NCBI GenBank assembly: GCA_963704655.1
Contig: OY969927.1
Location: forward strand, 1-64,000
Reading direction: 5' to 3'
Source: an uncultured Candidatus Babeliaceae bacterium
GTDB lineage: Bacteria > Babelota > Babeliae > Babelales > Babelaceae
DNA: 64,000 bases
The notes beneath the pieces are model-generated. The model made no database searches. It was given only the letters and a program-made list of their open reading frames with translations, and was not told where the DNA came from. The first letter of the stretch is position 1, and every line of letters starts with the position of its first letter. Below are positions 1-64,000 of the stretch, one piece after another. Both the position numbers and the translations under genes were made by a program.

Positions 1-70
1 CAAAAGAAACCTCAGCAAGCGCACCTACATTTGGAAATTGGTTGTACGGATTACTTCCGATTGGGAAATA

Positions 71-150
71 ATCTTATTTATTGACGCTTCAAAAGCATGG
101 CATTTTGTGCTGAGCAAGCGCCAAGTTGCTGTCTTTGTGCTTTGATCCTG
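71..150 (+). pseudogene. 5' fragment of a WD40-family gene (signal peptide/LRFDP segment)
   Basis: cattttgtgctgagcaagcgccaagttgctgtctttgtgctttgatcctg closely matches the 5' regions of the WD40 genes at 3195 and 4400; no start codon or continuation. Confidence 0.7.
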
Positions 151-229
151 TTTTATAAACTATAGACATTCTTATGCAAGAGAGTTACCCTTTTTATCAT
201 AAAGGTAATCTTAATGTATAAGAAGAATT

Positions 230-1852
230 ATGGCATACAAAGAAATTATTTCCGATCTTTTTACCTCATCAAAGTTTAAAGCAAACATTAAATCTGGCTT
301 TACTGTTTCTCTTATATCACTACCGCTATCAATCTCACTAGCTGTTGCCTCCGGGGTAAGCCCCATAATGGGGATCATTACCGCTATTTGGGCGGGCGGC
401 ATAGCTGCGATTTTTGGAGGAAGTAATTATAATATTATCGCCCCGACAGGTGCCCCATCAGCTATTGTTGCAGCATATGCATTGGCCCATGGTGCTGAAA
501 ATGTCCCTCTATTGGCAATAACTACTGGTATTATAATTTTAATCGCGTGTCTACTCAGATTAGAACGGTACCTTATTTTTATACCATCAAGTGTTATTCA
601 TGGATTCATATTGGGTGTCGCTTGTATTATTGGTTTAAATCAGCTCAATTTTGCACTTGGGCTGCACAATTTACCAAAACATACCACTTTTATTGAAAAT
701 GTTACTGAATCGCTCGGTCATATTAATCAAACTTCTTGGTTAGCTTGTGCGCTCTTTATTACTTTTTTCTTAACTCTTCTTATAGTACGTAAGAAACTGC
801 CATCAGTTCCTGGCGCTATTATTATATCCCCCATCGGGATTCTTGTTGGTTATATTATTACAGATGTTATGCCCAGCGGTATTGAAACGCTGGCAACTAA
901 ATTTGGCACAATTTCGCCGCATTTTATGCAGCTACCAACACTTGCTTTTGATAGAAATCTTTTAATTCCAGCATCGATTATCGCCTTTATTGCTCTTATT
1001 GAAACAATACTTTCTGCGCGCATTGCTGATACCGCAACCAAGACAAAGCATCATACGCGAAAAGAGATCTTTGGCCTGGGGCTTGCAAATATTGCATCTG
1101 GTTTAATGGGCGGAATTCCTGCAACTGCGGCTTTAGCGCGCACGGCACTTAATATAAAATCAGGAGCTACCAGCAGAATTTCTGCTCTTTTTAATAGTTT
1201 TTTTCTTATTATAGGGTCATATCTTTTTCTGCGCTATTTTTCATATATCCCGATGCCTGTTATTGCGGCAATTTTAGTATATGTTGCAATAAATATGGTA
1301 GAACGTAAGCATTTTTATCGCTTATATTACCATGATAAAACTAGTTTTTTTATTGCGCTTCTTGTTGCTGCAGTTACCGTAACGCAAGACGCAATTGTGG
1401 GAATTTTGCTAGGCACGGTGATAGCGTTACTTATACTGGTTAATAAACTTTCACAAAGTTATTATGAAATCACGGTTCATGAAAGTCCAGCAGAACACAA
1501 AGCGCATAATGCGCAAGCGCAGAAAAGAAATATTCTTATTTACACTTTTAAAGGCAAATTGGTGTATCTGAATAACCAAGCGCATATTATGCATTTCAGA
1601 ACAGATTTTACAGACTATGCCGGCATAATTTTAGTTCTTGACGACCTTTATTTTATCGATTTAGACGGTGTTGATGCCCTTGAAGAAATTATTGAACTGA
1701 TAGAAGAACATCATCAAAGTGTTATGCTGGTGCATCCAAGCGTACATATTGAACACATGTTACAGAGCAGCAAAAAGTTTAAAGAGCTCAAGCGCAAAGG
1801 GCTTGTATTTGATTCTCTCGACGCGGCTCTTAAATTTTCAACAATTAAATAA
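230..1852 (+). CDS. sulP: SulP family anion transporter with C-terminal STAS domain
   Basis: G.TV..I.LPLS..LA.ASG, GGIPATAALART and STAS FIDLDG motifs; multiple TM helices. Confidence 0.92.
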   Translation: MAYKEIISDLFTSSKFKANIKSGFTVSLISLPLSISLAVASGVSPIMGIITAIWAGGIAAIFGGSNYNIIAPTGAPSAIVAAYALAHGAENVPLLAITTGIIILIACLLRLERYLIFIPSSVIHGFILGVACIIGLNQLNFALGLHNLPKHTTFIENVTESLGHINQTSWLACALFITFFLTLLIVRKKLPSVPGAIIISPIGILVGYIITDVMPSGIETLATKFGTISPHFMQLPTLAFDRNLLIPASIIAFIALIETILSARIADTATKTKHHTRKEIFGLGLANIASGLMGGIPATAALARTALNIKSGATSRISALFNSFFLIIGSYLFLRYFSYIPMPVIAAILVYVAINMVERKHFYRLYYHDKTSFFIALLVAAVTVTQDAIVGILLGTVIALLILVNKLSQSYYEITVHESPAEHKAHNAQAQKRNILIYTFKGKLVYLNNQAHIMHFRTDFTDYAGIILVLDDLYFIDLDGVDALEEIIELIEEHHQSVMLVHPSVHIEHMLQSSKKFKELKRKGLVFDSLDAALKFSTIK

Positions 1853-1969
1853 CGCGTTACCTTAAAGATACTAAAAGAAAGACTTTATTTGAGGCTTTTT
1901 TTAATATTTGCTATCATAAAAAATACAATTTAATAATAATTATGGCGATAATAGCCAATTAGGGACATT

Positions 1970-3184
1970 ATGAAACGATTTATACTATTTACACTTATAT
2001 TTACACTTTCAAGCGTGATATTTTCTGCAGAACAAGCACCTTTGCGCTTTGATCCTGAAAGTGAAACGTTAGTAAATATGTATTGTAAAGCGGTTATTAC
2101 ACCCGGATTGCACCTAGGAAATGTTGCTCGATTAAGCAATTTTTTAGCACGTGTGGCTGGAAGGCAACAACCCGCGCCTGAGCAAACTATCATTAGTAGC
2201 GTTGCGTTTAGTCCAGATGGCAATACTCTCGCAATTGGATTGCCTGATAAAACAATAAGGCTATACAATTCACGCACGGGCAAACAATTACAAAAATTTG
2301 TTGGGCATAAAGACAGTGTAAAGTGTGTTGCATTTAGTCGTGATGGTGATCGTCTAGCAAGCGGATCGGATGATTGTACCGTAAGATATTGGAATACTCA
2401 AACCGGTCGACTATTAAAGAAGTTACAGGGGCATACAATGGGCGTGAGGGGTATTGCTTCTAGCCCTTATGATAATAATATTGTAGCAAGCGGATCAGCT
2501 GATGGAACGGTAAGGATTTGGAGTACTCAAACGGGTCAAGAATTAAAGAAACTAGAGGGACATCAAGGTTCTGTAACAAGCGTCGCTTTTAGTCCTCATG
2601 ATAATAATACCATAGTAAGCGCTTGCTGGGATCAAACGGTAAGACTTTGGAATGGCAGCACGGGCGAAGAATTGAAGATGTTAGAAGGGGATACAGATTT
2701 AATAACCAGTATGGCATTTTGTCGTGATGGCACTTTAGCAATCGGCCCATGTGATCGAACAATTAGGATTTGGGATATTCTAACAGACAAAGAATTGCAA
2801 AAAATAAATGTTGATAGCGATTGGGTAAATAGCGTTGCGTTTAGTCCTGACGGCAAAGTTTTAGTAAGCGGATCGCGTAGGTGCGAAATAAGCTTTTGGG
2901 ATGCCAAAACTGGTCAGCAATTAATAGAATTAGATGGGCACAAAGGTAGTGTAACGAGCGTTACCTATAGTCCTGATGGAGACAGCCTAGCTAGCGGATC
3001 GGCTGATGGAACGGTAAGATTATGGGATATATCAGCAATTCGTAACTCAATAGAGATCAAAAATGCGCAACTTTTAATTGTCGCGGCCACAACTCAACTT
3101 AATGCGTTAAGGACACTTTGCATTAAACTTGCTTCAAGTAACGCAATTGCAGCGCGTGCAAAAAATAATCAAGAAAATAAGTGA
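1970..3184 (+). CDS. Secreted WD40 repeat protein (7 blades), paralog 1
   Basis: Signal peptide; GH..SV..VAFSPDG..LASGS.D.T+R+W repeats. Confidence 0.92.
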   Translation: MKRFILFTLIFTLSSVIFSAEQAPLRFDPESETLVNMYCKAVITPGLHLGNVARLSNFLARVAGRQQPAPEQTIISSVAFSPDGNTLAIGLPDKTIRLYNSRTGKQLQKFVGHKDSVKCVAFSRDGDRLASGSDDCTVRYWNTQTGRLLKKLQGHTMGVRGIASSPYDNNIVASGSADGTVRIWSTQTGQELKKLEGHQGSVTSVAFSPHDNNTIVSACWDQTVRLWNGSTGEELKMLEGDTDLITSMAFCRDGTLAIGPCDRTIRIWDILTDKELQKINVDSDWVNSVAFSPDGKVLVSGSRRCEISFWDAKTGQQLIELDGHKGSVTSVTYSPDGDSLASGSADGTVRLWDISAIRNSIEIKNAQLLIVAATTQLNALRTLCIKLASSNAIAARAKNNQENK

Positions 3185-3194
3185 TAAAGGCATC

Positions 3195-4343
3195 ATGAAA
3201 CGATTTATACTATTTATCCTGTTATTCACGCTTCAAACCTTGATATTTTCTGCCGAGCAAGCGCCAAGTTCGCTATCTTTACGCTTTGATCCTGAAAGTG
3301 AAACATTAGTAAATACGTATTGTAAAGCTGTTCTTAAGGGGCATGCAGGTTGTGTAAAAAGCGTTGCATTTAGCCCGCATGATAATAATATTCTAGCTAG
3401 TGGCTCGGATGATAAAACAATAAGACTTTGGGATACGCAAACGGGCCAACAAGTAAAGCAATTAAATGGGCATATAAAAGGTGTGTGTAGTGTTGCATTT
3501 AGCCCTAAGAATAGTAATATTCTTGCAAGTGGCTCAAATGATAGCTCAATAATACTTTGGGATATGCAAACGGGCCAACAAGTACGTCAATTAAATGGAC
3601 ATAAAGGTTATGTAAATTGTGTTGCATTTAGCCCTAAGAATAGTAATATTCTTGCAAGTGGCTCACATGATAGCTCAATAATACTTTGGGATATGCAAAC
3701 GGGTCAACAAGTAAAGCAATTAAATGGGCACACAGGTGTTGTATATAGTGTTGCATTTAAAAAAGATGGCGATACTCTTGCAAGCTGCTCTTGGGATAGT
3801 ACGATAAGACTTTGGGATCTTAAAAGAGGCATGCAAGTAAGTCGATTAAAGGGAAGTGATAATCGGACATTAGGCGAGTTAACAGGTGTTGCATTTAGTC
3901 CGCATGATAGTAATATTCTTGCAAGTGGATCGAGTGATAGTACAATACGGCTTTGGGATATTGAAACTGGTAATGAAGAAAAGCGATTTAAGGGCCACAA
4001 AGGCTATGTATATAGCGTTGCTTTTAGTCCACATGGTAAATATATAGCAAGCGGTTTGAATGATAATACTATAAGACTTTGGGATATTGAAACGGGCCAG
4101 CAATTAAAACAACTCGATGGGCATACAAATTGGGTAAATAGCGTTGCGTTTAGTCAAGATGGCAACACTTTAGCAAGTGGATCAGGGAATGCTCTTAGAC
4201 CAGAAGAGGATAATACCGTAAGGTTGTGGGATATGCAAGCAATCAATGCCGAAAGAATGCTCAAAAATGCCCAAACTTTAGCTGCAAACGCCCAAGATCA
4301 AATTAAGGAGCTGGGAGAATCAGTGTTTAGATTGCTTCAATAA
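3195..4343 (+). CDS. Secreted WD40 repeat protein (7 blades), paralog 2
   Basis: Start moved to ATG 3195 (MKRFILF, as in the paralogs, preceded by AAAGG); 7 WD40 repeats. Confidence 0.92.
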
Positions 4344-4399
4344 ATGCAACATCTAGCTCGTGCAAAAGAATAATCAAGAAAATAAATGATAAAGGCATC

Positions 4400-5572
4400 A
4401 TGAAACGATTTATACTTTTTATCCTGTTATTTACATTTCAAAGCGTAACATTTTGTGCTGAGCAAGCAACGTTAAAGTCACTGTCTTTACGCTTTGATCC
4501 TGAAAGTGAAGAATTAGTAAATACGTATTGTAAAGCTGTTCTTAAAGGGCATGCAAATAGTGTATATAGCGTTGCATTTAGCCCGCATGATAATAATATT
4601 CTTGCAAGTGGGTCTTGGGATAAAACAATAAGAATTTGGAATACTCAAAGTGGCCAACAATTAAAGCAATTAGATGGACATAAAGGTTCTGTAAAAAGCG
4701 TTGCATTTAGCCCGCATGAAAAAATTATCGCAAGTGGATCGGGTGATGGTACAATACGGCTTTGGGATGTCAAGACTGGCCAACAATTAAAGCAACTAGA
4801 TGGGCATACAGATTGGATACGTAGCATTGCATTTAGCCCTCATGATAGAAATATTCTAGCAAGTGGATCAGATGATAACACAATAAGAATTTGGGATGTC
4901 AAGACTGGCCAACAAGTAAAGCAATTAGATGGGCATACAAATTGGGTATATAGCGTTGCATTTAGCCCGCATGATAGTAATACACTAGCAAGTGGCTCAT
5001 ACGATAACTCGATAAGACTTTGGGATGTCAAGACTGGCCAACAATTAAAGCAATTAGATGGACATAAAGGTTCTGTAAATAGCATTGCATTTAGCCCTCA
5101 TGATAGTAATACACTAGCAAGTGGCTCATACGATAACTCGATAAGACTTTGGGATGTCAAGACTGGCCAACAATTAAAGCAATTAGATGGACATAAAGGT
5201 TCTGTAAATAGCGTTGCATTTAGCCCTCATGATAGTAATATTCTAGCAAGTGGATCTCGGGATAACTTGATAGAACTTTGGGATATTGAAAAGGGCCAAC
5301 AAGTAAAGCAACTAGATGGGCATACAAATTTGGTATGGAGCGTTGCATTTAGCCCTGATGGTGAGTCTTTAGCAAGCGGATCGTATGATGGAACGGTAAG
5401 GTTGTGGGATGTAAAAGCAATTCTGGATGGAATTAAGACCAAAGAGATCCAACGTGATACTGCCGCCGCCACAACTCAACTTAATGCGTTAAGAACATCA
5501 GTATTTAGATTGTTTCAAGTAACGCAATTGCAGCGCTTGCAAATAAATAATATTCAAGAAAATAAACGATAA
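4400..5572 (+). CDS. Secreted WD40 repeat protein (7 blades), paralog 3
   Basis: Signal peptide and 7 highly similar WD40 repeats. Confidence 0.93.
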
Positions 5573-5579
5573 AGGCACC

Positions 5580-6716
5580 ATGAAACGATTTATACTTTTT
5601 ATCCTGTTATTTACACTTCAAAACGTAACATTTTGTGCTGAGCAAGCAACGTTAAAGTCACTATCTTTACGCTTTGATCCTGAAAGTGAAGAATTAGTAA
5701 ATACGTATTGTAAAGCTGTTCTTAAAGGGCATATAAATAGTGTATATAGCGTTGCATTTAGCCCGCATGATAATAATATTCTTGCAAGTGGGTCTTGGGA
5801 TAAAACAATAAGAATTTGGAATACTCAAAGTGGCCAACAAGTAAAGCGATTAGATGGGCACACAGGTTCTGTAAATAGTGTTGCATTTAGCCCGCATGAT
5901 AGTAATATTTTTGCAAGTGGATCAGATGATAAAACGATAAGACTTTGGGACATTCGAACTGGTCGACAAATACAGCAACTAGATGGGCATGCAGATCGTG
6001 TATCTTGTGTTGTATTTAGTCCGCATGGTAATAATACTCTAGCAAGTGCATCTTGGGATAACTCGATAACACTTTGGGATATTAAAACGTGCCAACAAGT
6101 AAAGCAATTAGATGGGCATACAAATTGGGTATATAGCGTTGCATTTAGCCCGCATGAAAAAATTATCGCAAGTGGATCGGGTGATGGTACAATACGGCTT
6201 TGGGATGTCAAGACTGGCCAACAATTAAAGCAACTAGATGGGCATACAGATTGGATACGTAGCATTGCATTTAGCCCTCATGATAGAAATATTCTAGCAA
6301 GTGGATCAGATGATAACACAATAAGAATTTGGGATGTCAAGACTGGCCAACAATTAAAGCAATTAGATGGACATACAGATCATGTATCTTGTGTTGTATT
6401 TAGTCCGCATGGTAATAATACTCTAGCAAGTGCATCTTGGGATAACTCGATAACACTTTGGGATATTAAAACGTGCCAACAAGTAAAGCAATTAGATGGG
6501 CATACAGATCAAGTAAAAAGCGTTGCATTTAGCCCTGATGGTGAGTCTTTAGCAAGCGGATCGGATCATGGAACGGTAAGGTTGTGGGATGTAAAAGCAA
6601 TTCTTGATGAAATAAAGACCAAAGAGATCCAGCGTAATACTGCCGCCGCCACAACTCAACTTAATGTGTTAAGGGCACTACTTTACATTAAGCTTGCTTC
6701 AAGTAACGCAATTTAA
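5580..6716 (+). CDS. Secreted WD40 repeat protein (7 blades), paralog 4
   Basis: Signal peptide and 7 WD40 repeats; 5' region nearly identical to paralog 3. Confidence 0.93.
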
Positions 6717-6722
6717 AATCTA

Positions 6723-7595
6723 TTATTCATGAAGCCAGGTGACATTAAAACTTTGGCCATTTGCTTGCAGCGCTGAAGCCGTTGCTTTAGGGACCATAAC
6801 GGGGCTTTTCATTGCTATATTGTCATTTTTCCAGTTGGGGTTATTGATCCCGCCCGTTACACCGCCAATAGTTGCCGTGCATTTAGTGAAAGCAATGGGG
6901 CTAAAGTGCGCTAGTGGAAGTATGGTTTTCATAAATGGCGCTTCAGCTATCCATTCGGCACAGCCACGTACTGCTGTTTTTGAAGTTGTGTAAGCAGTTG
7001 GAATAGTGGTATACACTTTGCGCGTTGTATTAGAAATGGTCATAAGAAATATATTATTCCCTTTATATTCTATTGCTGTACTGATAACATCGCCGGGAAT
7101 TACCGGAAAGCCACTTATTTCAAATGCTGCATTTGGGTACATTTCAAACCATGCATAATGGACCACTTGGCCACTGTGCCATTCATGCGCGGTGCCTATT
7201 TGTTCAACCGTGCTATTATTATAACCGTCAATACCAATCCAAACTGAGCTATACGTATCTGGTATTTGAGGCGATGATGGAGCTGAGACAGTTGGAACAA
7301 CCCATGTTCCCGATACTGCAGTTACACTATTGGGAATAACCATTGTAAGATTTTTTGCAGCGACATAACCGCACCAGTTATTACTGACGCCTTTTTTGAG
7401 CGGAATTAATGGGTGGGTGTAGGGTACAAGTTCACCAGTAGAGCGTGTTGCCGGATCTTCTTGTTCAAAAGGTCGTACTCTTAATTTTATTTCGCATTCA
7501 AGTTCCATAAAATCATCAGGTATATTTTCGCTATATACAAAGCCAGAATATAATGCGCTTATTAAAAATAGATAGGAGAGTGTTATATGTTTCAT
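6723..7595 (-). CDS. Secreted glutamic peptidase, family G1 (peptidase A4/eqolisin)
   Basis: SNNWCGY, SVWIGIDG, EQIGT, AWFEMYP and AEWIAEAP motifs; signal peptide. Confidence 0.88.
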   Translation of the reverse strand: MKHITLSYLFLISALYSGFVYSENIPDDFMELECEIKLRVRPFEQEDPATRSTGELVPYTHPLIPLKKGVSNNWCGYVAAKNLTMVIPNSVTAVSGTWVVPTVSAPSSPQIPDTYSSVWIGIDGYNNSTVEQIGTAHEWHSGQVVHYAWFEMYPNAAFEISGFPVIPGDVISTAIEYKGNNIFLMTISNTTRKVYTTIPTAYTTSKTAVRGCAEWIAEAPFMKTILPLAHFSPIAFTKCTATIGGVTGGINNPNWKNDNIAMKSPVMVPKATASALQANGQSFNVTWLHE

Positions 7596-7679
7596 AGGTA
7601 TCTTTCGGGTTATAGAGTTTTATTACGTAAAAACTACTATAACTCGTAATGTCAGATATTTTGCAAGAATTTTAAAAAA

Positions 7680-9041
7680 TTAGCTAAAAATTATTCTACT
7701 AATAACGCAATAAATAAATAATCCAACAACATCGATAAGGGTTGCTAAAATCGGCCCAGCGGCATGGGCAGGGTCGATACCAATTTTCTTTAAAATAATA
7801 GGCATGGTTGAGCCTAAAAGCATTGAAAAGAAGATAATGGTCAATAGCGAAATGCTTACGGTGAATGAGCCCATGAGATTGTCGTTTCCTATATAGGTGC
7901 GCACAAAAGAAAGAGATGCCAGTACTAACCCAAGTGCAGCGGCCATGAGCATTTCACGTTTAATAAATAAAGATTTATTTTGGTGATCGATCTCGCCGGT
8001 TGCCATTCCTTGTATAGCAAGGGCCGATGTTTGTGAGCTGGCGTTGCCACCCGTACTGATAAGCATGGTAACGAAAAAGCCAAGAAAGCCCGCTAAAGTG
8101 GCTTCATAAGCTTGTAAAATAATACTGGAAACGGACTGCAGTAAAAATAAAATGATTAAAATAATGCTGCGCTGTGAGAAGAGTTTAATAAATGACGTTT
8201 CAAAGTAATTACGTTTAATTGGTGTAACTGCAGACATACGGTAAATATCTTCACTGGCCTCTTGTTCAATAATTTCAACAAGCGTGTCACTGGAAATGAT
8301 ACCTAAAAAGTCGTTTTCTTTATCAACAACTGGTGCGATCATAAGGCTATAGTGCTTCATAATCTGGGCGATCTCACGCTGGTCCTCGTCCACGGGGATA
8401 GCAATTTCAGATTCACGCATAAATGAGCTAATACGAGTCTTTGGTGTTTTTAAAACCAAATCTGCTAACAGTATATACCCTACAAGTTCGCCATTTTGGT
8501 TGGTGACAAAGATCTTTTCGTGTAAATTTCTACTTGGTTGGATCTTTTGTAAAATATAGATACTCTTTTCAACGGTGAAATCTTCCATCAACGTAATAAC
8601 GTTGGTGTGCATAATGCTGCCGGCTGATTCAGGGGCAAATTTTAAAAGTGAGATAACCTTTTCACGGTCCTTTTTATGTAATAGCTTAAGATACTTTTTA
8701 AGCTCGTCATCAGAAAGTTCATCAAAAAAGTCAGTAAGTTCGTCAATTGAAAGATTTCTGAGCAAAAGACTGCGTTCAGTATCATCTAAAAGGGTTAAAC
8801 AGTAAATTTTTAGTTTAGTTGAAAGTTCATGAAAGACTTTGGCCATTAAAACTTCAGGCAGTCTTAAAAATATCTTCTTGATGGTTTCATGGTCACAGTG
8901 GCCCAGAAAGTGGGCGATATCTGCAGGGTGATATTCAAGAAAGCTCCGCCAGGCTTTTAGTATCTCTGGATAGTCGATCTGGTCAAGCTTATCAAGATGT
9001 TCCTTGATGGTGTCAAACGTTTTTTTTGGGTCCATGGGCAC
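7680..9041 (-). CDS. mgtE: Magnesium transporter MgtE
   Basis: HPADIA N-domain, CBS pair, GGNASSQT and DPAHAAGPILATLID motifs. Confidence 0.93.
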   Translation of the reverse strand: MPMDPKKTFDTIKEHLDKLDQIDYPEILKAWRSFLEYHPADIAHFLGHCDHETIKKIFLRLPEVLMAKVFHELSTKLKIYCLTLLDDTERSLLLRNLSIDELTDFFDELSDDELKKYLKLLHKKDREKVISLLKFAPESAGSIMHTNVITLMEDFTVEKSIYILQKIQPSRNLHEKIFVTNQNGELVGYILLADLVLKTPKTRISSFMRESEIAIPVDEDQREIAQIMKHYSLMIAPVVDKENDFLGIISSDTLVEIIEQEASEDIYRMSAVTPIKRNYFETSFIKLFSQRSIILIILFLLQSVSSIILQAYEATLAGFLGFFVTMLISTGGNASSQTSALAIQGMATGEIDHQNKSLFIKREMLMAAALGLVLASLSFVRTYIGNDNLMGSFTVSISLLTIIFFSMLLGSTMPIILKKIGIDPAHAAGPILATLIDVVGLFIYCVISRIIFS

Positions 9042-9190
9042 TATCCTTCGTTTTTACTGACACTGCGTAAACTTTTTTAAGTACTTGATGATACTATTTT
9101 CTAGGAATAAACTGTATATATATATTGATTTTAAAGCAATTTTGTTGAAACTGCAAAGCTTTTGAGCTTCGCTCTTTGGTGAAGTTACAA

Positions 9191-9293
9191 CATGGTTCGA
9201 TACACCGTGCACCCTGCCTGTCCGTCGAAGCCTTGGCGAAGTCGGAAGTGTTCACCGCAGGTGAATGTATCGAAGGGCACGGCACTCACCATG
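9191..9293. repeat. Nested composite palindromic (REP/RPE-like) element
   Basis: Outer CATGGTTCGATAC...ACTCACCATG; middle CCGTGCACCCTG|AGTGTTC...GAATGTATCGAAGGG; inner 30-bp insert at 9217-9246. Confidence 0.8.
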
Positions 9294-9354
9294 CACGCGA
9301 GATCGCTGAGTTGGCAAGCATTTCAAAAACAAAGTTATTATTATTGAGAAACCT

Positions 9355-10305
9355 ATGAAGCAATTAGTGCCCGGCACACACATAGACAGCTACACATTCA
9401 CCGTAACCGAAGATAAGCATCAGCAGCGTTTGGACCAGTATTTGCATGAGCTTATCCCGGCCTATTCACGATCTCACTTTCAAAAAGTAGTTCAAGACGG
9501 TTTTGTAACCGTAAATAAAAAGCCGTTATTAAAGCCGGGGCACCGGGTTAAAACGGGCGATCATGTAGAGTGCCATATTCCGCGCATAGATTTTACCCAA
9601 TCTGCAGCTGCAATTGACCCAACGCTCTTGCAGGGTGTTGATGTTGAACTTATTGCCCAAGAGCCTGATTTTTTAATTATTAATAAACCGGCAGGGTTAG
9701 TGGTGCATAAGCCTTCACATGCAAGTCGTCAGGTTACGTTAGTTGATTGGCTCATGGCGCAGTATCCAAGTTTGGAAACTATTGGGCAGGCCGAGCGTCC
9801 AGGAATTGTTCACCGGCTTGATATGCAGACATCGGGCCTTATGATTATTCCCCGTAGTTCTGCAGCGCATGCGCATTTCACCCAAATGTTTAAAGACAGA
9901 CTTATTAAAAAAACCTATTTAGCCTTAGTAGAGGGCCATCCAGAAAAAGAGGCCCGTATAGATTATCGCATCATGCGCCACCCAACAGAACGGACCAAGA
10001 TGACACACAGTAAATCTCAGGGCCGTGAAGCAGCTACAACCTTTCAGGTGCAAGAATATTATAAAGATGCTGCCCTGGTTAAGGCGCTGCCAGAAACGGG
10101 GCGTACGCATCAAATCCGTGTGCATTGTCTTGCATGGGGACACCCGATTATTGGTGACGCTGTTTATGGTTCTAAATCTAAGCTTATTGCGCGGCATGCG
10201 TTGCATGCGGCAGAATTAAATTTTGAATATGCGGGCAAAAGATATCACTTTTCTGCGCCGTTGCCGGAGGACATGGCCCACGCGCTTGGGGTCTTGCGTA
10301 CATAA
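9355..10305 (+). CDS. rluD: RluA/RluD family RNA pseudouridine synthase
   Basis: S4 domain (RLDQYL), NKPAGLVVH, GIVHRLD and TGRTHQIRVH motifs. Confidence 0.9.
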   Translation: MKQLVPGTHIDSYTFTVTEDKHQQRLDQYLHELIPAYSRSHFQKVVQDGFVTVNKKPLLKPGHRVKTGDHVECHIPRIDFTQSAAAIDPTLLQGVDVELIAQEPDFLIINKPAGLVVHKPSHASRQVTLVDWLMAQYPSLETIGQAERPGIVHRLDMQTSGLMIIPRSSAAHAHFTQMFKDRLIKKTYLALVEGHPEKEARIDYRIMRHPTERTKMTHSKSQGREAATTFQVQEYYKDAALVKALPETGRTHQIRVHCLAWGHPIIGDAVYGSKSKLIARHALHAAELNFEYAGKRYHFSAPLPEDMAHALGVLRT

Positions 10306-10344
10306 ATTATTATTTATAGTTAAATTCAGCCTATTACTCACACC

Positions 10345-10402
10345 CCGTGCACCCTGAGTGTTCTACGAAAGCACGAAGTGCGAAGTAGAATGTATCGAAG
10401 GG
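10345..10402. repeat. Palindromic element, long CCGTGCACCCTGAGTG...GTATCGAAGGG variant
   Basis: Same arms as 9205-9277, 57008-57061 and (reverse) 52951-52992. Confidence 0.85.
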
Positions 10403-10452
10403 GCGAGTGTATGAGTCTAAGTGAATCATGCTAATAAAAGCATCCATATAGA

Positions 10453-10561
10453 GTCATCCTAAAACAGTGCATTTCGCACCACTTGATTCAGCATCCATCT
10501 AAATTTGTATATCAAAGTACCGCTCACACTGAGCGAATGCCGAAGGCAGTAGTCGAATGTG
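10453..10561. repeat. Two further palindromic element variants
   Basis: GTCATCC...CTTGATTCAGCATCC containing AAAACAGTGCATTTCGCACC (near-identical reverse complement near 34776-34795), then CGCTCACACTGAGCG...GTCGAATGTG. Confidence 0.6.
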
Positions 10562-10594
10562 TTGGGAATTGAAAGTTACTTAAATTTTAAAGTT

Positions 10595-10763
10595 TGCGAC
10601 TAGCGCGTCGCACGCGCCTCAGGGCTTGTGTGCGCAAGCCCTAAGATCCCGCGCACTCTTGCAGAGAGCTAATCGCCTCAAAACTAGCTCGACGAAGCAT
10701 TGAAATGCTTGATCTCGCTTCGATCCGGCATGCGCCGGGTTTGACAGTTGAGGCTCACTCGAT
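10595..10763. ncRNA. Putative multi-hairpin structured RNA/DNA element of unknown class
   Basis: GC-rich island with hairpins GCGCGT/ACGCGC, AGGGCTTG/CAAGCCCT, AAGCATT/AATGCTT, CCGGC/GCCGG and long-range GCCTCAA/TTGAGGC. Confidence 0.45.
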
Positions 10764-10793
10764 TTTTATTTATAGTTAAACACATTTAACGCA

Positions 10794-10819
10794 AAAAAAA
10801 GGGCCGAATTTTCAGCCCC
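10794..10819 (-). terminator. Rho-independent terminator
   Basis: GGGCCGAATTTTCAGCCC hairpin beside an A-run (U-tract on minus strand). Confidence 0.75.
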
Positions 10820-10825
10820 TGAATT

Positions 10826-11197
10826 TTAATCTTCTAAGATTACTTTGGTAATATCATTTTGAGAAGAAACCATTTTAAGGAACTTTTGTTGTTTGTCTAA
10901 GAATGGCTGATAATCACGCATATCTTTATTTGGTCTGTTTTTAAACGCTGGTATTTCTTTTTCGCGCCATTCAGCAATAGAGTTATGTGTTTCTTCTTGT
11001 ACTTTATCAAGAATGAGCATTTCATCTTTTGGCTGGCCCGCGCACTTTGCCGCAATAGCTGCACTAAGCTGGGCATTTAGGCCATATTTCTCTAACTTTG
11101 CTTTTAAAATCTCAGCGCTTGGCAACGTGTTGTCGCTTGCGTGTAGCATGTTTGTAAGCGTTAATAAAGATACTGCAAGAATTGCTATTTTTTTCAT
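10826..11197 (-). CDS. Secreted hypothetical protein
   Basis: MKKIAILAVSLL...LHA signal peptide; AGGA RBS. Confidence 0.8.
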   Translation of the reverse strand: MKKIAILAVSLLTLTNMLHASDNTLPSAEILKAKLEKYGLNAQLSAAIAAKCAGQPKDEMLILDKVQEETHNSIAEWREKEIPAFKNRPNKDMRDYQPFLDKQQKFLKMVSSQNDITKVILED

Positions 11198-11279
11198 ATA
11201 ATTTCCTAGGGTAACGATTGATTTCTAGATGCTATTTTAATGATAGTTTTTAAAATATGCTACTAGTTTTAATCTTTAC

Positions 11280-11423
11280 CTAGTAACCCTTTTTTTGTAG
11301 TTCTTGAATTGCATCTGGATGATCTACTAAAATTGCTTTGATAATAAAGGGTTTAAGTGTTTGTATTTCACTTGAGATTGTTTCATTTTTTTTATAATTT
11401 TTGTAATCTTCAAATTCATACAT
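11280..11423 (-). pseudogene. Possible short ORF or gene remnant (47 aa, MYEFEDYK...QKKGY)
   Basis: Open frame read manually; only weak resemblance to the C-terminus of the neighbouring secreted protein. Confidence 0.3.
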
Positions 11424-11497
11424 CTTCTCAGTTTAAAATAATTTTTATGGATTATTCTAAATGATAATTTTAAAATCTGCTAGCATATTTGAAGCTC

Positions 11498-11525
11498 AAA
11501 AAAAAGGGGCTGAATTTTCAGCCCC
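11498..11525 (-). terminator. Rho-independent terminator (near duplicate of 10794-10819)
   Basis: A-run plus GGGGCTGAATTTTCAGCCCC. Confidence 0.78.
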
Positions 11526-11571
11526 GATTTTTAAAGTTAATAGATTCTTCGTGGAAAATTTTTATTTTCCA

Positions 11572-12033
11572 TTATCTCTTTGTATTGTATTTCACAATTA
11601 TATTTACTTTGTCAAAATAAATTAACGCTTTTGCCTGTTCTTCTGGGCGAGATGAGAATAACTCAGTAATCATATTCCTGATTGATGTTTGTTGGAAATC
11701 AAAGAGGTCTTGGGCCGGCATGGTGCCTATTTTTTTATTCATATAAACAGTTGTTTCTTCTATAATAACTCTAGCTGCGCAGACAGGGGATATATATCCA
11801 CGTTCAAATTTTCCCGTTTGGGGATTTTTTACTTTAGGTAGTAGCATCTTAACGATATCAGTTTGATCCAGAAACTCTGGTTTTACAACATTTAATAGGC
11901 GTTGCCGTACTGATTCAGCATTGCTAAATTTGACGGTCGGGCCATCTTCAAGTTTATGCGCATTATCCATGGTTTGAGTAACTTGAGTCAAGCAAAGGGC
12001 CAAAGAGATAAAGAGCATTCTTAATGTTTTCAT
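11572..12033 (-). CDS. Secreted hypothetical protein
   Basis: Signal peptide ending TQT-MDN. Confidence 0.8.
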   Translation of the reverse strand: MKTLRMLFISLALCLTQVTQTMDNAHKLEDGPTVKFSNAESVRQRLLNVVKPEFLDQTDIVKMLLPKVKNPQTGKFERGYISPVCAARVIIEETTVYMNKKIGTMPAQDLFDFQQTSIRNMITELFSSRPEEQAKALIYFDKVNIIVKYNTKR

Positions 12034-12103
12034 ATAAATCCTAATGCACTATATGTATATTTAATTACGTATTTGTAATAGTATAGCAAGAGGGCTTATT
12101 TTG

Positions 12104-12799
12104 TCAAAAAGGCTTATTTTTACAGGCTTTTTTTGATTCAGAAAGCTCGGCTCGAATAGATTTTTCTAAGAGTTGGGCAAAATTTATTTTATAATCTTTA
12201 ATCGTTTCTGGGTGGCCTATAATAACGATATTTTCTGCGTTTTTTGTAGCTGCGCTATTGGTGGGGTTATATGATCCTGTTAGAACAATGGGTTGACTGC
12301 ATGCGAATTCAAAAATCCAAAATTTATTGTGCATGATATCCGGTAAGCAGGGGTTATGCAGATACACAGGTATCCCTGCTTTGATAAGTTCTGTGACTTT
12401 ACTGTAATCTTTTTCTGCATGTGAGTTGTCAGCGATTACCGTGATATTAACATCGTGAAGATGCCGTTTTATAATCGCTTGAGCGATATCGCTGTCGGTC
12501 ATGATAAACGTGGTGATAAGAATGTTATCTTTTGGTTGAGCTTTATCAAGGAGCCCCAATATAGTTTTCTTTATTATTTGGCCATCAAAAAGGGCTTGCG
12601 GCGCGGTAATACGCGTAGCGGATTTGGTGGATTCTTGAAAAAATCTGAATGTTTTTAAGATAGACTGAGGGCTTCGCTGGGCATCGAGATATTCAATCAG
12701 TGCCGTGGTGCACCCAAGTAGCGAACAGAAAAGTACGACAAAAAGAAGCGATTCAACTATTGGTGCCAATTGGCGCACTATTTTGGGTAACTTCATCAA
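12104..12799 (-). CDS. Phospholipase D/Nuc-like protein, single HKD-type motif, N-terminal membrane anchor
   Basis: MHNKFWIFE...LTGSYNPT..A...NAENI. Confidence 0.82.
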   Translation of the reverse strand: MMKLPKIVRQLAPIVESLLFVVLFCSLLGCTTALIEYLDAQRSPQSILKTFRFFQESTKSATRITAPQALFDGQIIKKTILGLLDKAQPKDNILITTFIMTDSDIAQAIIKRHLHDVNITVIADNSHAEKDYSKVTELIKAGIPVYLHNPCLPDIMHNKFWIFEFACSQPIVLTGSYNPTNSAATKNAENIVIIGHPETIKDYKINFAQLLEKSIRAELSESKKACKNKPF

Positions 12800-12886
12800 G
12801 CTATTATCAGGTTATTGAGATTTTTTAAGAAAAACTGCGTATACTAAAAGAGTATACACTATTAAAATTTAATAAAGCAGTTCATT

Positions 12887-13615
12887 ATGACGGTTAAAAA
12901 AGATCTTTACATGGTTTATGGGGCGCACCCATTAATCGAGCTTCTCAAAGCAAAAAAAAGAAAATTATATTCACTTTATACCACACGCCCAGAGCCAAAA
13001 CTCTTTCCAAAGGTTCAGCAGCTTTTGCACCCTTCGTGTACCATTCACCATGTTACTAAAGAAGAGCTTACGCGTCGTGCAGGTTCAGACGATCATCAAG
13101 GGCTTGTGGGTTATGCCACCGCGCCGCTTGAGATTCGTAAAAAACCTTTCTCCCCAGAAACACACCCATTTCTTGTTATGCTAGATGGCATTCATGATGC
13201 ACGTAACATAGGGGCTATTATCCGTTCAGCTTATTGCATCGGTGCAGATGGCATTATTGTTACTCAAAAAAATAGTGGCCCACTTAATGGTGCAGCTATA
13301 AAAGCATCAGCAGGTCTTGCTGAACATGCAGTTTTGTATGAATCGCCTACAGCTATGACGGCTATTAAAGAGCTTAAAGATGCTGGTTATAACATTTATC
13401 TGGCAGCTATTGGTGGTAAATCGGTTAACGAAGTCCACTTTAAGTTGCCGGCAGTTGTGGTTGTTGGTAATGAAGGCTATGGCATTTCTCCTGAAATTCT
13501 CAAAGAAGGCACAAAAGTGATGTTACCGCAACGCTCAAAAGATTTATCGTATAACGCTTCTGTTGCTGCGGGAATTCTGCTTTTCATTGTAGCGCAACAA
13601 TGCGGCAAAATTTAA
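12887..13615 (+). CDS. rlmB: TrmH/SpoU family rRNA methyltransferase (RlmB-like)
   Basis: YG.HP..E, DHQG, LDGIHDARNIGAIIRSA, GNEGYG and SYNASVAAG motifs. Confidence 0.88.
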   Translation: MTVKKDLYMVYGAHPLIELLKAKKRKLYSLYTTRPEPKLFPKVQQLLHPSCTIHHVTKEELTRRAGSDDHQGLVGYATAPLEIRKKPFSPETHPFLVMLDGIHDARNIGAIIRSAYCIGADGIIVTQKNSGPLNGAAIKASAGLAEHAVLYESPTAMTAIKELKDAGYNIYLAAIGGKSVNEVHFKLPAVVVVGNEGYGISPEILKEGTKVMLPQRSKDLSYNASVAAGILLFIVAQQCGKI

Positions 13616-13726
13616 GCCTAAAAGAATATATTTGATTGAAATTGTTGACTCTACGCCCATAAAAACGCTATGACTTGTATAGGGACAGTGTTTAATTCCT
13701 GACAAAAAGGGGTTAGGGGTAGGGAC

Positions 13727-14506
13727 GTGATACGGATAAGGTGGTATGACCAGAAATGGTCAAAGCTCGCTATGCTATATAGCGTAATTTGTTGTGTGGC
13801 TGTAAGCGCCATATTTTTGGTATGGTATTACGGTATTTCTGATCGGCTTATTACCACTGTTACCGTTGTTCCCGATTCTCATTTAAATTATGCAACGCGT
13901 AAATCTATTGAAGATTTTATCCAAAATTTCTGTCTTAAGAAACCCTTCGACGGAGTTTATGCTGAGCGAGGTCGAAGTGCTCAGGGTGAGCGGCCGGTGC
14001 TTGCAAATCTTAAACAAACATTTGCCTGTGTAAAAGATGCGCACGCCGTTCGTAAAAAACGTACGCATATGTACATTAAGTTTGCCGCGCATACGCCCGC
14101 AGTTGCGCTCAATAACAGCCATATTATTACGTTGGATGGATTATTAATTGGGGTACAGTTTTATCGATCAGATATTATTATTACCTTGCCGCAGATAGTA
14201 GCAGACAATGATATTATTCCGTCAGAGTTGTGCGAGTTGGCACAATGGTCAGTAACAATACCAGAAATCCTGCGTTCGCAAGCTACCATTATCTGGAAAA
14301 ATCCAACAGAGATACATCTCCTTTTTAAAGAATATCCAAAAAATCCGGTGCTTATAACCACTCAAACAGAGCTATCGCCACAATCGATTGATGCTATTAA
14401 AAAAGTTATTGCGTTACCTGATGTTACACAACTTGATGCACGCTTTGATGGCATGTTGGTTGCACGTTTGGAGAAAAAAATTAAAAGTAAAAGGAGGGGG
14501 TCATGA
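13727..14506 (+). CDS. FtsQ/DivIB-like cell division protein containing an in-frame palindromic insert
   Basis: Single N-terminal TM, C-terminal LDARF (DLRF-like), overlaps the ftsA start; identity is mainly positional. Confidence 0.65.
   Translation: MIRIRWYDQKWSKLAMLYSVICCVAVSAIFLVWYYGISDRLITTVTVVPDSHLNYATRKSIEDFIQNFCLKKPFDGVYAERGRSAQGERPVLANLKQTFACVKDAHAVRKKRTHMYIKFAAHTPAVALNNSHIITLDGLLIGVQFYRSDIIITLPQIVADNDIIPSELCELAQWSVTIPEILRSQATIIWKNPTEIHLLFKEYPKNPVLITTQTELSPQSIDAIKKVIALPDVTQLDARFDGMLVARLEKKIKSKRRGS
13941..13993. repeat. Palindromic element inside the ftsQ-like CDS
   Basis: AACCCTTCGAC-GGAGTTTATGCTGAGCGAGGTCGAAGT-GCTCAGGGTGAGCGG, translated as KPFDGVYAERGRSAQGER. Confidence 0.85.
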
Positions 14507-15708
14507 AACTGGTAGCTATAGATATTGGAACGACAAAAATTTGCGTGCTTATTGCACAACAAACGGTTGATAATGGTTTTGAAATTATTGGTATTGGCAA
14601 AGCAACATCAAAGGGCTTGGCCCGTGGAGTTGTGGTAGATATTCTTTCTGCAGCACATAGCATTAAAACGGCTATAAAAGAGGCTGAGCTCATGGCAGGT
14701 TGCAAAGTTGAATCTGCCATAATTGGGATATCGGGGAGCCATATTAATTCGTTTAATTCTCAGGGCATGATTTCGCTAAAACATAAAGATATTCGTGAGC
14801 ATGATATTAATCAAGTTCTTGCTGTTGCACAATCGGTGCCTCTTGCAGAAGGACAACAGATTTTACATGCTATTCCACAATTTTATACCATCGATACGCA
14901 CCAGAAAGTTCAAGATCCGTTAGGGATGTTTGGCATGCGTCTTGAAGCACAGGTGCATATGATCACCGGTGCTATCGGTTCAGTGCAAAATTTAATTCGT
15001 TGTTGCGAACTTGCGGGTGTTAAGGTTCAAGACATTGTGTTAGAGCCGCTTGCATCTGCGCAGGCAGTTTTAAGTGCAGATGAACGCGAAATGGGTGTAG
15101 CTTTGCTTGATATTGGTGGCGGCACATCAGACTTTGCCATTTATCAACATTCTGCAATTAGACACACCAAAGTTTTTCCGTATGCAGGAACACTTTTTAC
15201 TAACGATATCGCAGTGGTGCTGCGCACAACCAACGCAGATGCTGAACGCATAAAAAAAGAATTTGGCTGCGTGTACCACAGTTATGTTGTGCCCGGACAA
15301 GAGATTACTGTTGAGTGTGCACAAGGCGATCAAAATAAAATCGTTTATGAGCAAGAGATATATGAAATTTTAGAGTGCCGCATCACCGAACTTTTAATGT
15401 TGGTGCAGCATGAAATTGAACAGTATTATTTTGCAGTTCCAGGCGGTCTTGTTATAACCGGTGGCGGTTCGTTGTTGCATGGGTTGCAAGAGCATGCGCA
15501 GCAGCTTTTAAAATTGCCTGTTCGTATCGGCAAGCCGAAAACTGCACATTTTAAAGAATTTTTAGAAAATCCTATGCATGCAACTGGTTATGGATTATTA
15601 GTTCACGGTATGAAAAAACTGCATGGTGATGGGCGAACTTCATTTAATGGATCACTATCTCAGAAGGTTCTTTCGCGTATGAAATCATGGATTTTTGATT
15701 TCTTTTGA
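14503..15708 (+). CDS. ftsA: Cell division protein FtsA
   Basis: AIDIGTTKI, LDIGGGTSD, AERIKKEFG and GLVITGGGS motifs. Confidence 0.96.
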   Translation: MKLVAIDIGTTKICVLIAQQTVDNGFEIIGIGKATSKGLARGVVVDILSAAHSIKTAIKEAELMAGCKVESAIIGISGSHINSFNSQGMISLKHKDIREHDINQVLAVAQSVPLAEGQQILHAIPQFYTIDTHQKVQDPLGMFGMRLEAQVHMITGAIGSVQNLIRCCELAGVKVQDIVLEPLASAQAVLSADEREMGVALLDIGGGTSDFAIYQHSAIRHTKVFPYAGTLFTNDIAVVLRTTNADAERIKKEFGCVYHSYVVPGQEITVECAQGDQNKIVYEQEIYEILECRITELLMLVQHEIEQYYFAVPGGLVITGGGSLLHGLQEHAQQLLKLPVRIGKPKTAHFKEFLENPMHATGYGLLVHGMKKLHGDGRTSFNGSLSQKVLSRMKSWIFDFF

Positions 15709-15768
15709 TCCGCTGTGCTAAAATTTTTAACATAGTGCAAGCTTTATTTCATACAAAGGAGAATAACT

Positions 15769-17031
15769 ATGATAGATTTCGATCGTGATACCTTTCCCGT
15801 ATCGCCCCAGGCACGAATAAAAGTTATTGGTGTTGGTGGCGCCGGTGGTAATACCTTAAATTATATGATCGATGGACATGCGTTACATGATATCGATTTT
15901 ATTGTTACCAATACCGACGCACAAGCATTATCACAATCATACGCAACAACTAAAATTCAATTGGGTACCAAAACAACAAAAGGGCTTGGTTCTGGTGCAA
16001 ACCCAGATATCGGTAAAAAAGCTGCTGAAGAGGATCTTGCAAAGGTCTTAGAAGTGGCAGAAAATGCTGATGTTGTCTTTTTGACTGGCGGTCTTGGTGG
16101 TGGCACCGGCTCTGGCGCATTGCCCGTTATTGCGCGTGCGCTTAAAGACAGAAATATTCTTACTATTGCTGTTGTTACAAAACCGTTTGAGTTTGAAGGT
16201 AAACGCCGCAGTGTGATAGCTGAAAAAGCGCTTGAACTTTTGGCAAAAGATGTTGACACTCTTATTGTGGTTCCGAATCAAAAACTTCTTGAATTTAGTG
16301 ACCGTTCAATTTCATTGGTGCATGCATTTGGCATGGTAAACGAAGTCGTCTATCAATTTGTTCGCAGCATCGCTTCTATTATTTTAAAGCCTGGTTACAT
16401 TAACGTTGATTTTGCAGATGTTAAAGCGATTATGCAAAACATGGGTATTGCCGTTATGGGTACTGGCAAGGCTGCGGGCAAGGACCGCGCCGAGCTTGCT
16501 GCGCTTGATGCAATATCATCACCATTGCTTGAAAATGTAAGTATTGAAGGCGCACGTTCAATATTATTAAATATTACTGCCAGCTCTAAACTTGGATTGC
16601 ATGAAGTGCATACTGCCGCTTCTATTATTCAAAGCCAAGCGCATAAAGATGCAAGTATTATATTAGGTTCTGTTATTGACGACACCGTGGGCGATGATTT
16701 ATATGTCACCGTTATTGCTACGGGATTTTCTTGCCCAATTAGTTATGAAAAAGAGCCGGTTCGTGAAGTTTCACCAGCGCCGATTTCTGCGCCGGAACAA
16801 TATTATGCACAAGCAATTGCACAACAGACCCAGCCGGTGCATGTTGCAGTACCTGTTCAGCATGAACAGCGTCAAAGTGAGCATACGCCGCATTACTCAT
16901 TAACCCAGCATGAAAAAGCTTCATCGGTGCAACCTTCATATGCTCAGGCGTCTTCTGCTGCTCAAGATGATTTAGAGATTCCGACTCTCTTGCGTAAAAT
17001 GGTGAGAGAAAAGCAACAGCTTAAAAACTAA
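15769..17031 (+). CDS. ftsZ: Cell division protein FtsZ
   Basis: GVGGAGGN, GGGTGSG, NVDFADV and C-terminal DLEIPTLLRK. Confidence 0.98.
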   Translation: MIDFDRDTFPVSPQARIKVIGVGGAGGNTLNYMIDGHALHDIDFIVTNTDAQALSQSYATTKIQLGTKTTKGLGSGANPDIGKKAAEEDLAKVLEVAENADVVFLTGGLGGGTGSGALPVIARALKDRNILTIAVVTKPFEFEGKRRSVIAEKALELLAKDVDTLIVVPNQKLLEFSDRSISLVHAFGMVNEVVYQFVRSIASIILKPGYINVDFADVKAIMQNMGIAVMGTGKAAGKDRAELAALDAISSPLLENVSIEGARSILLNITASSKLGLHEVHTAASIIQSQAHKDASIILGSVIDDTVGDDLYVTVIATGFSCPISYEKEPVREVSPAPISAPEQYYAQAIAQQTQPVHVAVPVQHEQRQSEHTPHYSLTQHEKASSVQPSYAQASSAAQDDLEIPTLLRKMVREKQQLKN

Positions 17032-17054
17032 TTTTTTTTTAGGTTATAATAATA

Positions 17055-17083
17055 AATAACCCCTGTAAACCAGGGGTTATTTA
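17055..17083 (+). terminator. Terminator after ftsZ
   Basis: AATAACCCCTG-TAAAC-CAGGGGTTATT hairpin. Confidence 0.7.
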
Positions 17084-17206
17084 TATCTTGAGTGGATTAA
17101 ATTTATGCAGTAAAAAATTAAAGGGTCTTTTGTGGTATCGGTTCCTGAAAAAAATCGTGGTGTATAGCTGAAAAAGATGTGCAAAAAATTATAGGATTGA
17201 TCTCTG

Positions 17207-17404
17207 TTGCTCGATGCTCTTGGTTATGTTCATGATTTTCATGCGCTATGTAAAAAAGAAATTAAAGACTCTTTGAACTATGTTGGGTTGAGGAATGCAA
17301 CAATAGGCTCGTCTAATGTAGCATATGAAGTTTTTTGGAAGTATTTTCAACATTTAGAGCCAGTTATGGCAGAAATTGCTCGACGATTGAGTCCGGATGG
17401 ATAA
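17207..17404 (+). CDS. Small hypothetical ORF, possibly a gene remnant
   Basis: 65-aa ORF with TTG start, no motif. Confidence 0.3.
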   Translation: MLDALGYVHDFHALCKKEIKDSLNYVGLRNATIGSSNVAYEVFWKYFQHLEPVMAEIARRLSPDG

Positions 17405-17449
17405 AAATTAAAAGACTCCGTAAATCCGGGGGCTTTTTTTGGGGTTCTT

Positions 17450-18181
17450 ATGAAAAACTTATTAAAAATTTTTTATGGTTGTATAACAATTGTGGCATTT
17501 CATGAACTTTCTGCCCAAGATTTACAACAAGCGGCTCAATTGGCAGAATTTGGAAACTATAACGAATGTATATCTTTATTAGAAAGCCTGCGTGGTAATT
17601 TTACCGATCAAATGTTGGGATGGTGGGTAAAAGAAAAAATAAAGCAAGGACATGTCCCCTTGGCAGAGTTTCTTTATAATAATCCTCTTGTATGGGGACC
17701 AAGCATACTCCGCGATGCTGAAAATTTTACTGAAAGAATGTATAAAGAACTTATGATAAACAGTTGGCTCCATTGCTTGCGTGCTTTACAAGATGCCGCT
17801 TGTTATAGTAACCCTTTTTATTATGCTGATAGTGCGGATGCTATTATTGCAATGCCACTGGTATATGGTTCAGGTATTCTAGCCGAATATAGTAAAGAGA
17901 GTGGTCGTAGCTCTGAAATAATTATGGAATTGAGCTGTAAGTGGTTTAGAGAAGCTCAGGGAGTTGCCCTTGAGATTTTAACAACGATAGAACAAGAATC
18001 GCGCGGGCGAATATTGTCCCCTGAATGGGTTGTTGGGCATAGTGCGAAAAAATCATTTCCTGGTGTTGATTTATCTCATAAATCCCAATGGCCATACCGG
18101 CGCTTGTTTATACTCCAAGCAATAAAAAATGCTTATGGCATGTGTGATGAAACAAAGATCGAATTGCCATTAAACATTTAG
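17450..18181 (+). CDS. Secreted hypothetical protein
   Basis: Signal peptide (...ELSA-QD). Confidence 0.75.
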   Translation: MKNLLKIFYGCITIVAFHELSAQDLQQAAQLAEFGNYNECISLLESLRGNFTDQMLGWWVKEKIKQGHVPLAEFLYNNPLVWGPSILRDAENFTERMYKELMINSWLHCLRALQDAACYSNPFYYADSADAIIAMPLVYGSGILAEYSKESGRSSEIIMELSCKWFREAQGVALEILTTIEQESRGRILSPEWVVGHSAKKSFPGVDLSHKSQWPYRRLFILQAIKNAYGMCDETKIELPLNI

Positions 18182-18269
18182 ATTATCTATTAACCTCTAT
18201 TTTTGTATACTTAATCCAGTTTTTGTTTTATCTTTGGCAGAGATTTTTTATTAAACATAAGGGTATTGT

Positions 18270-18773
18270 ATGAAAAAATTAGTATTAATGCTGTTTGTTT
18301 GCCCATTGCTTGCAATGGGAGGAGAAAACGTAGGGCTTATTGCCAAAAACCAGCTTTTAGTAAAGTATAACGCAGCAGGGCACATTCAAAGCGCTTTGGT
18401 AGACAACCAGCCAACTGCCCAGTCTTCCATGGATACACAGGCGCGGCGGTTAACATTAAAAGAACGCTTAGAGGCTTTTCAAAAAAGGGCACAAACAGAA
18501 TCTACTCGAGAAAGAGAATGCGTAGAATGTTTTACGCTGCGGCCAAGTAGACCTACTGGTTGTGCAACAGATGGCATATTAGGTGCAGGGCTCATCGCTG
18601 TCGTTATGCCTCTCTATTGTGCAAGCAATCCTCCAGTGGCAATTGGCCTTGGTGTTACCGGGGCCGTTCTTTGCACGTGCGGCGTTTGTGTGGGTGCTGC
18701 GGCAAACAGAATAATAGATGGGCCTTTGTATGATGAAAGTGGTACGTTGCTAAAAGATGCAATCAAGCGCTAA
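18270..18773 (+). CDS. Signal peptide plus Cys-rich hydrophobic hairpin protein
   Basis: MKKLV...LLAM; two C-terminal hydrophobic segments. Confidence 0.8.
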   Translation: MKKLVLMLFVCPLLAMGGENVGLIAKNQLLVKYNAAGHIQSALVDNQPTAQSSMDTQARRLTLKERLEAFQKRAQTESTRERECVECFTLRPSRPTGCATDGILGAGLIAVVMPLYCASNPPVAIGLGVTGAVLCTCGVCVGAAANRIIDGPLYDESGTLLKDAIKR

Positions 18774-18793
18774 TCAAAGCAGAGGAACTTTTT

Positions 18794-19177
18794 ATGAAAA
18801 AGTTAGTTGTAGTATTTGTTGTTGGACAATTATTAGCGATGGATGATCGATCGGCTTTGCTTAATAAATCTGATGCTGAAAATTATCTTGCCATTATGCG
18901 TCAGCCTAACAATGTTGTGGTTATTCAACGCGGAGAGCAAAAACGATCTAAGCCTTGTATGACCCCTGCTCAAGGTAGGCTCTGCCTTTCCACAGCGTGT
19001 GCTGCTGGAGGTTGCATAACAGGTGGAGTAGGTTGTGGTTTTGCTTTTTGTTGTGGAAGTGTGGTAAATATGGTAGCAGCTAAAGCGTGTATTGCAGGTT
19101 TTGTTATTGGTGCCGCAGGGTTTGCAGGCTGTTTTGTGAGCGCTCAAGAGACTGATCTTGAAAAAGCGCGTCGCTAA
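18794..19177 (+). CDS. Signal peptide plus Cys-rich hydrophobic hairpin protein
   Basis: MKKLV...LLAMDD; Gly/Cys-rich bilobed hydrophobic region; GAGGA RBS. Confidence 0.8.
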   Translation: MKKLVVVFVVGQLLAMDDRSALLNKSDAENYLAIMRQPNNVVVIQRGEQKRSKPCMTPAQGRLCLSTACAAGGCITGGVGCGFAFCCGSVVNMVAAKACIAGFVIGAAGFAGCFVSAQETDLEKARR

Positions 19178-19248
19178 ATAGACTTTTTTATGCTTATTGA
19201 CGTTTTTGCTATATCTTTAGTAGAAGTTTTTTATATTAAGGGAATTCT

Positions 19249-19635
19249 ATGAAAAAAATAGCACTTTTATTTTTGGTTAGTGTTAATTCTTTGGTGGCAA
19301 TGGATGCAAAATTAAGATTTATAATCAAGCAACCTGAACGTTTACAAGAGATGTTTAAAGAGAAAAGCCAAGCTTTAAATTACCATTATAATAGGTTCAC
19401 TGATGCAGCAAGTATTCAAGGGTCACCTGCTAGCGCTTGCGCAGACTGTCTGACATGCTGTTGTGTTGGTTGTAGCGCATCAGCTGGAACCGCGGCTCTT
19501 GTGCTTACCTCTATTGCAAATGATGGTAACCCCACTGTTATAGCTCTTGCACTTGGGTGTGCTACATGGAGTGGAATGAGCTATTTGTTTGCAGAGAAAT
19601 TATCTCATGATAAAAATAAAAAAAAACGAGATTAA
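19249..19635 (+). CDS. Signal peptide plus Cys-rich hydrophobic hairpin protein, ends KKKRD
   Basis: MKKI...LVAMD; CADCLTCCCVGC; two hydrophobic segments. Confidence 0.8.
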   Translation: MKKIALLFLVSVNSLVAMDAKLRFIIKQPERLQEMFKEKSQALNYHYNRFTDAASIQGSPASACADCLTCCCVGCSASAGTAALVLTSIANDGNPTVIALALGCATWSGMSYLFAEKLSHDKNKKKRD

Positions 19636-19672
19636 AAAATTATAAGCCCTCGCGAAAATCGGGGTTTTTTTT

Positions 19673-20045
19673 CTATTATTGGCGATGGATGATCAGCAAT
19701 CTTTAGTTAGTCGTGAAACTGCTGCTGTTGGATATCAAGCAATTACGCAGCAATACAAATAATGTTCAAGCTACTACACAACGCTGTACTTACTGTCAGA
19801 GAGAGCTTTGTTCGCTTTGTTGTAATGGGTCAGTTGAAAATAAAATAAGAGATTGTAAAGTATTTTCTGGTTTTGCGTTGCTTTTCGGCGGCGTTATTGT
19901 CTGTTATGGGGCTCTTATTGGTGCGCCATTGGCCACGCCGACGATTCTTGGCGGCTTCATCGGTGTAGGTGGTGGTGGTTCATCATGTCTTGCACTTCGC
20001 TTGACAGAAAAAAATATGATTTCAATAATCAATAAGATTGATTGA
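19673..20045 (+). pseudogene. Frameshifted, 5'-truncated paralog of 18794..19177
   Basis: One frame reads LLLAMDDQQSLVSRETAAVGYQAITQQ (cf. LLAMDDRSALLNKSDAENYLAIMRQ); after about 19754 the adjacent frame continues TNNVQ... into the Cys-rich hairpin. Confidence 0.65.
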
Positions 20046-20976
20046 CTGTGGCAATGTGTTGGCCCATTTTAACCGATGTCTCTTTGCCAGCAGCAGAGTT
20101 GCGTAAAATCTCTGGTGCTACGGTGATGGTGCCAGCTTCAAAGAGTATCACGATAGTAGACCCGCCAAAGGTAAAATAGCCAATTTCGTCGCCCTGGGCA
20201 ACTTGTTTTTCTGGTGTATACGTTTCTTTGATAGCGCCTACAAAAAGTGCGCCGACAGGAATAAGAGCTACCGTAGATACGGTGTCAGAGTTAAACATGA
20301 TTAAATGACGTTCGTTAATTTGTAATGGTTGAATGCCGCTTGCGTATACAAGTGGATGCACTGATTCGTATGTGCCATGAATTACTTTTGGTGCAGATGG
20401 TTTTCCAGAAAGTGGAAAGTGTATTCTATGGTAATCCCACGGTGCAAGCCGCACAATAATAGCCGTGCCGCCTTCAAATTCTTTGGCGAGCACTTTATTT
20501 TTTAAGAATTTTTCAAGGTTAAAGGTGGTACCTTTTATGGGAAAGTTATCTGACTGGCCGATATTTTCAATAACCAAAATTTCGCCATCTGCTGGTGAAA
20601 TAACTGCGTTTTTTTCTTTGCTTATTGGTCGTGCTTCTGGCTTGAGCTTGCGCTTGAAAAAATCATTAAATGTTTTAAAACTTGATAACGGGTCTTGAAT
20701 TTCGTCGGTATTAAGAGAATATTTTTTGATAAAAGCTGGGATATGCAATGTACTTATGCGTGAATTTGCATACATGCCGCTCAAAACACTGGGCCATTTA
20801 GAGCTGGTAAGCATAGCGTGTAAAGGTTTGCTAAACCATTTATTGTAAACAATAGATACGCTTTTTTCTTGATCAGCGGTAAACTGTGTATGAGCTTCTA
20901 GTGTTTGGTTGCTGATAGATAATCCAGCACCCATAACAAACCAAAAGGACGAAAATAGTATTATTTTCTGTTTCAT
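20029..20976 (-). CDS. psd: Phosphatidylserine decarboxylase
   Basis: FNDFFKRKLK, SPADG, RLAPWDYHRIHFP and FGGST cleavage motifs. Confidence 0.93.
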   Translation of the reverse strand: MKQKIILFSSFWFVMGAGLSISNQTLEAHTQFTADQEKSVSIVYNKWFSKPLHAMLTSSKWPSVLSGMYANSRISTLHIPAFIKKYSLNTDEIQDPLSSFKTFNDFFKRKLKPEARPISKEKNAVISPADGEILVIENIGQSDNFPIKGTTFNLEKFLKNKVLAKEFEGGTAIIVRLAPWDYHRIHFPLSGKPSAPKVIHGTYESVHPLVYASGIQPLQINERHLIMFNSDTVSTVALIPVGALFVGAIKETYTPEKQVAQGDEIGYFTFGGSTIVILFEAGTITVAPEILRNSAAGKETSVKMGQHIATVNQSY

Positions 20977-21062
20977 ATTATAACTTTTTATTTTTTTTTA
21001 AGGTGTTTTATACTTTTATTATACTAATTTTTATCTAAAAATGTCAAATTGAACTTTTTAAT

Positions 21063-21797
21063 ATGGGGTTGATTTTTGTAATGATAACATCTGAAAAGCG
21101 GCATTCTGTCTATTTTGGTGAAAGTTTAACGGGGTACAAAAAAAACTCTTTGAATGGCTTAAGTCAAGAGGAAATAAAGCAGCTACCTGGGTTTAAGGAA
21201 TTTTGTGTTCAAAATAGGTGTAATAACCTTATTATTTTGAACCAAGTTCATGGTGTTGCTGGTTATGTTGTTACTCAAGAAATCGATGTGCAATTAAAAC
21301 CGTATAGTGTTGATGGAGATTATATAATAACTACTTTGCCGCATGTGGCCATTGCAGTTGAAACGGCAGACTGTGTGCCATTAGTATTAGTTGATACGGT
21401 TAAGCGCTGTTGCGCGATTGTGCATGCTGGCTGGCGAGGTACTGTTGGCGGGGTGGTAACTGCCGCGGTGCAGGATATGCTTAATCTTGGTGGTTCTATA
21501 AAAAATATACATGCTTATTTTGGCCCATCGGCACGGGCATGTTGTTATGAAGTTACAGAAGATTTTTTTCTTAATTTTAAAGACAAAAAGAGCTTTTCTA
21601 TGAAAAAAAATGGAAAGATCTTTTTTGATAACACGGCTTATTTGGTTGAGCAATTACGCTCTTTGGGAATACCATCAGAAAATATAAGTCTTGAAAATGC
21701 CACTTGCACGATATGCTCGCAAATGTATTGTTCGTTTCGAAGACAGGGGGCATTAAATTTGCGGCAAATGAGCATTATAACGCTTCTTGAAAAATAA
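21063..21797 (+). CDS. pgeF: PgeF/YfiH laccase-like purine nucleoside phosphorylase
   Basis: QVHG, TADCVP, HAGWRG, GPSA..CCYEV and CT.C...SFRR motifs. Confidence 0.9.
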   Translation: MGLIFVMITSEKRHSVYFGESLTGYKKNSLNGLSQEEIKQLPGFKEFCVQNRCNNLIILNQVHGVAGYVVTQEIDVQLKPYSVDGDYIITTLPHVAIAVETADCVPLVLVDTVKRCCAIVHAGWRGTVGGVVTAAVQDMLNLGGSIKNIHAYFGPSARACCYEVTEDFFLNFKDKKSFSMKKNGKIFFDNTAYLVEQLRSLGIPSENISLENATCTICSQMYCSFRRQGALNLRQMSIITLLEK

Positions 21798-21849
21798 AAA
21801 TGTATACTATATCTTAGTTAAAAGTTTATATTTTTAAGAAAGGAAAATT

Positions 21850-22149
21850 ATGGTTAAAAAAATAGTATCACTTTTTGTTGTAGCGAGTATTGTCTCTTTG
21901 CATGCCGCTGAGCTTACACCTGACGAAGCCTTAAAGCGTGAAGAATGGCTTACGAGAACTTTTTCAAATATGAGAAGAGTAACAGACGATTTATATGTTA
22001 CTAAGGGAGAAAAAGGGGAAGATGTGTATTATCAGGAAGTGCCGGTCCCCCAACATAAAGGCCAGGTATATCACCAAAGATTTGAACGTGTTGTTAATCT
22101 TACACCTGAGCAAAAAGCGGATATCGAAGCGGCTTTAAAACAATCTTAA
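21850..22149 (+). CDS. Secreted hypothetical protein (MVKKIV leader family)
   Basis: Signal peptide; AAGGA RBS. Confidence 0.8.
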   Translation: MVKKIVSLFVVASIVSLHAAELTPDEALKREEWLTRTFSNMRRVTDDLYVTKGEKGEDVYYQEVPVPQHKGQVYHQRFERVVNLTPEQKADIEAALKQS

Positions 22150-22185
22150 TCGTAGATTTTTGTTAGTTTTAAATCAGGATACATA

Positions 22186-22743
22186 ATGGTTAAAAAAATA
22201 GTAGCACTTTTAGTTGTAGCGAGCATGTTTTCTTTGCAAACTAATATTAATGCTGGATCGGTTCAAAGTTCTGCCAAAAATGATTCCAGAAAGACTCAGA
22301 TTGGCAATGACTTGGCTGTCGACCCTGAGGGTAAATTGTATAAAATAGATTATGGTGAACTTGAACCTTCTGCCGATGGTATCGTGAACCAGGTGCTTAT
22401 CATAAAACATACGTCTATTAGTGAACCTACTGCTGACCAAAGAGCTCAAGCTGATAACTTTTTTGCTCAGCAAGCTGCAGCTCACCCTGATGCATACAAA
22501 AGAACGAGGGGGCCTCTGCAAGAGACACTCGAATTAGATCTTCTCGAACCTCGTGAATCTGGAAAAATTCAGCCATTTATAGAAACGATAATTGTGCCAA
22601 CAAAACCTTCTTCCGAGCAAAAAACGACCATTAAAAAGCTTGATTTTTCTCCAGGTTCTCCAAATAAGTCAATGCCTGAATATAGTGAATTGTTTGGTTG
22701 GTTAGTGTGTTGTTTTGCTCGCGAGAATAAAGATGTTCAATAA
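22186..22743 (+). CDS. Secreted hypothetical protein (MVKKIV leader family)
   Basis: Signal peptide nearly identical at DNA level to neighbours. Confidence 0.8.
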   Translation: MVKKIVALLVVASMFSLQTNINAGSVQSSAKNDSRKTQIGNDLAVDPEGKLYKIDYGELEPSADGIVNQVLIIKHTSISEPTADQRAQADNFFAQQAAAHPDAYKRTRGPLQETLELDLLEPRESGKIQPFIETIIVPTKPSSEQKTTIKKLDFSPGSPNKSMPEYSELFGWLVCCFARENKDVQ

Positions 22744-22778
22744 TTAGAATGTTTTGGTTTTTTAAAAAAGGGGTAAAG

Positions 22779-23189
22779 ATGGTTAAGGAAATAGTAGCAC
22801 TTTTAGTTATAGCGAGCATTGTTTCTTTGCAGGCTCTAGATGAAAAAATTACAGTCTATTCTGGTTCAAACCGAGTTATTACCCAGGAGCCATCGTGCCT
22901 AGATGAACGTATTGTGCAATTTACGCATACTGAATCTGTAAATAGATGTTGTAGGGGTTTAGATAGAATTTGTGTTTTAGATACAGGATTTGAGTGTTAC
23001 CATGCATCCTGTGCAGGGTGTGGAATAGTTCCAACTATTGCTGGAGCAGCAGGGCTTGGGGTTTCGGCGGCAAAATCGATCCCTTGGGCCATAGGAGTAT
23101 CTGCTCCTATTGCATGTTGTGGTTTATCTACATTGGTGACGCTCTATCTTTATCGTACGTGGTGGGAATCAGAAAAAGACAAAAATTGA
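22779..23189 (+). CDS. Secreted Cys-rich hairpin membrane protein (MVKEIV leader family)
   Basis: Start moved to ATG 22779 after AAGGGG; two hydrophobic segments. Confidence 0.78.
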   Translation: MVKEIVALLVIASIVSLQALDEKITVYSGSNRVITQEPSCLDERIVQFTHTESVNRCCRGLDRICVLDTGFECYHASCAGCGIVPTIAGAAGLGVSAAKSIPWAIGVSAPIACCGLSTLVTLYLYRTWWESEKDKN

Positions 23190-23297
23190 GCCGCATTGCT
23201 TGTGAATAATTTTAATGGTCGTGAACTGACAATCGTTGCGCTCAAATCAATTACCCTTTACACTTAAAAGATATAAAAAGAGTATTGGATTAAATTA

Positions 23298-23418
23298 AGC
23301 CCGCTCAAATGGATTTCTAGCCGACCGCATGGATTCGACGTTGCTCACCACGAGCGGCGGCGGGCAGGCGACTCGACGGAGTTTATCCTGAACAAAGTTG
23401 AAGGACCGCCACGAGCGG
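23298..23418. repeat. Tandem palindromic elements upstream of secA
   Basis: CATGGATTCGACG..GCTCACCACGAGCGG and TCGACGGAGTTTATCCTGAAC..TTGAAGG..CCACGAGCGG. Confidence 0.75.
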
Positions 23419-23448
23419 TGGCAAAATAAGTTAATAGTAAGGCTACCT

Positions 23449-25989
23449 ATGATTTTAGATATTATTGGAAAACTGTTTGGTACTAACAATAGCCGTGTCC
23501 TTAAAAAGATGCAGTCTCTTGTGATTCGTATTAATTATCTTGAGGCTGAGATTCAGGCATTAACTGACGAGCAGCTTTCTGCCAAAACTAATGAATTTAG
23601 GCAGCAGATTTTGAATGGAAAAACGCTTGATGATATCTTGCCAGAAGCTTTTGCTGTGGTTCGTGAAACTTCACGCCGCTTTCTTGGCCAACGCCATTAT
23701 GACGTTCAGCTTCTTGGTGGTATCGCTTTACATCAAGGCAAAATTGCTGAGATGAAAACCGGTGAGGGTAAAACTCTTACTGCAACATTGGCATTATATT
23801 TAAATGCTCTTGAAGGTAAAGGTGCGCACTTAGTAACCGTTAACGATTATTTAGCTCGACGCGATGCGCAGTGGATGGCTCCTGTTTTTACGCATCTTGG
23901 GCTTACCGTTGGTGTTTTACAACATGATTTGAGTGATTCTGAGCGTAAAAATGTTTATGAAAGTGATATCGTATACGCCACGAATAACGAACTTGGTTTT
24001 GATTATTTACGCGATAACATGAAATTTCGTTTAGAAGATTATGTTCAACGCGATCTTCATTATGCCATTGTTGATGAAGTCGATTCTATTTTGATCGATG
24101 AAGCACGTACGCCATTAATTATTTCTGGTTCATCTGATGATGCTACCCAGATGTATGCGCGCGTCAATGCAATTATTCCGTTGCTGGTTGCAAAAATAGA
24201 CTATGAAGTCGATGAAAAAAATAGAACCGTTCAGTTAACCGAAAGTGGTAACGATAAAGTTGAGGCAGCGTTACATGTTGAAAATATGTACGACCTTGCA
24301 AACATTAAAGTCTTGCACCATATCGGTCAAGCGCTGCGTGCGCATACGCTCTTTAAACGGGACGTTGATTATGTTGTGCGTGATAACCAAGTTTTAATTG
24401 TTGACGAGTTTACCGGACGAATACTTTCTGGTCGTCGTTACAGTGACGGGTTACACCAAGCAATTGAAGCAAAAGAGGGTGTGCCAGTTCAGCGTGAAAG
24501 CCAAACGGTTGCATCGATTACGTTGCAAAATTATTTTAGATTATACAAAAAACTTTCTGGTATGACCGGTACAGCAAATACCGAGGCTGAAGAGTTTCAT
24601 AAAATTTACAATCTTGCAGTGGTAAGTATTCCTACGCATAGAATGATGATTCGTGATGATAAACCGGATTTACTCTTTTTATCACGCGACGCAAAAGAAC
24701 GTGCAATTGCTAGTGATATTGTTGAACGACATGCAAAAGGGCAGCCGGTTTTAATTGGTACTGTCTCTGTTGAAAGTTCAGAACGCTTAAGCATGGTCTT
24801 ACGTTCACGTACTATTCCGCACGAAGTTCTTAATGCAAAAAACCATGCACGCGAGGCAGAAATTGTTGCGCATGCTGGTGAAAAAGGCAAAATAACGATC
24901 GCTACTAATATGGCCGGTCGTGGAACTGACATTAAATTAACACAAGAGTCACTTGATGCTGGTGGTCTTTATATTTTGGGCACCGAACGTCACGAAAGTC
25001 GCCGTATTGATAACCAGTTACGTGGTCGTTCTGGTAGACAGGGTGACCCGGGTGAATCACGTTTTTACTTAAGTCCAGATGACAATTTAATTAGAATCTT
25101 TGGTGGCGAAACCTTTAAAAAACGTTTGCAATTTGCCGGTATGACAGAAGACGAATCTATCGAATCTAAGTTCTTTACTAAAAATATTGAACGGATGCAG
25201 GAACGTGTTGAACGTGACAACTTTGAGATTCGTAAAAATCTTTTAGAATATGATGACGTTCTTAATCAGCAACGAACCGTTATTTATGCATATCGTCGCA
25301 TGGTTCTTGAAGGCCAAGCGCAGATTTTTGAACTCGTGCGTGACTTAATGGTCGACGCGGTCCAAGACATGATGCGTTTTTATGCACAACGTAGAGTCTT
25401 AACCCAAGAAGGTTTTGAGTCATTATTACAAGCACTTGCCTTGATGATGAATATCAAAATTGAACAGTTGCATGAAAAGAATTTTTCTTTTTCTAATACA
25501 GAAAAGTTAACGCAAGATCTTACCGATTATCTTTTATTGGAATACGATTTGTATATTGAAGGTCGTGACCGCAGCATGTTACAAGAGGCTCAAAAATGGC
25601 TCATGTTGAATGCGATTGACCAGGCATGGAAACAGCATATGCTTAATTTAGATCATCTCAAGGAAGGCATTGGCTTGCGTGGAATGGGTCAGAAGAATCC
25701 ATTGATCGAATATAAAAAAGAGGCATATAATCTTTTTGAAGAGATGATGCGTTCTATTCGTTTTGAGATCATTCACCATATTTACCATCTTAATATGAAC
25801 AGATTTGATCGTCAGGAATTCGAGCGTGAACGTGAACGTGAGCTTGAAGATGTGCAGATGTCAGGTGGTTCAGAGTCTGACATTACTAAAACGCCTACAC
25901 AGGTTATTCGTTCAGAAGCGGTTGTTGGCAGAAATGACGATTGTCCTTGTGGCTCTGGCAAGAAATTCAAAAAGTGCCACGGCAAGTAA
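23449..25989 (+). CDS. secA: Preprotein translocase subunit SecA
   Basis: MKTGEGKT, DEVDSILIDEARTPLII, RGRSGRQGDPG and C-terminal CPCGSGKKFKKCH; start moved to ATG 23449. Confidence 0.98.
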   Translation: MILDIIGKLFGTNNSRVLKKMQSLVIRINYLEAEIQALTDEQLSAKTNEFRQQILNGKTLDDILPEAFAVVRETSRRFLGQRHYDVQLLGGIALHQGKIAEMKTGEGKTLTATLALYLNALEGKGAHLVTVNDYLARRDAQWMAPVFTHLGLTVGVLQHDLSDSERKNVYESDIVYATNNELGFDYLRDNMKFRLEDYVQRDLHYAIVDEVDSILIDEARTPLIISGSSDDATQMYARVNAIIPLLVAKIDYEVDEKNRTVQLTESGNDKVEAALHVENMYDLANIKVLHHIGQALRAHTLFKRDVDYVVRDNQVLIVDEFTGRILSGRRYSDGLHQAIEAKEGVPVQRESQTVASITLQNYFRLYKKLSGMTGTANTEAEEFHKIYNLAVVSIPTHRMMIRDDKPDLLFLSRDAKERAIASDIVERHAKGQPVLIGTVSVESSERLSMVLRSRTIPHEVLNAKNHAREAEIVAHAGEKGKITIATNMAGRGTDIKLTQESLDAGGLYILGTERHESRRIDNQLRGRSGRQGDPGESRFYLSPDDNLIRIFGGETFKKRLQFAGMTEDESIESKFFTKNIERMQERVERDNFEIRKNLLEYDDVLNQQRTVIYAYRRMVLEGQAQIFELVRDLMVDAVQDMMRFYAQRRVLTQEGFESLLQALALMMNIKIEQLHEKNFSFSNTEKLTQDLTDYLLLEYDLYIEGRDRSMLQEAQKWLMLNAIDQAWKQHMLNLDHLKEGIGLRGMGQKNPLIEYKKEAYNLFEEMMRSIRFEIIHHIYHLNMNRFDRQEFERERERELEDVQMSGGSESDITKTPTQVIRSEAVVGRNDDCPCGSGKKFKKCHGK

Positions 25990-26024
25990 TTTCACTTTTA
26001 ACAGATATTTATAATTTTAAGAAG

Positions 26025-26060
26025 GCCCCAGTTATTAAAAAAATTAACTGGGGCTTTTTA
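26025..26060. terminator. Terminator between convergent genes
   Basis: GCCCCAGTTA...TAACTGGGGC followed by T-run. Confidence 0.8.
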
Positions 26061-26061
26061 T

Positions 26062-27048
26062 TTACTGAATGCTTGATGTAATTGTAGCAACTAATTGTTC
26101 TTTTTGTGTTTTATCTTGTCCTGCAGATTTTTTAATATCCAGATTAAGATCTTCGAGTAATGCATCTGCTTTAGATTTTTTAAGTTTAGGAGGCATTAAT
26201 TTTATTGCATCAAATCTTTTTTCAAATTCGATTAAGCTTGCGCTTTTAGATGCAGTAGTTTGTGTTCTAGTTTTTAATTTAGCGGCTGTTATATCTGCAG
26301 GATTTATTCCAGCAGGTTGTGGTTTTGCCGGTTCTTTTTTTGGTGCTGGTTTTGCTACAGTAGCCGCGCCTTCTTGTAATATCTCTTTGGGAGTTTTAAG
26401 TTTGCCAATCCCTGTTTGCAGTGCTGGTGGAGGTGGCGGAGGCGGTGGCACAGCACCCGAAGTTGGCATTGGCGGAGGAGGTGGCGGCGGCGGAGTGCCT
26501 GTTGGTGTTGTGGTCTCAGGTTCCGTAATAGTCTTTTTAGGCGCCTTGATATCTTTGAGTAACTGCTGAGTTTCTTTTATTGCATTATCTAGTTGTTGTA
26601 TAATCTGCGCTTTGTTATCAAAGTCGAAATCTCTGATATCGTTAAATTCATTGTAGGTTTTTAAAAGCTTTGTAACATCTTTTTCAATTTGAGAAATGTC
26701 CCCTATGTCCGCATTAACAATCTCTTCCCCAAAATCCGCAATTGCTTTTTCGTGTACTGCAAGCATTTCATTCAGAAAATCAATACGTCTTTTTTTGAGG
26801 CCTATTTCTGCTGCCGTGGCCGGTTTAGTAACGGTTGTTTTTTTTGGCTCTGTCTTTTTCTTTGGTGGTGTGGCTGCAGAAGAAGGGGCTGGCGGCGCAG
26901 CGGGTGCAAGTGGCGCCATTGGTGGAGGCGGTGGCGGTGGAGCGCCAATTGTCCCAGGTTCGTGAGTTGTCGAGCCTTTTTTTACCTCAGCAAGCGTATT
27001 TTTTGAAAATACACTTAATGCGGTAAAGAGTAAAAGTAGATTAGCCAT
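26062..27048 (-). CDS. Secreted polyproline protein with WH2-like motifs
   Basis: Signal-like N-terminus, three P7-P8 tracts, LKK/LKT motifs. Confidence 0.7.
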   Translation of the reverse strand: MANLLLLFTALSVFSKNTLAEVKKGSTTHEPGTIGAPPPPPPPMAPLAPAAPPAPSSAATPPKKKTEPKKTTVTKPATAAEIGLKKRRIDFLNEMLAVHEKAIADFGEEIVNADIGDISQIEKDVTKLLKTYNEFNDIRDFDFDNKAQIIQQLDNAIKETQQLLKDIKAPKKTITEPETTTPTGTPPPPPPPPMPTSGAVPPPPPPPPALQTGIGKLKTPKEILQEGAATVAKPAPKKEPAKPQPAGINPADITAAKLKTRTQTTASKSASLIEFEKRFDAIKLMPPKLKKSKADALLEDLNLDIKKSAGQDKTQKEQLVATITSSIQ

Positions 27049-27196
27049 GTATAGTACCTTTTTTTGAGTCCATAGCTGTAGTCTAAAAAAAACGCTCTTT
27101 TAAAGTCAATTCTTATAAAAAGATAAAAATTATTGACTAATATGAAAATAATTTTATAACCTGAAATAGGAAAAAGATACATATAGAGGCAATAGT

Positions 27197-28297
27197 ATGA
27201 AAAAATTTTTTTTAGGACCACTACTTATTTTTTATGTGTCTTTAATAGCTATGCAAAATGACACGGGCCAAAACAATACTCATAATAACTCTAACGTTGA
27301 TGAGCTCTTGGCGGGTTTTGATTGGAACAGTATTGAGCTTTTTACTCAAGCTACTTTCCAAGAGATCAAAGAGCGTGGATCATTTAAGTTGGCTGTTATA
27401 GAGACTAACGATAAAATGTTACAATCTATAAAGACATTTTATTCTGCTCAAGAGTTTGCAAAGCACATACTTACAACAAGTGATCCATCTAGTAACCCTG
27501 AAAATAGGCAGTATATTATAGGATTGACTCGTATAGATTATCTAAAAAACGAAGGCACATTTTGTAATCCAAAATATTATGACCCATCAGAACCATTTCT
27601 GTTTATGTACGAAACATTATCTTTTAATGATTTAACTAATCGGATGTTTCTTCATTATGCACGGGCCTGTAGTGAAATAGCAGATTGGCATAATAAAGAG
27701 TCTATTAAAGCACAGTTTAGGCAAGCAGCGTATACCGCCTTGCAACAGGTATCAGAAAGCAAGGAAATAAATGCGCTCGAAGAGCAAGATTTATGTGCAT
27801 TTCTGGCAGAATTGCACGCACAAGACGTACCATCTTCATTTAAAGATTTTAGCGCAGTTGAAAAATATTCTAAACGAATTTTAGATTTAAAATCTGCAGT
27901 AAGTGATTATTTAAAGAGCAACAAAGCGGCTGATACAACACATGTTTTCGATGTCGATGAACCAACAACTTTTGCCCATATAATGCTGGGCAAGATATAT
28001 TCTGTTGGTGGCGATGGTGTAGCACAAGATCGTCCAAAAGCATATGCACAGATACAAGAAGTTATTAAAAACCCCTATAGTTCAAATTATCTTCATAATG
28101 AGGCAATCTTAGCTCAAGCTTGTTTGTTGTGCGGCGATATATCGGGCTTGCCGGTTCCTGTTTGGATGCGTTTAAAAAAAATTCGTGAACGAAGTATACG
28201 GCGTGATTTGCGTACTATTTCACAAAATAACCCAAGTGCGCAACAAGAGTCAGAAGCCCGGCGCATACTTGATGAAATGTTTAGCAGTAACCATTAA
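27197..28297 (+). CDS. Secreted protein, U-box-like N-domain plus SEL1-like helical repeats
   Basis: Signal peptide LIA-MQ; LGKIYSVGGDGVAQDRPKA (SEL1-like); N-domain aligns by eye with 49605..50840. Confidence 0.65.
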   Translation: MKKFFLGPLLIFYVSLIAMQNDTGQNNTHNNSNVDELLAGFDWNSIELFTQATFQEIKERGSFKLAVIETNDKMLQSIKTFYSAQEFAKHILTTSDPSSNPENRQYIIGLTRIDYLKNEGTFCNPKYYDPSEPFLFMYETLSFNDLTNRMFLHYARACSEIADWHNKESIKAQFRQAAYTALQQVSESKEINALEEQDLCAFLAELHAQDVPSSFKDFSAVEKYSKRILDLKSAVSDYLKSNKAADTTHVFDVDEPTTFAHIMLGKIYSVGGDGVAQDRPKAYAQIQEVIKNPYSSNYLHNEAILAQACLLCGDISGLPVPVWMRLKKIRERSIRRDLRTISQNNPSAQQESEARRILDEMFSSNH

Positions 28298-28300
28298 ATT

Positions 28301-29590
28301 TTATTCAAAGTACTCATGGAAACATACCGGTAAATCTTGATAATTAACTGTTGCAGTGATATCAGAAAAATCTAATCCGCAATACGTATCCCAATACAGA
28401 ACAACTTTATCAGTAAGCATTCCCGCATGTGCATCAGCAATAAGTGCCGCAGCAGCTTTTGCCGTATAGGTTGGGTCAAGGTTTATGCCAGCGTGTTTTT
28501 TGAATAATGCCTGTGCTTGTTGGCCCTCTGCTGTTGGCATGCCATAATTATTGCCGGAAAATTCAAAGCGAATGGTTACACGGTCCTGAGGAAAGGCACG
28601 CAGCGGTACTGAGGTATCTTTTTCATGTAAAAATTGGTTTGTTTGGGTATAAAGATCCTCAAGCTCTTTCAGATACGCAGCATTGCTTTCATGCGGTTCA
28701 GTAGCAACGGCAATAATATGCGTTTTGATGTGAGCAAGCTCAAAGCCAAGGGCTAAGCCCGCAACCGTGCCACAACTTCCTGTTGCTACATAGATATAAT
28801 CGGGCAAGGTAATCTGTTTATGAAGAATTTGTTGTTTGAGTTCACATGCAGCATTTACAAAGCCGAGTACACCGATCGGGCATGAGCCGCCTGTGGGAAT
28901 AATATAGGGATATGTGCCCTTGCTTTGATACTTTTGCATCCACTGGGCAAAGGCGCCAATTTTGCGCGTATCATTATCAGGAAAGTATAAAAGATCAGCA
29001 TGTGCATTTTTTGCGAGTAATAAATTTTGTTGCACAACATGCGAATTAATTTGCGGTTTTAAAAGATTAGCGCACTGCATACCAAGCTGATTGGCGTATA
29101 CTGCCGTTGCAAGTGCATGGTTTGAGCCAGCGCAACCAAAGGTAATAACTTCTTGCGCGCCGCATGCTCGTGCATCTGGTAATAAAAATTCTAGCTTTCT
29201 TACTTTGTTGCCGCCGTATAATTTTTGACCATCGGTTAACGTGCCAGTTAAATCATCACGTTTAATATATAATGCGCCGCACGGGTTATGAAGTTGTGAA
29301 TTCAGTTCTGTAAGTTCCTGCACAGGGGTGGGCAGATCTGCAAAAGATATATACGATACCTTGTTTGCAAGCTCAGGAAAGTGTTGAAAAAGGGGTAAAT
29401 TTTCTGCACCAAGAGAAATAATTGAGTAGCCAGATCGCGATGTGACGCCCAGATGATTTAATTCCTGCACAAATGGTATGTGTTCATTAAGGGTAATACC
29501 AAGAGCGTCGATAATTTTTTTTGGTAGGGGCGCTAATGCGTGAGCATTCGTTAAGAAAACTATGGCACTTAACCCGATAAACTTTTTCAT
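28301..29590 (-). CDS. PLP-dependent D-cysteine desulfhydrase/ACC deaminase family enzyme with signal peptide
   Basis: PTPV, IKRDDL, GGNKVRKLEF, GSNHA, GS.GT.AGL and LDPTYTAK motifs. Confidence 0.88.
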   Translation of the reverse strand: MKKFIGLSAIVFLTNAHALAPLPKKIIDALGITLNEHIPFVQELNHLGVTSRSGYSIISLGAENLPLFQHFPELANKVSYISFADLPTPVQELTELNSQLHNPCGALYIKRDDLTGTLTDGQKLYGGNKVRKLEFLLPDARACGAQEVITFGCAGSNHALATAVYANQLGMQCANLLKPQINSHVVQQNLLLAKNAHADLLYFPDNDTRKIGAFAQWMQKYQSKGTYPYIIPTGGSCPIGVLGFVNAACELKQQILHKQITLPDYIYVATGSCGTVAGLALGFELAHIKTHIIAVATEPHESNAAYLKELEDLYTQTNQFLHEKDTSVPLRAFPQDRVTIRFEFSGNNYGMPTAEGQQAQALFKKHAGINLDPTYTAKAAAALIADAHAGMLTDKVVLYWDTYCGLDFSDITATVNYQDLPVCFHEYFE

Positions 29591-29662
29591 GTATGCCCTT
29601 TATGGTATTAAAGTATTTTACAAGAAGATACTACATAATGATGTGTATAGAAAGTTATATTT

Positions 29663-31714
29663 TTATGTATAAACCGGTCTTGTAAGGCGGTGATAGTTTA
29701 TTTTTTTGCTGTTTCCCGGGTCATCTTGGTAAAAGGCGTACTCAACATCTACTTTTTGTTTTTTGCCAGTAATGGTATCTACAATTGTTCCGGGAAGAAC
29801 CAGTTCTAGCTTGTTATCTGGTCGAGGAATTCGTATCCCATACAGTTGGATATAATTGTCGACAACTTTAGCAAACGTGTGATTATCAATAGTAGATGGA
29901 GAATATTTTTTTAGAAGCTCCTCACGTGATTTGGTAAACCATACCTCTACCCGAGGGTGATATTGTAGCTGTTTTATAATCCTTCTTTTTCTTTTTTTCA
30001 CCGTTTGGGTGTCATCTTTAAATGAAAGTATAATTCTTTTATGGTGCATCGGATCTTCTATAAAAATTTCACCCGTTTTAAAATTTATATCTTTTACAAA
30101 ACTGCCATCATCGGGTCTATAGGTAGTATCAATGTCACGAATGAGTTCGTGCTTGAATGCTTCTGGTTCCTCATGAATTTCCGGCTCTTGTTCAAATTCA
30201 TGGGCTTCTGAGGTTGTTTTGTTGGCAGGCACTTCATTTTTTAATGCTAGGGAAGATGTTGAGGGCGATGCTATTTCCGGAGCAACTTTTGTTGATGGTA
30301 TCTTTTTAGGTGATCTTATTTTTGAACGCTTTTCTTTTTCCTCTTCTTCTATAAGTTCTTGGTGTTGTTCCTCTAGGATTTTTGAGTATAACTCTTCGGT
30401 CCATTTACTTTTTAAACGACTTCTTTGTAGTGCTTTGAGTGCTTGATTGAGATCTTTTTTACCATAGATGCCTTCGCCATAGATGAGCGCTATTAGTGCA
30501 TCACTATCTTGTGAGGTATCTGCAAGAACAGCAGTAAAGCATTCTTCTGCTTTAGTTTTATTTTTTTCTAAGCCATAAAAACCATATTTATGGCCGAGCC
30601 CGAGCTTAAAAAGGATTTGTGGGTTTTTCGTAGCGTGTAATTTATTCAAGATATCTTTAATTTTTTGTTGATCTTCAATAAGTTCCGGGCTTTCTAGCCA
30701 AATTTTCCAAATTCCAAATAGGGCCACATCATCATGTGGGGATGCTTTTAAGCCTTTCTCAAAAAGCGCTAACGCCTTAGGAAGATCTTTTGATTTATTC
30801 CTCTCATGCGAATAGAGTAGCCCTTCAAGAACGTATTTAGGCGCTAAAAAATACGGATTTGTAACTAATGTTAAGTTTTCTTTTACCTCATCAAATCTTT
30901 CCTGATCATAATAATAATAACAAAGCCTAAAGGCCGCTTTTTCATTTCTGCTATTTGCCACAGCCTCTTTAAGATATGTTTCTGCCAGCTGAATTTTTTC
31001 TGGTTCATGCGAAAAGCGGAAAAGATAAAGATTAGCAAGTTGAACTTTTGTTTCTTCTCTGTCAGGTTTGATTCTGAGAGCTGCTAAATAATATTTTTTA
31101 GCATTTTGATAATCACTTTTGTCTTCATAATATTGTGCAAGGGTTATTGCAGCATATTCTGAATTTTCGCTTACTTGCTTTTCTAGGATGCCAAGCCCTT
31201 CATTAAGACGCTGCTGATCATTTTTATAATGAGTTATGTAAATCTTTGCCAATTCAGATTGTGCAATTTTTGGGTTTTCTAAAGCAATAATATCATATAG
31301 TTTTCTATGGGTTTCATACCATTTAAGAGCTTTTTTATAATAATCAACTGCGTAATCAAAATTCATTGGCGTTCCAAAGCCTTGGCTATAGTACCTTCCC
31401 ATTTTAATAAATGAGGGCCCATAATTCTTATCTGCAGCTTGTTTCATCTTTGAGAATGCCAATTTTGGAATCGGTGTATTTGTGGAGCTTAACGTGCCAT
31501 ATTCATAGGTGCACGCAAGTGAATAACCTGCTTCAGGGTCTTGGGCAGAAAGCAGAGCTAACTGTTTGAAGCCTTCTTTTTTTTCTTCTTCGTTTCCTTT
31601 TTCTAAAAGATTTACCGCATTTTCAATAGTTTGTTTGTTTGGACCAAAGGGCAGCTCCATAGCAAAAGCTGGAAAGTTTAAACTTATTGCCAATAAGATA
31701 GAGCGATATTTCAT
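29663..31714 (-). CDS. Secreted SEL1/TPR repeat protein with unknown C-terminal domain
   Basis: Signal peptide AFA-ME; LA..YEYG, MGRYYSQGFGT and LGLGHKYG.YGL repeats. Confidence 0.85.
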   Translation of the reverse strand: MKYRSILLAISLNFPAFAMELPFGPNKQTIENAVNLLEKGNEEEKKEGFKQLALLSAQDPEAGYSLACTYEYGTLSSTNTPIPKLAFSKMKQAADKNYGPSFIKMGRYYSQGFGTPMNFDYAVDYYKKALKWYETHRKLYDIIALENPKIAQSELAKIYITHYKNDQQRLNEGLGILEKQVSENSEYAAITLAQYYEDKSDYQNAKKYYLAALRIKPDREETKVQLANLYLFRFSHEPEKIQLAETYLKEAVANSRNEKAAFRLCYYYYDQERFDEVKENLTLVTNPYFLAPKYVLEGLLYSHERNKSKDLPKALALFEKGLKASPHDDVALFGIWKIWLESPELIEDQQKIKDILNKLHATKNPQILFKLGLGHKYGFYGLEKNKTKAEECFTAVLADTSQDSDALIALIYGEGIYGKKDLNQALKALQRSRLKSKWTEELYSKILEEQHQELIEEEEKEKRSKIRSPKKIPSTKVAPEIASPSTSSLALKNEVPANKTTSEAHEFEQEPEIHEEPEAFKHELIRDIDTTYRPDDGSFVKDINFKTGEIFIEDPMHHKRIILSFKDDTQTVKKRKRRIIKQLQYHPRVEVWFTKSREELLKKYSPSTIDNHTFAKVVDNYIQLYGIRIPRPDNKLELVLPGTIVDTITGKKQKVDVEYAFYQDDPGNSKKINYHRLTRPVYT

Positions 31715-31872
31715 GATATAATCTCTTTAATGTTTTAAAGCATATAATTAAGTTTATAAAATAATAATTATTAATTACAAGGTTACATTTAAAAGATTTT
31801 ATTGCTAGCTTATTGACCTAAAAGACGTTTTTTTCTAAGCTCTTGGTATTGTTTTTTTAAAAAAGGAAATTT

Positions 31873-32151
31873 ATGAGAAAAAATATCGTTATATTTTTTA
31901 TTTTACTTTTGTTTGTAGGGCCGCATGTATATGCTCATAAGCATGCTTCAAGTTCTGAAAATTATGTGAACTTCGAATATCTTAAAGATGCGGTAGTGGA
32001 CTCTTATAATCATGCTTTGGTATGGTACAATGAGCATTCAACACTGGTACGGGTATTAGCAGTTTTAGGTGTAAGTTATTATGTATATAAAAAGTATTGC
32101 CCTGTGGCAAGCCGTTGTAAAGAATGTTTGCAAGATTCAAAAAATATATAA
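31873..32151 (+). CDS. Small exported/membrane protein
   Basis: Signal peptide plus C-terminal TM; AAGGA RBS. Confidence 0.7.
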   Translation: MRKNIVIFFILLLFVGPHVYAHKHASSSENYVNFEYLKDAVVDSYNHALVWYNEHSTLVRVLAVLGVSYYVYKKYCPVASRCKECLQDSKNI

Positions 32152-32172
32152 AAAAAGATATGGAGTAAAAAT

Positions 32173-33108
32173 ATGAAAAAATTAATTATAATAGGCATCT
32201 TGGCTGTTACTATGTTGACAGCATCTGAAGCTAATTGGATGATTGTGGTTGATGGGAAAGCCAGACCAGAAGATGAGTTTCTGAATTCATTATTACGTAG
32301 TTCTATGGTGCATCCAGACCACAATGCATTCCGTTTTGAGCTTCAAGCTGTTAAGAACAGATATGGTATAAGTGTTACATTCCCTAGGGGTTCGCTGTCA
32401 CAATTGCACAGTAGGTATGTACAAGAAAAAAAACCTCATAAAGTTATTCAAAAAGATACAGACCCGGAAATTCCATTTAACATTGATGTTGAAGATAATA
32501 TGGTTTATCCAGCTGAAAGTTCAGAAAGAAGAAAACATCTTAGGGATACAGCTGTATATTTTCTTAATCCAGAAAAGGGTTGTTTTAGGCCGTTTACGCA
32601 AGCAGAGCATATGCATTGTAAACGTGCAGCTCAGCAATTGAATCTTAGTGTAGGTAAAGTTGAAAATATGTGCACCGCTATAATGCTAGCGCGTCATACA
32701 ACAGCGGCTGAAGCTAGCAATTATTTAAGTGAAAAATTATCGCCGGTAGCGCTAAGGGCATTAGCCGCAAGAACTGAAAATGAACGGTTTCATGTACTTG
32801 GGGTTGATAAAGCGCGCATGAAGAAAGATAAGTTGAAACAACAAGCATTACATTTAACAGATTTGCGTGATGATGTTTCAGTTCAGCCACGCAAGGGCTT
32901 TAAGCCAAGGTATTCTTTAGAAGAAATCCTTGAGCAAGAAGAAGAGCATGATCGTGAAATACGTGAAGAAGAAAATTTAAAATCTGATCTCTCCCAGAGA
33001 ATGGCACTGGCATCAGCTTTCATGCAAGGGGAAATTGGGATCTCTGATGAAACTACACAAATATTAGCACTTATCCAAGCAGGAGAATTAGGTGATTGTG
33101 TAGTGTAA
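32173..33108 (+). CDS. Secreted hypothetical protein
   Basis: Signal peptide; GGAG RBS; acidic coiled-coil-like C-terminus. Confidence 0.8.
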   Translation: MKKLIIIGILAVTMLTASEANWMIVVDGKARPEDEFLNSLLRSSMVHPDHNAFRFELQAVKNRYGISVTFPRGSLSQLHSRYVQEKKPHKVIQKDTDPEIPFNIDVEDNMVYPAESSERRKHLRDTAVYFLNPEKGCFRPFTQAEHMHCKRAAQQLNLSVGKVENMCTAIMLARHTTAAEASNYLSEKLSPVALRALAARTENERFHVLGVDKARMKKDKLKQQALHLTDLRDDVSVQPRKGFKPRYSLEEILEQEEEHDREIREEENLKSDLSQRMALASAFMQGEIGISDETTQILALIQAGELGDCVV

Positions 33109-33124
33109 AGATCTTGGTAGAAAA

Positions 33125-34759
33125 TCAAATTACTTTATCATGAATCAGCGTCTTTTGTGCGATTCGTTCAAATAACGGCGCAGCAACAGACGATGCATAA
33201 AGATCATGGCGTGCAGCCTCTTTAACAAAGGTGACTATAACTCGTTTATAGTCACCTTTTTCTATAATGCCGGTAAACGTGTATATATTTTTGAGTGGGG
33301 AATAGTGGCCAGTTTCATCAAGCAGGCGCGCTGTCCCTGTTTTGCCTAAAACGTTAACCCCCGGAATCACTGCAGCATGTGCGGTGCCCTGGTTACACGT
33401 TTTTTCTAAGATAGTGCGCATTTTTTGTATAGTATCCGGGCTATATAAAAGAGGGTGCCCCATTTCGCAAAAGTTTGGCACAATCAGTTTAGGTGTGGGT
33501 AAATAGCCCCCATTTGCAAAGATACTAAATGCTCGAGCAAGTTGTAACAATGTTGCTCGAATTTCATAACCAAAAGATAGTGAATTAAGTGATGCCTTGG
33601 ACCAGGTTGATGGGTGAGTAACATGGCCGCGCTGTTGGCCGGGAAAGTTAAGTCCGGTAAGTTGCCCAAATCCACAACGTCGGTAATGGTCATAAAGTTT
33701 TGTTCCAACTTTTTGAGCTACTTTTGCCGTACCGATATTATTTGAATATTCGATTACTTGTGAAAAGGTTAGTTCCCCGTGTTCTTTCCAGGTGCTAAAT
33801 TTCATGCCATTAACATACCCAATTTTTCTATTTTCGCAGTCAATAATATCTTCCGGTTCAAATAGTTTTTCTTCAAGGGCAGACAGCGCTAAAAATGTTT
33901 TCATAACAGAACCAAGCTCGTACGTTTCAGTTACAACACGATTTTTTAGAAGACTCAGATCCAGAACCTCTTTACTGTTAGGGTCAATATCAGGAATAGA
34001 CGCCATGGCATAAATATAGCCCGTGTTTGGGTCCATAATAATTACTGCGCCTTCTTGTGCGTCAAACTTTTCTATTGTTTCTTGCAGTTCTTGATATGCA
34101 AGAAATTGTAATGTGCTATCAATGGTTACGGTCAGTGGGCTGCCTGTTGCCCCTTGTGTGATAGTTTTTTTATTAAAATAGTATCTGCCAGAACGTGCAT
34201 CTTTTTCTATCTGTACCGTAGTTGGTGTTCCAGCAAGCTGTTCGTTATAGAGCAACTCGAGTCCGCTGATGCCTTGGTTGTCGATATCAGTTTTGCCTAG
34301 TATTGTTCCTAAGCAGTTTATGGGGTAATAGCGCCCGGGCTCTTCAAGAATGTGGATATCTTCTATAGGGTTTTGAGTGAGTCGCTCGAGTTCTTCAGCA
34401 GAGATATTACGTGCAACATAGATAAAATGTGCATCAGGGTTTTTGGTTAGTCGTGCAAGTGCTGCTGGATAATTGTGTGATAAAAATGTTATGACCGCAG
34501 TTTTATTTTTAAGATTATTGGGTGTGGTAAAAATACTAATAATTGAGTTTTCTGTTGCGATAAGTTTGTTTTTAACATCATAAATTGCTGCGCGAATCGG
34601 GGTTATTTTGGTAGTAAGATGATATTGTTGCTGCCCTAGGGATGAAAAAAATGAGTTTTTTCTTATTTGTAAGAAATATAAATGCGCTAAAATTGCTATA
34701 AAGAGCGATAAAAAAACAAAGGCTATTGTGGTGAGTCGCAATTTAAAGATAGTATTCAT
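33125..34759 (-). CDS. ftsI: Class B penicillin-binding protein (FtsI-like)
   Basis: R.YP, G.SGLE, YELGSVMK (SxxK), SNN and KTGT motifs. Confidence 0.9.
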   Translation of the reverse strand: MNTIFKLRLTTIAFVFLSLFIAILAHLYFLQIRKNSFFSSLGQQQYHLTTKITPIRAAIYDVKNKLIATENSIISIFTTPNNLKNKTAVITFLSHNYPAALARLTKNPDAHFIYVARNISAEELERLTQNPIEDIHILEEPGRYYPINCLGTILGKTDIDNQGISGLELLYNEQLAGTPTTVQIEKDARSGRYYFNKKTITQGATGSPLTVTIDSTLQFLAYQELQETIEKFDAQEGAVIIMDPNTGYIYAMASIPDIDPNSKEVLDLSLLKNRVVTETYELGSVMKTFLALSALEEKLFEPEDIIDCENRKIGYVNGMKFSTWKEHGELTFSQVIEYSNNIGTAKVAQKVGTKLYDHYRRCGFGQLTGLNFPGQQRGHVTHPSTWSKASLNSLSFGYEIRATLLQLARAFSIFANGGYLPTPKLIVPNFCEMGHPLLYSPDTIQKMRTILEKTCNQGTAHAAVIPGVNVLGKTGTARLLDETGHYSPLKNIYTFTGIIEKGDYKRVIVTFVKEAARHDLYASSVAAPLFERIAQKTLIHDKVI

Positions 34760-34762
34760 AAT

Positions 34763-34923
34763 GAGCCGCCATGGATGGTGCGAAACGCACTGTTTTGACG
34801 CAGTTTATCCTGAGCGAAGTCGAAGGGCTCACCACGAGCGGCCCTAAATACGCTCATTCTGATGCTTCGACTAACGTTCAGCAGTAAATGCTCGCTCATC
34901 CTGAGCTCGTCGAAGGGTTAGCG
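34763..34923. repeat. Cluster of palindromic elements between the ftsL-like gene and ftsI
   Basis: AGTTTATCCTGAGCGAAGTCGAAGGGCTCACCACGAGCGG and CGCTCATCCTGAGCTCGTCGAAGGGTTAGCG, the latter overlapping the 3' end of the ftsL-like ORF. Confidence 0.85.
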
Positions 34924-35189
34924 ATTGGTAATTCTTTGATATCAGAAATACGGGCCTTTTTCATCTGTAATTCTTGTGTAGCATATGTTTTTAATTTCTG
35001 GGCCTCTTGAGCTTGAAGAAGTTCATGCGTAAGATCTTTTTTTCTTTTTTGTAATTCTTGAAAGGTACGTTCAGAATCTTGAAAAGCGTACGTTGATTTA
35101 ATAATGATGCTTTGGGTATAGATATAAAAAAATATCAGCAATAGCTGTATTGTTACAAAGCCAGAGATAACTAATTTTTTTGAAAACAT
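34896..35189 (-). CDS. FtsL-like protein (TM plus coiled coil)
   Basis: Directly upstream of ftsI; N-terminal TM, coiled coil, A..EL.M motif; C-terminus supplied by a repeat. Confidence 0.6.
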   Translation of the reverse strand: MFSKKLVISGFVTIQLLLIFFYIYTQSIIIKSTYAFQDSERTFQELQKRKKDLTHELLQAQEAQKLKTYATQELQMKKARISDIKELPIANPSTSSG

Positions 35190-35254
35190 GAAATGCCCTT
35201 ATCTTTTCATAAACGAGCTTATCATGAATATTTTTTTGAAAGCAAATGTTTTAT

Positions 35255-35575
35255 TTACTTAAGCGGCTTCTTAAGTTTTTTCGCTTCAATTTGTAATGCT
35301 TGAATAATTTGTTCAGCATAACGCTTTTCTTGCTCTAGCAAGTCGGCTTTGTTTCTATGAACAGATATATGTTCACCATATTCACTAGCTAGCATAGTAT
35401 ATAAACGCTTATTATCATGTGCGCGGATAAGTGAGGCGACTATGGTGCCGTCATCTTTTGTAATTTTTAGTTTAACTTCTTCCAATTTTTCGGTAGCTGT
35501 TTCTTCTTGCGCTATTCCTGTAGAAAGGATAATGTGTGTTGCAAAAAATATGATTGATAAGAGTATTTTTTTCAT
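35255..35575 (-). CDS. Secreted hypothetical protein
   Basis: Signal peptide (GIA-QE). Confidence 0.72.
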   Translation of the reverse strand: MKKILLSIIFFATHIILSTGIAQEETATEKLEEVKLKITKDDGTIVASLIRAHDNKRLYTMLASEYGEHISVHRNKADLLEQEKRYAEQIIQALQIEAKKLKKPLK

Positions 35576-35671
35576 AAAGTCCCACTTTTTTTGGTTTCAA
35601 AATATAATTATATATAATTTTATATAATTATGAAACAAGGCCAGTTTTTTTATAACATATGGCTAAAATCG

Positions 35672-38158
35672 CTAAAATTCTTGGTTCATACCAAAATGGA
35701 TACGTGATGCAGGTTCGCCTGAGCGTTTACGACGGTCAAGCTTGAAGCCAACGTCAACACGAACCGGTGTAGGCTGCGTAACACGTATACCAAAGCCGAT
35801 TGCGTGTCTGAAATCGAACTTATTGTTGGTAAGATACGGTTCTGCAATTGCCGGATTTGGGGTGTCCCACCCAGCGCCGCCATCATAAAAGAGTACGCCT
35901 TTAATCGATTGGTCAGCTGTAACGGGAAATAAAAGTTCTGCGTTAACCACAAATGCCTTTTTACCGCCTAATGAGTTGCCAAAAATTTGTGGTCCAATTT
36001 GGCCAAATTCAAAGCCACGTACCGTTGCAGGGCCACCGATATGGAATAGTTCTTTATACGGAACCGTGCAGCCCTGGAAGATATGTGTTAAACCTAAAAA
36101 GCCATGTAATTTTAAAATAAGATCATATTCATTGATGAGCGGTGTGAGCCACTGTGCATCAACTTCAAGTTTAACAAAGCCAAAATCATTTCTATGGTGT
36201 GGAATACCAAAGCGTGTTGAAGCGAGCCATTGGTAACCCCGTGATGGAAATACCGGGTTGTTTCTAAAGTCTTGCGTTAATGACATATTGAGCCAAACAA
36301 GGTTGCCAGAAACAAAAAGATTATCTAACACATTTTGAAAGACTTGATTTGCATTTGGGCCGCCGCCAAGAATTGCTGATTGAATATGGTTATAACGTAT
36401 TTTTTGACCGCCGGCCTCTATTTGTGCGTTAGTATAATTAAGCTGCGGAATTAAAAAGCGCATTATACCAGAACCGCCAAAGATCGATTCAGTAGGTTTT
36501 TGGGTTACTTGTCTAAATTCATCATAGGTTAATTTACGTAACACGATATTTGATCCTACGCCGATGGGTCTATTAAAGATCCAGGGGCTGAAAAGATCAA
36601 AGTTGAACGAGCTATCTTGTGCAGAGTAGTTGAGTGAGAAGTTATAAGAAACACCGGTGCCCAGAGCATTTATATCTGCCAAGTTAATACCAACGTTAAA
36701 TGATGTTGTTGGCGATTGAATGTTGGTATCTGAACCACCAAAGCCGATTTGTGCATTAAATCTACCTGTTGGACGTTCTTTTAAGAGTAAATTAATATCA
36801 GCTTTGTCTTCATCTAACCGCACAATTTTCCAATTAACGCCATTTTTTGGGTCAAAATATCCGGTACCTTCAGCAGCATTTTTTGCAAACTCTAATTTTG
36901 AGCTGGTAAGTAATTCACCTTCATTAAAGCGTATTAGGCGGCGCAAGACATAGTCTCGTGTCTTTTTGTTGCCTTGAATATTAATACGGTTAACAAATAC
37001 TTGGTCACCTAATGAACTAAAAAATTCGATCTCAACGGTTTTATCTTCTAAATTTGGCACAACACTCGGCTCTATTTCTGCATAGATATACCCTTTTTCT
37101 CCCCAGAGTATGCGCAAGGTTTCCATAGTGTTACGAATTTTTTCTTTTGAATAAAGATCACCCACATGTATTGGGATAACGCGTAAGAGCTCTTCTTCAG
37201 TGAAAACATCGTTGCCAGGAGCTTTTACCGATGAAACACGGTATAAATCGCCTTCATCAATAACAAAGGTAACATTAACGTCATTTGATTTTGGGTCAGG
37301 ATCTTTTTCTGTGAGAATATCAGTTACACTTGCTGCAAGAAAGCCGTTACTTTGGTAATAATTTTCGATAGTGTATTTGTCAAAATCAAGAGCTTCTTTT
37401 TGGTAGCTGCCTGCTTTATCTAAAAAGCCTAAAACCCAATCTTCTCGCGTAAAGGTTAATGAGCGTAATAGACTTTCGCTGACCGCGCAATTACCTTTAA
37501 AAAATACTCGTTTAACATGTGTTTTTTTGCCTTCATCAATGGTGATATAGGCACGAACCGTATGTTTATCGACATCTTCTAAACGCTTTTGCATGGTGAC
37601 ATTATGGTAATCTTTTTCGCCATAGAGCTTTTCTATCTGGAAGGCCAAGTTTTCAAGGGCCTGTTCATCGATTGCTATTATTTCAGAAATTTTTAATTTC
37701 TTTTCGATCTCTTCATACGAAAGATGTTTATTTTTTTCTAAAACAACTTTCTCTAAGCGCTTTTTTTCCTCTACAACAATAAGAAGATTAACCTCAGTTT
37801 CAGAACGCTCTTCCATGAAAAGCTGGATATTGGTGAAATATCCTAGATCAAAAAGAAGTTTTATCATTTCGGCGCTTTTGTAGGCATGAAATGTGTCGCC
37901 TATGCTGTAGGGCACTTTTGATAAGATTGTCTCTTTTGAAACAAGGTGGTTTCCCTGTATGGTGATCGAACTAATAGTATGTTCTTGATATGCTGGCAAT
38001 GGAGGCAATTGAAATTGTTGCTCTTGTTGGCCAAGCGCTTCAAGATCTGGACTCAATATAAGATCTTGTCCTACTACTGGTGGTAATACGATCACACATA
38101 GTACTATGAGATTGCGTAAAATAGGTGATAAGCTTACGCTTAGTATGCGTGATAGCAT
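35672..38158 (-). CDS. bamA: Outer membrane protein assembly factor BamA
   Basis: POTRA repeats (I.GN, GN.KT.D.V+RR), VRGF motif, C-terminal Phe. Confidence 0.95.
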   Translation of the reverse strand: MLSRILSVSLSPILRNLIVLCVIVLPPVVGQDLILSPDLEALGQQEQQFQLPPLPAYQEHTISSITIQGNHLVSKETILSKVPYSIGDTFHAYKSAEMIKLLFDLGYFTNIQLFMEERSETEVNLLIVVEEKKRLEKVVLEKNKHLSYEEIEKKLKISEIIAIDEQALENLAFQIEKLYGEKDYHNVTMQKRLEDVDKHTVRAYITIDEGKKTHVKRVFFKGNCAVSESLLRSLTFTREDWVLGFLDKAGSYQKEALDFDKYTIENYYQSNGFLAASVTDILTEKDPDPKSNDVNVTFVIDEGDLYRVSSVKAPGNDVFTEEELLRVIPIHVGDLYSKEKIRNTMETLRILWGEKGYIYAEIEPSVVPNLEDKTVEIEFFSSLGDQVFVNRINIQGNKKTRDYVLRRLIRFNEGELLTSSKLEFAKNAAEGTGYFDPKNGVNWKIVRLDEDKADINLLLKERPTGRFNAQIGFGGSDTNIQSPTTSFNVGINLADINALGTGVSYNFSLNYSAQDSSFNFDLFSPWIFNRPIGVGSNIVLRKLTYDEFRQVTQKPTESIFGGSGIMRFLIPQLNYTNAQIEAGGQKIRYNHIQSAILGGGPNANQVFQNVLDNLFVSGNLVWLNMSLTQDFRNNPVFPSRGYQWLASTRFGIPHHRNDFGFVKLEVDAQWLTPLINEYDLILKLHGFLGLTHIFQGCTVPYKELFHIGGPATVRGFEFGQIGPQIFGNSLGGKKAFVVNAELLFPVTADQSIKGVLFYDGGAGWDTPNPAIAEPYLTNNKFDFRHAIGFGIRVTQPTPVRVDVGFKLDRRKRSGEPASRIHFGMNQEF

Positions 38159-38273
38159 GTACTTTGCTCCTAAATTTTTTAATATGCGCTCACATAATGA
38201 TACTATTTCTGGTAAAATTGACTAGACGCTCTTATAAAATAAATTTTTCATAAATTTTTTTAAGGAAAAAAAT

Positions 38274-39647
38274 ATGACGCATGTTCGCTTAACAAACTCT
38301 ATGTCTAAAGAAAAACAGCCGCTTGGTGTAAGTGATATTCAGGATCAACCTATTAAACTATATGTTTGCGGAATTACGCCCTATGACGCCCCCCATATAG
38401 GCCATGGCAGATGCTATGTAACATTTGATTTACTCTACCGTTTGCTTGAATTTTTAGGTTATAAAGTTATCTATTGCAGAAATTTTACTGATATTGATGA
38501 TAAGCTTCTTGCAAAGTCAGAAAAAGAATTTGGCACACCATTTAAATTTGCAGAGGTTGCCCAACGATATATCGATATATTCGATCGTGATATGCAATTA
38601 CTTAATTGCAAAAAGCCGACATTTGAACCACGTGTTACACAAACTATTCCAGAAATTATTGCTTTTGTGCAGTCGCTTATCGATGCGGGCAAAGCGTATG
38701 TGGTTGATGGTGATGTTTATTTTAGCATTGACGCATACCCAGAATATGGCGCACTATCTCACCGCAATTTAGAAGATCTTCAGGCAGGCGCGCGTGTTGC
38801 AGTTTCTGAAATTAAGCGTAATCCGCTTGATTTTGCCCTTTGGAAATCAGAGCCGGATGGTGACTATTATAAAAGTCCATGGGGATATGGAAGACCGGGT
38901 TGGCACATTGAATGCTCTGCTATGTCTAAAAAGTTTTTAGGTAACACTATTGATATACATGGCGGCGGCATGGATTTGATCTTCCCCCACCATGAAAACG
39001 AGTTGGCTCAATCACAATCTATTCAAAAAGAGCCTTTTGTAAAATGCTGGGCACATAACGCCTTTGTGCAGATTAATAAAGAGAAGATGTCTAAATCATT
39101 GGGCAACTTTTTTACCTTAGATGACATTTTTAAGCAGTTTGATGCTCAGGCTGTCCGTTTTTACTTTTTGCAGCATCAATACCGCAACCCGCTTGATTTT
39201 TCGGTACATGATCTTGAAGTTGCCCAAAACTCGTATAAAAAGCTTGCAAAACAATTTGAGCATATTACACCTGTTTCCCTGCATTTTACCAATACCGCTC
39301 ATCCTGAGTCTGTCGAAGGGTTAGCGGGACGCAATATTATTTCCCATATGCTCGATTTTCTGAAAGATGATCTTAATACCCCTGGCATGCTGGGTGTATT
39401 TTACAAGCACTATGATGAAATTTTTGCAGACCCAGTTCTGGCAGGCCAAGTAAAAACGCTGTTTCAAGATATTTTAGGGTTAACATTAGTGCCGCTTGCT
39501 GAAAAGGCACAGGAAATAACCCCAGAGATACAAAAACTTCTTGAGGCCCGTGCGGCAGCCCGTGCAGCAAAAGACTGGAAAAAATCTGACGAACTGCGCG
39601 ATGAGCTTAAACTGCTTGGTTACGAAGTGCAAGATAAAAAAGCTTAA
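38274..39647 (+). CDS. cysS: Cysteine--tRNA ligase containing an in-frame palindromic insert
   Basis: CGITPY, HIGH, GWHIECSAM, FPHHENE and KMSKS motifs. Confidence 0.98.
   Translation: MTHVRLTNSMSKEKQPLGVSDIQDQPIKLYVCGITPYDAPHIGHGRCYVTFDLLYRLLEFLGYKVIYCRNFTDIDDKLLAKSEKEFGTPFKFAEVAQRYIDIFDRDMQLLNCKKPTFEPRVTQTIPEIIAFVQSLIDAGKAYVVDGDVYFSIDAYPEYGALSHRNLEDLQAGARVAVSEIKRNPLDFALWKSEPDGDYYKSPWGYGRPGWHIECSAMSKKFLGNTIDIHGGGMDLIFPHHENELAQSQSIQKEPFVKCWAHNAFVQINKEKMSKSLGNFFTLDDIFKQFDAQAVRFYFLQHQYRNPLDFSVHDLEVAQNSYKKLAKQFEHITPVSLHFTNTAHPESVEGLAGRNIISHMLDFLKDDLNTPGMLGVFYKHYDEIFADPVLAGQVKTLFQDILGLTLVPLAEKAQEITPEIQKLLEARAAARAAKDWKKSDELRDELKLLGYEVQDKKA
39295..39327. repeat. 33-bp palindromic element inside cysS
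   Basis: CCGCTCATCCTGAGTCTGTCGAAGGGTTAGCGG, same family as intergenic copies at 40524, 41008 and 62814. Confidence 0.92.
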
Positions 39648-39679
39648 TTAATTTTATTTTTTTTAACGAAAGGTATACT

Positions 39680-40126
39680 TTGAAAAAAACTCTTTATGCA
39701 TTATTGTTGCTTGCTACATGTGCTGCAACTTCATCTTTAAATGCTTTTGATTTCAGTTCAAAATTTGCATTACCTGCTTGGATACAGCCTGCTTGGAGAC
39801 AGAATGGCAATTGGAAGAAATTTGTTCCAACATCAGCCTCGATAAACGCTCGCTATAAAGAAGCTACCTGCCCTGATGGTCAGAAAGCTTTTAAAGCTGT
39901 TTATGGCAAAGTTTGTGAAAGCATTTCACAACATCCTATCGCATCTGAATTTGCTATTTTGGGTATTGTGTTTGCATGCGTTGCATTTTCAAATTCCCCA
40001 GAACCCTCTAGCAGAGAACTTACTACTGATGAGTTTTATGATGCTATGGATTTGTACGCAACCAACGAGCGGCAAAAAGTGCTTGTTAAAGAATTTCGTG
40101 CAGAAAGCAAAAGTAAAAAGAAATAA
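39680..40126 (+). CDS. Secreted/membrane hypothetical protein
   Basis: TTG start after AAAGG; signal peptide; one TM; basic C-terminus. Confidence 0.75.
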   Translation: MKKTLYALLLLATCAATSSLNAFDFSSKFALPAWIQPAWRQNGNWKKFVPTSASINARYKEATCPDGQKAFKAVYGKVCESISQHPIASEFAILGIVFACVAFSNSPEPSSRELTTDEFYDAMDLYATNERQKVLVKEFRAESKSKKK

Positions 40127-40213
40127 AAAACGTGGTGCTCTATTCAATAGAAAGACTTAGGGCATAAAAAACTTTACCATTTAATAGCTTTATGCCCTTA
40201 AAGTAGCCTAATC

Positions 40214-40500
40214 GTGTTTCTATATCCTTTTCTTGCCGAGTGTGTTGATAAGGGATCTAAGGACGTTAAAGATTATATACAAGTTATACTTTGTAATATT
40301 AGAAGAATTGAAGAAAAAAAGATAACTTGGAAGCGGCTAGGCAAGATTTTGAAAATAAAAATGTTTTGTGGCGTAGAGTTGAAGAACGTAAACTTGGAGT
40401 GGAACTCGGTCACATTAAAGATACTCAAGATCAGTTCAGAAGCGCGTTCATGAGCCCCTTTTTTGACTGCTTTGAAGCAATAAACATTTTAAAAAACTAT
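40214..40500 (+). pseudogene. Possible frameshifted gene remnant
   Basis: 79-aa ORF; after the A-run near 40314-40320 an alternative frame is open (DNLEAARQDF...). Confidence 0.25.
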
Positions 40501-40501
40501 T

Positions 40502-40578
40502 AAAAAAAGAGCTATTTTAGAATCCGCTAACCCTTCGACATGCTCAGGATGAGCGGGATTCTTATAGCTCTTTTTTTT
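40502..40578. terminator. Terminator-like hairpin with a 33-bp palindromic element (40524-40556) in its loop
   Basis: AAAAAAAGAGCTAT ... ATAGCTCTTTTTTTT enclosing CCGCTAACCCTTCGACATGCTCAGGATGAGCGG. Confidence 0.75.
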
Positions 40579-40594
40579 GCAAAATTAAAAGAAA

Positions 40595-40909
40595 TTAACC
40601 AAAAATTTCTTTGATCTTATCAACAAAATCTTCTTTAGACATAGCGCCTGTCTCTTTTGCCTTAATAGCGCCATCTTTTATGAAGATAAAAGTAGGGACG
40701 GAGCTAATGCCATATTGAATTGCAACTTCGCGTGCGTCATCAACATTAAGTTCTGCAAAGAGATACTTATCAGCATGTTCTTTTGAAAGTTCTTCAAAAA
40801 TAGGTTTCATGTACATACATGGGCCGCACCATGATGCATAGGCATCAATGATAACCGGTTTGGTAGATGCCTGAATTTGTGGCAATGTGTCTTTAGTGAT
40901 GATAAGCAT
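40595..40909 (-). CDS. trxA: Thioredoxin
   Basis: WCGPC and SVPT motifs. Confidence 0.95.
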   Translation of the reverse strand: MLIITKDTLPQIQASTKPVIIDAYASWCGPCMYMKPIFEELSKEHADKYLFAELNVDDAREVAIQYGISSVPTFIFIKDGAIKAKETGAMSKEDFVDKIKEIFG

Positions 40910-41007
40910 AAAAGATCCTTACTTATGAGATATTTTTATAAAAAATAGTATAACGCCTTAGTAAAAAAAGAAAAAGAGCTTTTTATTATTTTTAAGCTAC
41001 TTTTGCA

Positions 41008-41039
41008 CGCTAACCCTTCGACAGGCTCAGGATGAGCGG
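41008..41039. repeat. Palindromic element
   Basis: CGCTAACCCTTCGACAGGCTCAGGATGAGCGG. Confidence 0.9.
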
Positions 41040-41058
41040 CGGGGATTATTTCTTTTTT

Positions 41059-41595
41059 TTACTTTTTGCATTCCGTTTCGCGTGGTTGAATTTGGTTATA
41101 CTGACGTTCTGTTCTGCCGGTTATAGTAAGTTTTTTTATAGCATTAAAGGTAAGCTCTTTTTCTAATGGGCCGGCACCGGTGATTTCATCGCACTTAATT
41201 TTTTGTGACGCTTCAATCAGATAATGTTTTTCTGTCTTTGCCGAATCGTTTAAGGTGACAATTACTTCCGTATACTGTTTGCTTTTAAAATGGTGGTTGG
41301 TGTCACATTTTCCTTTTGGTGCAGGCTCTAGGGAATAAACCTGTTCTAGGTCAAGCGCGGTAATGTTTTCAGCTGGGTCACGTGATGCGTCAAACGGCTT
41401 TTCATACATTTTTATTGAACGAAGCTTCCCAGAGATCGAAATATTATCAACTTTATAGATCTTGCCCTTTAAGTCTGTAATTTCTCCATGATAATTAAGG
41501 TGGTGTTTTTGTGGTGCTTCATCTTTTGATGATTGTCCGAATCCAGTACATAAAAATACCATTACAGTACTGAGCAATAAGCGAAAATGTTTCAT
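41059..41595 (-). CDS. Exported hypothetical protein
   Basis: Signal peptide; AGGAG RBS. Confidence 0.8.
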   Translation of the reverse strand: MKHFRLLLSTVMVFLCTGFGQSSKDEAPQKHHLNYHGEITDLKGKIYKVDNISISGKLRSIKMYEKPFDASRDPAENITALDLEQVYSLEPAPKGKCDTNHHFKSKQYTEVIVTLNDSAKTEKHYLIEASQKIKCDEITGAGPLEKELTFNAIKKLTITGRTERQYNQIQPRETECKK

Positions 41596-41758
41596 TAATT
41601 CTCCTAAAATAGATAGAGGTGGTTAAGCAAAGCTCATTATTCTATTTACCAGAAAGCTTGATATCTACACAACAAATCTTTGTAAGTCTTGCGAGTTACT
41701 CTTGCGTGAACAGCAAGATTTTTTTTAAAGTTAATGGTGCAAAGATTTTATTTTTTAA

Positions 41759-42466
41759 ATGGGAGAACTCATGAATAGCTATAATCGGGTTTCTGATTCC
41801 GTACAGACCTTTTTTGCGAACGTTTTTGGTTGGATGAGTGCTGGTTTGGGTTTAACTGCAACTACTGCATGGTATATCTTTTACCAAAAACCTCAAATAT
41901 TAGCTTATCTTACGCAATCGCCAATTTTGCTGATGGCACTTTTTATTTTTCAGTTGGTGCTTGTTTTTTGGTTTTCTTCGTCCGTGCTTAGAATGTCATT
42001 TAGTATGGCGCTTTCTATTTTCTTACTCTATGCAATGCTTAATGGCGTTATTTTTTCAGGAATTTTTTTTACGTACACCCAAGAAAGTATCGCCTTAACA
42101 TTTGGCATAGCTGCCGCAACATTTTTTGTAATGGCTCTTTTTGGATACATTACACGTGTTGACTTAACCCCAATTGGTGTTTTTGGGCTCATGGCACTTA
42201 TTGGCCTTATTATCTCTATGCTTGTTAATTTGTATTTTCAAAGCAGCATGTTTGAGATGATTATATCTGCCATAGGGGTAATTCTTTTTTCTGCCTTTAC
42301 AGCCTATGATATGCAACAGTTGCGTTTATTTGCTACACAATTACAAAATGGTCGCGGGCAGGAAGTGATGTATCAAGTTGCACTTATGGGAGCATTAAAG
42401 CTTTATTTAGATTTTATTAATTTATTTGTAATGTTGTTATCATTTACCGGCAAGCGCCGCGATTAA
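41759..42466 (+). CDS. Bax inhibitor-1/YccA family membrane protein
   Basis: Seven TMs; AYD.Q and ALKLYLDFINLF motifs; start may be ATG 41771. Confidence 0.92.
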   Translation: MGELMNSYNRVSDSVQTFFANVFGWMSAGLGLTATTAWYIFYQKPQILAYLTQSPILLMALFIFQLVLVFWFSSSVLRMSFSMALSIFLLYAMLNGVIFSGIFFTYTQESIALTFGIAAATFFVMALFGYITRVDLTPIGVFGLMALIGLIISMLVNLYFQSSMFEMIISAIGVILFSAFTAYDMQQLRLFATQLQNGRGQEVMYQVALMGALKLYLDFINLFVMLLSFTGKRRD

Positions 42467-42479
42467 GAAAGGTTTATCT

Positions 42480-44117
42480 ATGAACTTTAAAAATTATATA
42501 AGTGCTTTTTTACTGATAGTACTTGCTTCATATTTGATTGCTCGGGAAGTTCCAAAGTCCCTTGAGGAACAAGGTGCGCAAGATTCTACTTTATTGGAAG
42601 ATAAGCAGATCCAGGTAAAATCTGAGCAAGCAAAAAAATTAGTATTAGATGGCGTTGAACAGATAAAAAAACAGGGTATTGGTCCTTCGTGCAAAGCGTT
42701 TATGGGTGACCCTACATGGCGCTATGGCGAAATGTATCTATTTGTCTTTGATGTTCAGGGTAACTGTTACTGCCATGGCTATGAAAAGGATTGTTTGTGG
42801 AAAAACTATGTTGATGATTCGGATGATTTTATAAAACGCATGGCAGAAGCAAGCAAAGTCGGCGGCTATTTAGATTATAAGTGGAACAACGGCTATTCAC
42901 GTGCTTATGTAAAAAATGTCACTGTAGGGAATAAGACATTTATTGTAGGTACAGGTTTTTATCCAACATCACCGGTATATATCGTTCAAGAGCTTATTAA
43001 CTCTGCAATAGTTTATCTTAAAAAGACATCATTTACTGAGCTTAAAGAGCGAGTTAATAACCCAACCGGTATCTTTGTGCGTGGGGATATTCACTTGGAA
43101 ATGTACTCATTCGATGGAATTTGTGTGGCAAATGGTGAGCAATTGGCATTTGTTGGCCAAAATTTACTTGATGCAATTACTGCTGATGGGAAGTATCTTG
43201 TGCGTGATATTATCGAAATTGCCAAAACTAAAGGTGAGGGTTGGTACTCATTTAGAGGACAAAGTGGTGATGAGCCTGCGCGAACCTATGTTAAAAAAAT
43301 TGTTGACCCTAAAGATAATAAACCGTATGTTTTGACGGCTGGTTATTATACAGAAATAACAGATCAAACGGTAGTAAGTTTAGTTAAAAAGGGAGCTAAT
43401 TTTTTAAAGGCAAATGGTCGTGAGGTTGCGTTTAGAGAATTTAGCACCCAAAATGACAAGTTTGTAAAGGGTAACGTCAACATCTTTGTTTATGACATAA
43501 AAGGGAACATGGTTGCGGACAGTAAAAATCCAGCATTTGTGGGCCTTAATCTTATTAACACGCGTGATGCTGAAGGGCGCCCTGTTACCCGTCAAATATT
43601 AGATATGGCAAATAAATATGGCAAAGGTTGGGTGACTAACTCTCTCAGTAATAGTTATCAAGTTTGTTACTGTGAAAAAGTAAAAGTACCAGATGGTGAT
43701 TTTGTAATCGGTGCCGCTTATTTCCCTGTTTCAAAAGAGAACTTTGTCCGCTTTATGATCGATGATGCAGTATTATATTTAGAAAATCATTCGCTTGAAG
43801 AGTCATTGCGGAAATTTACTACTAAAAGTTCAGACTACTTGCGTGGGGATATTAATGTCTTTGTTTATACCATTGATGGTATTTGTCTTGCAGATGGCAT
43901 TAATCTTGATAAAATCTGGTCAAATGATATCGAAGCAAAAGATGAGAATGGTATTAAAGTTATTGATAAAATGATCGCTGTTGCAAAAACAGGCGGTGGT
44001 TGGTTAAAATTCAATCTTAATAATACGGTATGTAATATTTATGTTAAAACAGTAGATAAGGCTGGTAAAAAAGCGCCACAAGAACTATATATCGTTGGTT
44101 CTGGGTACTATGAATAA
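42480..44117 (+). CDS. Exported protein with four tandem Cache_2-like domains
   Basis: Four repeats of F/Y+FV+D..G..+A.G...+G.N...D..G...G.GW..Y...Y+.K...+G.GYY; no TM or output domain. Confidence 0.82.
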   Translation: MNFKNYISAFLLIVLASYLIAREVPKSLEEQGAQDSTLLEDKQIQVKSEQAKKLVLDGVEQIKKQGIGPSCKAFMGDPTWRYGEMYLFVFDVQGNCYCHGYEKDCLWKNYVDDSDDFIKRMAEASKVGGYLDYKWNNGYSRAYVKNVTVGNKTFIVGTGFYPTSPVYIVQELINSAIVYLKKTSFTELKERVNNPTGIFVRGDIHLEMYSFDGICVANGEQLAFVGQNLLDAITADGKYLVRDIIEIAKTKGEGWYSFRGQSGDEPARTYVKKIVDPKDNKPYVLTAGYYTEITDQTVVSLVKKGANFLKANGREVAFREFSTQNDKFVKGNVNIFVYDIKGNMVADSKNPAFVGLNLINTRDAEGRPVTRQILDMANKYGKGWVTNSLSNSYQVCYCEKVKVPDGDFVIGAAYFPVSKENFVRFMIDDAVLYLENHSLEESLRKFTTKSSDYLRGDINVFVYTIDGICLADGINLDKIWSNDIEAKDENGIKVIDKMIAVAKTGGGWLKFNLNNTVCNIYVKTVDKAGKKAPQELYIVGSGYYE

Positions 44118-44199
44118 AAAGGTGAGGAAGTATACGATGTAAATTTTTTATGTGCGATATATATGATATTATGTGTTTTTAATTTTTTTAAGGAAAATT

Positions 44200-44877
44200 A
44201 TGATGAATTCTAAAATTAATTTTTTATTTCTTGCATGTTGCGTAGTTAGCTTAGTGTCTGTTTCTGCTAGCGAAGAGGCTGCTGATACAAAAAGTGGCAA
44301 CAAGACTTATAAATGCTTAACAGTAAAAAACCAACTTAATGTCTGCGGCAATGCGAATATCGCTGGGTCATTAAATGTTGGTGGTGTAAATATTGCACCA
44401 TTAGTTGCACTAATTTCAGCAAACTCATTATCTTATGGCTCTGTTTATAATACGAGTGCAATCACATCACTTGCAAATGGTGGCTTTGTAACTTTTGGTA
44501 ATTCTGCGCCTTCTGCTGGCGGAGTGTTACCGCTTATGAATGGTTCTGCATCTGATGATACTGCAATTACCGTAAATAATGCTGGTGTATATGTTATTCA
44601 ATTTTCAGTACGTGGTACTGTTGGTTTAATTGATACTTCGCTGCTTTTCCAGATAACCTCTGGCAGTATAGCAAGTCCTGTGACTGTTGCCCAATTTGCA
44701 AGCAATACTTCTCACTTGAGCGATCTAGATGTTTTAGTAGTTAATGGCTCGGTAATCGTTTCATTAGCAGCAGGCACTGTTTTACGTTTACAAAACATAA
44801 GTGGTGCAGCAGTTGCAATACCAAGCATTAACGGTACGGCAACTAATGCTGAATTTTCAGTACAACGTATTGCGTAA
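44200..44877 (+). CDS. Secreted beta-rich protein, BclA C-terminal/C1q-like
   Basis: Signal peptide; ITVNNAGVY.I.F.V and L.AG..L.L.N motifs. Confidence 0.6.
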   Translation: MMNSKINFLFLACCVVSLVSVSASEEAADTKSGNKTYKCLTVKNQLNVCGNANIAGSLNVGGVNIAPLVALISANSLSYGSVYNTSAITSLANGGFVTFGNSAPSAGGVLPLMNGSASDDTAITVNNAGVYVIQFSVRGTVGLIDTSLLFQITSGSIASPVTVAQFASNTSHLSDLDVLVVNGSVIVSLAAGTVLRLQNISGAAVAIPSINGTATNAEFSVQRIA

Positions 44878-44900
44878 TACAGCGTGTAGTTTTGATTATA

Positions 44901-44927
44901 AAAAAAAGGGGGCAGAAATGCCCCCTT
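44901..44927. terminator. Terminator hairpin
   Basis: A-run plus GGGGGCAGAAATGCCCCC. Confidence 0.75.
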
Positions 44928-44945
44928 GTAAGTTAAGAACTTAGT

Positions 44946-45833
44946 ATGAAACAAAAAGTAATTATAGATACAGATCCAGGGTGTGATGATGCTTTGGCTT
45001 TAATATTAGCATGCTTAAGCGATAAGTTTGATATTAAGGCTATAACAACAGTCGCTGGAAATGCACCTATCGAATTAACAACCTGCAACGCTTGGTATAT
45101 GTTAAATTTAGTGCATGCTAACAATATCCCACTTTATTCTGGTGCTAAAAAACCTCTTAATCGTGCCTATAAAACAGACAATTTTTTTGGCAAATCTGGA
45201 CTTGGCGGAATTACTGCACCTACTCAAGCGACTTTAACCAATAATGCTTGCCAAAAAATAGTAGAGATTGTTAAAAAATATCCGCATGAAATTACTCTTA
45301 TTACGCTTGGCCCCTTAACGAATATCGCACAGGCATTTATGAACGATGAAGAAACTATGAATCTTGCAAAAGAGATTATTATGGCAGGTGGCATTATTGA
45401 GTCTGCTGGAAATATTACCGCTACTGCAGAGTTTAATTTTTATAGTGATCCAGAAGCTGTTTCTATAGTTTTAAAATCCCGCGTAAAAAAAACAATACTT
45501 CCTTTGGATTTAAGAGATAAAGTACATTTTTTTTGGCAAGACGTGCTGAGTACAAAAAACTTAATTATAGCGCCGATAATTACTAAAATGCTTGAGCCAT
45601 TTGTTGAAAAATATCCAAATCCAGCTGCCGTTTTATTTGATCCATTTGCAATTTATTATGCATTGCATTGCGATATTCCAACGTATCTATGTTTTATGGC
45701 GTTAGAACATCAAACACAGCGTATTTTATGTACGCCTATTACAGATTTAGGGGATAATGCTCATAAGGTTCAAGTTGTTAAAGATATATCGAGCAATGAT
45801 TTTAAAAAATTCCTTAAAGATACTCTTGCTTAA
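44946..45833 (+). CDS. Nucleoside hydrolase (IUNH family)
   Basis: IIDTDPGCDDA, LGPLTN and AEFNFYSDPEA motifs. Confidence 0.92.
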   Translation: MKQKVIIDTDPGCDDALALILACLSDKFDIKAITTVAGNAPIELTTCNAWYMLNLVHANNIPLYSGAKKPLNRAYKTDNFFGKSGLGGITAPTQATLTNNACQKIVEIVKKYPHEITLITLGPLTNIAQAFMNDEETMNLAKEIIMAGGIIESAGNITATAEFNFYSDPEAVSIVLKSRVKKTILPLDLRDKVHFFWQDVLSTKNLIIAPIITKMLEPFVEKYPNPAAVLFDPFAIYYALHCDIPTYLCFMALEHQTQRILCTPITDLGDNAHKVQVVKDISSNDFKKFLKDTLA

Positions 45834-45844
45834 AAATAGATAAT

Positions 45845-45871
45845 AAAAAGGGGCAGAAATGCCCCCTTTTT
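45845..45871. terminator. Bidirectional terminator (duplicate of 44901-44927)
   Basis: AAAAAGGGGCAGAAATGCCCCCTTTTT. Confidence 0.8.
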
Positions 45872-45873
45872 AT

Positions 45874-46413
45874 TTACTTGCTTACGTCGATAAGTTCAAC
45901 GTCAAAAATTAAATCAGCGTTTGGTGGAATAACAGCACCCGCGCCGCGAGCGCCATAACCAAGGTTTGCTGGAATATAAAGACGGCGTTTTTCGCCAACT
46001 TTCATTCCCATGACACCTTCATCCCAGCCGCGGATAACCGTACCAACTCCAATTTTAAATTGGAACGGCTTTTTGCGGTCGACGCTACTATCAAATTGTG
46101 TGCCATCATATTTATTAAATTCAAAAACTTCTTCCAGATTGTCATTTTTTAGCCAACCAGTGTAATGTACCGTAACTGTTGCGCCAGGTTTTGGCGTTAT
46201 GGTACTTTCTGCTGGTTTTAAAATTGTATATTCAAGACCAGATGCTGTTTTTGTTTTTTTTCCTGTTTCCATGGGTGCCTTCATAAATTTCTTTGCATTT
46301 TCTGAGGTTGACGTTACACATTCCTGTTTCCGTTTTGTGCCGCAGCACGAGGCATCTGCATGCGCAGCGTTATACGCACAGAGCATGCTTGTTAAGATAA
46401 CCATCTTTTTCAT
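45874..46413 (-). CDS. Exported FKBP-type peptidyl-prolyl isomerase
   Basis: VHYTGWL, FDSS, VIRGWDEG and IPPNADLIFDVEL; start moved to MKKMV after AAGGAG. Confidence 0.93.
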   Translation of the reverse strand: MKKMVILTSMLCAYNAAHADASCCGTKRKQECVTSTSENAKKFMKAPMETGKKTKTASGLEYTILKPAESTITPKPGATVTVHYTGWLKNDNLEEVFEFNKYDGTQFDSSVDRKKPFQFKIGVGTVIRGWDEGVMGMKVGEKRRLYIPANLGYGARGAGAVIPPNADLIFDVELIDVSK

Positions 46414-46455
46414 ATAAACTCCTTTGTTTAAAACAGTGCGCATGACGCACAACTG

Positions 46456-47046
46456 CTACCAGTTTACAATAAGCGATGCAAATTGACTACCCAGGTAGCT
46501 GCAAAAGAGTATCGTTGGTAATGCACCAACAATTGTTGATAGAATAAATGTTTTTGTATTGATATGCGTAAAGCCAGCAGCAAGATTAACGATAAAAAAG
46601 GGAATAACTGGAATTGCTCTTACGAGTATAAGATAATAAAAACCATATTTTTTAAAATTGTTATTGAATTTTTTTAATTCGTGAGAATATTTTTCTTGTA
46701 CATAATAACCAAACATTTTTTTCGAGAGCTTAAAGACACAGATGCTACTTGCAGTAAGTGCAATAAGTGTATACAAACTCCCTGTGATAGTGCCAAAAAG
46801 AAAACCACCAATTGTTATCATAACCAGCGTTATGGGTAATGCTGATATGGCTAAAATGAAAAAAATAAGCGTATACAGGGCGCCAGAAAATAGCGGGCTT
46901 CTTGTGGTATGCCAAAGTAAAAATTGTTGGTTATCTTTGATCGTTGTTAGATTTGCGTAAGCTTTTAAGTTGCCGAAGTGCCATAAACAAGCAACCAAAA
47001 TAAAAAAAAGACACAAAAAGATAAGATTACGGTACACTGGTTTCAT
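46456..47046 (-). CDS. TVP38/TMEM64 (VTT/DedA) family membrane protein
   Basis: GGFLFG and R.IP.IPFF.VN..AG motifs. Confidence 0.88.
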   Translation of the reverse strand: MKPVYRNLIFLCLFFILVACLWHFGNLKAYANLTTIKDNQQFLLWHTTRSPLFSGALYTLIFFILAISALPITLVMITIGGFLFGTITGSLYTLIALTASSICVFKLSKKMFGYYVQEKYSHELKKFNNNFKKYGFYYLILVRAIPVIPFFIVNLAAGFTHINTKTFILSTIVGALPTILFCSYLGSQFASLIVNW

Positions 47047-47090
47047 ATAGCAGGTAGTTTAAACCAATTTTTAAGAAATAGAAACAGACT

Positions 47091-47975
47091 ATGGAACGTT
47101 TACTTATATTACTCATGAATGCACTTTTTGCAGCAACTTTTCCTATTGGAAAAATAGCGCTGCAGTATGCTGGCCCGGTATTTTTAACCGCAACGCGTAT
47201 GCTTTTAGCCGGCAGTATATTATTTTTATATAGTTATTTTAAAGAGAGTAAGAAAATAAAAGTTCACCGTAAAGACTGGTGGCTCTTTGTAAAAACTTCA
47301 TTCTTTTATATATTTTTGGCCTTTGTGCCAGAATTCTGGGCATTAAACTACTTAACATCGATTAAAACTAATCTTTTGTGGTCCGCGCAACCTTTTTTGG
47401 CCGCGATATTAGGTTTTTTTATTCTTTCAGAAAAGCTGAACTATAAAAAACTGTTTGCTTTACTTATTGGCTTTTTGGGCATGTTGCCGATTATTTTTAC
47501 CGCTGATCAAGGTGAACAAGGCTTAGCCCATATTTTTGCAATTTCACTTCCCGAGTTTGCCCTTTTTGTTGCCGTCTTTTCAACGATTTATGGCTGGTTT
47601 TTAATTAAGCAGCTGCTTGATAAAGGTTACAGCTTGAGCCTTATTAACGGCATCACTATGTCACTCGGTGGGCTTTTGTGCTTGGTTACTTCATTTGGGG
47701 AGCAACTTTTTTACCATCAGGAACTATACAATAACTTCGGCGCGGTTATGGGCTATAGCTTCTTGCTGGTGCTTATCTCAAATGTGCTTGCCTATGGCAT
47801 TTATGGCTATTTATTATCTCGTTATTCGATTACGTTTCTCTCATTTTCTGGCTTTACGTGTCCGTTATTTGGCTTTCTTTTTAGTTACCTTATGGGCGAG
47901 ACTATTCCGTTTTCATATATCTATGGCTGTGCATTAATTATCGTGGGCCTGTATATATTTTATCTTGAAGAGTAA
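47091..47975 (+). CDS. DMT/EamA family transporter
   Basis: About ten TMs; P......R..LAG, P..A......L.EK and P.FG......GE patterns. Confidence 0.88.
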   Translation: MERLLILLMNALFAATFPIGKIALQYAGPVFLTATRMLLAGSILFLYSYFKESKKIKVHRKDWWLFVKTSFFYIFLAFVPEFWALNYLTSIKTNLLWSAQPFLAAILGFFILSEKLNYKKLFALLIGFLGMLPIIFTADQGEQGLAHIFAISLPEFALFVAVFSTIYGWFLIKQLLDKGYSLSLINGITMSLGGLLCLVTSFGEQLFYHQELYNNFGAVMGYSFLLVLISNVLAYGIYGYLLSRYSITFLSFSGFTCPLFGFLFSYLMGETIPFSYIYGCALIIVGLYIFYLEE

Positions 47976-48069
47976 TTCTTATTTGTAATTATTAATAATA
48001 AGTAGTTGACTATTTTGTTTAACTAAATTAGCGTTATATACTATAATTAAAGAGTTAAATGTCTTAATA

Positions 48070-48843
48070 TTGGGGGCGCTTGTGAAAAGGTTTTTATTGT
48101 TGTTTGTTTCTTTGTCTGCAGTATCATTACTGGGCGCTAAAAAGGTCACTATAGATGCTGCCGCATTGATAAACAGAGTTGTTTATAATTGTTCTGATGC
48201 GGGTGCGAATTTTTCAGATTTTGCTGTAAGAGGAGTTGTTTCAGATTTTGTAACAGCTGGTAATGTTGTAGGTTTAAAAAATACGTTAGTGCAATTAAGC
48301 CAGTGCAAAGAGGCTATCAATGCAAAATTGCAGGATTATTCTTGTTATGAACATTTTTTAAGTCGAAATTTTTCTTCAGATGATGCCATTCTTACAACGG
48401 GCGCTATTGCTTTCAGCACATTCCTTGGTGCATGTGTGTATGCATTTTTTAGAGATTTGGTGAGAGATTTTAGTGATGTTAATTTTGTGAGGGATTATCC
48501 ACAGAGTAGCGATTTGGAAAATCTATCGCATGAAAAATTGCTCTCTTTATGCAAAGCTGCTCACAAGGCTTCTGGGGATAATTATTCTGCAATGGTTGTA
48601 TCAGGCACTTTTTTTGGGGTTTCGCTATCTACTGCTTATTTTGCATACTATTTATATTCAAAGTATGGAAAAGACTGGTCAAAGCAATTTATTTTTGATG
48701 ATGAATACACTCCGTCAAAAGTATCAATGGAAAGAGATGGCGATATTTTTAAATTAGAAAAAAATTTAAAAAAAGTAGATGATCTCATTGAGCATCTTAA
48801 CTTGCAAATTGCGATTTTAGAAACGCAGCAGTCTGTACCGTAA
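48070..48843 (+). CDS. Exported hypothetical protein with two TMs
   Basis: Signal peptide (start possibly GTG 48082) and two hydrophobic segments. Confidence 0.7.
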   Translation: MGALVKRFLLLFVSLSAVSLLGAKKVTIDAAALINRVVYNCSDAGANFSDFAVRGVVSDFVTAGNVVGLKNTLVQLSQCKEAINAKLQDYSCYEHFLSRNFSSDDAILTTGAIAFSTFLGACVYAFFRDLVRDFSDVNFVRDYPQSSDLENLSHEKLLSLCKAAHKASGDNYSAMVVSGTFFGVSLSTAYFAYYLYSKYGKDWSKQFIFDDEYTPSKVSMERDGDIFKLEKNLKKVDDLIEHLNLQIAILETQQSVP

Positions 48844-48865
48844 TCAAGTAATAATTAAAATATTC

Positions 48866-48899
48866 AAAAGGGCGGCTCTATAAAAAGAGTCGCTTTTTT
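48866..48899 (+). terminator. Terminator
   Basis: GGCGGCTCT-ATAAA-AAGAGTCGC plus T-run. Confidence 0.7.
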
Positions 48900-48926
48900 G
48901 AATATTTGTTAAATATTTAAAAAAAA

Positions 48927-49526
48927 TTGAAAGTAATAATGTCGCTAGAAATATTAAAAGATAAAATTCGTTGTTTTGGCAATGGCACAGGCAAAGAGTT
49001 TTATGCAGAATATCATGATACCCAATGGGGTATGCCGGTGCATGATGATAATCTTTTGTTTGAGATGCTTATTTTAGAAGGCGCACAAGCAGGGTTGAGC
49101 TGGGAGACGATTCTAAAGCGCCGTAGCGGTTACCGTAAGGTTTTTTATGATTTTGATCCGTGCAAGGTTGCTGCCATGTCTGATAGTGAGCTTGAAACGC
49201 TGCTTTCTAACCCTGAGATTATCCGTAACCGCCTTAAGGTTTTTGGTACACGCCAGAATGCGCAGGCATTTTTAAAAGTTCAGCAAGATTTTGGTTCTTT
49301 TAATAACTACCTGTGGCATTTTGTTTTTAACAAGCCGATTATTAATAACTGGAAATCACTTAAAGATATTCCGCCTAAAACGCCAGAAAGTGATGCCCTA
49401 TCTAAAGATCTTAAAAAGCGCTACTTTACCTTTGTAGGGACAACTATAATATATGCCTTTATGCAGGCTATTGGTATGGTCGATGACCATATTGTCACCT
49501 GCTGGAAGCGTTTAGACAACCAATAG
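48927..49526 (+). CDS. tag: DNA-3-methyladenine glycosylase I
   Basis: YHD..WG.P, LEGAQAGLSW, IIRNRLK and MQAIG.VDDH...C motifs; start may be ATG 48939. Confidence 0.95.
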   Translation: MKVIMSLEILKDKIRCFGNGTGKEFYAEYHDTQWGMPVHDDNLLFEMLILEGAQAGLSWETILKRRSGYRKVFYDFDPCKVAAMSDSELETLLSNPEIIRNRLKVFGTRQNAQAFLKVQQDFGSFNNYLWHFVFNKPIINNWKSLKDIPPKTPESDALSKDLKKRYFTFVGTTIIYAFMQAIGMVDDHIVTCWKRLDNQ

Positions 49527-49552
49527 TAGCTGGTCTTATAATTTTGATATAT

Positions 49553-49591
49553 AAAAAGCGACGACTCTTTAAAAAGAGTCGTCGCTTTTTT
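49553..49591. terminator. Bidirectional terminator related to 48866-48899
   Basis: AAAAAGCGACGACTCTTT-AA-AAAGAGTCGTCGCTTTTT. Confidence 0.82.
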
Positions 49592-49604
49592 GTGGTTTTT
49601 AAAA

Positions 49605-50840
49605 TCAATCAACATCTAATTCAGGCACTTCAGGTGTAGCTTGAGGCTTTAACATCTGTTGTCTAATACCCTGTATAGATTGCAATTGCTTAGATAGTTT
49701 CCAAAGAGCATCCGTTGCTTGCGCGATAATAGTTGCATCAACAGGATTTCCTTTTTGCTGCTGCTCTTGTGCTTCTTTAAGAATTTCGCGATAAAGCATT
49801 TCTGCGGTCTTTTTGTTTTTAAGTTTAATATTATTGTTATTAGCCATGTTTGCCAATGCAAGTTTTGATTTAAAATAGTAGGCATCAAACCATTGAAGGC
49901 GAATAATTTCATTATATAATCTTGCAGCTTCTTTAAAATCAGGCTTTTTGTTCGGTTGGCCAAGCCCCATGCGTGCCATTTCAGCTAAATTAAATCGTGC
50001 AAAATCTAAACTTTCGTATTTTTTATTAAATAAATCACGGTCTTTGATTTGTAGCGCTTCTGAGACAATTTCATTACAGAGTTTTATTGCCTCTGGATAA
50101 TTTGGCTGGTTATTTGGTTGTCCCCATCCATGCATGAGCATAATAACCAGCTGCATTTTGGCAGGACTTATTACTTCCCATATTATTGTATCATGCGCAA
50201 TTTCATGATAAAGTTTAAAAATTTCAGCACTATGTTCGCCATAATCTTTTTTGCTTTCTGGGTTTAAAAATTTTATGAGTTCTAACCTTTTTATATTTAT
50301 TTGATTACGTATCTCTTCTGTTTGTTGTGCTTGAGGTAGGCTTTCTAGTCGCTCAATTTCCTTTTTTGTTAATCCAATAAGATCTATTGTTTTATAGATA
50401 CGAGTAAATTCATCTTTGATTTGCTCTTGGTTAATAGTTTTTACAAAATCAAATGGGAACTCTTTGTCGGCAGACTGGGGATTATATCTATATAAAAAAA
50501 TCTTGTCTATTATTTGCCGTGTTAAAGGGCTTTCAATTTTATTATTTGTAATAAAAACATTTGCAAGTCCAGGGGCATCAAAAAAATGAAATTGGTTCTT
50601 TTCTAAAGGTATAACAGCCAAGAAGAATTGCTTTTTTTCATTTTGGGCTGTATTTGCAATCTCTTTAAAACTTTCAAGATTTAATGAGTCAATTTGATCC
50701 ATGCCGTCCAAAGCAATGAAGCTTTTTTTAATGTTGTCTTTAATTTCTTGCGTAGGTTCAGCCATGCCCGATAGTGGCATTGAAGACATTCCCCACATTA
50801 TAGCAAAAAGTATGGTAAGAAGATTTTTTCCGTTTTTCAT
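49605..50840 (-). CDS. Secreted protein, U-box-like N-domain plus SEL1-like repeats
   Basis: Signal peptide LSG-MAE; DSLNLE...HFFD...SPLTRQ; L..M...G.GQPN..P++.EA..L..EI repeats. Confidence 0.72.
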   Translation of the reverse strand: MKNGKNLLTILFAIMWGMSSMPLSGMAEPTQEIKDNIKKSFIALDGMDQIDSLNLESFKEIANTAQNEKKQFFLAVIPLEKNQFHFFDAPGLANVFITNNKIESPLTRQIIDKIFLYRYNPQSADKEFPFDFVKTINQEQIKDEFTRIYKTIDLIGLTKKEIERLESLPQAQQTEEIRNQINIKRLELIKFLNPESKKDYGEHSAEIFKLYHEIAHDTIIWEVISPAKMQLVIMLMHGWGQPNNQPNYPEAIKLCNEIVSEALQIKDRDLFNKKYESLDFARFNLAEMARMGLGQPNKKPDFKEAARLYNEIIRLQWFDAYYFKSKLALANMANNNNIKLKNKKTAEMLYREILKEAQEQQQKGNPVDATIIAQATDALWKLSKQLQSIQGIRQQMLKPQATPEVPELDVD

Positions 50841-50999
50841 TAATTACCCCTTTGATATTAATTACCCCTTTGATAAAGTTTCTATCTATATATAAGTATA
50901 AATAGCATAAGTTTAATTTGTAAACATATTGCATATTTGTATTTTGATGTGATACCATAAATATATGGAAATAATTTTTAAAATTCTAGGGGGAGTAAG

Positions 51000-51428
51000 A
51001 TGAAAAAAATTCTTTTTTGTGCAAGTTTGCTCATTATAAGCTCTATTTTTGCCGATGAACCAAGTAAAGCGTCTGATATAGCCGTTGAAACTCCGGTTGC
51101 GCCAAAGCCTATGCCGCCATTAATGATACCAGAGCCAACAGTGGTTGGTTCACGTTCCCCGGCGCAAATGGTTGGGATACAAAAGAGAGAAGAACCGCAA
51201 TATAAGCCAATGCCGCCTTTAGCATTTCCTGTAAATGTGGGAGATGAGGATGTTATAACTGATTTTGGATCAATGCCTACTGTGCCGGCTAAACACCCAG
51301 AGATTCCTCAGAATGTAAAGTCTACCGCGCCTCAAAAAATTTCTTATGTAAGAAAAGCGCCACGCATAGCATTACCAAGCAAAACGCCAGAAGAAATTAA
51401 AAAACAAGATGTTGTTTCTGTTGGATAA
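51000..51428 (+). CDS. Secreted Pro-rich low-complexity protein
   Basis: Signal peptide; KPMPPL occurs twice. Confidence 0.75.
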   Translation: MKKILFCASLLIISSIFADEPSKASDIAVETPVAPKPMPPLMIPEPTVVGSRSPAQMVGIQKREEPQYKPMPPLAFPVNVGDEDVITDFGSMPTVPAKHPEIPQNVKSTAPQKISYVRKAPRIALPSKTPEEIKKQDVVSVG

Positions 51429-51485
51429 AGATAGAGACCAGTACACGGCTGGCCTTCCATCTGTGGCTCCGAAAGGAGCGAAAGA

Positions 51486-51577
51486 TGGAGGAGAGAGTGG
51501 GATTCGAACCCACGATCCCGATCACTCGGGATAACGGTTTTCAAGACCGCCGCTTTCGACCGCTCAGCCATCTCTCC
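51486..51577 (-). tRNA. tRNA-Ser(TGA)
   Basis: GGAGAGATGGCTGAGCGGTCGAAAGCGGCGGTC-T-TGA-AAACCG..., long variable arm, GTTCGAATC, encoded CCA. Confidence 0.97.
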
Positions 51578-51652
51578 GCTGGATCGTAAAGTATTATTCT
51601 ATTTTAAGGCTTTTGATATAAAAATCAATAGAATAATAAGCTATTTTTGCGC

Positions 51653-52051
51653 TTAAAGAACTTTATTGAGCTCGTGAATTGATTTGCCAAGCTGTTTATA
51701 GGCCAAAATTCCGGCAAATAGGGCAAATGTCCCTGCGATAATCTCGCGCCAGAAGACTCTAGGTACCTTGCTGAGCATTTGATTAACCGCCCAAAAGTGC
51801 TTTTCTGCAGGCGTCATGATAAATTCATACTCTAGGTTTTCTAATTCGAGCAAATAGTGTAAATACTCTTTTTTAAGTTCATAATAGCCATGGCCACAAT
51901 CGAGTAACGTTTCGCCGGCGCTATAGACTGCAACAGCAAGTAATGCTGAACCAATGGCGCCGTTTACTACCCCATTTTTTAGGTGATTATAAGAGACAGG
52001 GTGGGTATTTAAAGATACGCACGCTACAAGAGTTAAAACAATTTTTTTCAT
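51653..52051 (-). CDS. Exported membrane protein
   Basis: Signal peptide plus two hydrophobic segments. Confidence 0.7.
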   Translation of the reverse strand: MKKIVLTLVACVSLNTHPVSYNHLKNGVVNGAIGSALLAVAVYSAGETLLDCGHGYYELKKEYLHYLLELENLEYEFIMTPAEKHFWAVNQMLSKVPRVFWREIIAGTFALFAGILAYKQLGKSIHELNKVL

Positions 52052-52689
52052 TAATTTCGACCTCCTAATAAAGCTCGAATTTTAGGGTTTTGAGTTAGAT
52101 CTGAGGCTCTTCTGCCCCCGCCATCTCGAATTTCTGGGTCTATACCTGTTTCTAAAAGCAATTGTATAGTAATACGTGTTAGATTTTCATTTAGTGCTGC
52201 GGCATGAAGAAGGGTCCTGAGAGTTACTTGATTGCGAGCATTCTTAATAACGGCGTTAGGGAAATAGCTTATAAGTGCACGGGCTGGGGCGTCTTGAACT
52301 AAGTTGAAAAAATTTATAAGAAGATGCGCTGTTTCGTGAATATCTGTAAATCCTGAGTGTAAAATCAGTGCCTCTTCTAAGTTTATAGTGTCTATAGAAC
52401 CCGCAACATCACGATGAATTCCATTGGCTATATCAGCAGAAGTAAATCCAAATTGATAGTCCCAGGTTTGGGTAGGTTTTTCTAAGCCCCTTCTATAAGT
52501 GGGTTCAGAATTTGTGCCCTGAACAACAGTTAAATATTCTATAACTTTCACAAGACCTCTTGAGTGTTTAGAAATTGCATCTTCTGCAGCAGAAATTGAT
52601 AATGATATTAATGAAATTGTAAGACAAAGAAGATTTATTTTTTGCATAAGCGATTCCTTAAAGATACTTAAAGAGCTTTTATAAGCCAT
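52051..52689 (-). CDS. Secreted ankyrin-repeat protein
   Basis: TLLHAAA...LLLETGIDPEIRDGGGRRASDL; probable start at MQKINL. Confidence 0.75.
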   Translation of the reverse strand: MAYKSSLSIFKESLMQKINLLCLTISLISLSISAAEDAISKHSRGLVKVIEYLTVVQGTNSEPTYRRGLEKPTQTWDYQFGFTSADIANGIHRDVAGSIDTINLEEALILHSGFTDIHETAHLLINFFNLVQDAPARALISYFPNAVIKNARNQVTLRTLLHAAALNENLTRITIQLLLETGIDPEIRDGGGRRASDLTQNPKIRALLGGRN

Positions 52690-52807
52690 TATAGAATAAT
52701 ATTTTTTGGTGAAATGATAAAGGAAGTTATAGAGAGATATCTTGTTAGGCTAAGAGAGGCCCGCCATCTGAAGTTTGCCGAGCGGGTACGCCCGGATAAA
52801 CGCAAGA

Positions 52808-52884
52808 TGGTGCGCCCAGAAGGAGTCGAACCCTCAACCTTCAGATCCGTAGTCTGACGCTCTGTCCAATTGAGCTATGGGCGC
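52808..52884 (-). tRNA. tRNA-Arg(ACG)
   Basis: GCGCCCATAGCTCAATTGGACAGAGCG-TCAGA-CT-ACG-GA-TCTGA...GTTCGACTC...CCA. Confidence 0.97.
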
Positions 52885-52950
52885 ATGATATTTAGAATAT
52901 ACATTTTATAAAAAATGTCTTTATTTTCAAAGTTATAAGCGAAATTTACT

Positions 52951-52992
52951 CCCTCGATACGTTCACTTACGTGAACACTCAGGGTGAGCGGG
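52951..52992. repeat. Palindromic element (long variant, reverse orientation)
   Basis: CCCTCGATACGTTCACTTACGTGAACACTCAGGGTGAGCGGG. Confidence 0.85.
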
Positions 52993-53080
52993 ATGGACTG
53001 GCCGAGTCAGGCATCTCTTTCAGGAAGGATGGCCTGCCATCTGAAGCTTGCCAAGCCAGTAGACGTGGATAAGCGAAAGA

Positions 53081-53171
53081 TGGTGGAGAGAGAGGGATTC
53101 GAACCCTCGCGCCCCGTTACCGGAGCTCTTGCTTAGCAGGCAAGCGCTTTAGACCGCTCAGCCATCTCTCC
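53081..53171 (-). tRNA. tRNA-Ser(GCT)
   Basis: GGAGAGATGG...CTTGC-CT-GCT-AA-GCAAG, long variable arm, encoded CCA. Confidence 0.97.
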
Positions 53172-53272
53172 TAACTGTATCAAAGATAATGAGTTATACT
53201 CATCATCGCAAAATAATTGTACAGTATTTTTTGGATTGAGTATATTCAAAAGCATAAAGATTTTAAGATTTT

Positions 53273-53575
53273 ATGCAAGTTGTTTTTATGTCAATTATTC
53301 TTGATATTAAGGTTATCCCACGCGCACGTAAGCAGTTATTGAAGGCCGATACTGTTTATGCTTTGCGTTGTTACGTGAATAGTCCTCCAGAAGACAATAA
53401 AGCAAATCAGGAGGTTATTGAGTGTCTTGCCAAGGCTCTTAAGGTCTCAAAAAGCTCGATAACTATTATAGCTGGCGCTACTGCGCGTATTAAGCGTGTT
53501 GCTATAGAAGGTTTTGATTCTAAAGAGGCTATCTATAAGAAATTGAATCTAGAGGTACAACATGCCCTATTTTAA
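53273..53575 (+). CDS. DUF167/YggU family protein
   Basis: V.P.A, PPED.KAN, LA..L.V.KS.I.I..G.TAR.K motifs. Confidence 0.88.
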   Translation: MQVVFMSIILDIKVIPRARKQLLKADTVYALRCYVNSPPEDNKANQEVIECLAKALKVSKSSITIIAGATARIKRVAIEGFDSKEAIYKKLNLEVQHALF

Positions 53576-54755
53576 ATGGTTCGGGTATGATGCCCAGCAG
53601 AACCCGCATATGGGCAATATCGCCTGTGCACAGCACATTGATGTAGTTATGCTTCTGCAAGAGCGCGGTATCACAGCTATGCATGTGAGTGAGATTCGGT
53701 ATAGGCTTTTTAAGCCCTGTACCTTTTCTGAGCGCCAAGCTGTTCTACACGAATTGAGCCAATTGCTTGATGCCCAGGTGCGTCTTTCTCAGGCGCTGGA
53801 GATTATAAGTTCATTAGTAAAAAAAGAGTATATTCGACAGGTCCTGCTTGATTGCACACGTTCTGTTGATCAGGGAAAGTCATTTGCGGATGTTGCAGAG
53901 CGTTACCCAGAGATTTTTGATCCATTAACGATTTACGCGCTTAAAGCGGGGCATGATTCTGGGCTTTTGGCCAATGCATGTTCTGACCGTTCTAAGCAAC
54001 TAACGCAAATTGCTGAAATACGTGCAAAAATAACTGCTGTCATTGCTATGCCTTTAATAACCGCTATATTTTTTATAGGGATACTTATATTTTTAATGGC
54101 CGTAATTTTGCCGCAGTTTAAAAGAATATTTACGATGCTCAAAACAGCACTTCCTGCAAGTACTCAGTTTTTGTTCAAGCTTTCAGATGCTCTTACTTTT
54201 TCTACTATAGTAATTGCAGGGTCTTCTTTTTTTATGTGCACGCTCCTTTGTGTAGCTCTGGGTAAAACTAGAATTGGCAGAAAAATTTATGATAATTTTT
54301 TATTATATTTTCCTGGAGTAAGCTTCATTTATCAAGATTTCGCTCGTGCGCAGTGCCTGCAATCACTTGCTCTTTTGCTGCGGTCTGGCAGAACACTTGC
54401 TGATGCATTGGGGCATGTGGCAGAAAGTTTTAATAATAGTGTTGTTTGCGAGCAGCTGACGCATGTTCGCCAACAGGTGCAGACGGGTAAGCCCTTTACG
54501 CATGCTATACAGGCATGTCCGCTACTTGCTATTCCTGAAATTAAAAACTGTCTTGCCATTGCGCATGAAACAGCTGAGCTTGAGGTGATTTTGCAGCAGT
54601 TGAGTATTGTTTCACGTACTCGAGCTTTAAAAAAGCTTGATCGTTTAACGCTCTTAATTCAGCCCGCGTTACTTATACTTTTGGGTGCTGCTATTGGAGG
54701 TGTGCTTTTGGCGCTTTACTTACCATTGTTACAAATACCGCAGATGGTATCATAA
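53562..54755 (+). CDS. Type II secretion system F / PilC family platform protein
   Basis: Two T2SSF repeats (L..LL......QAL; G.SG.L) and C-terminal QP.L...LG...LYLPL. Confidence 0.85.
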   Translation: MPYFKWFGYDAQQNPHMGNIACAQHIDVVMLLQERGITAMHVSEIRYRLFKPCTFSERQAVLHELSQLLDAQVRLSQALEIISSLVKKEYIRQVLLDCTRSVDQGKSFADVAERYPEIFDPLTIYALKAGHDSGLLANACSDRSKQLTQIAEIRAKITAVIAMPLITAIFFIGILIFLMAVILPQFKRIFTMLKTALPASTQFLFKLSDALTFSTIVIAGSSFFMCTLLCVALGKTRIGRKIYDNFLLYFPGVSFIYQDFARAQCLQSLALLLRSGRTLADALGHVAESFNNSVVCEQLTHVRQQVQTGKPFTHAIQACPLLAIPEIKNCLAIAHETAELEVILQQLSIVSRTRALKKLDRLTLLIQPALLILLGAAIGGVLLALYLPLLQIPQMVS

Positions 54756-54811
54756 AATACGAAAAAAAACTGTTCAAAATTATCGATTTTGGTATACTAT
54801 AAAGACATTTC

Positions 54812-54901
54812 TTAATAAGCCGGAGTGGCCCTTCGACTGGCGCTCAGGATGAACTTCACCACTTAAGGTGAAGAAAGTTTATATTAATAAGCCGGAGTGG
54901 C
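54812..54901 (+). repeat. 18-bp direct repeat (tRNA leader and 5' end) flanking a palindromic element
   Basis: TTAATAAGCCGGAGTGGC at 54812-54829 and 54884-54901; CCCTTCGACTGGCGCTCAGGATGA between. Confidence 0.85.
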
Positions 54902-54976
54902 GAAATGGTAGACGCACGGGACTCAAAATCCCGCGGTGGCAACACTGTGTCGGTTCGAGTCCGACCTCCGGCACCA
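54891..54976 (+). tRNA. tRNA-Leu(CAA)
   Basis: GCCGGAGTGGCGAAATGGTAGACGCA-CGGGA-CT-CAA-AA-TCCCG...GTTCGAGTC...CCA. Confidence 0.97.
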
Positions 54977-55054
54977 TCCTGCGCTCCAGTGGCAAGCCCG
55001 CCATAGCCTTGGCGACGGCTGTGAGCTCCGGATGGCAGGCCAGTCTTTAATAAT

Positions 55055-55939
55055 TTATTTTAATTTTTCTTGTAAAAACTTTGGCAATACAAAACTTGCA
55101 GCATGTATCTCTGCCGTATAATAGTGCAAATTTTGTGGTACGGCTCGATTATGGGTGAATGCTGTAACGTGTGGATATTTTTTTGCGCAATAAGTAAAGC
55201 CAATAACACCGCTTGGATATGTTGGCACTAAAGCGTAATAATATGCTGCGTGAGTAAAAAGCTCTTTATTGCGAGTGTGCCATTCTTTGATAAGATCGGT
55301 ATGAAAAAAGGGGGATTCTGCTTGGGCAACAATAATGCCATCATCAGTAAGCGCGTCATATAAGTCTTGATAAAATTCGCGTGAATATAATACGCATGCA
55401 GGCCCTTCTGGGTCAGAGGCGTCAACAAGTATAACATCAAAATAGTCGGTAAAGTTTTTAATAAATTCTGCACCATCACGAATAATCACGGTAACACGTG
55501 GGTCAGAAAAGCTTTCGGCAAATTCAGGGAAGTACTTTTGTGATAATTTCACTACATACTCATCGATATCACACAGCACTATTTCTGTGATATTAGAATG
55601 TTTAAGAACCTCAGTAAGTGCGCCACCATCACCACCGCCAATAATAAGTACCCGTTTTGGGTTTGGATGTGTCATCAGCGGCACATGGGCTATCATTTCA
55701 TGGTAGGCAGAATTATCCCATTGCGTAAGTTGAATCGCGTCATCAAGAACAAGCATGGTGCCGCACTGGGCTGTTTGATAAATATCAAGTTTTTCAAAGG
55801 GCGATTGTATTGATTCAACATGGCCCGTTATCTCTACGCCTATTTTAACTGGGTAGCTATTGTTTTGTTCAAAAAAGAATTTTTTTTCTTGAATCGCTGA
55901 AAGTTCAGAGAATATACAGCTTAGCGCTATTAAAAACAT
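55055..55939 (-). CDS. speE: Polyamine aminopropyltransferase (spermidine synthase)
   Basis: YHEMIAH, VLIIGGGDGG, FDVILVDASDP and PTYPSG motifs. Confidence 0.93.
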   Translation of the reverse strand: MFLIALSCIFSELSAIQEKKFFFEQNNSYPVKIGVEITGHVESIQSPFEKLDIYQTAQCGTMLVLDDAIQLTQWDNSAYHEMIAHVPLMTHPNPKRVLIIGGGDGGALTEVLKHSNITEIVLCDIDEYVVKLSQKYFPEFAESFSDPRVTVIIRDGAEFIKNFTDYFDVILVDASDPEGPACVLYSREFYQDLYDALTDDGIIVAQAESPFFHTDLIKEWHTRNKELFTHAAYYYALVPTYPSGVIGFTYCAKKYPHVTAFTHNRAVPQNLHYYTAEIHAASFVLPKFLQEKLK

Positions 55940-56056
55940 GAGGTGCCCTTTTATGTGTTTAGATCATAAGATACGTAAGTGTAGTATAAATCTATACCGT
56001 TGTCATGGGTGATTTGGGTATACTGATATCAGGGAATATTTTTTTTAGGGGATGCT

Positions 56057-56962
56057 ATGAGTATAAAAAAAAATAATTATGGTACATGGTTAATGGTTGC
56101 AGCAAGTGTAATAATTGTTATTTCTTTTTCTAGCGCAATCTATATAGAAAAAATTTTTAGTAAGCGCATAAAGTATAAAAAAATTGATTTTATTCTTTCT
56201 GAACGAAAGAAAATGGTAGAAGAATATGGCGCACAAGCAATAACACTAACAACTGGTGATAACAAAAAAATTGCCGCTTTATATGTTAAACGGCCTGGCG
56301 CACAGAAGATTTTTCTGATTTGTCATGGTTTTAAGCATTCAAAAGAGTATATGGCAGGGTTTTTAGAACTTTTTCCTCAAGATAGTCTGTTTTTTATAGA
56401 CTTTAGAGGGCATGGTCAGAGTGAAGGTGACCGTGTATCTTTAGGGCTTAATGAGTATTTTGATGTGGTCAGCGCAGTTGATTATATTAAGAAAAACTTA
56501 TCCTCAACATTGCCACTTTTTGGTCTTGGTATTTCAATGGGTGGGTCTGCCGTATTACGTGCAGCAGCAGCCGGCACCCCTTTTGATGGCATTATCTCAG
56601 ATTCTGCGCCAAGCTCTTTTAAAGACACCATTATGTGTATTTTGCAAAAAACGCGAAACGTTCCATATCCTATTGGTTGGTTAGCCTTAACGTGGTATGA
56701 GCTTATTATGGAAAGATCATTATCAGGAAGCTGCTATAAAAATTACGCGCATTTAATCTCTTGCCCCGTTTTAATTATGCATGATGAGTTTGACCATCTT
56801 ATAGATTATCGACATGCCCAAAACCTTTTTGACTCTTTGGGTAGTAAGTGCAAACTCCTGTGGAATGTTACCGGAACGCGTCATGGTAAGATGTTTAAAC
56901 AGATCCCTAGCGAGTACAAAAAGATGATTGAGGGCTTTATTGATGCCTGTTCTGCAAGATGA
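56057..56962 (+). CDS. Membrane-anchored alpha/beta hydrolase
   Basis: CHGF, DFRGHGQSEG, GISMGG nucleophile elbow, later Asp and His. Confidence 0.9.
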   Translation: MSIKKNNYGTWLMVAASVIIVISFSSAIYIEKIFSKRIKYKKIDFILSERKKMVEEYGAQAITLTTGDNKKIAALYVKRPGAQKIFLICHGFKHSKEYMAGFLELFPQDSLFFIDFRGHGQSEGDRVSLGLNEYFDVVSAVDYIKKNLSSTLPLFGLGISMGGSAVLRAAAAGTPFDGIISDSAPSSFKDTIMCILQKTRNVPYPIGWLALTWYELIMERSLSGSCYKNYAHLISCPVLIMHDEFDHLIDYRHAQNLFDSLGSKCKLLWNVTGTRHGKMFKQIPSEYKKMIEGFIDACSAR

Positions 56963-57007
56963 TTGTGATTATTACGTAGTTTGATAAACTAAAATTGACT
57001 TCAATAT

Positions 57008-57061
57008 CCCGTGCACCCTGAGTGTTCTACAAGCATTAACGTAGTAGAATGTATCGAAGGG
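57008..57061. repeat. Palindromic element (long variant)
   Basis: CCCGTGCACCCTGAGTGTTCTAC...GTAGAATGTATCGAAGGG. Confidence 0.88.
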
Positions 57062-57108
57062 TGAAGAGTAGATTTAAGTGGGTTTGACTATGTTAGGATT
57101 ATCAATAT

Positions 57109-57441
57109 ATGGAATGCGTTTTTTGCAAAATTATTCATGGTGAAATGGCAACTAAAAAGATTGCTGAAAATGATACTCTTATCGTGATTCAGGATATTTT
57201 CCCTAAGGCGCCTATTCACTATCTCATTATTCCAAAAAAACATACACAGGATGTCCAAACCCTTGCGCAACAAGATTTGGGTGTTGCTACTGATATCTTT
57301 GCTATGGCGCAGCAGTTAAGTCAAACAGTTGAAGGCGCACATGACTTTAAATTGCATGTGAACAGCGGCAAAAATGCTGGGCAGATTGTTATGCATCTGC
57401 ATGTACATTTTACTGCAGGAAAACTGACCGGGATATTATAG
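57109..57441 (+). CDS. hinT: HIT family nucleotide-binding protein
   Basis: CVFCKI, DIFPKAP.H.LIIPK and GQ.V.HLHVH motifs. Confidence 0.92.
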   Translation: MECVFCKIIHGEMATKKIAENDTLIVIQDIFPKAPIHYLIIPKKHTQDVQTLAQQDLGVATDIFAMAQQLSQTVEGAHDFKLHVNSGKNAGQIVMHLHVHFTAGKLTGIL

Positions 57442-57446
57442 CCCGT

Positions 57447-57536
57447 GTCATCCCGGACTGGATCCGGGATCTTATACGTTAACAAAGAGACCCTAAAGAC
57501 CCGCTCAGGATAAACTCCGTCGAATCCATGCGGGCG
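57447..57536. repeat. Two palindromic elements upstream of tRNA-Leu(CAG)
   Basis: GTCATCCCGGACTGGATCCGGGATC and CCGCTCAGGATAAACTCCGTCGAATCCATGCGG (reverse of the 23325/23375 type). Confidence 0.75.
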
Positions 57537-57572
57537 CAGCAAGTTGGCGAAATAATAAAATTGATAAATGTA

Positions 57573-57659
57573 GCCGAGGTGGCGAAATTGGCAGACGCGC
57601 AGGTCTCAGAAGCCTGAGGTGGAAACACTGTGCCGGTTCGAGTCCGGTCCTCGGCACCA
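57573..57659 (+). tRNA. tRNA-Leu(CAG)
   Basis: GCCGAGGTGGCGAAATTGGCAGACGCG-CAGGT-CT-CAG-AA-GCCTG...GTTCGAGTC...CCA. Confidence 0.97.
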
Positions 57660-57772
57660 TCCTATTTTATCTGCATTTAACGAAAAAAAACTATCGCTTA
57701 TTTTTATATGGAATATTTAAAAAATAAACGATAGTTTTCAATAAATGACAATCATCTTTAAAAGATTACAAG

Positions 57773-58252
57773 TTATTGAGGTCTTGAAAAAATCTCTTCC
57801 TTTTTTTGTTCAAATGGTCGAGCATCGTAAAAGAGTTCATAGCCTATAATGAGATCATTCTTGAATGTCAGAAGAACGGCGCCTCGAACAATCCCGAAGG
57901 GTGTGGGGCAGTCCAAATCATAGGCTAACATTACTTGGTCCCCTGAACCACATGCTGCTCGTACGGTAAGAGTTTTAAAAATGGTCATAAACCCCTTGAC
58001 AGCTTTAAGGACAGATTCTTTTCCTGCCATCTCTGCCAATGGTCCGACAAAGTGAACCTGTGGATCTAGATATTTTTCTACCTCAACTAAATTTTTATTA
58101 CCTATTGCTTGATAATAAGCCTTTGCAGAAATTATATTTTTCTCTGTCATAGAAGAGACCTCATGCTTTTGGGTTTTTAAATTCATAGTTATAAGTAAAT
58201 ATAGGAATATGCATGACAATGTTATCATGATAAAAAGGTTAACGTATTTCAT
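57773..58252 (-). CDS. SnoaL/NTF2-like protein with N-terminal hydrophobic extension
   Basis: YY.A...K...V.F.GP..G..V...ELFYDARPF; GAGG RBS. Confidence 0.8.
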   Translation of the reverse strand: MKYVNLFIMITLSCIFLYLLITMNLKTQKHEVSSMTEKNIISAKAYYQAIGNKNLVEVEKYLDPQVHFVGPLAEMAGKESVLKAVKGFMTIFKTLTVRAACGSGDQVMLAYDLDCPTPFGIVRGAVLLTFKNDLIIGYELFYDARPFEQKKEEIFSRPQ

Positions 58253-58293
58253 AAATTTACCTCTAGCGTTTTAAGGTTTTTTCCTGTAATATA

Positions 58294-58349
58294 TTAATTA
58301 TAGTATTCTATATTGAATATATAATTAAATGTAGCATGCTATATCCAAT
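58294..58349. promoter_or_regulatory. Putative tandem TetR operators
   Basis: Two related imperfect palindromes TATAGTATTCTATA (58299) and TGTAGCATGCTATA (58330) between divergent genes. Confidence 0.55.
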
Positions 58350-58381
58350 GTGTCAAGTTTGCCAGAAGGGACGAAGTATTA

Positions 58382-59014
58382 ATGCCAAAAAGAGCCTATA
58401 ATTCAGAGAAGCGACAGGCGCGAGCTCAAAAAGGAAAAGAGAGAATTTTAGCTTCAGCAAAGGAACTTTTTGAATCTAAAGGATTTGAGAATGTAACCAT
58501 CGAGGAAATAGCGATGAGGGCAGAAGTATCTGCACCTACCGTTTACTCTATTTTTCAATCAAAAAGCGGCGTTTTAAGGGCTTTAATCGACGTTGCGATT
58601 CCTCCTGAGCAACATGAATCGATCGTTCAAAAAATTGAAATGGAAAAATCTGTATCTAAGCGTCTTGAGCTAACTGCTATGCTTTCGCGTCAAATTTATG
58701 ATGCCGAGAAGGCGCAATTTGGATTATTTCGTGATGCATCAATTTTAAATCCAGAATTCAAGAAGCAAGAAATTGAACGAGAAAGAAGACGCTATAAACG
58801 GCAGGAAGGGTCTTTCAAAAGATTAGCTAAAAAACAAGCACCATCAGAAGGTCTAGATGCACCAAAGGCGAGAGATATTCTATGGGCATTGACAGGTAGA
58901 GATATTTACAGAATGCTCGTAATTGAGCGAGGTTGGTCCTCTGATGAGTATGAAAAATGGCTGGGACATGTACTAGTACAGATTTTACTTAAGTCGAAAA
59001 ATACTGAACATTAG
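58382..59014 (+). CDS. TetR/AcrR family transcriptional regulator
   Basis: ILASAKELF..KGF..VTIEEIA.RAEVS.PTVY..F.SK HTH. Confidence 0.93.
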   Translation: MPKRAYNSEKRQARAQKGKERILASAKELFESKGFENVTIEEIAMRAEVSAPTVYSIFQSKSGVLRALIDVAIPPEQHESIVQKIEMEKSVSKRLELTAMLSRQIYDAEKAQFGLFRDASILNPEFKKQEIERERRRYKRQEGSFKRLAKKQAPSEGLDAPKARDILWALTGRDIYRMLVIERGWSSDEYEKWLGHVLVQILLKSKNTEH

Positions 59015-59040
59015 GGAAAATTAAATAGTTGAGGTAAATT

Positions 59041-59475
59041 ATGAACTATGAAGAAATATCAAAAGATGTAGTGTCAAGCTTGTACAAAAGCTATGATGAC
59101 TTAAAAGCATCCCCATTAGATCAAAGCTTACGCATTCTAATTGAATTACGCGTATCACAATTAAATGGGTGTACCTATTGTTGCACGCTACATACCCAAG
59201 AGGCTGAAAAATCTGGCATAGAATTCTCAAAAATAAAAAATTTACCACAATGGAAAACATCGGATCTTTTTTCAGCAGCAGAAAAAGCTGCATTGGCGTG
59301 GAGCGAATCATTAACAAAACTCGACAAATGCCATGCTCCTATAAAAGAAGAGCTACACTTATATTTTAGCGAACGTGAAATAGTTGATATGACATTAAGT
59401 ATTTCAATTATGAACGCATTCAATAGAATGGAGATTAGTCTAAAAAATAGTAAACCCTGCACAATTAATTCTTAA
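59041..59475 (+). CDS. Carboxymuconolactone decarboxylase/AhpD family protein
   Basis: LRVSQLNGCTYC..H and NAFNR motifs. Confidence 0.92.
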   Translation: MNYEEISKDVVSSLYKSYDDLKASPLDQSLRILIELRVSQLNGCTYCCTLHTQEAEKSGIEFSKIKNLPQWKTSDLFSAAEKAALAWSESLTKLDKCHAPIKEELHLYFSEREIVDMTLSISIMNAFNRMEISLKNSKPCTINS

Positions 59476-59571
59476 CCGCGCTTATCCGGGCAGGGTCTGC
59501 TTGCATTATCAAAATATTTTTTCTATAGTATCCACGTTTTAACTTAAATATTTTTACAGATAAGGGTTCTT

Positions 59572-59937
59572 ATGAACAAAAAAGTGTTGGTTGTACTCCT
59601 GTTGCTTGGTAACTTTTCTCTTATTAAGGCCATGGGAAATGAAAGTACATCAAATGGACAAGCGGGATTAGGATTGCCGCGTGTTATTAATGAGCAGCCT
59701 GTTAATGATAAAAATATAGTGAGGTACGTCTTTGATGAAGCTAGCAATATGTTAGATTGTAATGTTTTTACTGCTTTATTCACTGGTGGATCTTCTGTTT
59801 TGGCTGCCAGATATATTGTGAATGAGGATCCTACTGATACGTGTGCTTTGGCCACAATAGGGTGTTCAGTTCCTGTGCTTGTATGGTCGATGCGTAATAT
59901 CTATAATATCCTTAATGATAAAGATAAGCGGGATTAG
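59572..59937 (+). CDS. Signal peptide plus hydrophobic hairpin protein, ends KDKRD
   Basis: IKA-MG leader and two hydrophobic segments. Confidence 0.75.
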   Translation: MNKKVLVVLLLLGNFSLIKAMGNESTSNGQAGLGLPRVINEQPVNDKNIVRYVFDEASNMLDCNVFTALFTGGSSVLAARYIVNEDPTDTCALATIGCSVPVLVWSMRNIYNILNDKDKRD

Positions 59938-59958
59938 TTTTTAGATTTGTTAAAATTG

Positions 59959-60004
59959 GAGCAGATTTTTGTGATAAATTATTTGTTATCAATAATCTGC
60001 TCTA
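59959..60004. terminator. Long imperfect hairpin
   Basis: GAGCAGATT...TGATAA/TTATCA...AATCTGCTC. Confidence 0.5.
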
Positions 60005-60126
60005 AAATAGTTATTTAGCGGTCAAGATAGAATATTTCTTCTGCTTCTTTTTTCTCTTGAAACTCAGAAAATAATTTTTTATAGTAACAAAGATTAATTT
60101 TTTGATCTTAACAAAGTGTCTTTTTT

Positions 60127-60462
60127 ATGAAAAAAATTACTATTATTTTTTACTTAATGGCTTTTAGCTCATGTTATGCAAATGACAAAGACGAACTTAT
60201 TTCTTCTACGAGTAATGAAGAGCGTCGTCAATTATTCGTGGAACAATGTTTAAGAGCTCGTGATTGTTGCGTAGGTTGCATGAGCACGCTTGGGAGTTAT
60301 TGGGCTGCAAACTCTGCGAATTCTGCCGCGCAGAATGATCGGTCAATGTTTGCGGCGGGCTCTGTTGTTTTTGCAGTTATTTCTGGCGTGATGATAAATA
60401 GAATTAATAGCAGAAATGAAGCAATTGCACGTCTAAAGGGAAAGAAAGAAAAGACTGAGTAA
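60127..60462 (+). CDS. Signal peptide plus Cys-containing hairpin protein, ends KKEKTE
   Basis: Signal peptide; DCCVGC; hydrophobic segments. Confidence 0.75.
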   Translation: MKKITIIFYLMAFSSCYANDKDELISSTSNEERRQLFVEQCLRARDCCVGCMSTLGSYWAANSANSAAQNDRSMFAAGSVVFAVISGVMINRINSRNEAIARLKGKKEKTE

Positions 60463-61167
60463 TTAGTTTTTTTGGACATGCGCTTGATGGAATTGTGCTA
60501 CTTTCTCATCAAGATAGCCGTATCTTAAGCCGATAAACTTGATTCCGAACTTTTTACATTCACGTTCAACTGATTCTAAATATGATTTTTTATCATCGAT
60601 CATGATGATAACAGAAGGTTTTATAGCATAAGCTTCAAGCACCGTAAACAGAGTGATGCCACTTTTTTTACCTTGGCAAAAGATAATGTCATGATACACC
60701 AAGACAGGATTATCGTTAATCATAAAGCCTTTATCAGGAAGCTGGCAGGGAAATACGATATTGTTATGCGCGAGTCGCTCTACCGTGCAGGGCGCCAATA
60801 CCAGTGAACGCATGGTAAAACCTAAAACTATCGTTTGTTGCTGAAGAAGCGTCATAGTTTCAGCAATTGTGTGCTCGACTGCCTGCATATGGATATTAAG
60901 CACCGTGCTACAGAAAAGGTTTAATGCCTGTTCAAGATTCTGGCGCGTTTGCAAAATGTGGGTAAACCATTGGTCACTGCCGATATGGTTATGATCCGGG
61001 TGGGGTTCAAGTAAGGTATTATCGATATCAACAAGAACCAGAGCGTTTGGTTTTATATAGTCCAGAATTTCATGAAAATGTTTAATTTCTATAATTTCAG
61101 CTAGAATATATTGATTGAGTAAAAAAAAGAGAAAAAAAAGAGTTTTTTTGGATATGGATATATTCAT
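60463..61167 (-). CDS. Exported HAD-like protein (DUF2608-like)
   Basis: Signal peptide; LVDIDNTL, SDQWF and IDDK motifs. Confidence 0.8.
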   Translation of the reverse strand: MNISISKKTLFFLFFLLNQYILAEIIEIKHFHEILDYIKPNALVLVDIDNTLLEPHPDHNHIGSDQWFTHILQTRQNLEQALNLFCSTVLNIHMQAVEHTIAETMTLLQQQTIVLGFTMRSLVLAPCTVERLAHNNIVFPCQLPDKGFMINDNPVLVYHDIIFCQGKKSGITLFTVLEAYAIKPSVIIMIDDKKSYLESVERECKKFGIKFIGLRYGYLDEKVAQFHQAHVQKN

Positions 61168-61222
61168 GGTAAACTTTATAATAAGTAAGTTTTAGTATTT
61201 TTCAAAGCGGTGGTATATTAGC

Positions 61223-62752
61223 ATGAATTCATCACGTAAACAAGAAAAAATAGTAGATAATATAACAACTACAGAGCATGAAACTGCTCATTCTGAGTCT
61301 CCACATTCTGAGTTTGAGAATCGTGTGCATAAAGCGCGTGAGCTTGAAGCTTTAGGTAGTAAGCCGTGGGCTGAAATGCGCGAGGTGCCAAATACCTGCA
61401 AGCAGGTTATCGAAGAGTTTGTTGAAGGAGTCGAAAAACCTTACGCAATCTCTGGGCGCATTTTAACCAAACGTATGCAGGGTAAAGCAGGTTTTGTAAC
61501 GGTTCAGGACCGTACCGGTCGTTTGCAACTCTATATACGTGAAGACGTTATAGGCGCTGAATCGTTTAAAAGATTTATAGATTTTATCGATATGGGCGAT
61601 ATTATCTGGGCTACTGGCCATTCGTTTAAAACTAAAACGGGTGAAATTTCATTGCGCATTTCAGACTGGCAACTGCTTACCAAATGTTTGCATCCGCTTC
61701 CAGAAAAGTTCCATGGCATTCATGATATAGAAACTAAATATCGTCAGCGTTATTTAGATCTTATGAGTAGTCCAGAGACGCGTGAACGCTTCATGAAGCG
61801 TACCGTTATTATTAAAGAGATCCGTGGATATTTAGATAGAAATGACTTTCTTGAAGTTGAAACGCCTATGTTGCACCCAATTCCAGGCGGTGCCGCAGCT
61901 CGACCATTTATAACCCATCATAATGCCTTAGACACAGATTTTTATCTACGCATTGCCCCAGAATTATACTTAAAAAGATTAGTTGTTGGCGGCTTTGAGC
62001 GTGTGTATGAAATTAACCGTAACTTTAGAAATGAGGGTGTCTCTACGCGCCATAATCCTGAATTTACGATGGTAGAGTTTTATATGGCGCATGAGGATTA
62101 TCAATTTGCCATGAGCTTTGTTGAAAAATTAATCCGTGAAATGGCACGTAAAGTTTCTGGCGCTGAGCAAGTTCAATTTGGTGAGTATACTCTTGATTTT
62201 TCAAAGCCATTTGACCGCATGAATGCGCAACAGGCAATTCTTAAATACAGTTCTGTTACTCAGCAAGAGCTTGAAGAAAAAAATATCGATGCAACACTTG
62301 CAAAATATAAAGTAAAGCTAGAAAATAAAGTCGCTTCTTATGGGCAAAAGATATTTGCGCTTTTTGAAGAAGTTGCAGAATCGAAACTTATTAACCCGAC
62401 CTATATTATAGATTTTCCTATTGAAACTTCACCGTTAGCTAAACGTGATGCAAAAAATCCTCATATTGCTGCGCGATTTGAACTATTTATTGCGGGCATG
62501 GAGATATCAAATGGCTTTAACGAATTAAATGATCCATTTGATCAATCTGAACGTTTTAAAGAACAGGTTAAAGCGCATGAAGCTGGCGATGCTGAAGCAA
62601 TGCATTATGATGCTGATTACATAACTGCTTTGGAATACGGCCTGCCGCCTACCGTTGGTTGTGGCCTTGGCGTTGACCGTTTGGTTATGCTTTTAACAAA
62701 TACTACTTCTATTAAAGAAGTTATCTTATTCCCAGCGCTTAAAAGAAAGTAA
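61223..62752 (+). CDS. lysS: Lysine--tRNA ligase (class II)
   Basis: YRQRYLDL, GGAAARPF, FRNEG...HNPEFT and G.G.DRL.M motifs. Confidence 0.98.
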   Translation: MNSSRKQEKIVDNITTTEHETAHSESPHSEFENRVHKARELEALGSKPWAEMREVPNTCKQVIEEFVEGVEKPYAISGRILTKRMQGKAGFVTVQDRTGRLQLYIREDVIGAESFKRFIDFIDMGDIIWATGHSFKTKTGEISLRISDWQLLTKCLHPLPEKFHGIHDIETKYRQRYLDLMSSPETRERFMKRTVIIKEIRGYLDRNDFLEVETPMLHPIPGGAAARPFITHHNALDTDFYLRIAPELYLKRLVVGGFERVYEINRNFRNEGVSTRHNPEFTMVEFYMAHEDYQFAMSFVEKLIREMARKVSGAEQVQFGEYTLDFSKPFDRMNAQQAILKYSSVTQQELEEKNIDATLAKYKVKLENKVASYGQKIFALFEEVAESKLINPTYIIDFPIETSPLAKRDAKNPHIAARFELFIAGMEISNGFNELNDPFDQSERFKEQVKAHEAGDAEAMHYDADYITALEYGLPPTVGCGLGVDRLVMLLTNTTSIKEVILFPALKRK

Positions 62753-62811
62753 ATAGGTGATATTTGAATATAAATATCATTTTGATGTTTCGACAAATTC
62801 AGAAGTTAACA

Positions 62812-62846
62812 CTCGCTCATCCTGAGCTTGTCGAAGGGTTAGCGAG
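62812..62846. repeat. Palindromic element
   Basis: CTCGCTCATCCTGAGCTTGTCGAAGGGTTAGCGAG. Confidence 0.9.
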
Positions 62847-62877
62847 ATGATGCGAACACATAAAAGAAAATGAGATT

Positions 62878-63231
62878 ATGAAGAAAATGAAAGAATATTT
62901 AGATCCTGATATCGCTGTTAATGAATTTGAGTTTTTTGCTCGTTGGGTAGAAAAGGATCCAGATAAACTAGCAGATCTTGTAATGCATCTTAACAAAATA
63001 TTAAATGCAAGAGGGTTTACTCCCCAAATGCTTTCTTTGGCCACAGGTTTTGATCAAGAAGCAATAAAAAAAGCTTTATTACCTTCAAATAAAAATCCTG
63101 ATGAAGAAGTTCTCGTAGCAGTTATGAAATCGGCTGGATTTGATTTAAAAAATTGGTCTGATACAAAAAGAAGCTTGGAAAAGATCACAACCAAATATGA
63201 CGAAGTTCTTCGAAAGCTATCTAAAACATAA
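62878..63231 (+). CDS. Xre-type HTH protein resembling addiction-module antidote proteins
   Basis: ARG....LS.ATG.....I.KAL....NP......+V+...G pattern. Confidence 0.55.
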   Translation: MKKMKEYLDPDIAVNEFEFFARWVEKDPDKLADLVMHLNKILNARGFTPQMLSLATGFDQEAIKKALLPSNKNPDEEVLVAVMKSAGFDLKNWSDTKRSLEKITTKYDEVLRKLSKT

Positions 63232-63329
63232 TGGAATGTCGCTATCTAATATTAGATGACTACTTGAGTATTCATCTGAAATTCAGATTCCAGAAATAGT
63301 AGATTATTTTAAAAAACATTCGGTAAAAC

Positions 63330-63863
63330 ATGACTAAACAACTTATTGAGTTATTAGAAAAATATAAAAAAAGTAAGCATATTACAAAAGCCGAACCGCC
63401 TGTAATTGGGCAGTTTGAAAAACTTTTGGCAGAAAAGCCGAATTGTTTTGACCGTGAACCGGGGGGGCATATTACCGGATCTGCATGGATTATTAATCCA
63501 GAAAATAATGCGGCATTACTTACTCATCATAAAAAATTAAACAAATGGCTGCAGCTTGGTGGTCACTGTGACGGCAACCCAGATGTTGCTGCTACGGCAT
63601 TGCGCGAGGCGCAAGAAGAATCTGGCATGCAAAATTTTGAATTTATTATTCCCGGTATCTTTGATATTGATATTCATGCAATCCCCAATGCGTGTGAATA
63701 CCATTATGATGTCCGCTTTTTATTGCGCGCACAGGATGCAAACTTTATAATTAGTGATGAATCGCACGATCTTGCATGGGTACAGTTTGATCGCATGAAT
63801 GAATATGCGCAAGAAGAGTCGGTAATACGGATGAACAAAAAATATTTAAATTTTTTTAATTAA
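63330..63863 (+). CDS. NUDIX hydrolase
   Basis: GHITGSAW and WLQLGGH.DG......ALREAQEESG motifs. Confidence 0.93.
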   Translation: MTKQLIELLEKYKKSKHITKAEPPVIGQFEKLLAEKPNCFDREPGGHITGSAWIINPENNAALLTHHKKLNKWLQLGGHCDGNPDVAATALREAQEESGMQNFEFIIPGIFDIDIHAIPNACEYHYDVRFLLRAQDANFIISDESHDLAWVQFDRMNEYAQEESVIRMNKKYLNFFN

Positions 63864-63877
63864 TAAAGGGCCATTTC

Positions 63878-64000
63878 ATGAACTTAAAATATTTAGCGTT
63901 AGTCTGCCTTTTTGTAACGTTTCAAAAAATTCAATCAAATCCTTCATTATTTGATCGCATACCGGACCGCTATTTACCGGACTATAAACTTGAAGAGTAT
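63878..64000 (+). CDS. Partial secreted protein running off the window end
   Basis: MNLKYLALVCLFVTFQKIQS..., open to the window end; AAAGGG RBS. Confidence 0.6.
   Translation, partial: MNLKYLALVCLFVTFQKIQSNPSLFDRIPDRYLPDYKLEEY

What the first reader, a model, noticed from the sequence alone, without database searches (positions are those of the whole stretch)
1970..6716. Secreted WD40 propeller array diversified by shuffling of DNA repeat modules
Seen: four tandem genes share a signal peptide and an [18 protein letters not shown] cap, and each keeps exactly 7 blades. Blocks are copied at DNA level: 4697-4915 (blades 2-3 of gene 3) appears identical by eye to 6135-6353 (blades 4-5 of gene 4). 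There are also within-gene duplications at 129-bp period (about 4970-5083 vs 5099-5212). Variation concentrates after GH (ANSVYS, KGSVKS, TDWIRS, TNWVYS, ADRVSC) and in SGSxD (W/G/D/Y/R/H/N). Established: fungal HET-D/E-type WD40 repeats evolve by concerted evolution with hypervariable binding-face residues. Inference: an exported, recombination-diversified set of binding proteins aimed at host or phage targets.
Basis: partly seen in the sequence, partly recalled or inferred. Interest (0 to 1): 0.78.

Follow-up and report, generated by a model that had tools for sequence, protein, structure and literature searches.

The report
Exported WD40 propeller genes swapping blades
A protist-infecting Dependentiae bacterium carries four neighbouring genes for exported seven-bladed WD40 binding proteins, and the two youngest have recently swapped blade and half-blade DNA segments, a known way of evolving binding surfaces seen here in a new setting.

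Summary
There are four tandem + strand genes (1970-3184, 3195-4343, 4400-5572, 5580-6716). Each has a signal-peptide-like leader, the [18 protein letters not shown] cap and seven WD40 blades. The named blocks are identical: 219/219 and 114/114 nt.

The genome is a 1.3-Mb single-contig Babeliaceae (Dependentiae/TM6). Genes 3 and 4 are recent duplicates. Their ends are in register, and their inner blades were rearranged by out-of-register recombination. One blade (gene 4, blade 4) is a clean half-blade recombinant, with the crossover inside the conserved SVAFSPH-coding stretch. Genes 1 and 2 are older and show little or no recent exchange.

The four most variable codons (7, 9, 26, 28 of the 43-residue unit) match the four top-face codons reported under positive selection in fungal HET-E/D.

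I found no reverse transcriptase and no invertible repeats. RecA is present, so ordinary homologous recombination is the likely mechanism.

Export, host targeting and adaptive value are inferred, not shown. The cap and the C-terminal helix have no detectable relatives. The array is absent at the syntenic site in two congeners.

This scan has already noted exported WD40 arrays (Poribacteria, Dependentiae) and HET-E-like hypervariable WD40 in a bacterial NLR on other DNA. Verdict: a real, well-resolved new variant of a known kind, of moderate interest.

The parts
1889..1937 (+). Three overlapping sigma-70-like promoter candidates upstream of gene 1 (weak)
   Evidence: consensus matches of 9 of 12. 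The region as a whole has fewer such sites (15) than shuffles (mean 20.2), so this is a hint only. No + strand terminator-like site lies within the array.
1970..3184 (+). Gene 1: leader, cap, 7 diverged WD40 blades (first blade with an insertion), C-terminal helix tail
   Evidence: Mean blade-to-blade amino-acid identity 0.43. Blades are 53-76% nt identical to all others.
3195..4343 (+). Gene 2: leader, cap, 7 blades; blades 2 and 3 are a within-gene pair (87.6% nt)
   Evidence: The start at ATG 3195 is taken by homology with the other three genes and the conserved AAAGG...ATG junction.
4400..5572 (+). Gene 3: leader (4400-4459), cap (4460-4540), blades 1-7 (4541-5410), helix tail (5411-5569)
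   Evidence: AlphaFold2 pLDDT 90.8, propeller residues 44-337, single helix 338-389. Mean blade identity 0.71.
5580..6716 (+). Gene 4: leader, cap, blades 1-7 (5721-6590), tail; a mosaic gene
   Evidence: painting:
- 5580-5873 in register with gene 3 (97%).
- 5961-6125 matches 6345-6509 (97%).
- 6084-6167 matches 4901-4984 (97%).
- 6126-6368 matches 4688-4930 (100%).
- 6495-6701 in register with gene 3 (90%).
4697..4915 (+). Exchange tract, copy in gene 3 (blade 2 from codon 10 to near the end of blade 3)
   Evidence: 219/219 identical to 6135-6353, offset 1438 = gene period 1180 + 258 (two blades).
6135..6353 (+). Exchange tract, copy in gene 4 (blades 4-5)
   Evidence: A public contig (X1 record 6, 6104-6228, 0 differences) bridges its left edge with 31 letters on the left.
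6108..6233 (+). Gene 4 blade 4: half-blade recombinant (5' part = gene 3 blade 4, 3' part = gene 3 blade 2)
   Evidence: nt 1-50 are identical to g3b4 and nt 28-126 identical to g3b2. The 23-nt overlap (6135-6157) codes the conserved SVAFSPH stretch.
4970..5083 (+). Within-gene duplicate, first copy (gene 3 blade 4 into blade 5)
   Evidence: 114/114 with 5099-5212 at 129-nt offset. X4 record 17 (4920-5070) bridges its left edge.
5099..5212 (+). Within-gene duplicate, second copy (gene 3 blade 5 into blade 6)
5999..6122 (+). Gene 4 blade 3 block, repeated three blades later
   Evidence: 124/124 with 6383-6506 (offset 384). g4b3/g4b6 are 96.9% identical and pair on the tree with 100/99 support.
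6383..6506 (+). Gene 4 blade 6 block (copy of 5999-6122)
5411..5572 (+). C-terminal tail of gene 3: a single long helix. The DNA is homologous in all four genes, but small indels shift the frame of the last 15-20 codons
   Evidence: No relative in 1.84 billion representatives at E <= 0.001. No Pfam hit.

Best explanation
This is a lineage-specific tandem family of four genes in a Babeliaceae (Dependentiae) parasite of protists. Each protein is a cleavable-looking Sec leader, a short cap that supplies the closing ('velcro') strand, one seven-bladed WD40 propeller and a long C-terminal helix.

How the family evolves:
- It grew by tandem duplication of a unit of about 1.2 kb that includes the ribosome-binding site.
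- The blade-coding repeats are 126-129 nt long and share conserved scaffold stretches. The cell's ordinary homologous recombination (RecA is present) therefore exchanges and duplicates blades and half-blades, both out of register between genes 3 and 4 and within each gene.
- Crossovers fall in the conserved scaffold DNA between the two variable patches (codons 5-9 and 26-28). Exchange therefore re-pairs the patches that line the top, ligand-binding face.
- Blade number stays at seven, and the first and last blades stay positional. This fits the fold needing seven blades and blade 7 pairing with the cap strand.

The result is a small, changing set of exported binding modules, most likely acting on host proteins after Sec export and perhaps type II secretion.

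Shown: gene structure, fold, mosaic history, position of the variation.
Inferred: export, host targets, and that the variation is selected rather than merely tolerated.
For: Identity and fold:
- Pfam gives 7 WD40 stretches in 4 of 4 proteins.
- AlphaFold2 gives pLDDT 90.8, 28 strands, and strand 44-49 (YCKAVL) closing blade 7.
- The best solved matches are WRAP-T designs, Thermomonospora PkwA and the Nostoc 'highly repetitive propeller' 2ymu, at 46-48% identity, TM 0.95-0.98 on the target.

Recombination:
- Exact tracts are listed.
- On the blade tree, blades of genes 3 and 4 do not group by gene. Gene 3 needs 7 label changes and starred branches force at least 5.
- The starred pairs are g3b2+g4b4 and g3b3+g4b5 (out of register), g3b1+g4b1 and g3b7+g4b7 (in register), and g4b3+g4b6 and g2b2+g2b3 (within gene).
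- All four combinations of two 5' modules (TNWVY / KGSV[KN]) and two 3' modules (YDNS / GDGT) exist: g3b4, g4b4, g3b2, g3b5.
- RecA is present.

Variable face:
- The highest pN is at codons 7, 26, 9 and 28. No random 4-site set out of 20,000 reached their pN.
- In the model these codons lie just before or at the start of strand a and in the b-c turn.
- These are the places Paoletti 2007 puts on the top face and Wu 2012 calls hotspots R1-2, R1 and D-1 (abstract).
- There are 26 distinct 4-site combinations among 28 blades.
- In four close, non-recombinant blade pairs, 8 of 48 nt differ in these codons against 11 of 438 elsewhere (Fisher p = 1.7e-4). This is driven by the blade-7 pair (7/12 against 3/87).

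Export and host:
- All 24 ORFs with WD blades in this genome start with a basic-then-hydrophobic leader by eye (21 of 24 by my heuristic).
- SecA and BamA are in the window, and the genome has two secretins.
- Pagnier 2015 (PMC4378268, passages) and Yeoh 2015 (PMC4776705, passages) describe WD40 and other repeat proteins of this phylum. [quoted passage not shown]
- A related genus (G006) has arrays of leader + F-box + 7-blade WD40 genes. An F-box works within the eukaryotic SCF ubiquitin-ligase machinery (established knowledge, not tested here).
Against: - No experiment or expression data exist. Signal peptides were judged by eye, and my heuristic also flags 296 of 603 background ORFs.
- An uncleaved anchor or a periplasmic role is not excluded.
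- pN/pS at the four sites is only 1.19, near saturation and from non-independent pairs. The old, non-exchanging gene 1 shows the same hot-versus-rest contrast, so the variability pattern alone does not show ongoing selection.
- Three of the four close pairs show little or no hot-site excess.
- Recent exchange is limited to genes 3 and 4, and long exact repeats are common elsewhere in this genome. Recombination here may simply be what repeats do.
- This array has no F-box.
- No second strain with this array was found, so population-level diversity is unknown apart from one low-depth contig.
Confidence: 0.6

Rival explanations
1. Neutral concerted evolution of a repeat family. Blade exchange is an unselected by-product of homologous recombination between similar repeats. 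Top-face variability only reflects weak constraint. The proteins may serve the bacterium's own periplasm or envelope rather than act on the host.
For: - The same hot-versus-scaffold contrast is seen in the old gene 1.
- pN/pS at the four sites is about 1, the neutral value.
- The frame of the last 15-20 codons of the tails differs between paralogs, which suggests loose constraint there.
Against: - All four ORFs are intact with exactly seven blades despite repeated out-of-register exchange.
- Scaffold codons are under purifying selection (pN/pS 0.43).
- In the blade-7 pair, 7 of 10 differences fall in 12 of 99 nt.
- Canonical GH/WD propellers of this type are protein-binding platforms (Wu 2012 abstract).
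- Relatives fuse them to F-boxes.
Confidence: 0.27
2. Assembly artefact: the mosaic blade order, or the identical blocks, arose from mis-joining or collapse of repeats during assembly.
For: - The source reads were not available.
- Public contigs are short (87-242 nt) and low depth (2-5x).
- By the tool's 31-letter rule they bridge only two repeat edges: 6135 by X1 record 6 and 4970 by X4 record 17.
Against: - The genome is one 1,298,077-bp contig.
- The longest exact repeat in the array is only 219 nt.
- The two edges that are bridged agree with the assembly with 0 differences.
- Every gene keeps an open frame and seven blades.
Confidence: 0.04
3. A programmed diversification system: a diversity-generating retroelement, an invertase shufflon, or silent-cassette antigenic variation with genes 1 and 2 as donors.
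For: The array has tandem related genes with localised hypervariable patches, and one public contig shows a blade adjacency absent from the assembly (X2 record 11 joins 4808 to 5992; one contig, depth 2.5).
Against: - No reverse transcriptase was found in the genome with PF00078; the genome is 96% complete.
- There is only one 16-nt inverted repeat pair in 1800-7700.
- No recombinase gene lies in the flanks.
- All four genes have their own start, leader and ribosome-binding site, so none looks like a silent cassette.
- Genes 1 and 2 are not donors of any recent tract.
- Changes at hot codons involve all bases, not adenines only.
Confidence: 0.03

Closest known systems
Podospora anserina HET-E / HET-D / NWD family WD40 domains (Paoletti et al. 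2007, PMC1805685, passages read; Chevanne et al. 2010, PMC2873952, search listing only)
   Same: - WD40 units of 42-43 residues that are highly similar at DNA level.
- Exchange of repeats between paralogs.
- The same four hypervariable codons flanking two conserved ones: 7/9 and 25/27 there, 7/9 and 26/28 here (one extra loop residue), in the d-a loop and the b-c turn of the top face.
   Different: - The fungal proteins are cytoplasmic NLR-type receptors with HET and NACHT domains and variable repeat numbers. These proteins have a leader, no NTPase (Pfam finds only WD40-type families) and a fixed count of seven.
- Fungal RIP has no counterpart here.
- Positive selection was shown there with codon models and 69 repeats; here it is only suggested.
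Bacterial highly repetitive WD40 propellers: WRAP of Nostoc punctiforme, PkwA of Thermomonospora (Hu et al. 2017, PMC5587647, passages; Pereira and Lupas 2022, PMC9218822, passages; Afanasieva et al. 2019, PMC6805158, listing only)
   Same: - Best structural matches are 7big, 5yzv and 2ymu at 46-48% identity.
- Gene 3 reaches the 'highly repetitive' cut-off of 0.7 internal identity (0.71 by my mean pairwise measure).
- The variable sites are the predicted hotspots, as Hu et al. note for this class.
   Different: - Those propellers are C-terminal sensor domains of STAND ATPases or kinases, often with 14 blades, and cytoplasmic. These are stand-alone, leader-bearing, single seven-blade rings in a tandem gene array.
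- 'Signal peptide' and words starting 'secret' occur 0 times in Hu et al.'s main text.
Eukaryote-like repeat proteins of Dependentiae and other host-associated bacteria (Pagnier et al. 2015, PMC4378268; Yeoh et al. 2015, PMC4776705; passages read)
   Same: Same phylum and lifestyle. They are expanded families of ankyrin, WD40 and other beta-propeller proteins. [quoted passage not shown]
   Different: The passages I read give domain counts and, in Pagnier's Figure 5, gene-neighbourhood maps of expanded families. They do not describe blade-level DNA exchange, hot-site analysis or this cap/tail architecture. The cap and the tail have no detectable relatives.
F-box/WD40 substrate receptors (FBXW type) and their bacterial mimics
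   Same: A seven-bladed WD40 ring used as a substrate-binding module. A related Babeliaceae genus (G006) has about 13 tandem genes, of which the two tested carry an F-box above Pfam cut-offs in front of 7 blades.
   Different: No F-box is detectable in this array. The 27-residue cap is too short to be one.

Membership tests
WD40 repeat beta-propeller (Pfam PF00400) | Tandem units of about 40 residues with GH...WD signature, scoring above the family cut-off | tested here: met
   244-300 bits against a cut-off of 27, with 7 stretches in each of 4 proteins.
WD40 repeat beta-propeller (Pfam PF00400) | Closed seven-bladed ring with velcro closure | tested here: met
   (prediction, pLDDT 90.8): 28 strands, with N-terminal strand 44-49 plus three C-terminal strands forming blade 7. 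TM 0.95-0.98 to solved 7-bladed WD40 rings.
Highly repetitive WD40 proteins (Hu et al. 2017) | Internal repeat identity of at least 0.7 (0.4-0.7 = moderately repetitive) | tested here: inconclusive
   by my own mean pairwise blade identity, not their WDSP pipeline: gene 3 0.71, gene 4 0.63, gene 2 0.60, gene 1 0.43.
HET-E/NWD-type NLR (STAND) receptors | NACHT/NB-ARC NTPase domain upstream of the WD40 repeats | tested here: not met
   only WD40-type families are listed among the best 25 (of 60 or more) for the four proteins. Only 47 residues (leader + cap) precede blade 1 in genes 2-4.
HET-E/NWD-type NLR (STAND) receptors | Hypervariability at codons 7, 9, 25, 27 of the unit and repeat exchange between paralogs | tested here: met
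   (codons 7, 9, 26, 28 rank first to fourth by pN). (exchange). Positions compared.
Sec-exported eukaryote-like proteins of Dependentiae | N-terminal signal peptide | tested here: inconclusive
   MKR + 12-14 hydrophobic residues + FSA/FCA then EQ. The heuristic is positive but permissive. No SignalP was available. The leader is a low-confidence helix in the model.
Sec-exported eukaryote-like proteins of Dependentiae | Delivery to the host and binding of a host protein | not testable with these tools
   Only context is available: SecA and BamA, two secretins, and literature on the phylum.
F-box/WD40 mimics | F-box domain N-terminal to the propeller | tested here: not met
   no F-box hit for the cap of gene 3 or the N-terminal region of gene 1 at E <= 1. 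The same call finds an F-box in two G006 proteins.
Diversity-generating retroelement targets | Reverse transcriptase plus template repeat with adenine-specific changes | tested here: not met
   no PF00078 match in the genome; substitutions are of all kinds.

The most novel reading that the evidence does not exclude
An obligate intracellular bacterium runs the same evolutionary engine as fungal HET-E immune receptors, but on secreted proteins. Half-blade DNA modules, each carrying one of the two top-face patches, are continually re-paired among paralogous exported propellers. This yields new binding specificities in an arms race with its protist host, so natural populations should hold many different blade orders at this locus. 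The one public contig with a blade adjacency not present in the assembly would be the first glimpse of that.
Probability: 0.22. Interest if true: 0.7.

Novelty: new variant of a known kind. Interest (0 to 1): 0.45.

Why it matters
Repeat proteins of Dependentiae and similar parasites are usually reported only as domain counts. This locus is young enough that individual recombination events, down to a 23-nt crossover zone, can be read directly.

It shows how a fixed-size propeller can change its binding face without losing the fold: the end blades stay put, the inner blades and half-blades move, and crossovers fall in scaffold DNA. It extends the HET-E style of repeat-driven variation from cytoplasmic NLR sensors to stand-alone exported propellers.

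If the variation is selected, these genes mark the host-contact interface of an uncultured parasite. They would be good candidates for finding host targets.

Tried and rejected
1. Other strains of this array.
- A word-based search of 5.8 billion proteins with residues 1-50 (leader + cap) gave no hit at E <= 10.
- An exact 21-nt cap-coding pattern gave 2 matches in genome contigs and 6 in metagenome contigs. On translation, all 8 were unrelated chance matches.
- No population comparison was therefore possible.

2. Public reads.
- 7 of 8 listed runs hold only part of the stretch; the best share of words is 0.21.
- The four runs laid gave 22 short contigs, with no piece spanning the stretch.
- Uncovered parts say nothing, so the assembly across most repeat edges could not be checked.
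- A second joint in X6 (5564 to 6713, 96 letters between) has only 27 letters on one side, and I do not use it.

3. Homo-oligomer test of the C-terminal helix (complex prediction, two copies of residues 41-390).
- The queue was full on five hand-ins, and then the tool was declared unavailable.
- Nothing was folded, so whether the tail forms a coiled coil is open.

4. The tail alone against 1.84 billion representatives gave 0 hits at E <= 0.001. Pfam on the tail and the cap gave nothing meaningful.

5. Synteny.
- MgtE is conserved in 5 of 5 congeners.
- SulP was not found with this query in 0 of 5.
- The WD40 array is not at the MgtE/peptidase site in G003 or G002.
- The G004 and G001 contigs end there, so they are uninformative.

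6. My first painting script excluded offsets that are not multiples of three and so missed the gene 3-gene 4 register. It was redone.

7. The signal-peptide heuristic turned out too permissive (296 of 603 background ORFs) to be strong evidence.

8. Model coordinates are not returned, so variable sites were placed by secondary-structure position and literature, not by measured geometry.

9. The full-length homology search was swamped by generic WD40 proteins: 7992 of 8000 scored candidates matched.

10. Literature.
- Searches for Dependentiae + WD40 (5 papers) and for WD40 + gene conversion + secreted + endosymbiont + repeat shuffling (0 papers) found no description of blade exchange in secreted bacterial WD40 proteins.
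- Subscription journals are not covered, and supplements were not consulted (Pagnier's Additional file 9 and Yeoh's tables S5/S6 may list such proteins).

Full report
WHAT IS THERE

The window is the first 64 kb of a single-contig genome of 1,298,077 bp, 96% complete, with about 38% G+C. A neighbouring gene is 84-87% identical in protein to MAGs titled Candidatus Babeliaceae. The organism is therefore a member of the Dependentiae (TM6), a phylum of small-genome parasites of protists (Yeoh 2015, PMC4776705; Pagnier 2015, PMC4378268; passages read).

Four + strand genes lie between a SulP-type transporter gene (230-1852) and a convergent Peptidase_A4 gene (6723-7595, - strand). They occupy 1970-3184, 3195-4343, 4400-5572 and 5580-6716. 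The gaps between them are 10, 56 and 7 nt. The junction sequence with AAAGG before the ATG is conserved. Promoter-like sites occur only upstream of gene 1, and no + strand terminator-like site lies inside the array (weak evidence for one operon).

All four proteins start MKRFILF..., with 12-14 hydrophobic residues ending FSA or FCA. They continue with LRFDPESE[TE]LVN[MT]YCKAV.

Pfam finds seven WD40 stretches in each of the four, and my own blade HMM does too. The AlphaFold2 model of gene 3 (17-row alignment, mean pLDDT 90.8, pTM 0.83) shows:
- a low-confidence leader helix;
- 28 strands forming seven blades, in which strand 44-49 (YCKAVL of the cap) joins the last three strands to close blade 7;
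- one long helix, 338-389.

The 'cap' is thus at least partly the velcro strand of the ring.

The blocks 4697-4915 and 6135-6353 are identical at 219 of 219 positions, and 4970-5083 and 5099-5212 at 114 of 114. Given a median 81% identity between inner blades of genes 3 and 4, a 219-nt identical run has a chance of about 3e-21.

HISTORY OF THE ARRAY

I cut the genes into 28 blade units and compared them at nucleotide level, on a maximum-likelihood tree and by sliding-window painting.

Genes 3 and 4 are recent tandem duplicates. Leader, cap, blade 1 and the start of blade 2 are 97% identical in register (10 differences in 294 nt). Blade 7 plus the tail are 90% identical in register.

Between these ends the order is scrambled:
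- g3b2 pairs with g4b4 (93.7%) and g3b3 with g4b5 (99.2%), a shift of two blades.
- g4b3 pairs with g4b6 (96.9%), a three-blade period inside gene 4.
- g3b4 pairs with g3b5 (93.0%), neighbours inside gene 3.
- g2b2 pairs with g2b3 (87.6%).

Six tree branches are strongly supported. Two join blades out of register across genes, two join first or last blades in register, and two join blades within a gene. Blades of gene 3 need the maximum of 7 label changes. The refutation criterion 'blades cluster by gene or position' is therefore not met for the inner blades of genes 3 and 4. It is met for blades 1 and 7.

Gene 1 is old (blades 53-76% identical to everything), and gene 2 is intermediate. Neither donated a recent tract.

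EXCHANGE BELOW THE LEVEL OF A BLADE

The nucleotide alignment shows that g4b4 equals g3b4 over nt 1-50 and equals g3b2 over nt 28-126. The crossover lies in the 23 nt common to all three, which code the conserved SVAFSPH stretch. g3b5 is the converse combination: a 5' part like g3b2 and a 3' part identical to g3b4.

With two 5' modules (TNWVY, KGSV[KN]) and two 3' modules (YDNS, GDGT), all four combinations exist. This is the four-gamete signature of recombination. The scaffold-coding DNA thus acts as the homology for crossovers. The two variable patches, one on either side, are re-paired.

WHERE THE VARIATION LIES

Among the 21 blades of genes 2-4, entropy peaks at unit positions 7, 26 and 9. 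Lesser peaks are at 35, 5, 18 and 28. Ranked by non-synonymous difference per site, the top four are 7, 26, 9 and 28.

Paoletti et al. 2007 report codons 7, 9, 25 and 27 of the 42-residue HET-E/D unit as positively selected. These flank conserved codons 8 and 26, in the d-a loop and the b-c turn on the top face (passages). With the one extra loop residue here, these are the same four codons.

In the model, position 7 lies just before strand a, position 9 is its second residue, and positions 26-28 lie in the turn between strands b and c. Wu et al. 2012 name R1-2, R1 and D-1 as top-face interaction hotspots (abstract).

Moderately variable positions 18-20 and 35-36 lie in the a-b and c-d loops, which I take to be the opposite face. 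'One face' therefore holds for the strongest sites only.

IS THE VARIATION SELECTED?

The evidence is mixed.
- pN/pS is 1.19 at the four a priori sites and 0.43 at the other 39. The hot sites are near saturation, the pairs are not independent, and no codon-model test was run.
- Gene 1, which shows no recent exchange, has the same contrast. This is what any WD40 protein shows.
- The better evidence comes from close pairs. In four non-recombinant pairs, 8 of 48 nt differ in the four codons against 11 of 438 elsewhere (p = 1.7e-4). This is carried almost wholly by the blade-7 pair (7 of 12 against 3 of 87, p = 5.5e-6). There, whole codons differ (TTG/CAA, TGG/AAA) while the scaffold differs at about 3% (3 of 87 nt).
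- The blade-1 pair has no difference at the four sites.

I read this as diversification that is at least tolerated and possibly selected. It is not proven.

MECHANISM OF EXCHANGE

RecA is present. No reverse transcriptase is found with PF00078. Only one 16-nt inverted pair lies in 1800-7700, and no recombinase gene lies in the flanks. Long exact direct repeats occur at many other loci in this genome (216 maximal pairs of 40 nt or more). Ordinary homologous recombination (unequal exchange and gene conversion) is the economical explanation.

EXPORT AND TARGETS (INFERRED)

All 24 ORFs with WD-type blades in this genome begin with a leader of the same kind. Most of them lie in several tandem arrays, chiefly 390-400 kb and 1101-1108 kb. 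The heuristic score (21 of 24 against 296 of 603 background ORFs) is weak because the rule is permissive.

SecA and BamA are in the window, and the genome has two secretins. Yeoh et al. report type II secretion components and two gspD copies in all seven TM6 genomes compared. Pagnier et al. argue that signal-peptide-bearing repeat proteins of Babela are secreted into the amoeba.

In another genus of the family (G006), about 13 tandem genes encode seven-bladed WD40 proteins. In the two whose N-termini I tested, a leader is followed by an F-box above Pfam's cut-offs. This is the layout of eukaryotic SCF substrate receptors. That supports host-directed roles for WD40 rings in this family, but this array itself has no F-box.

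Nothing suggests phage targets.

HOW SPECIFIC IS THIS ARRAY?

The leader + cap and the tail have no detectable relatives. The array is missing at the conserved RluD-MgtE-peptidase site in G003, where a serine-recombinase-like ORF follows. The MgtE neighbourhood of G002 lacks both the peptidase gene and the array. The contigs of G004 and G001 end there. Congeners have other leader-bearing WD40 arrays at 34-48% identity. The array is thus a young, lineage-specific expansion.

ASSEMBLY

Public runs hold only short, low-depth contigs. By the 31-letter rule, two repeat edges are bridged with no differences: 6135 by X1 record 6 and 4970 by X4 record 17.

One contig of run X2 (record 11, depth 2.5) joins 4808 to 5992. 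That places a gene-3-blade-2-type unit before a gene-4-blade-3-type unit, an adjacency not in the assembly. It may be a strain variant. It is a single observation.

The exact repeats are at most 219 nt in a one-contig genome, and all frames and blade counts are intact. I rate an artefact as unlikely.

COMPARISON WITH WHAT IS KNOWN

The fold and sequence type are those of bacterial highly repetitive WD40 propellers: WRAP-T designs, PkwA and 2ymu at 46-48% identity. Gene 3 reaches 0.71 internal identity against Hu et al.'s 0.7 cut-off. The mode of variation is that of HET-E/D.

The differences are:
- no NTPase or kinase domain;
- a leader;
- a fixed single ring;
- a tandem array of genes;
- an obligate intracellular parasite as owner.

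Leader-bearing WD40 'eukaryote-like proteins' are widely listed in symbiont genomics (listing). This scan has already noted exported WD40 arrays in Poribacteria and Dependentiae, and a HET-E-like WD40 in a bacterial NLR. I found no paper describing blade exchange in secreted bacterial WD40 proteins. Those searches cover open-access text only, and I read no supplements.

VERDICT

This is a new variant of a known kind. Its main value is as an unusually legible record of how a propeller's binding face can be rebuilt by recombination. Function remains inferred.

Noticed in passing
L045/L046 (G006:C1:936000-975999): Another Babeliaceae genus has about 13 tandem genes with seven WD40 blades, most of them starting with a hydrophobic leader. 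The two N-termini I tested carry an F-box (PF12937 28.1 and 37.1 bits against cut-off 24.3; PF00646 27.5 against 20.5). This is the layout of eukaryotic FBXW substrate receptors.
   Followed up: partly
window 4400-5572 versus P0022, P0034, P0047: Gene 3 is 60% identical over 294 residues to a Paramecium sonneborni WD40 protein, and they share the inter-blade linker [16 protein letters not shown]. It is 52% identical to a Nostoc kinase-WD40 protein. This could mean transfer from a ciliate host or convergence on a consensus. No tree was made.
   Followed up: partly
window 6723-7595 (- strand): A leader-bearing Peptidase_A4 (eqolisin/G1-type acid peptidase, E 1.4e-32) lies next to the array. The gene is conserved beside MgtE in two congeners (G003; G004 partial).
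   Followed up: partly
window 3100-3190, 4280-4343, 5480-5572, 6660-6716: The 3' ends of the four genes are homologous DNA, but 1-4 nt indels put the last 15-20 codons in different frames: ...KLASSNAI... in genes 1 and 4, ...FRL[FL]Q... in genes 2 and 3. The stop codons also fall at different places.
   Followed up: partly
window 18270-20045 (+ strand): Four consecutive small ORFs (110-167 aa). The first three start with an MKK-type leader, and all four have a Cys/Gly/Ala-rich hydrophobic C-terminal part. They look like a small tandem family of exported or membrane proteins.
   Followed up: no
own genome outside the window: 262-298 kb, 324-328 kb, 812-816 kb, 985-987 kb: Dense clusters of long exact direct repeats (up to 734 nt), with periods such as 108, 144 and 912 nt. 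Recently duplicated or converted repeat genes are common in this genome.
   Followed up: no
own genome 390059-400664 (+) and 1101468-1108590 (-): Two further tandem arrays of leader-bearing WD40 proteins (7 and 5 genes). Many have 100-200-residue C-terminal extensions, and the two tested give only weak coiled-coil-type Pfam hits. They show few long exact repeats.
   Followed up: partly
L034 (G003:C18:4398-5861): At the place where this genome has the WD40 array, congener G003 has a serine-recombinase-like ORF followed by unrelated small genes. This suggests a variable insertion region downstream of the peptidase gene.
   Followed up: no
window 1-64000: GC skew is positive in 31 of 32 2-kb bins and the cumulative skew rises from 2 kb to the end. 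The window probably lies just after the replication origin, with the array on the leading strand.
   Followed up: no
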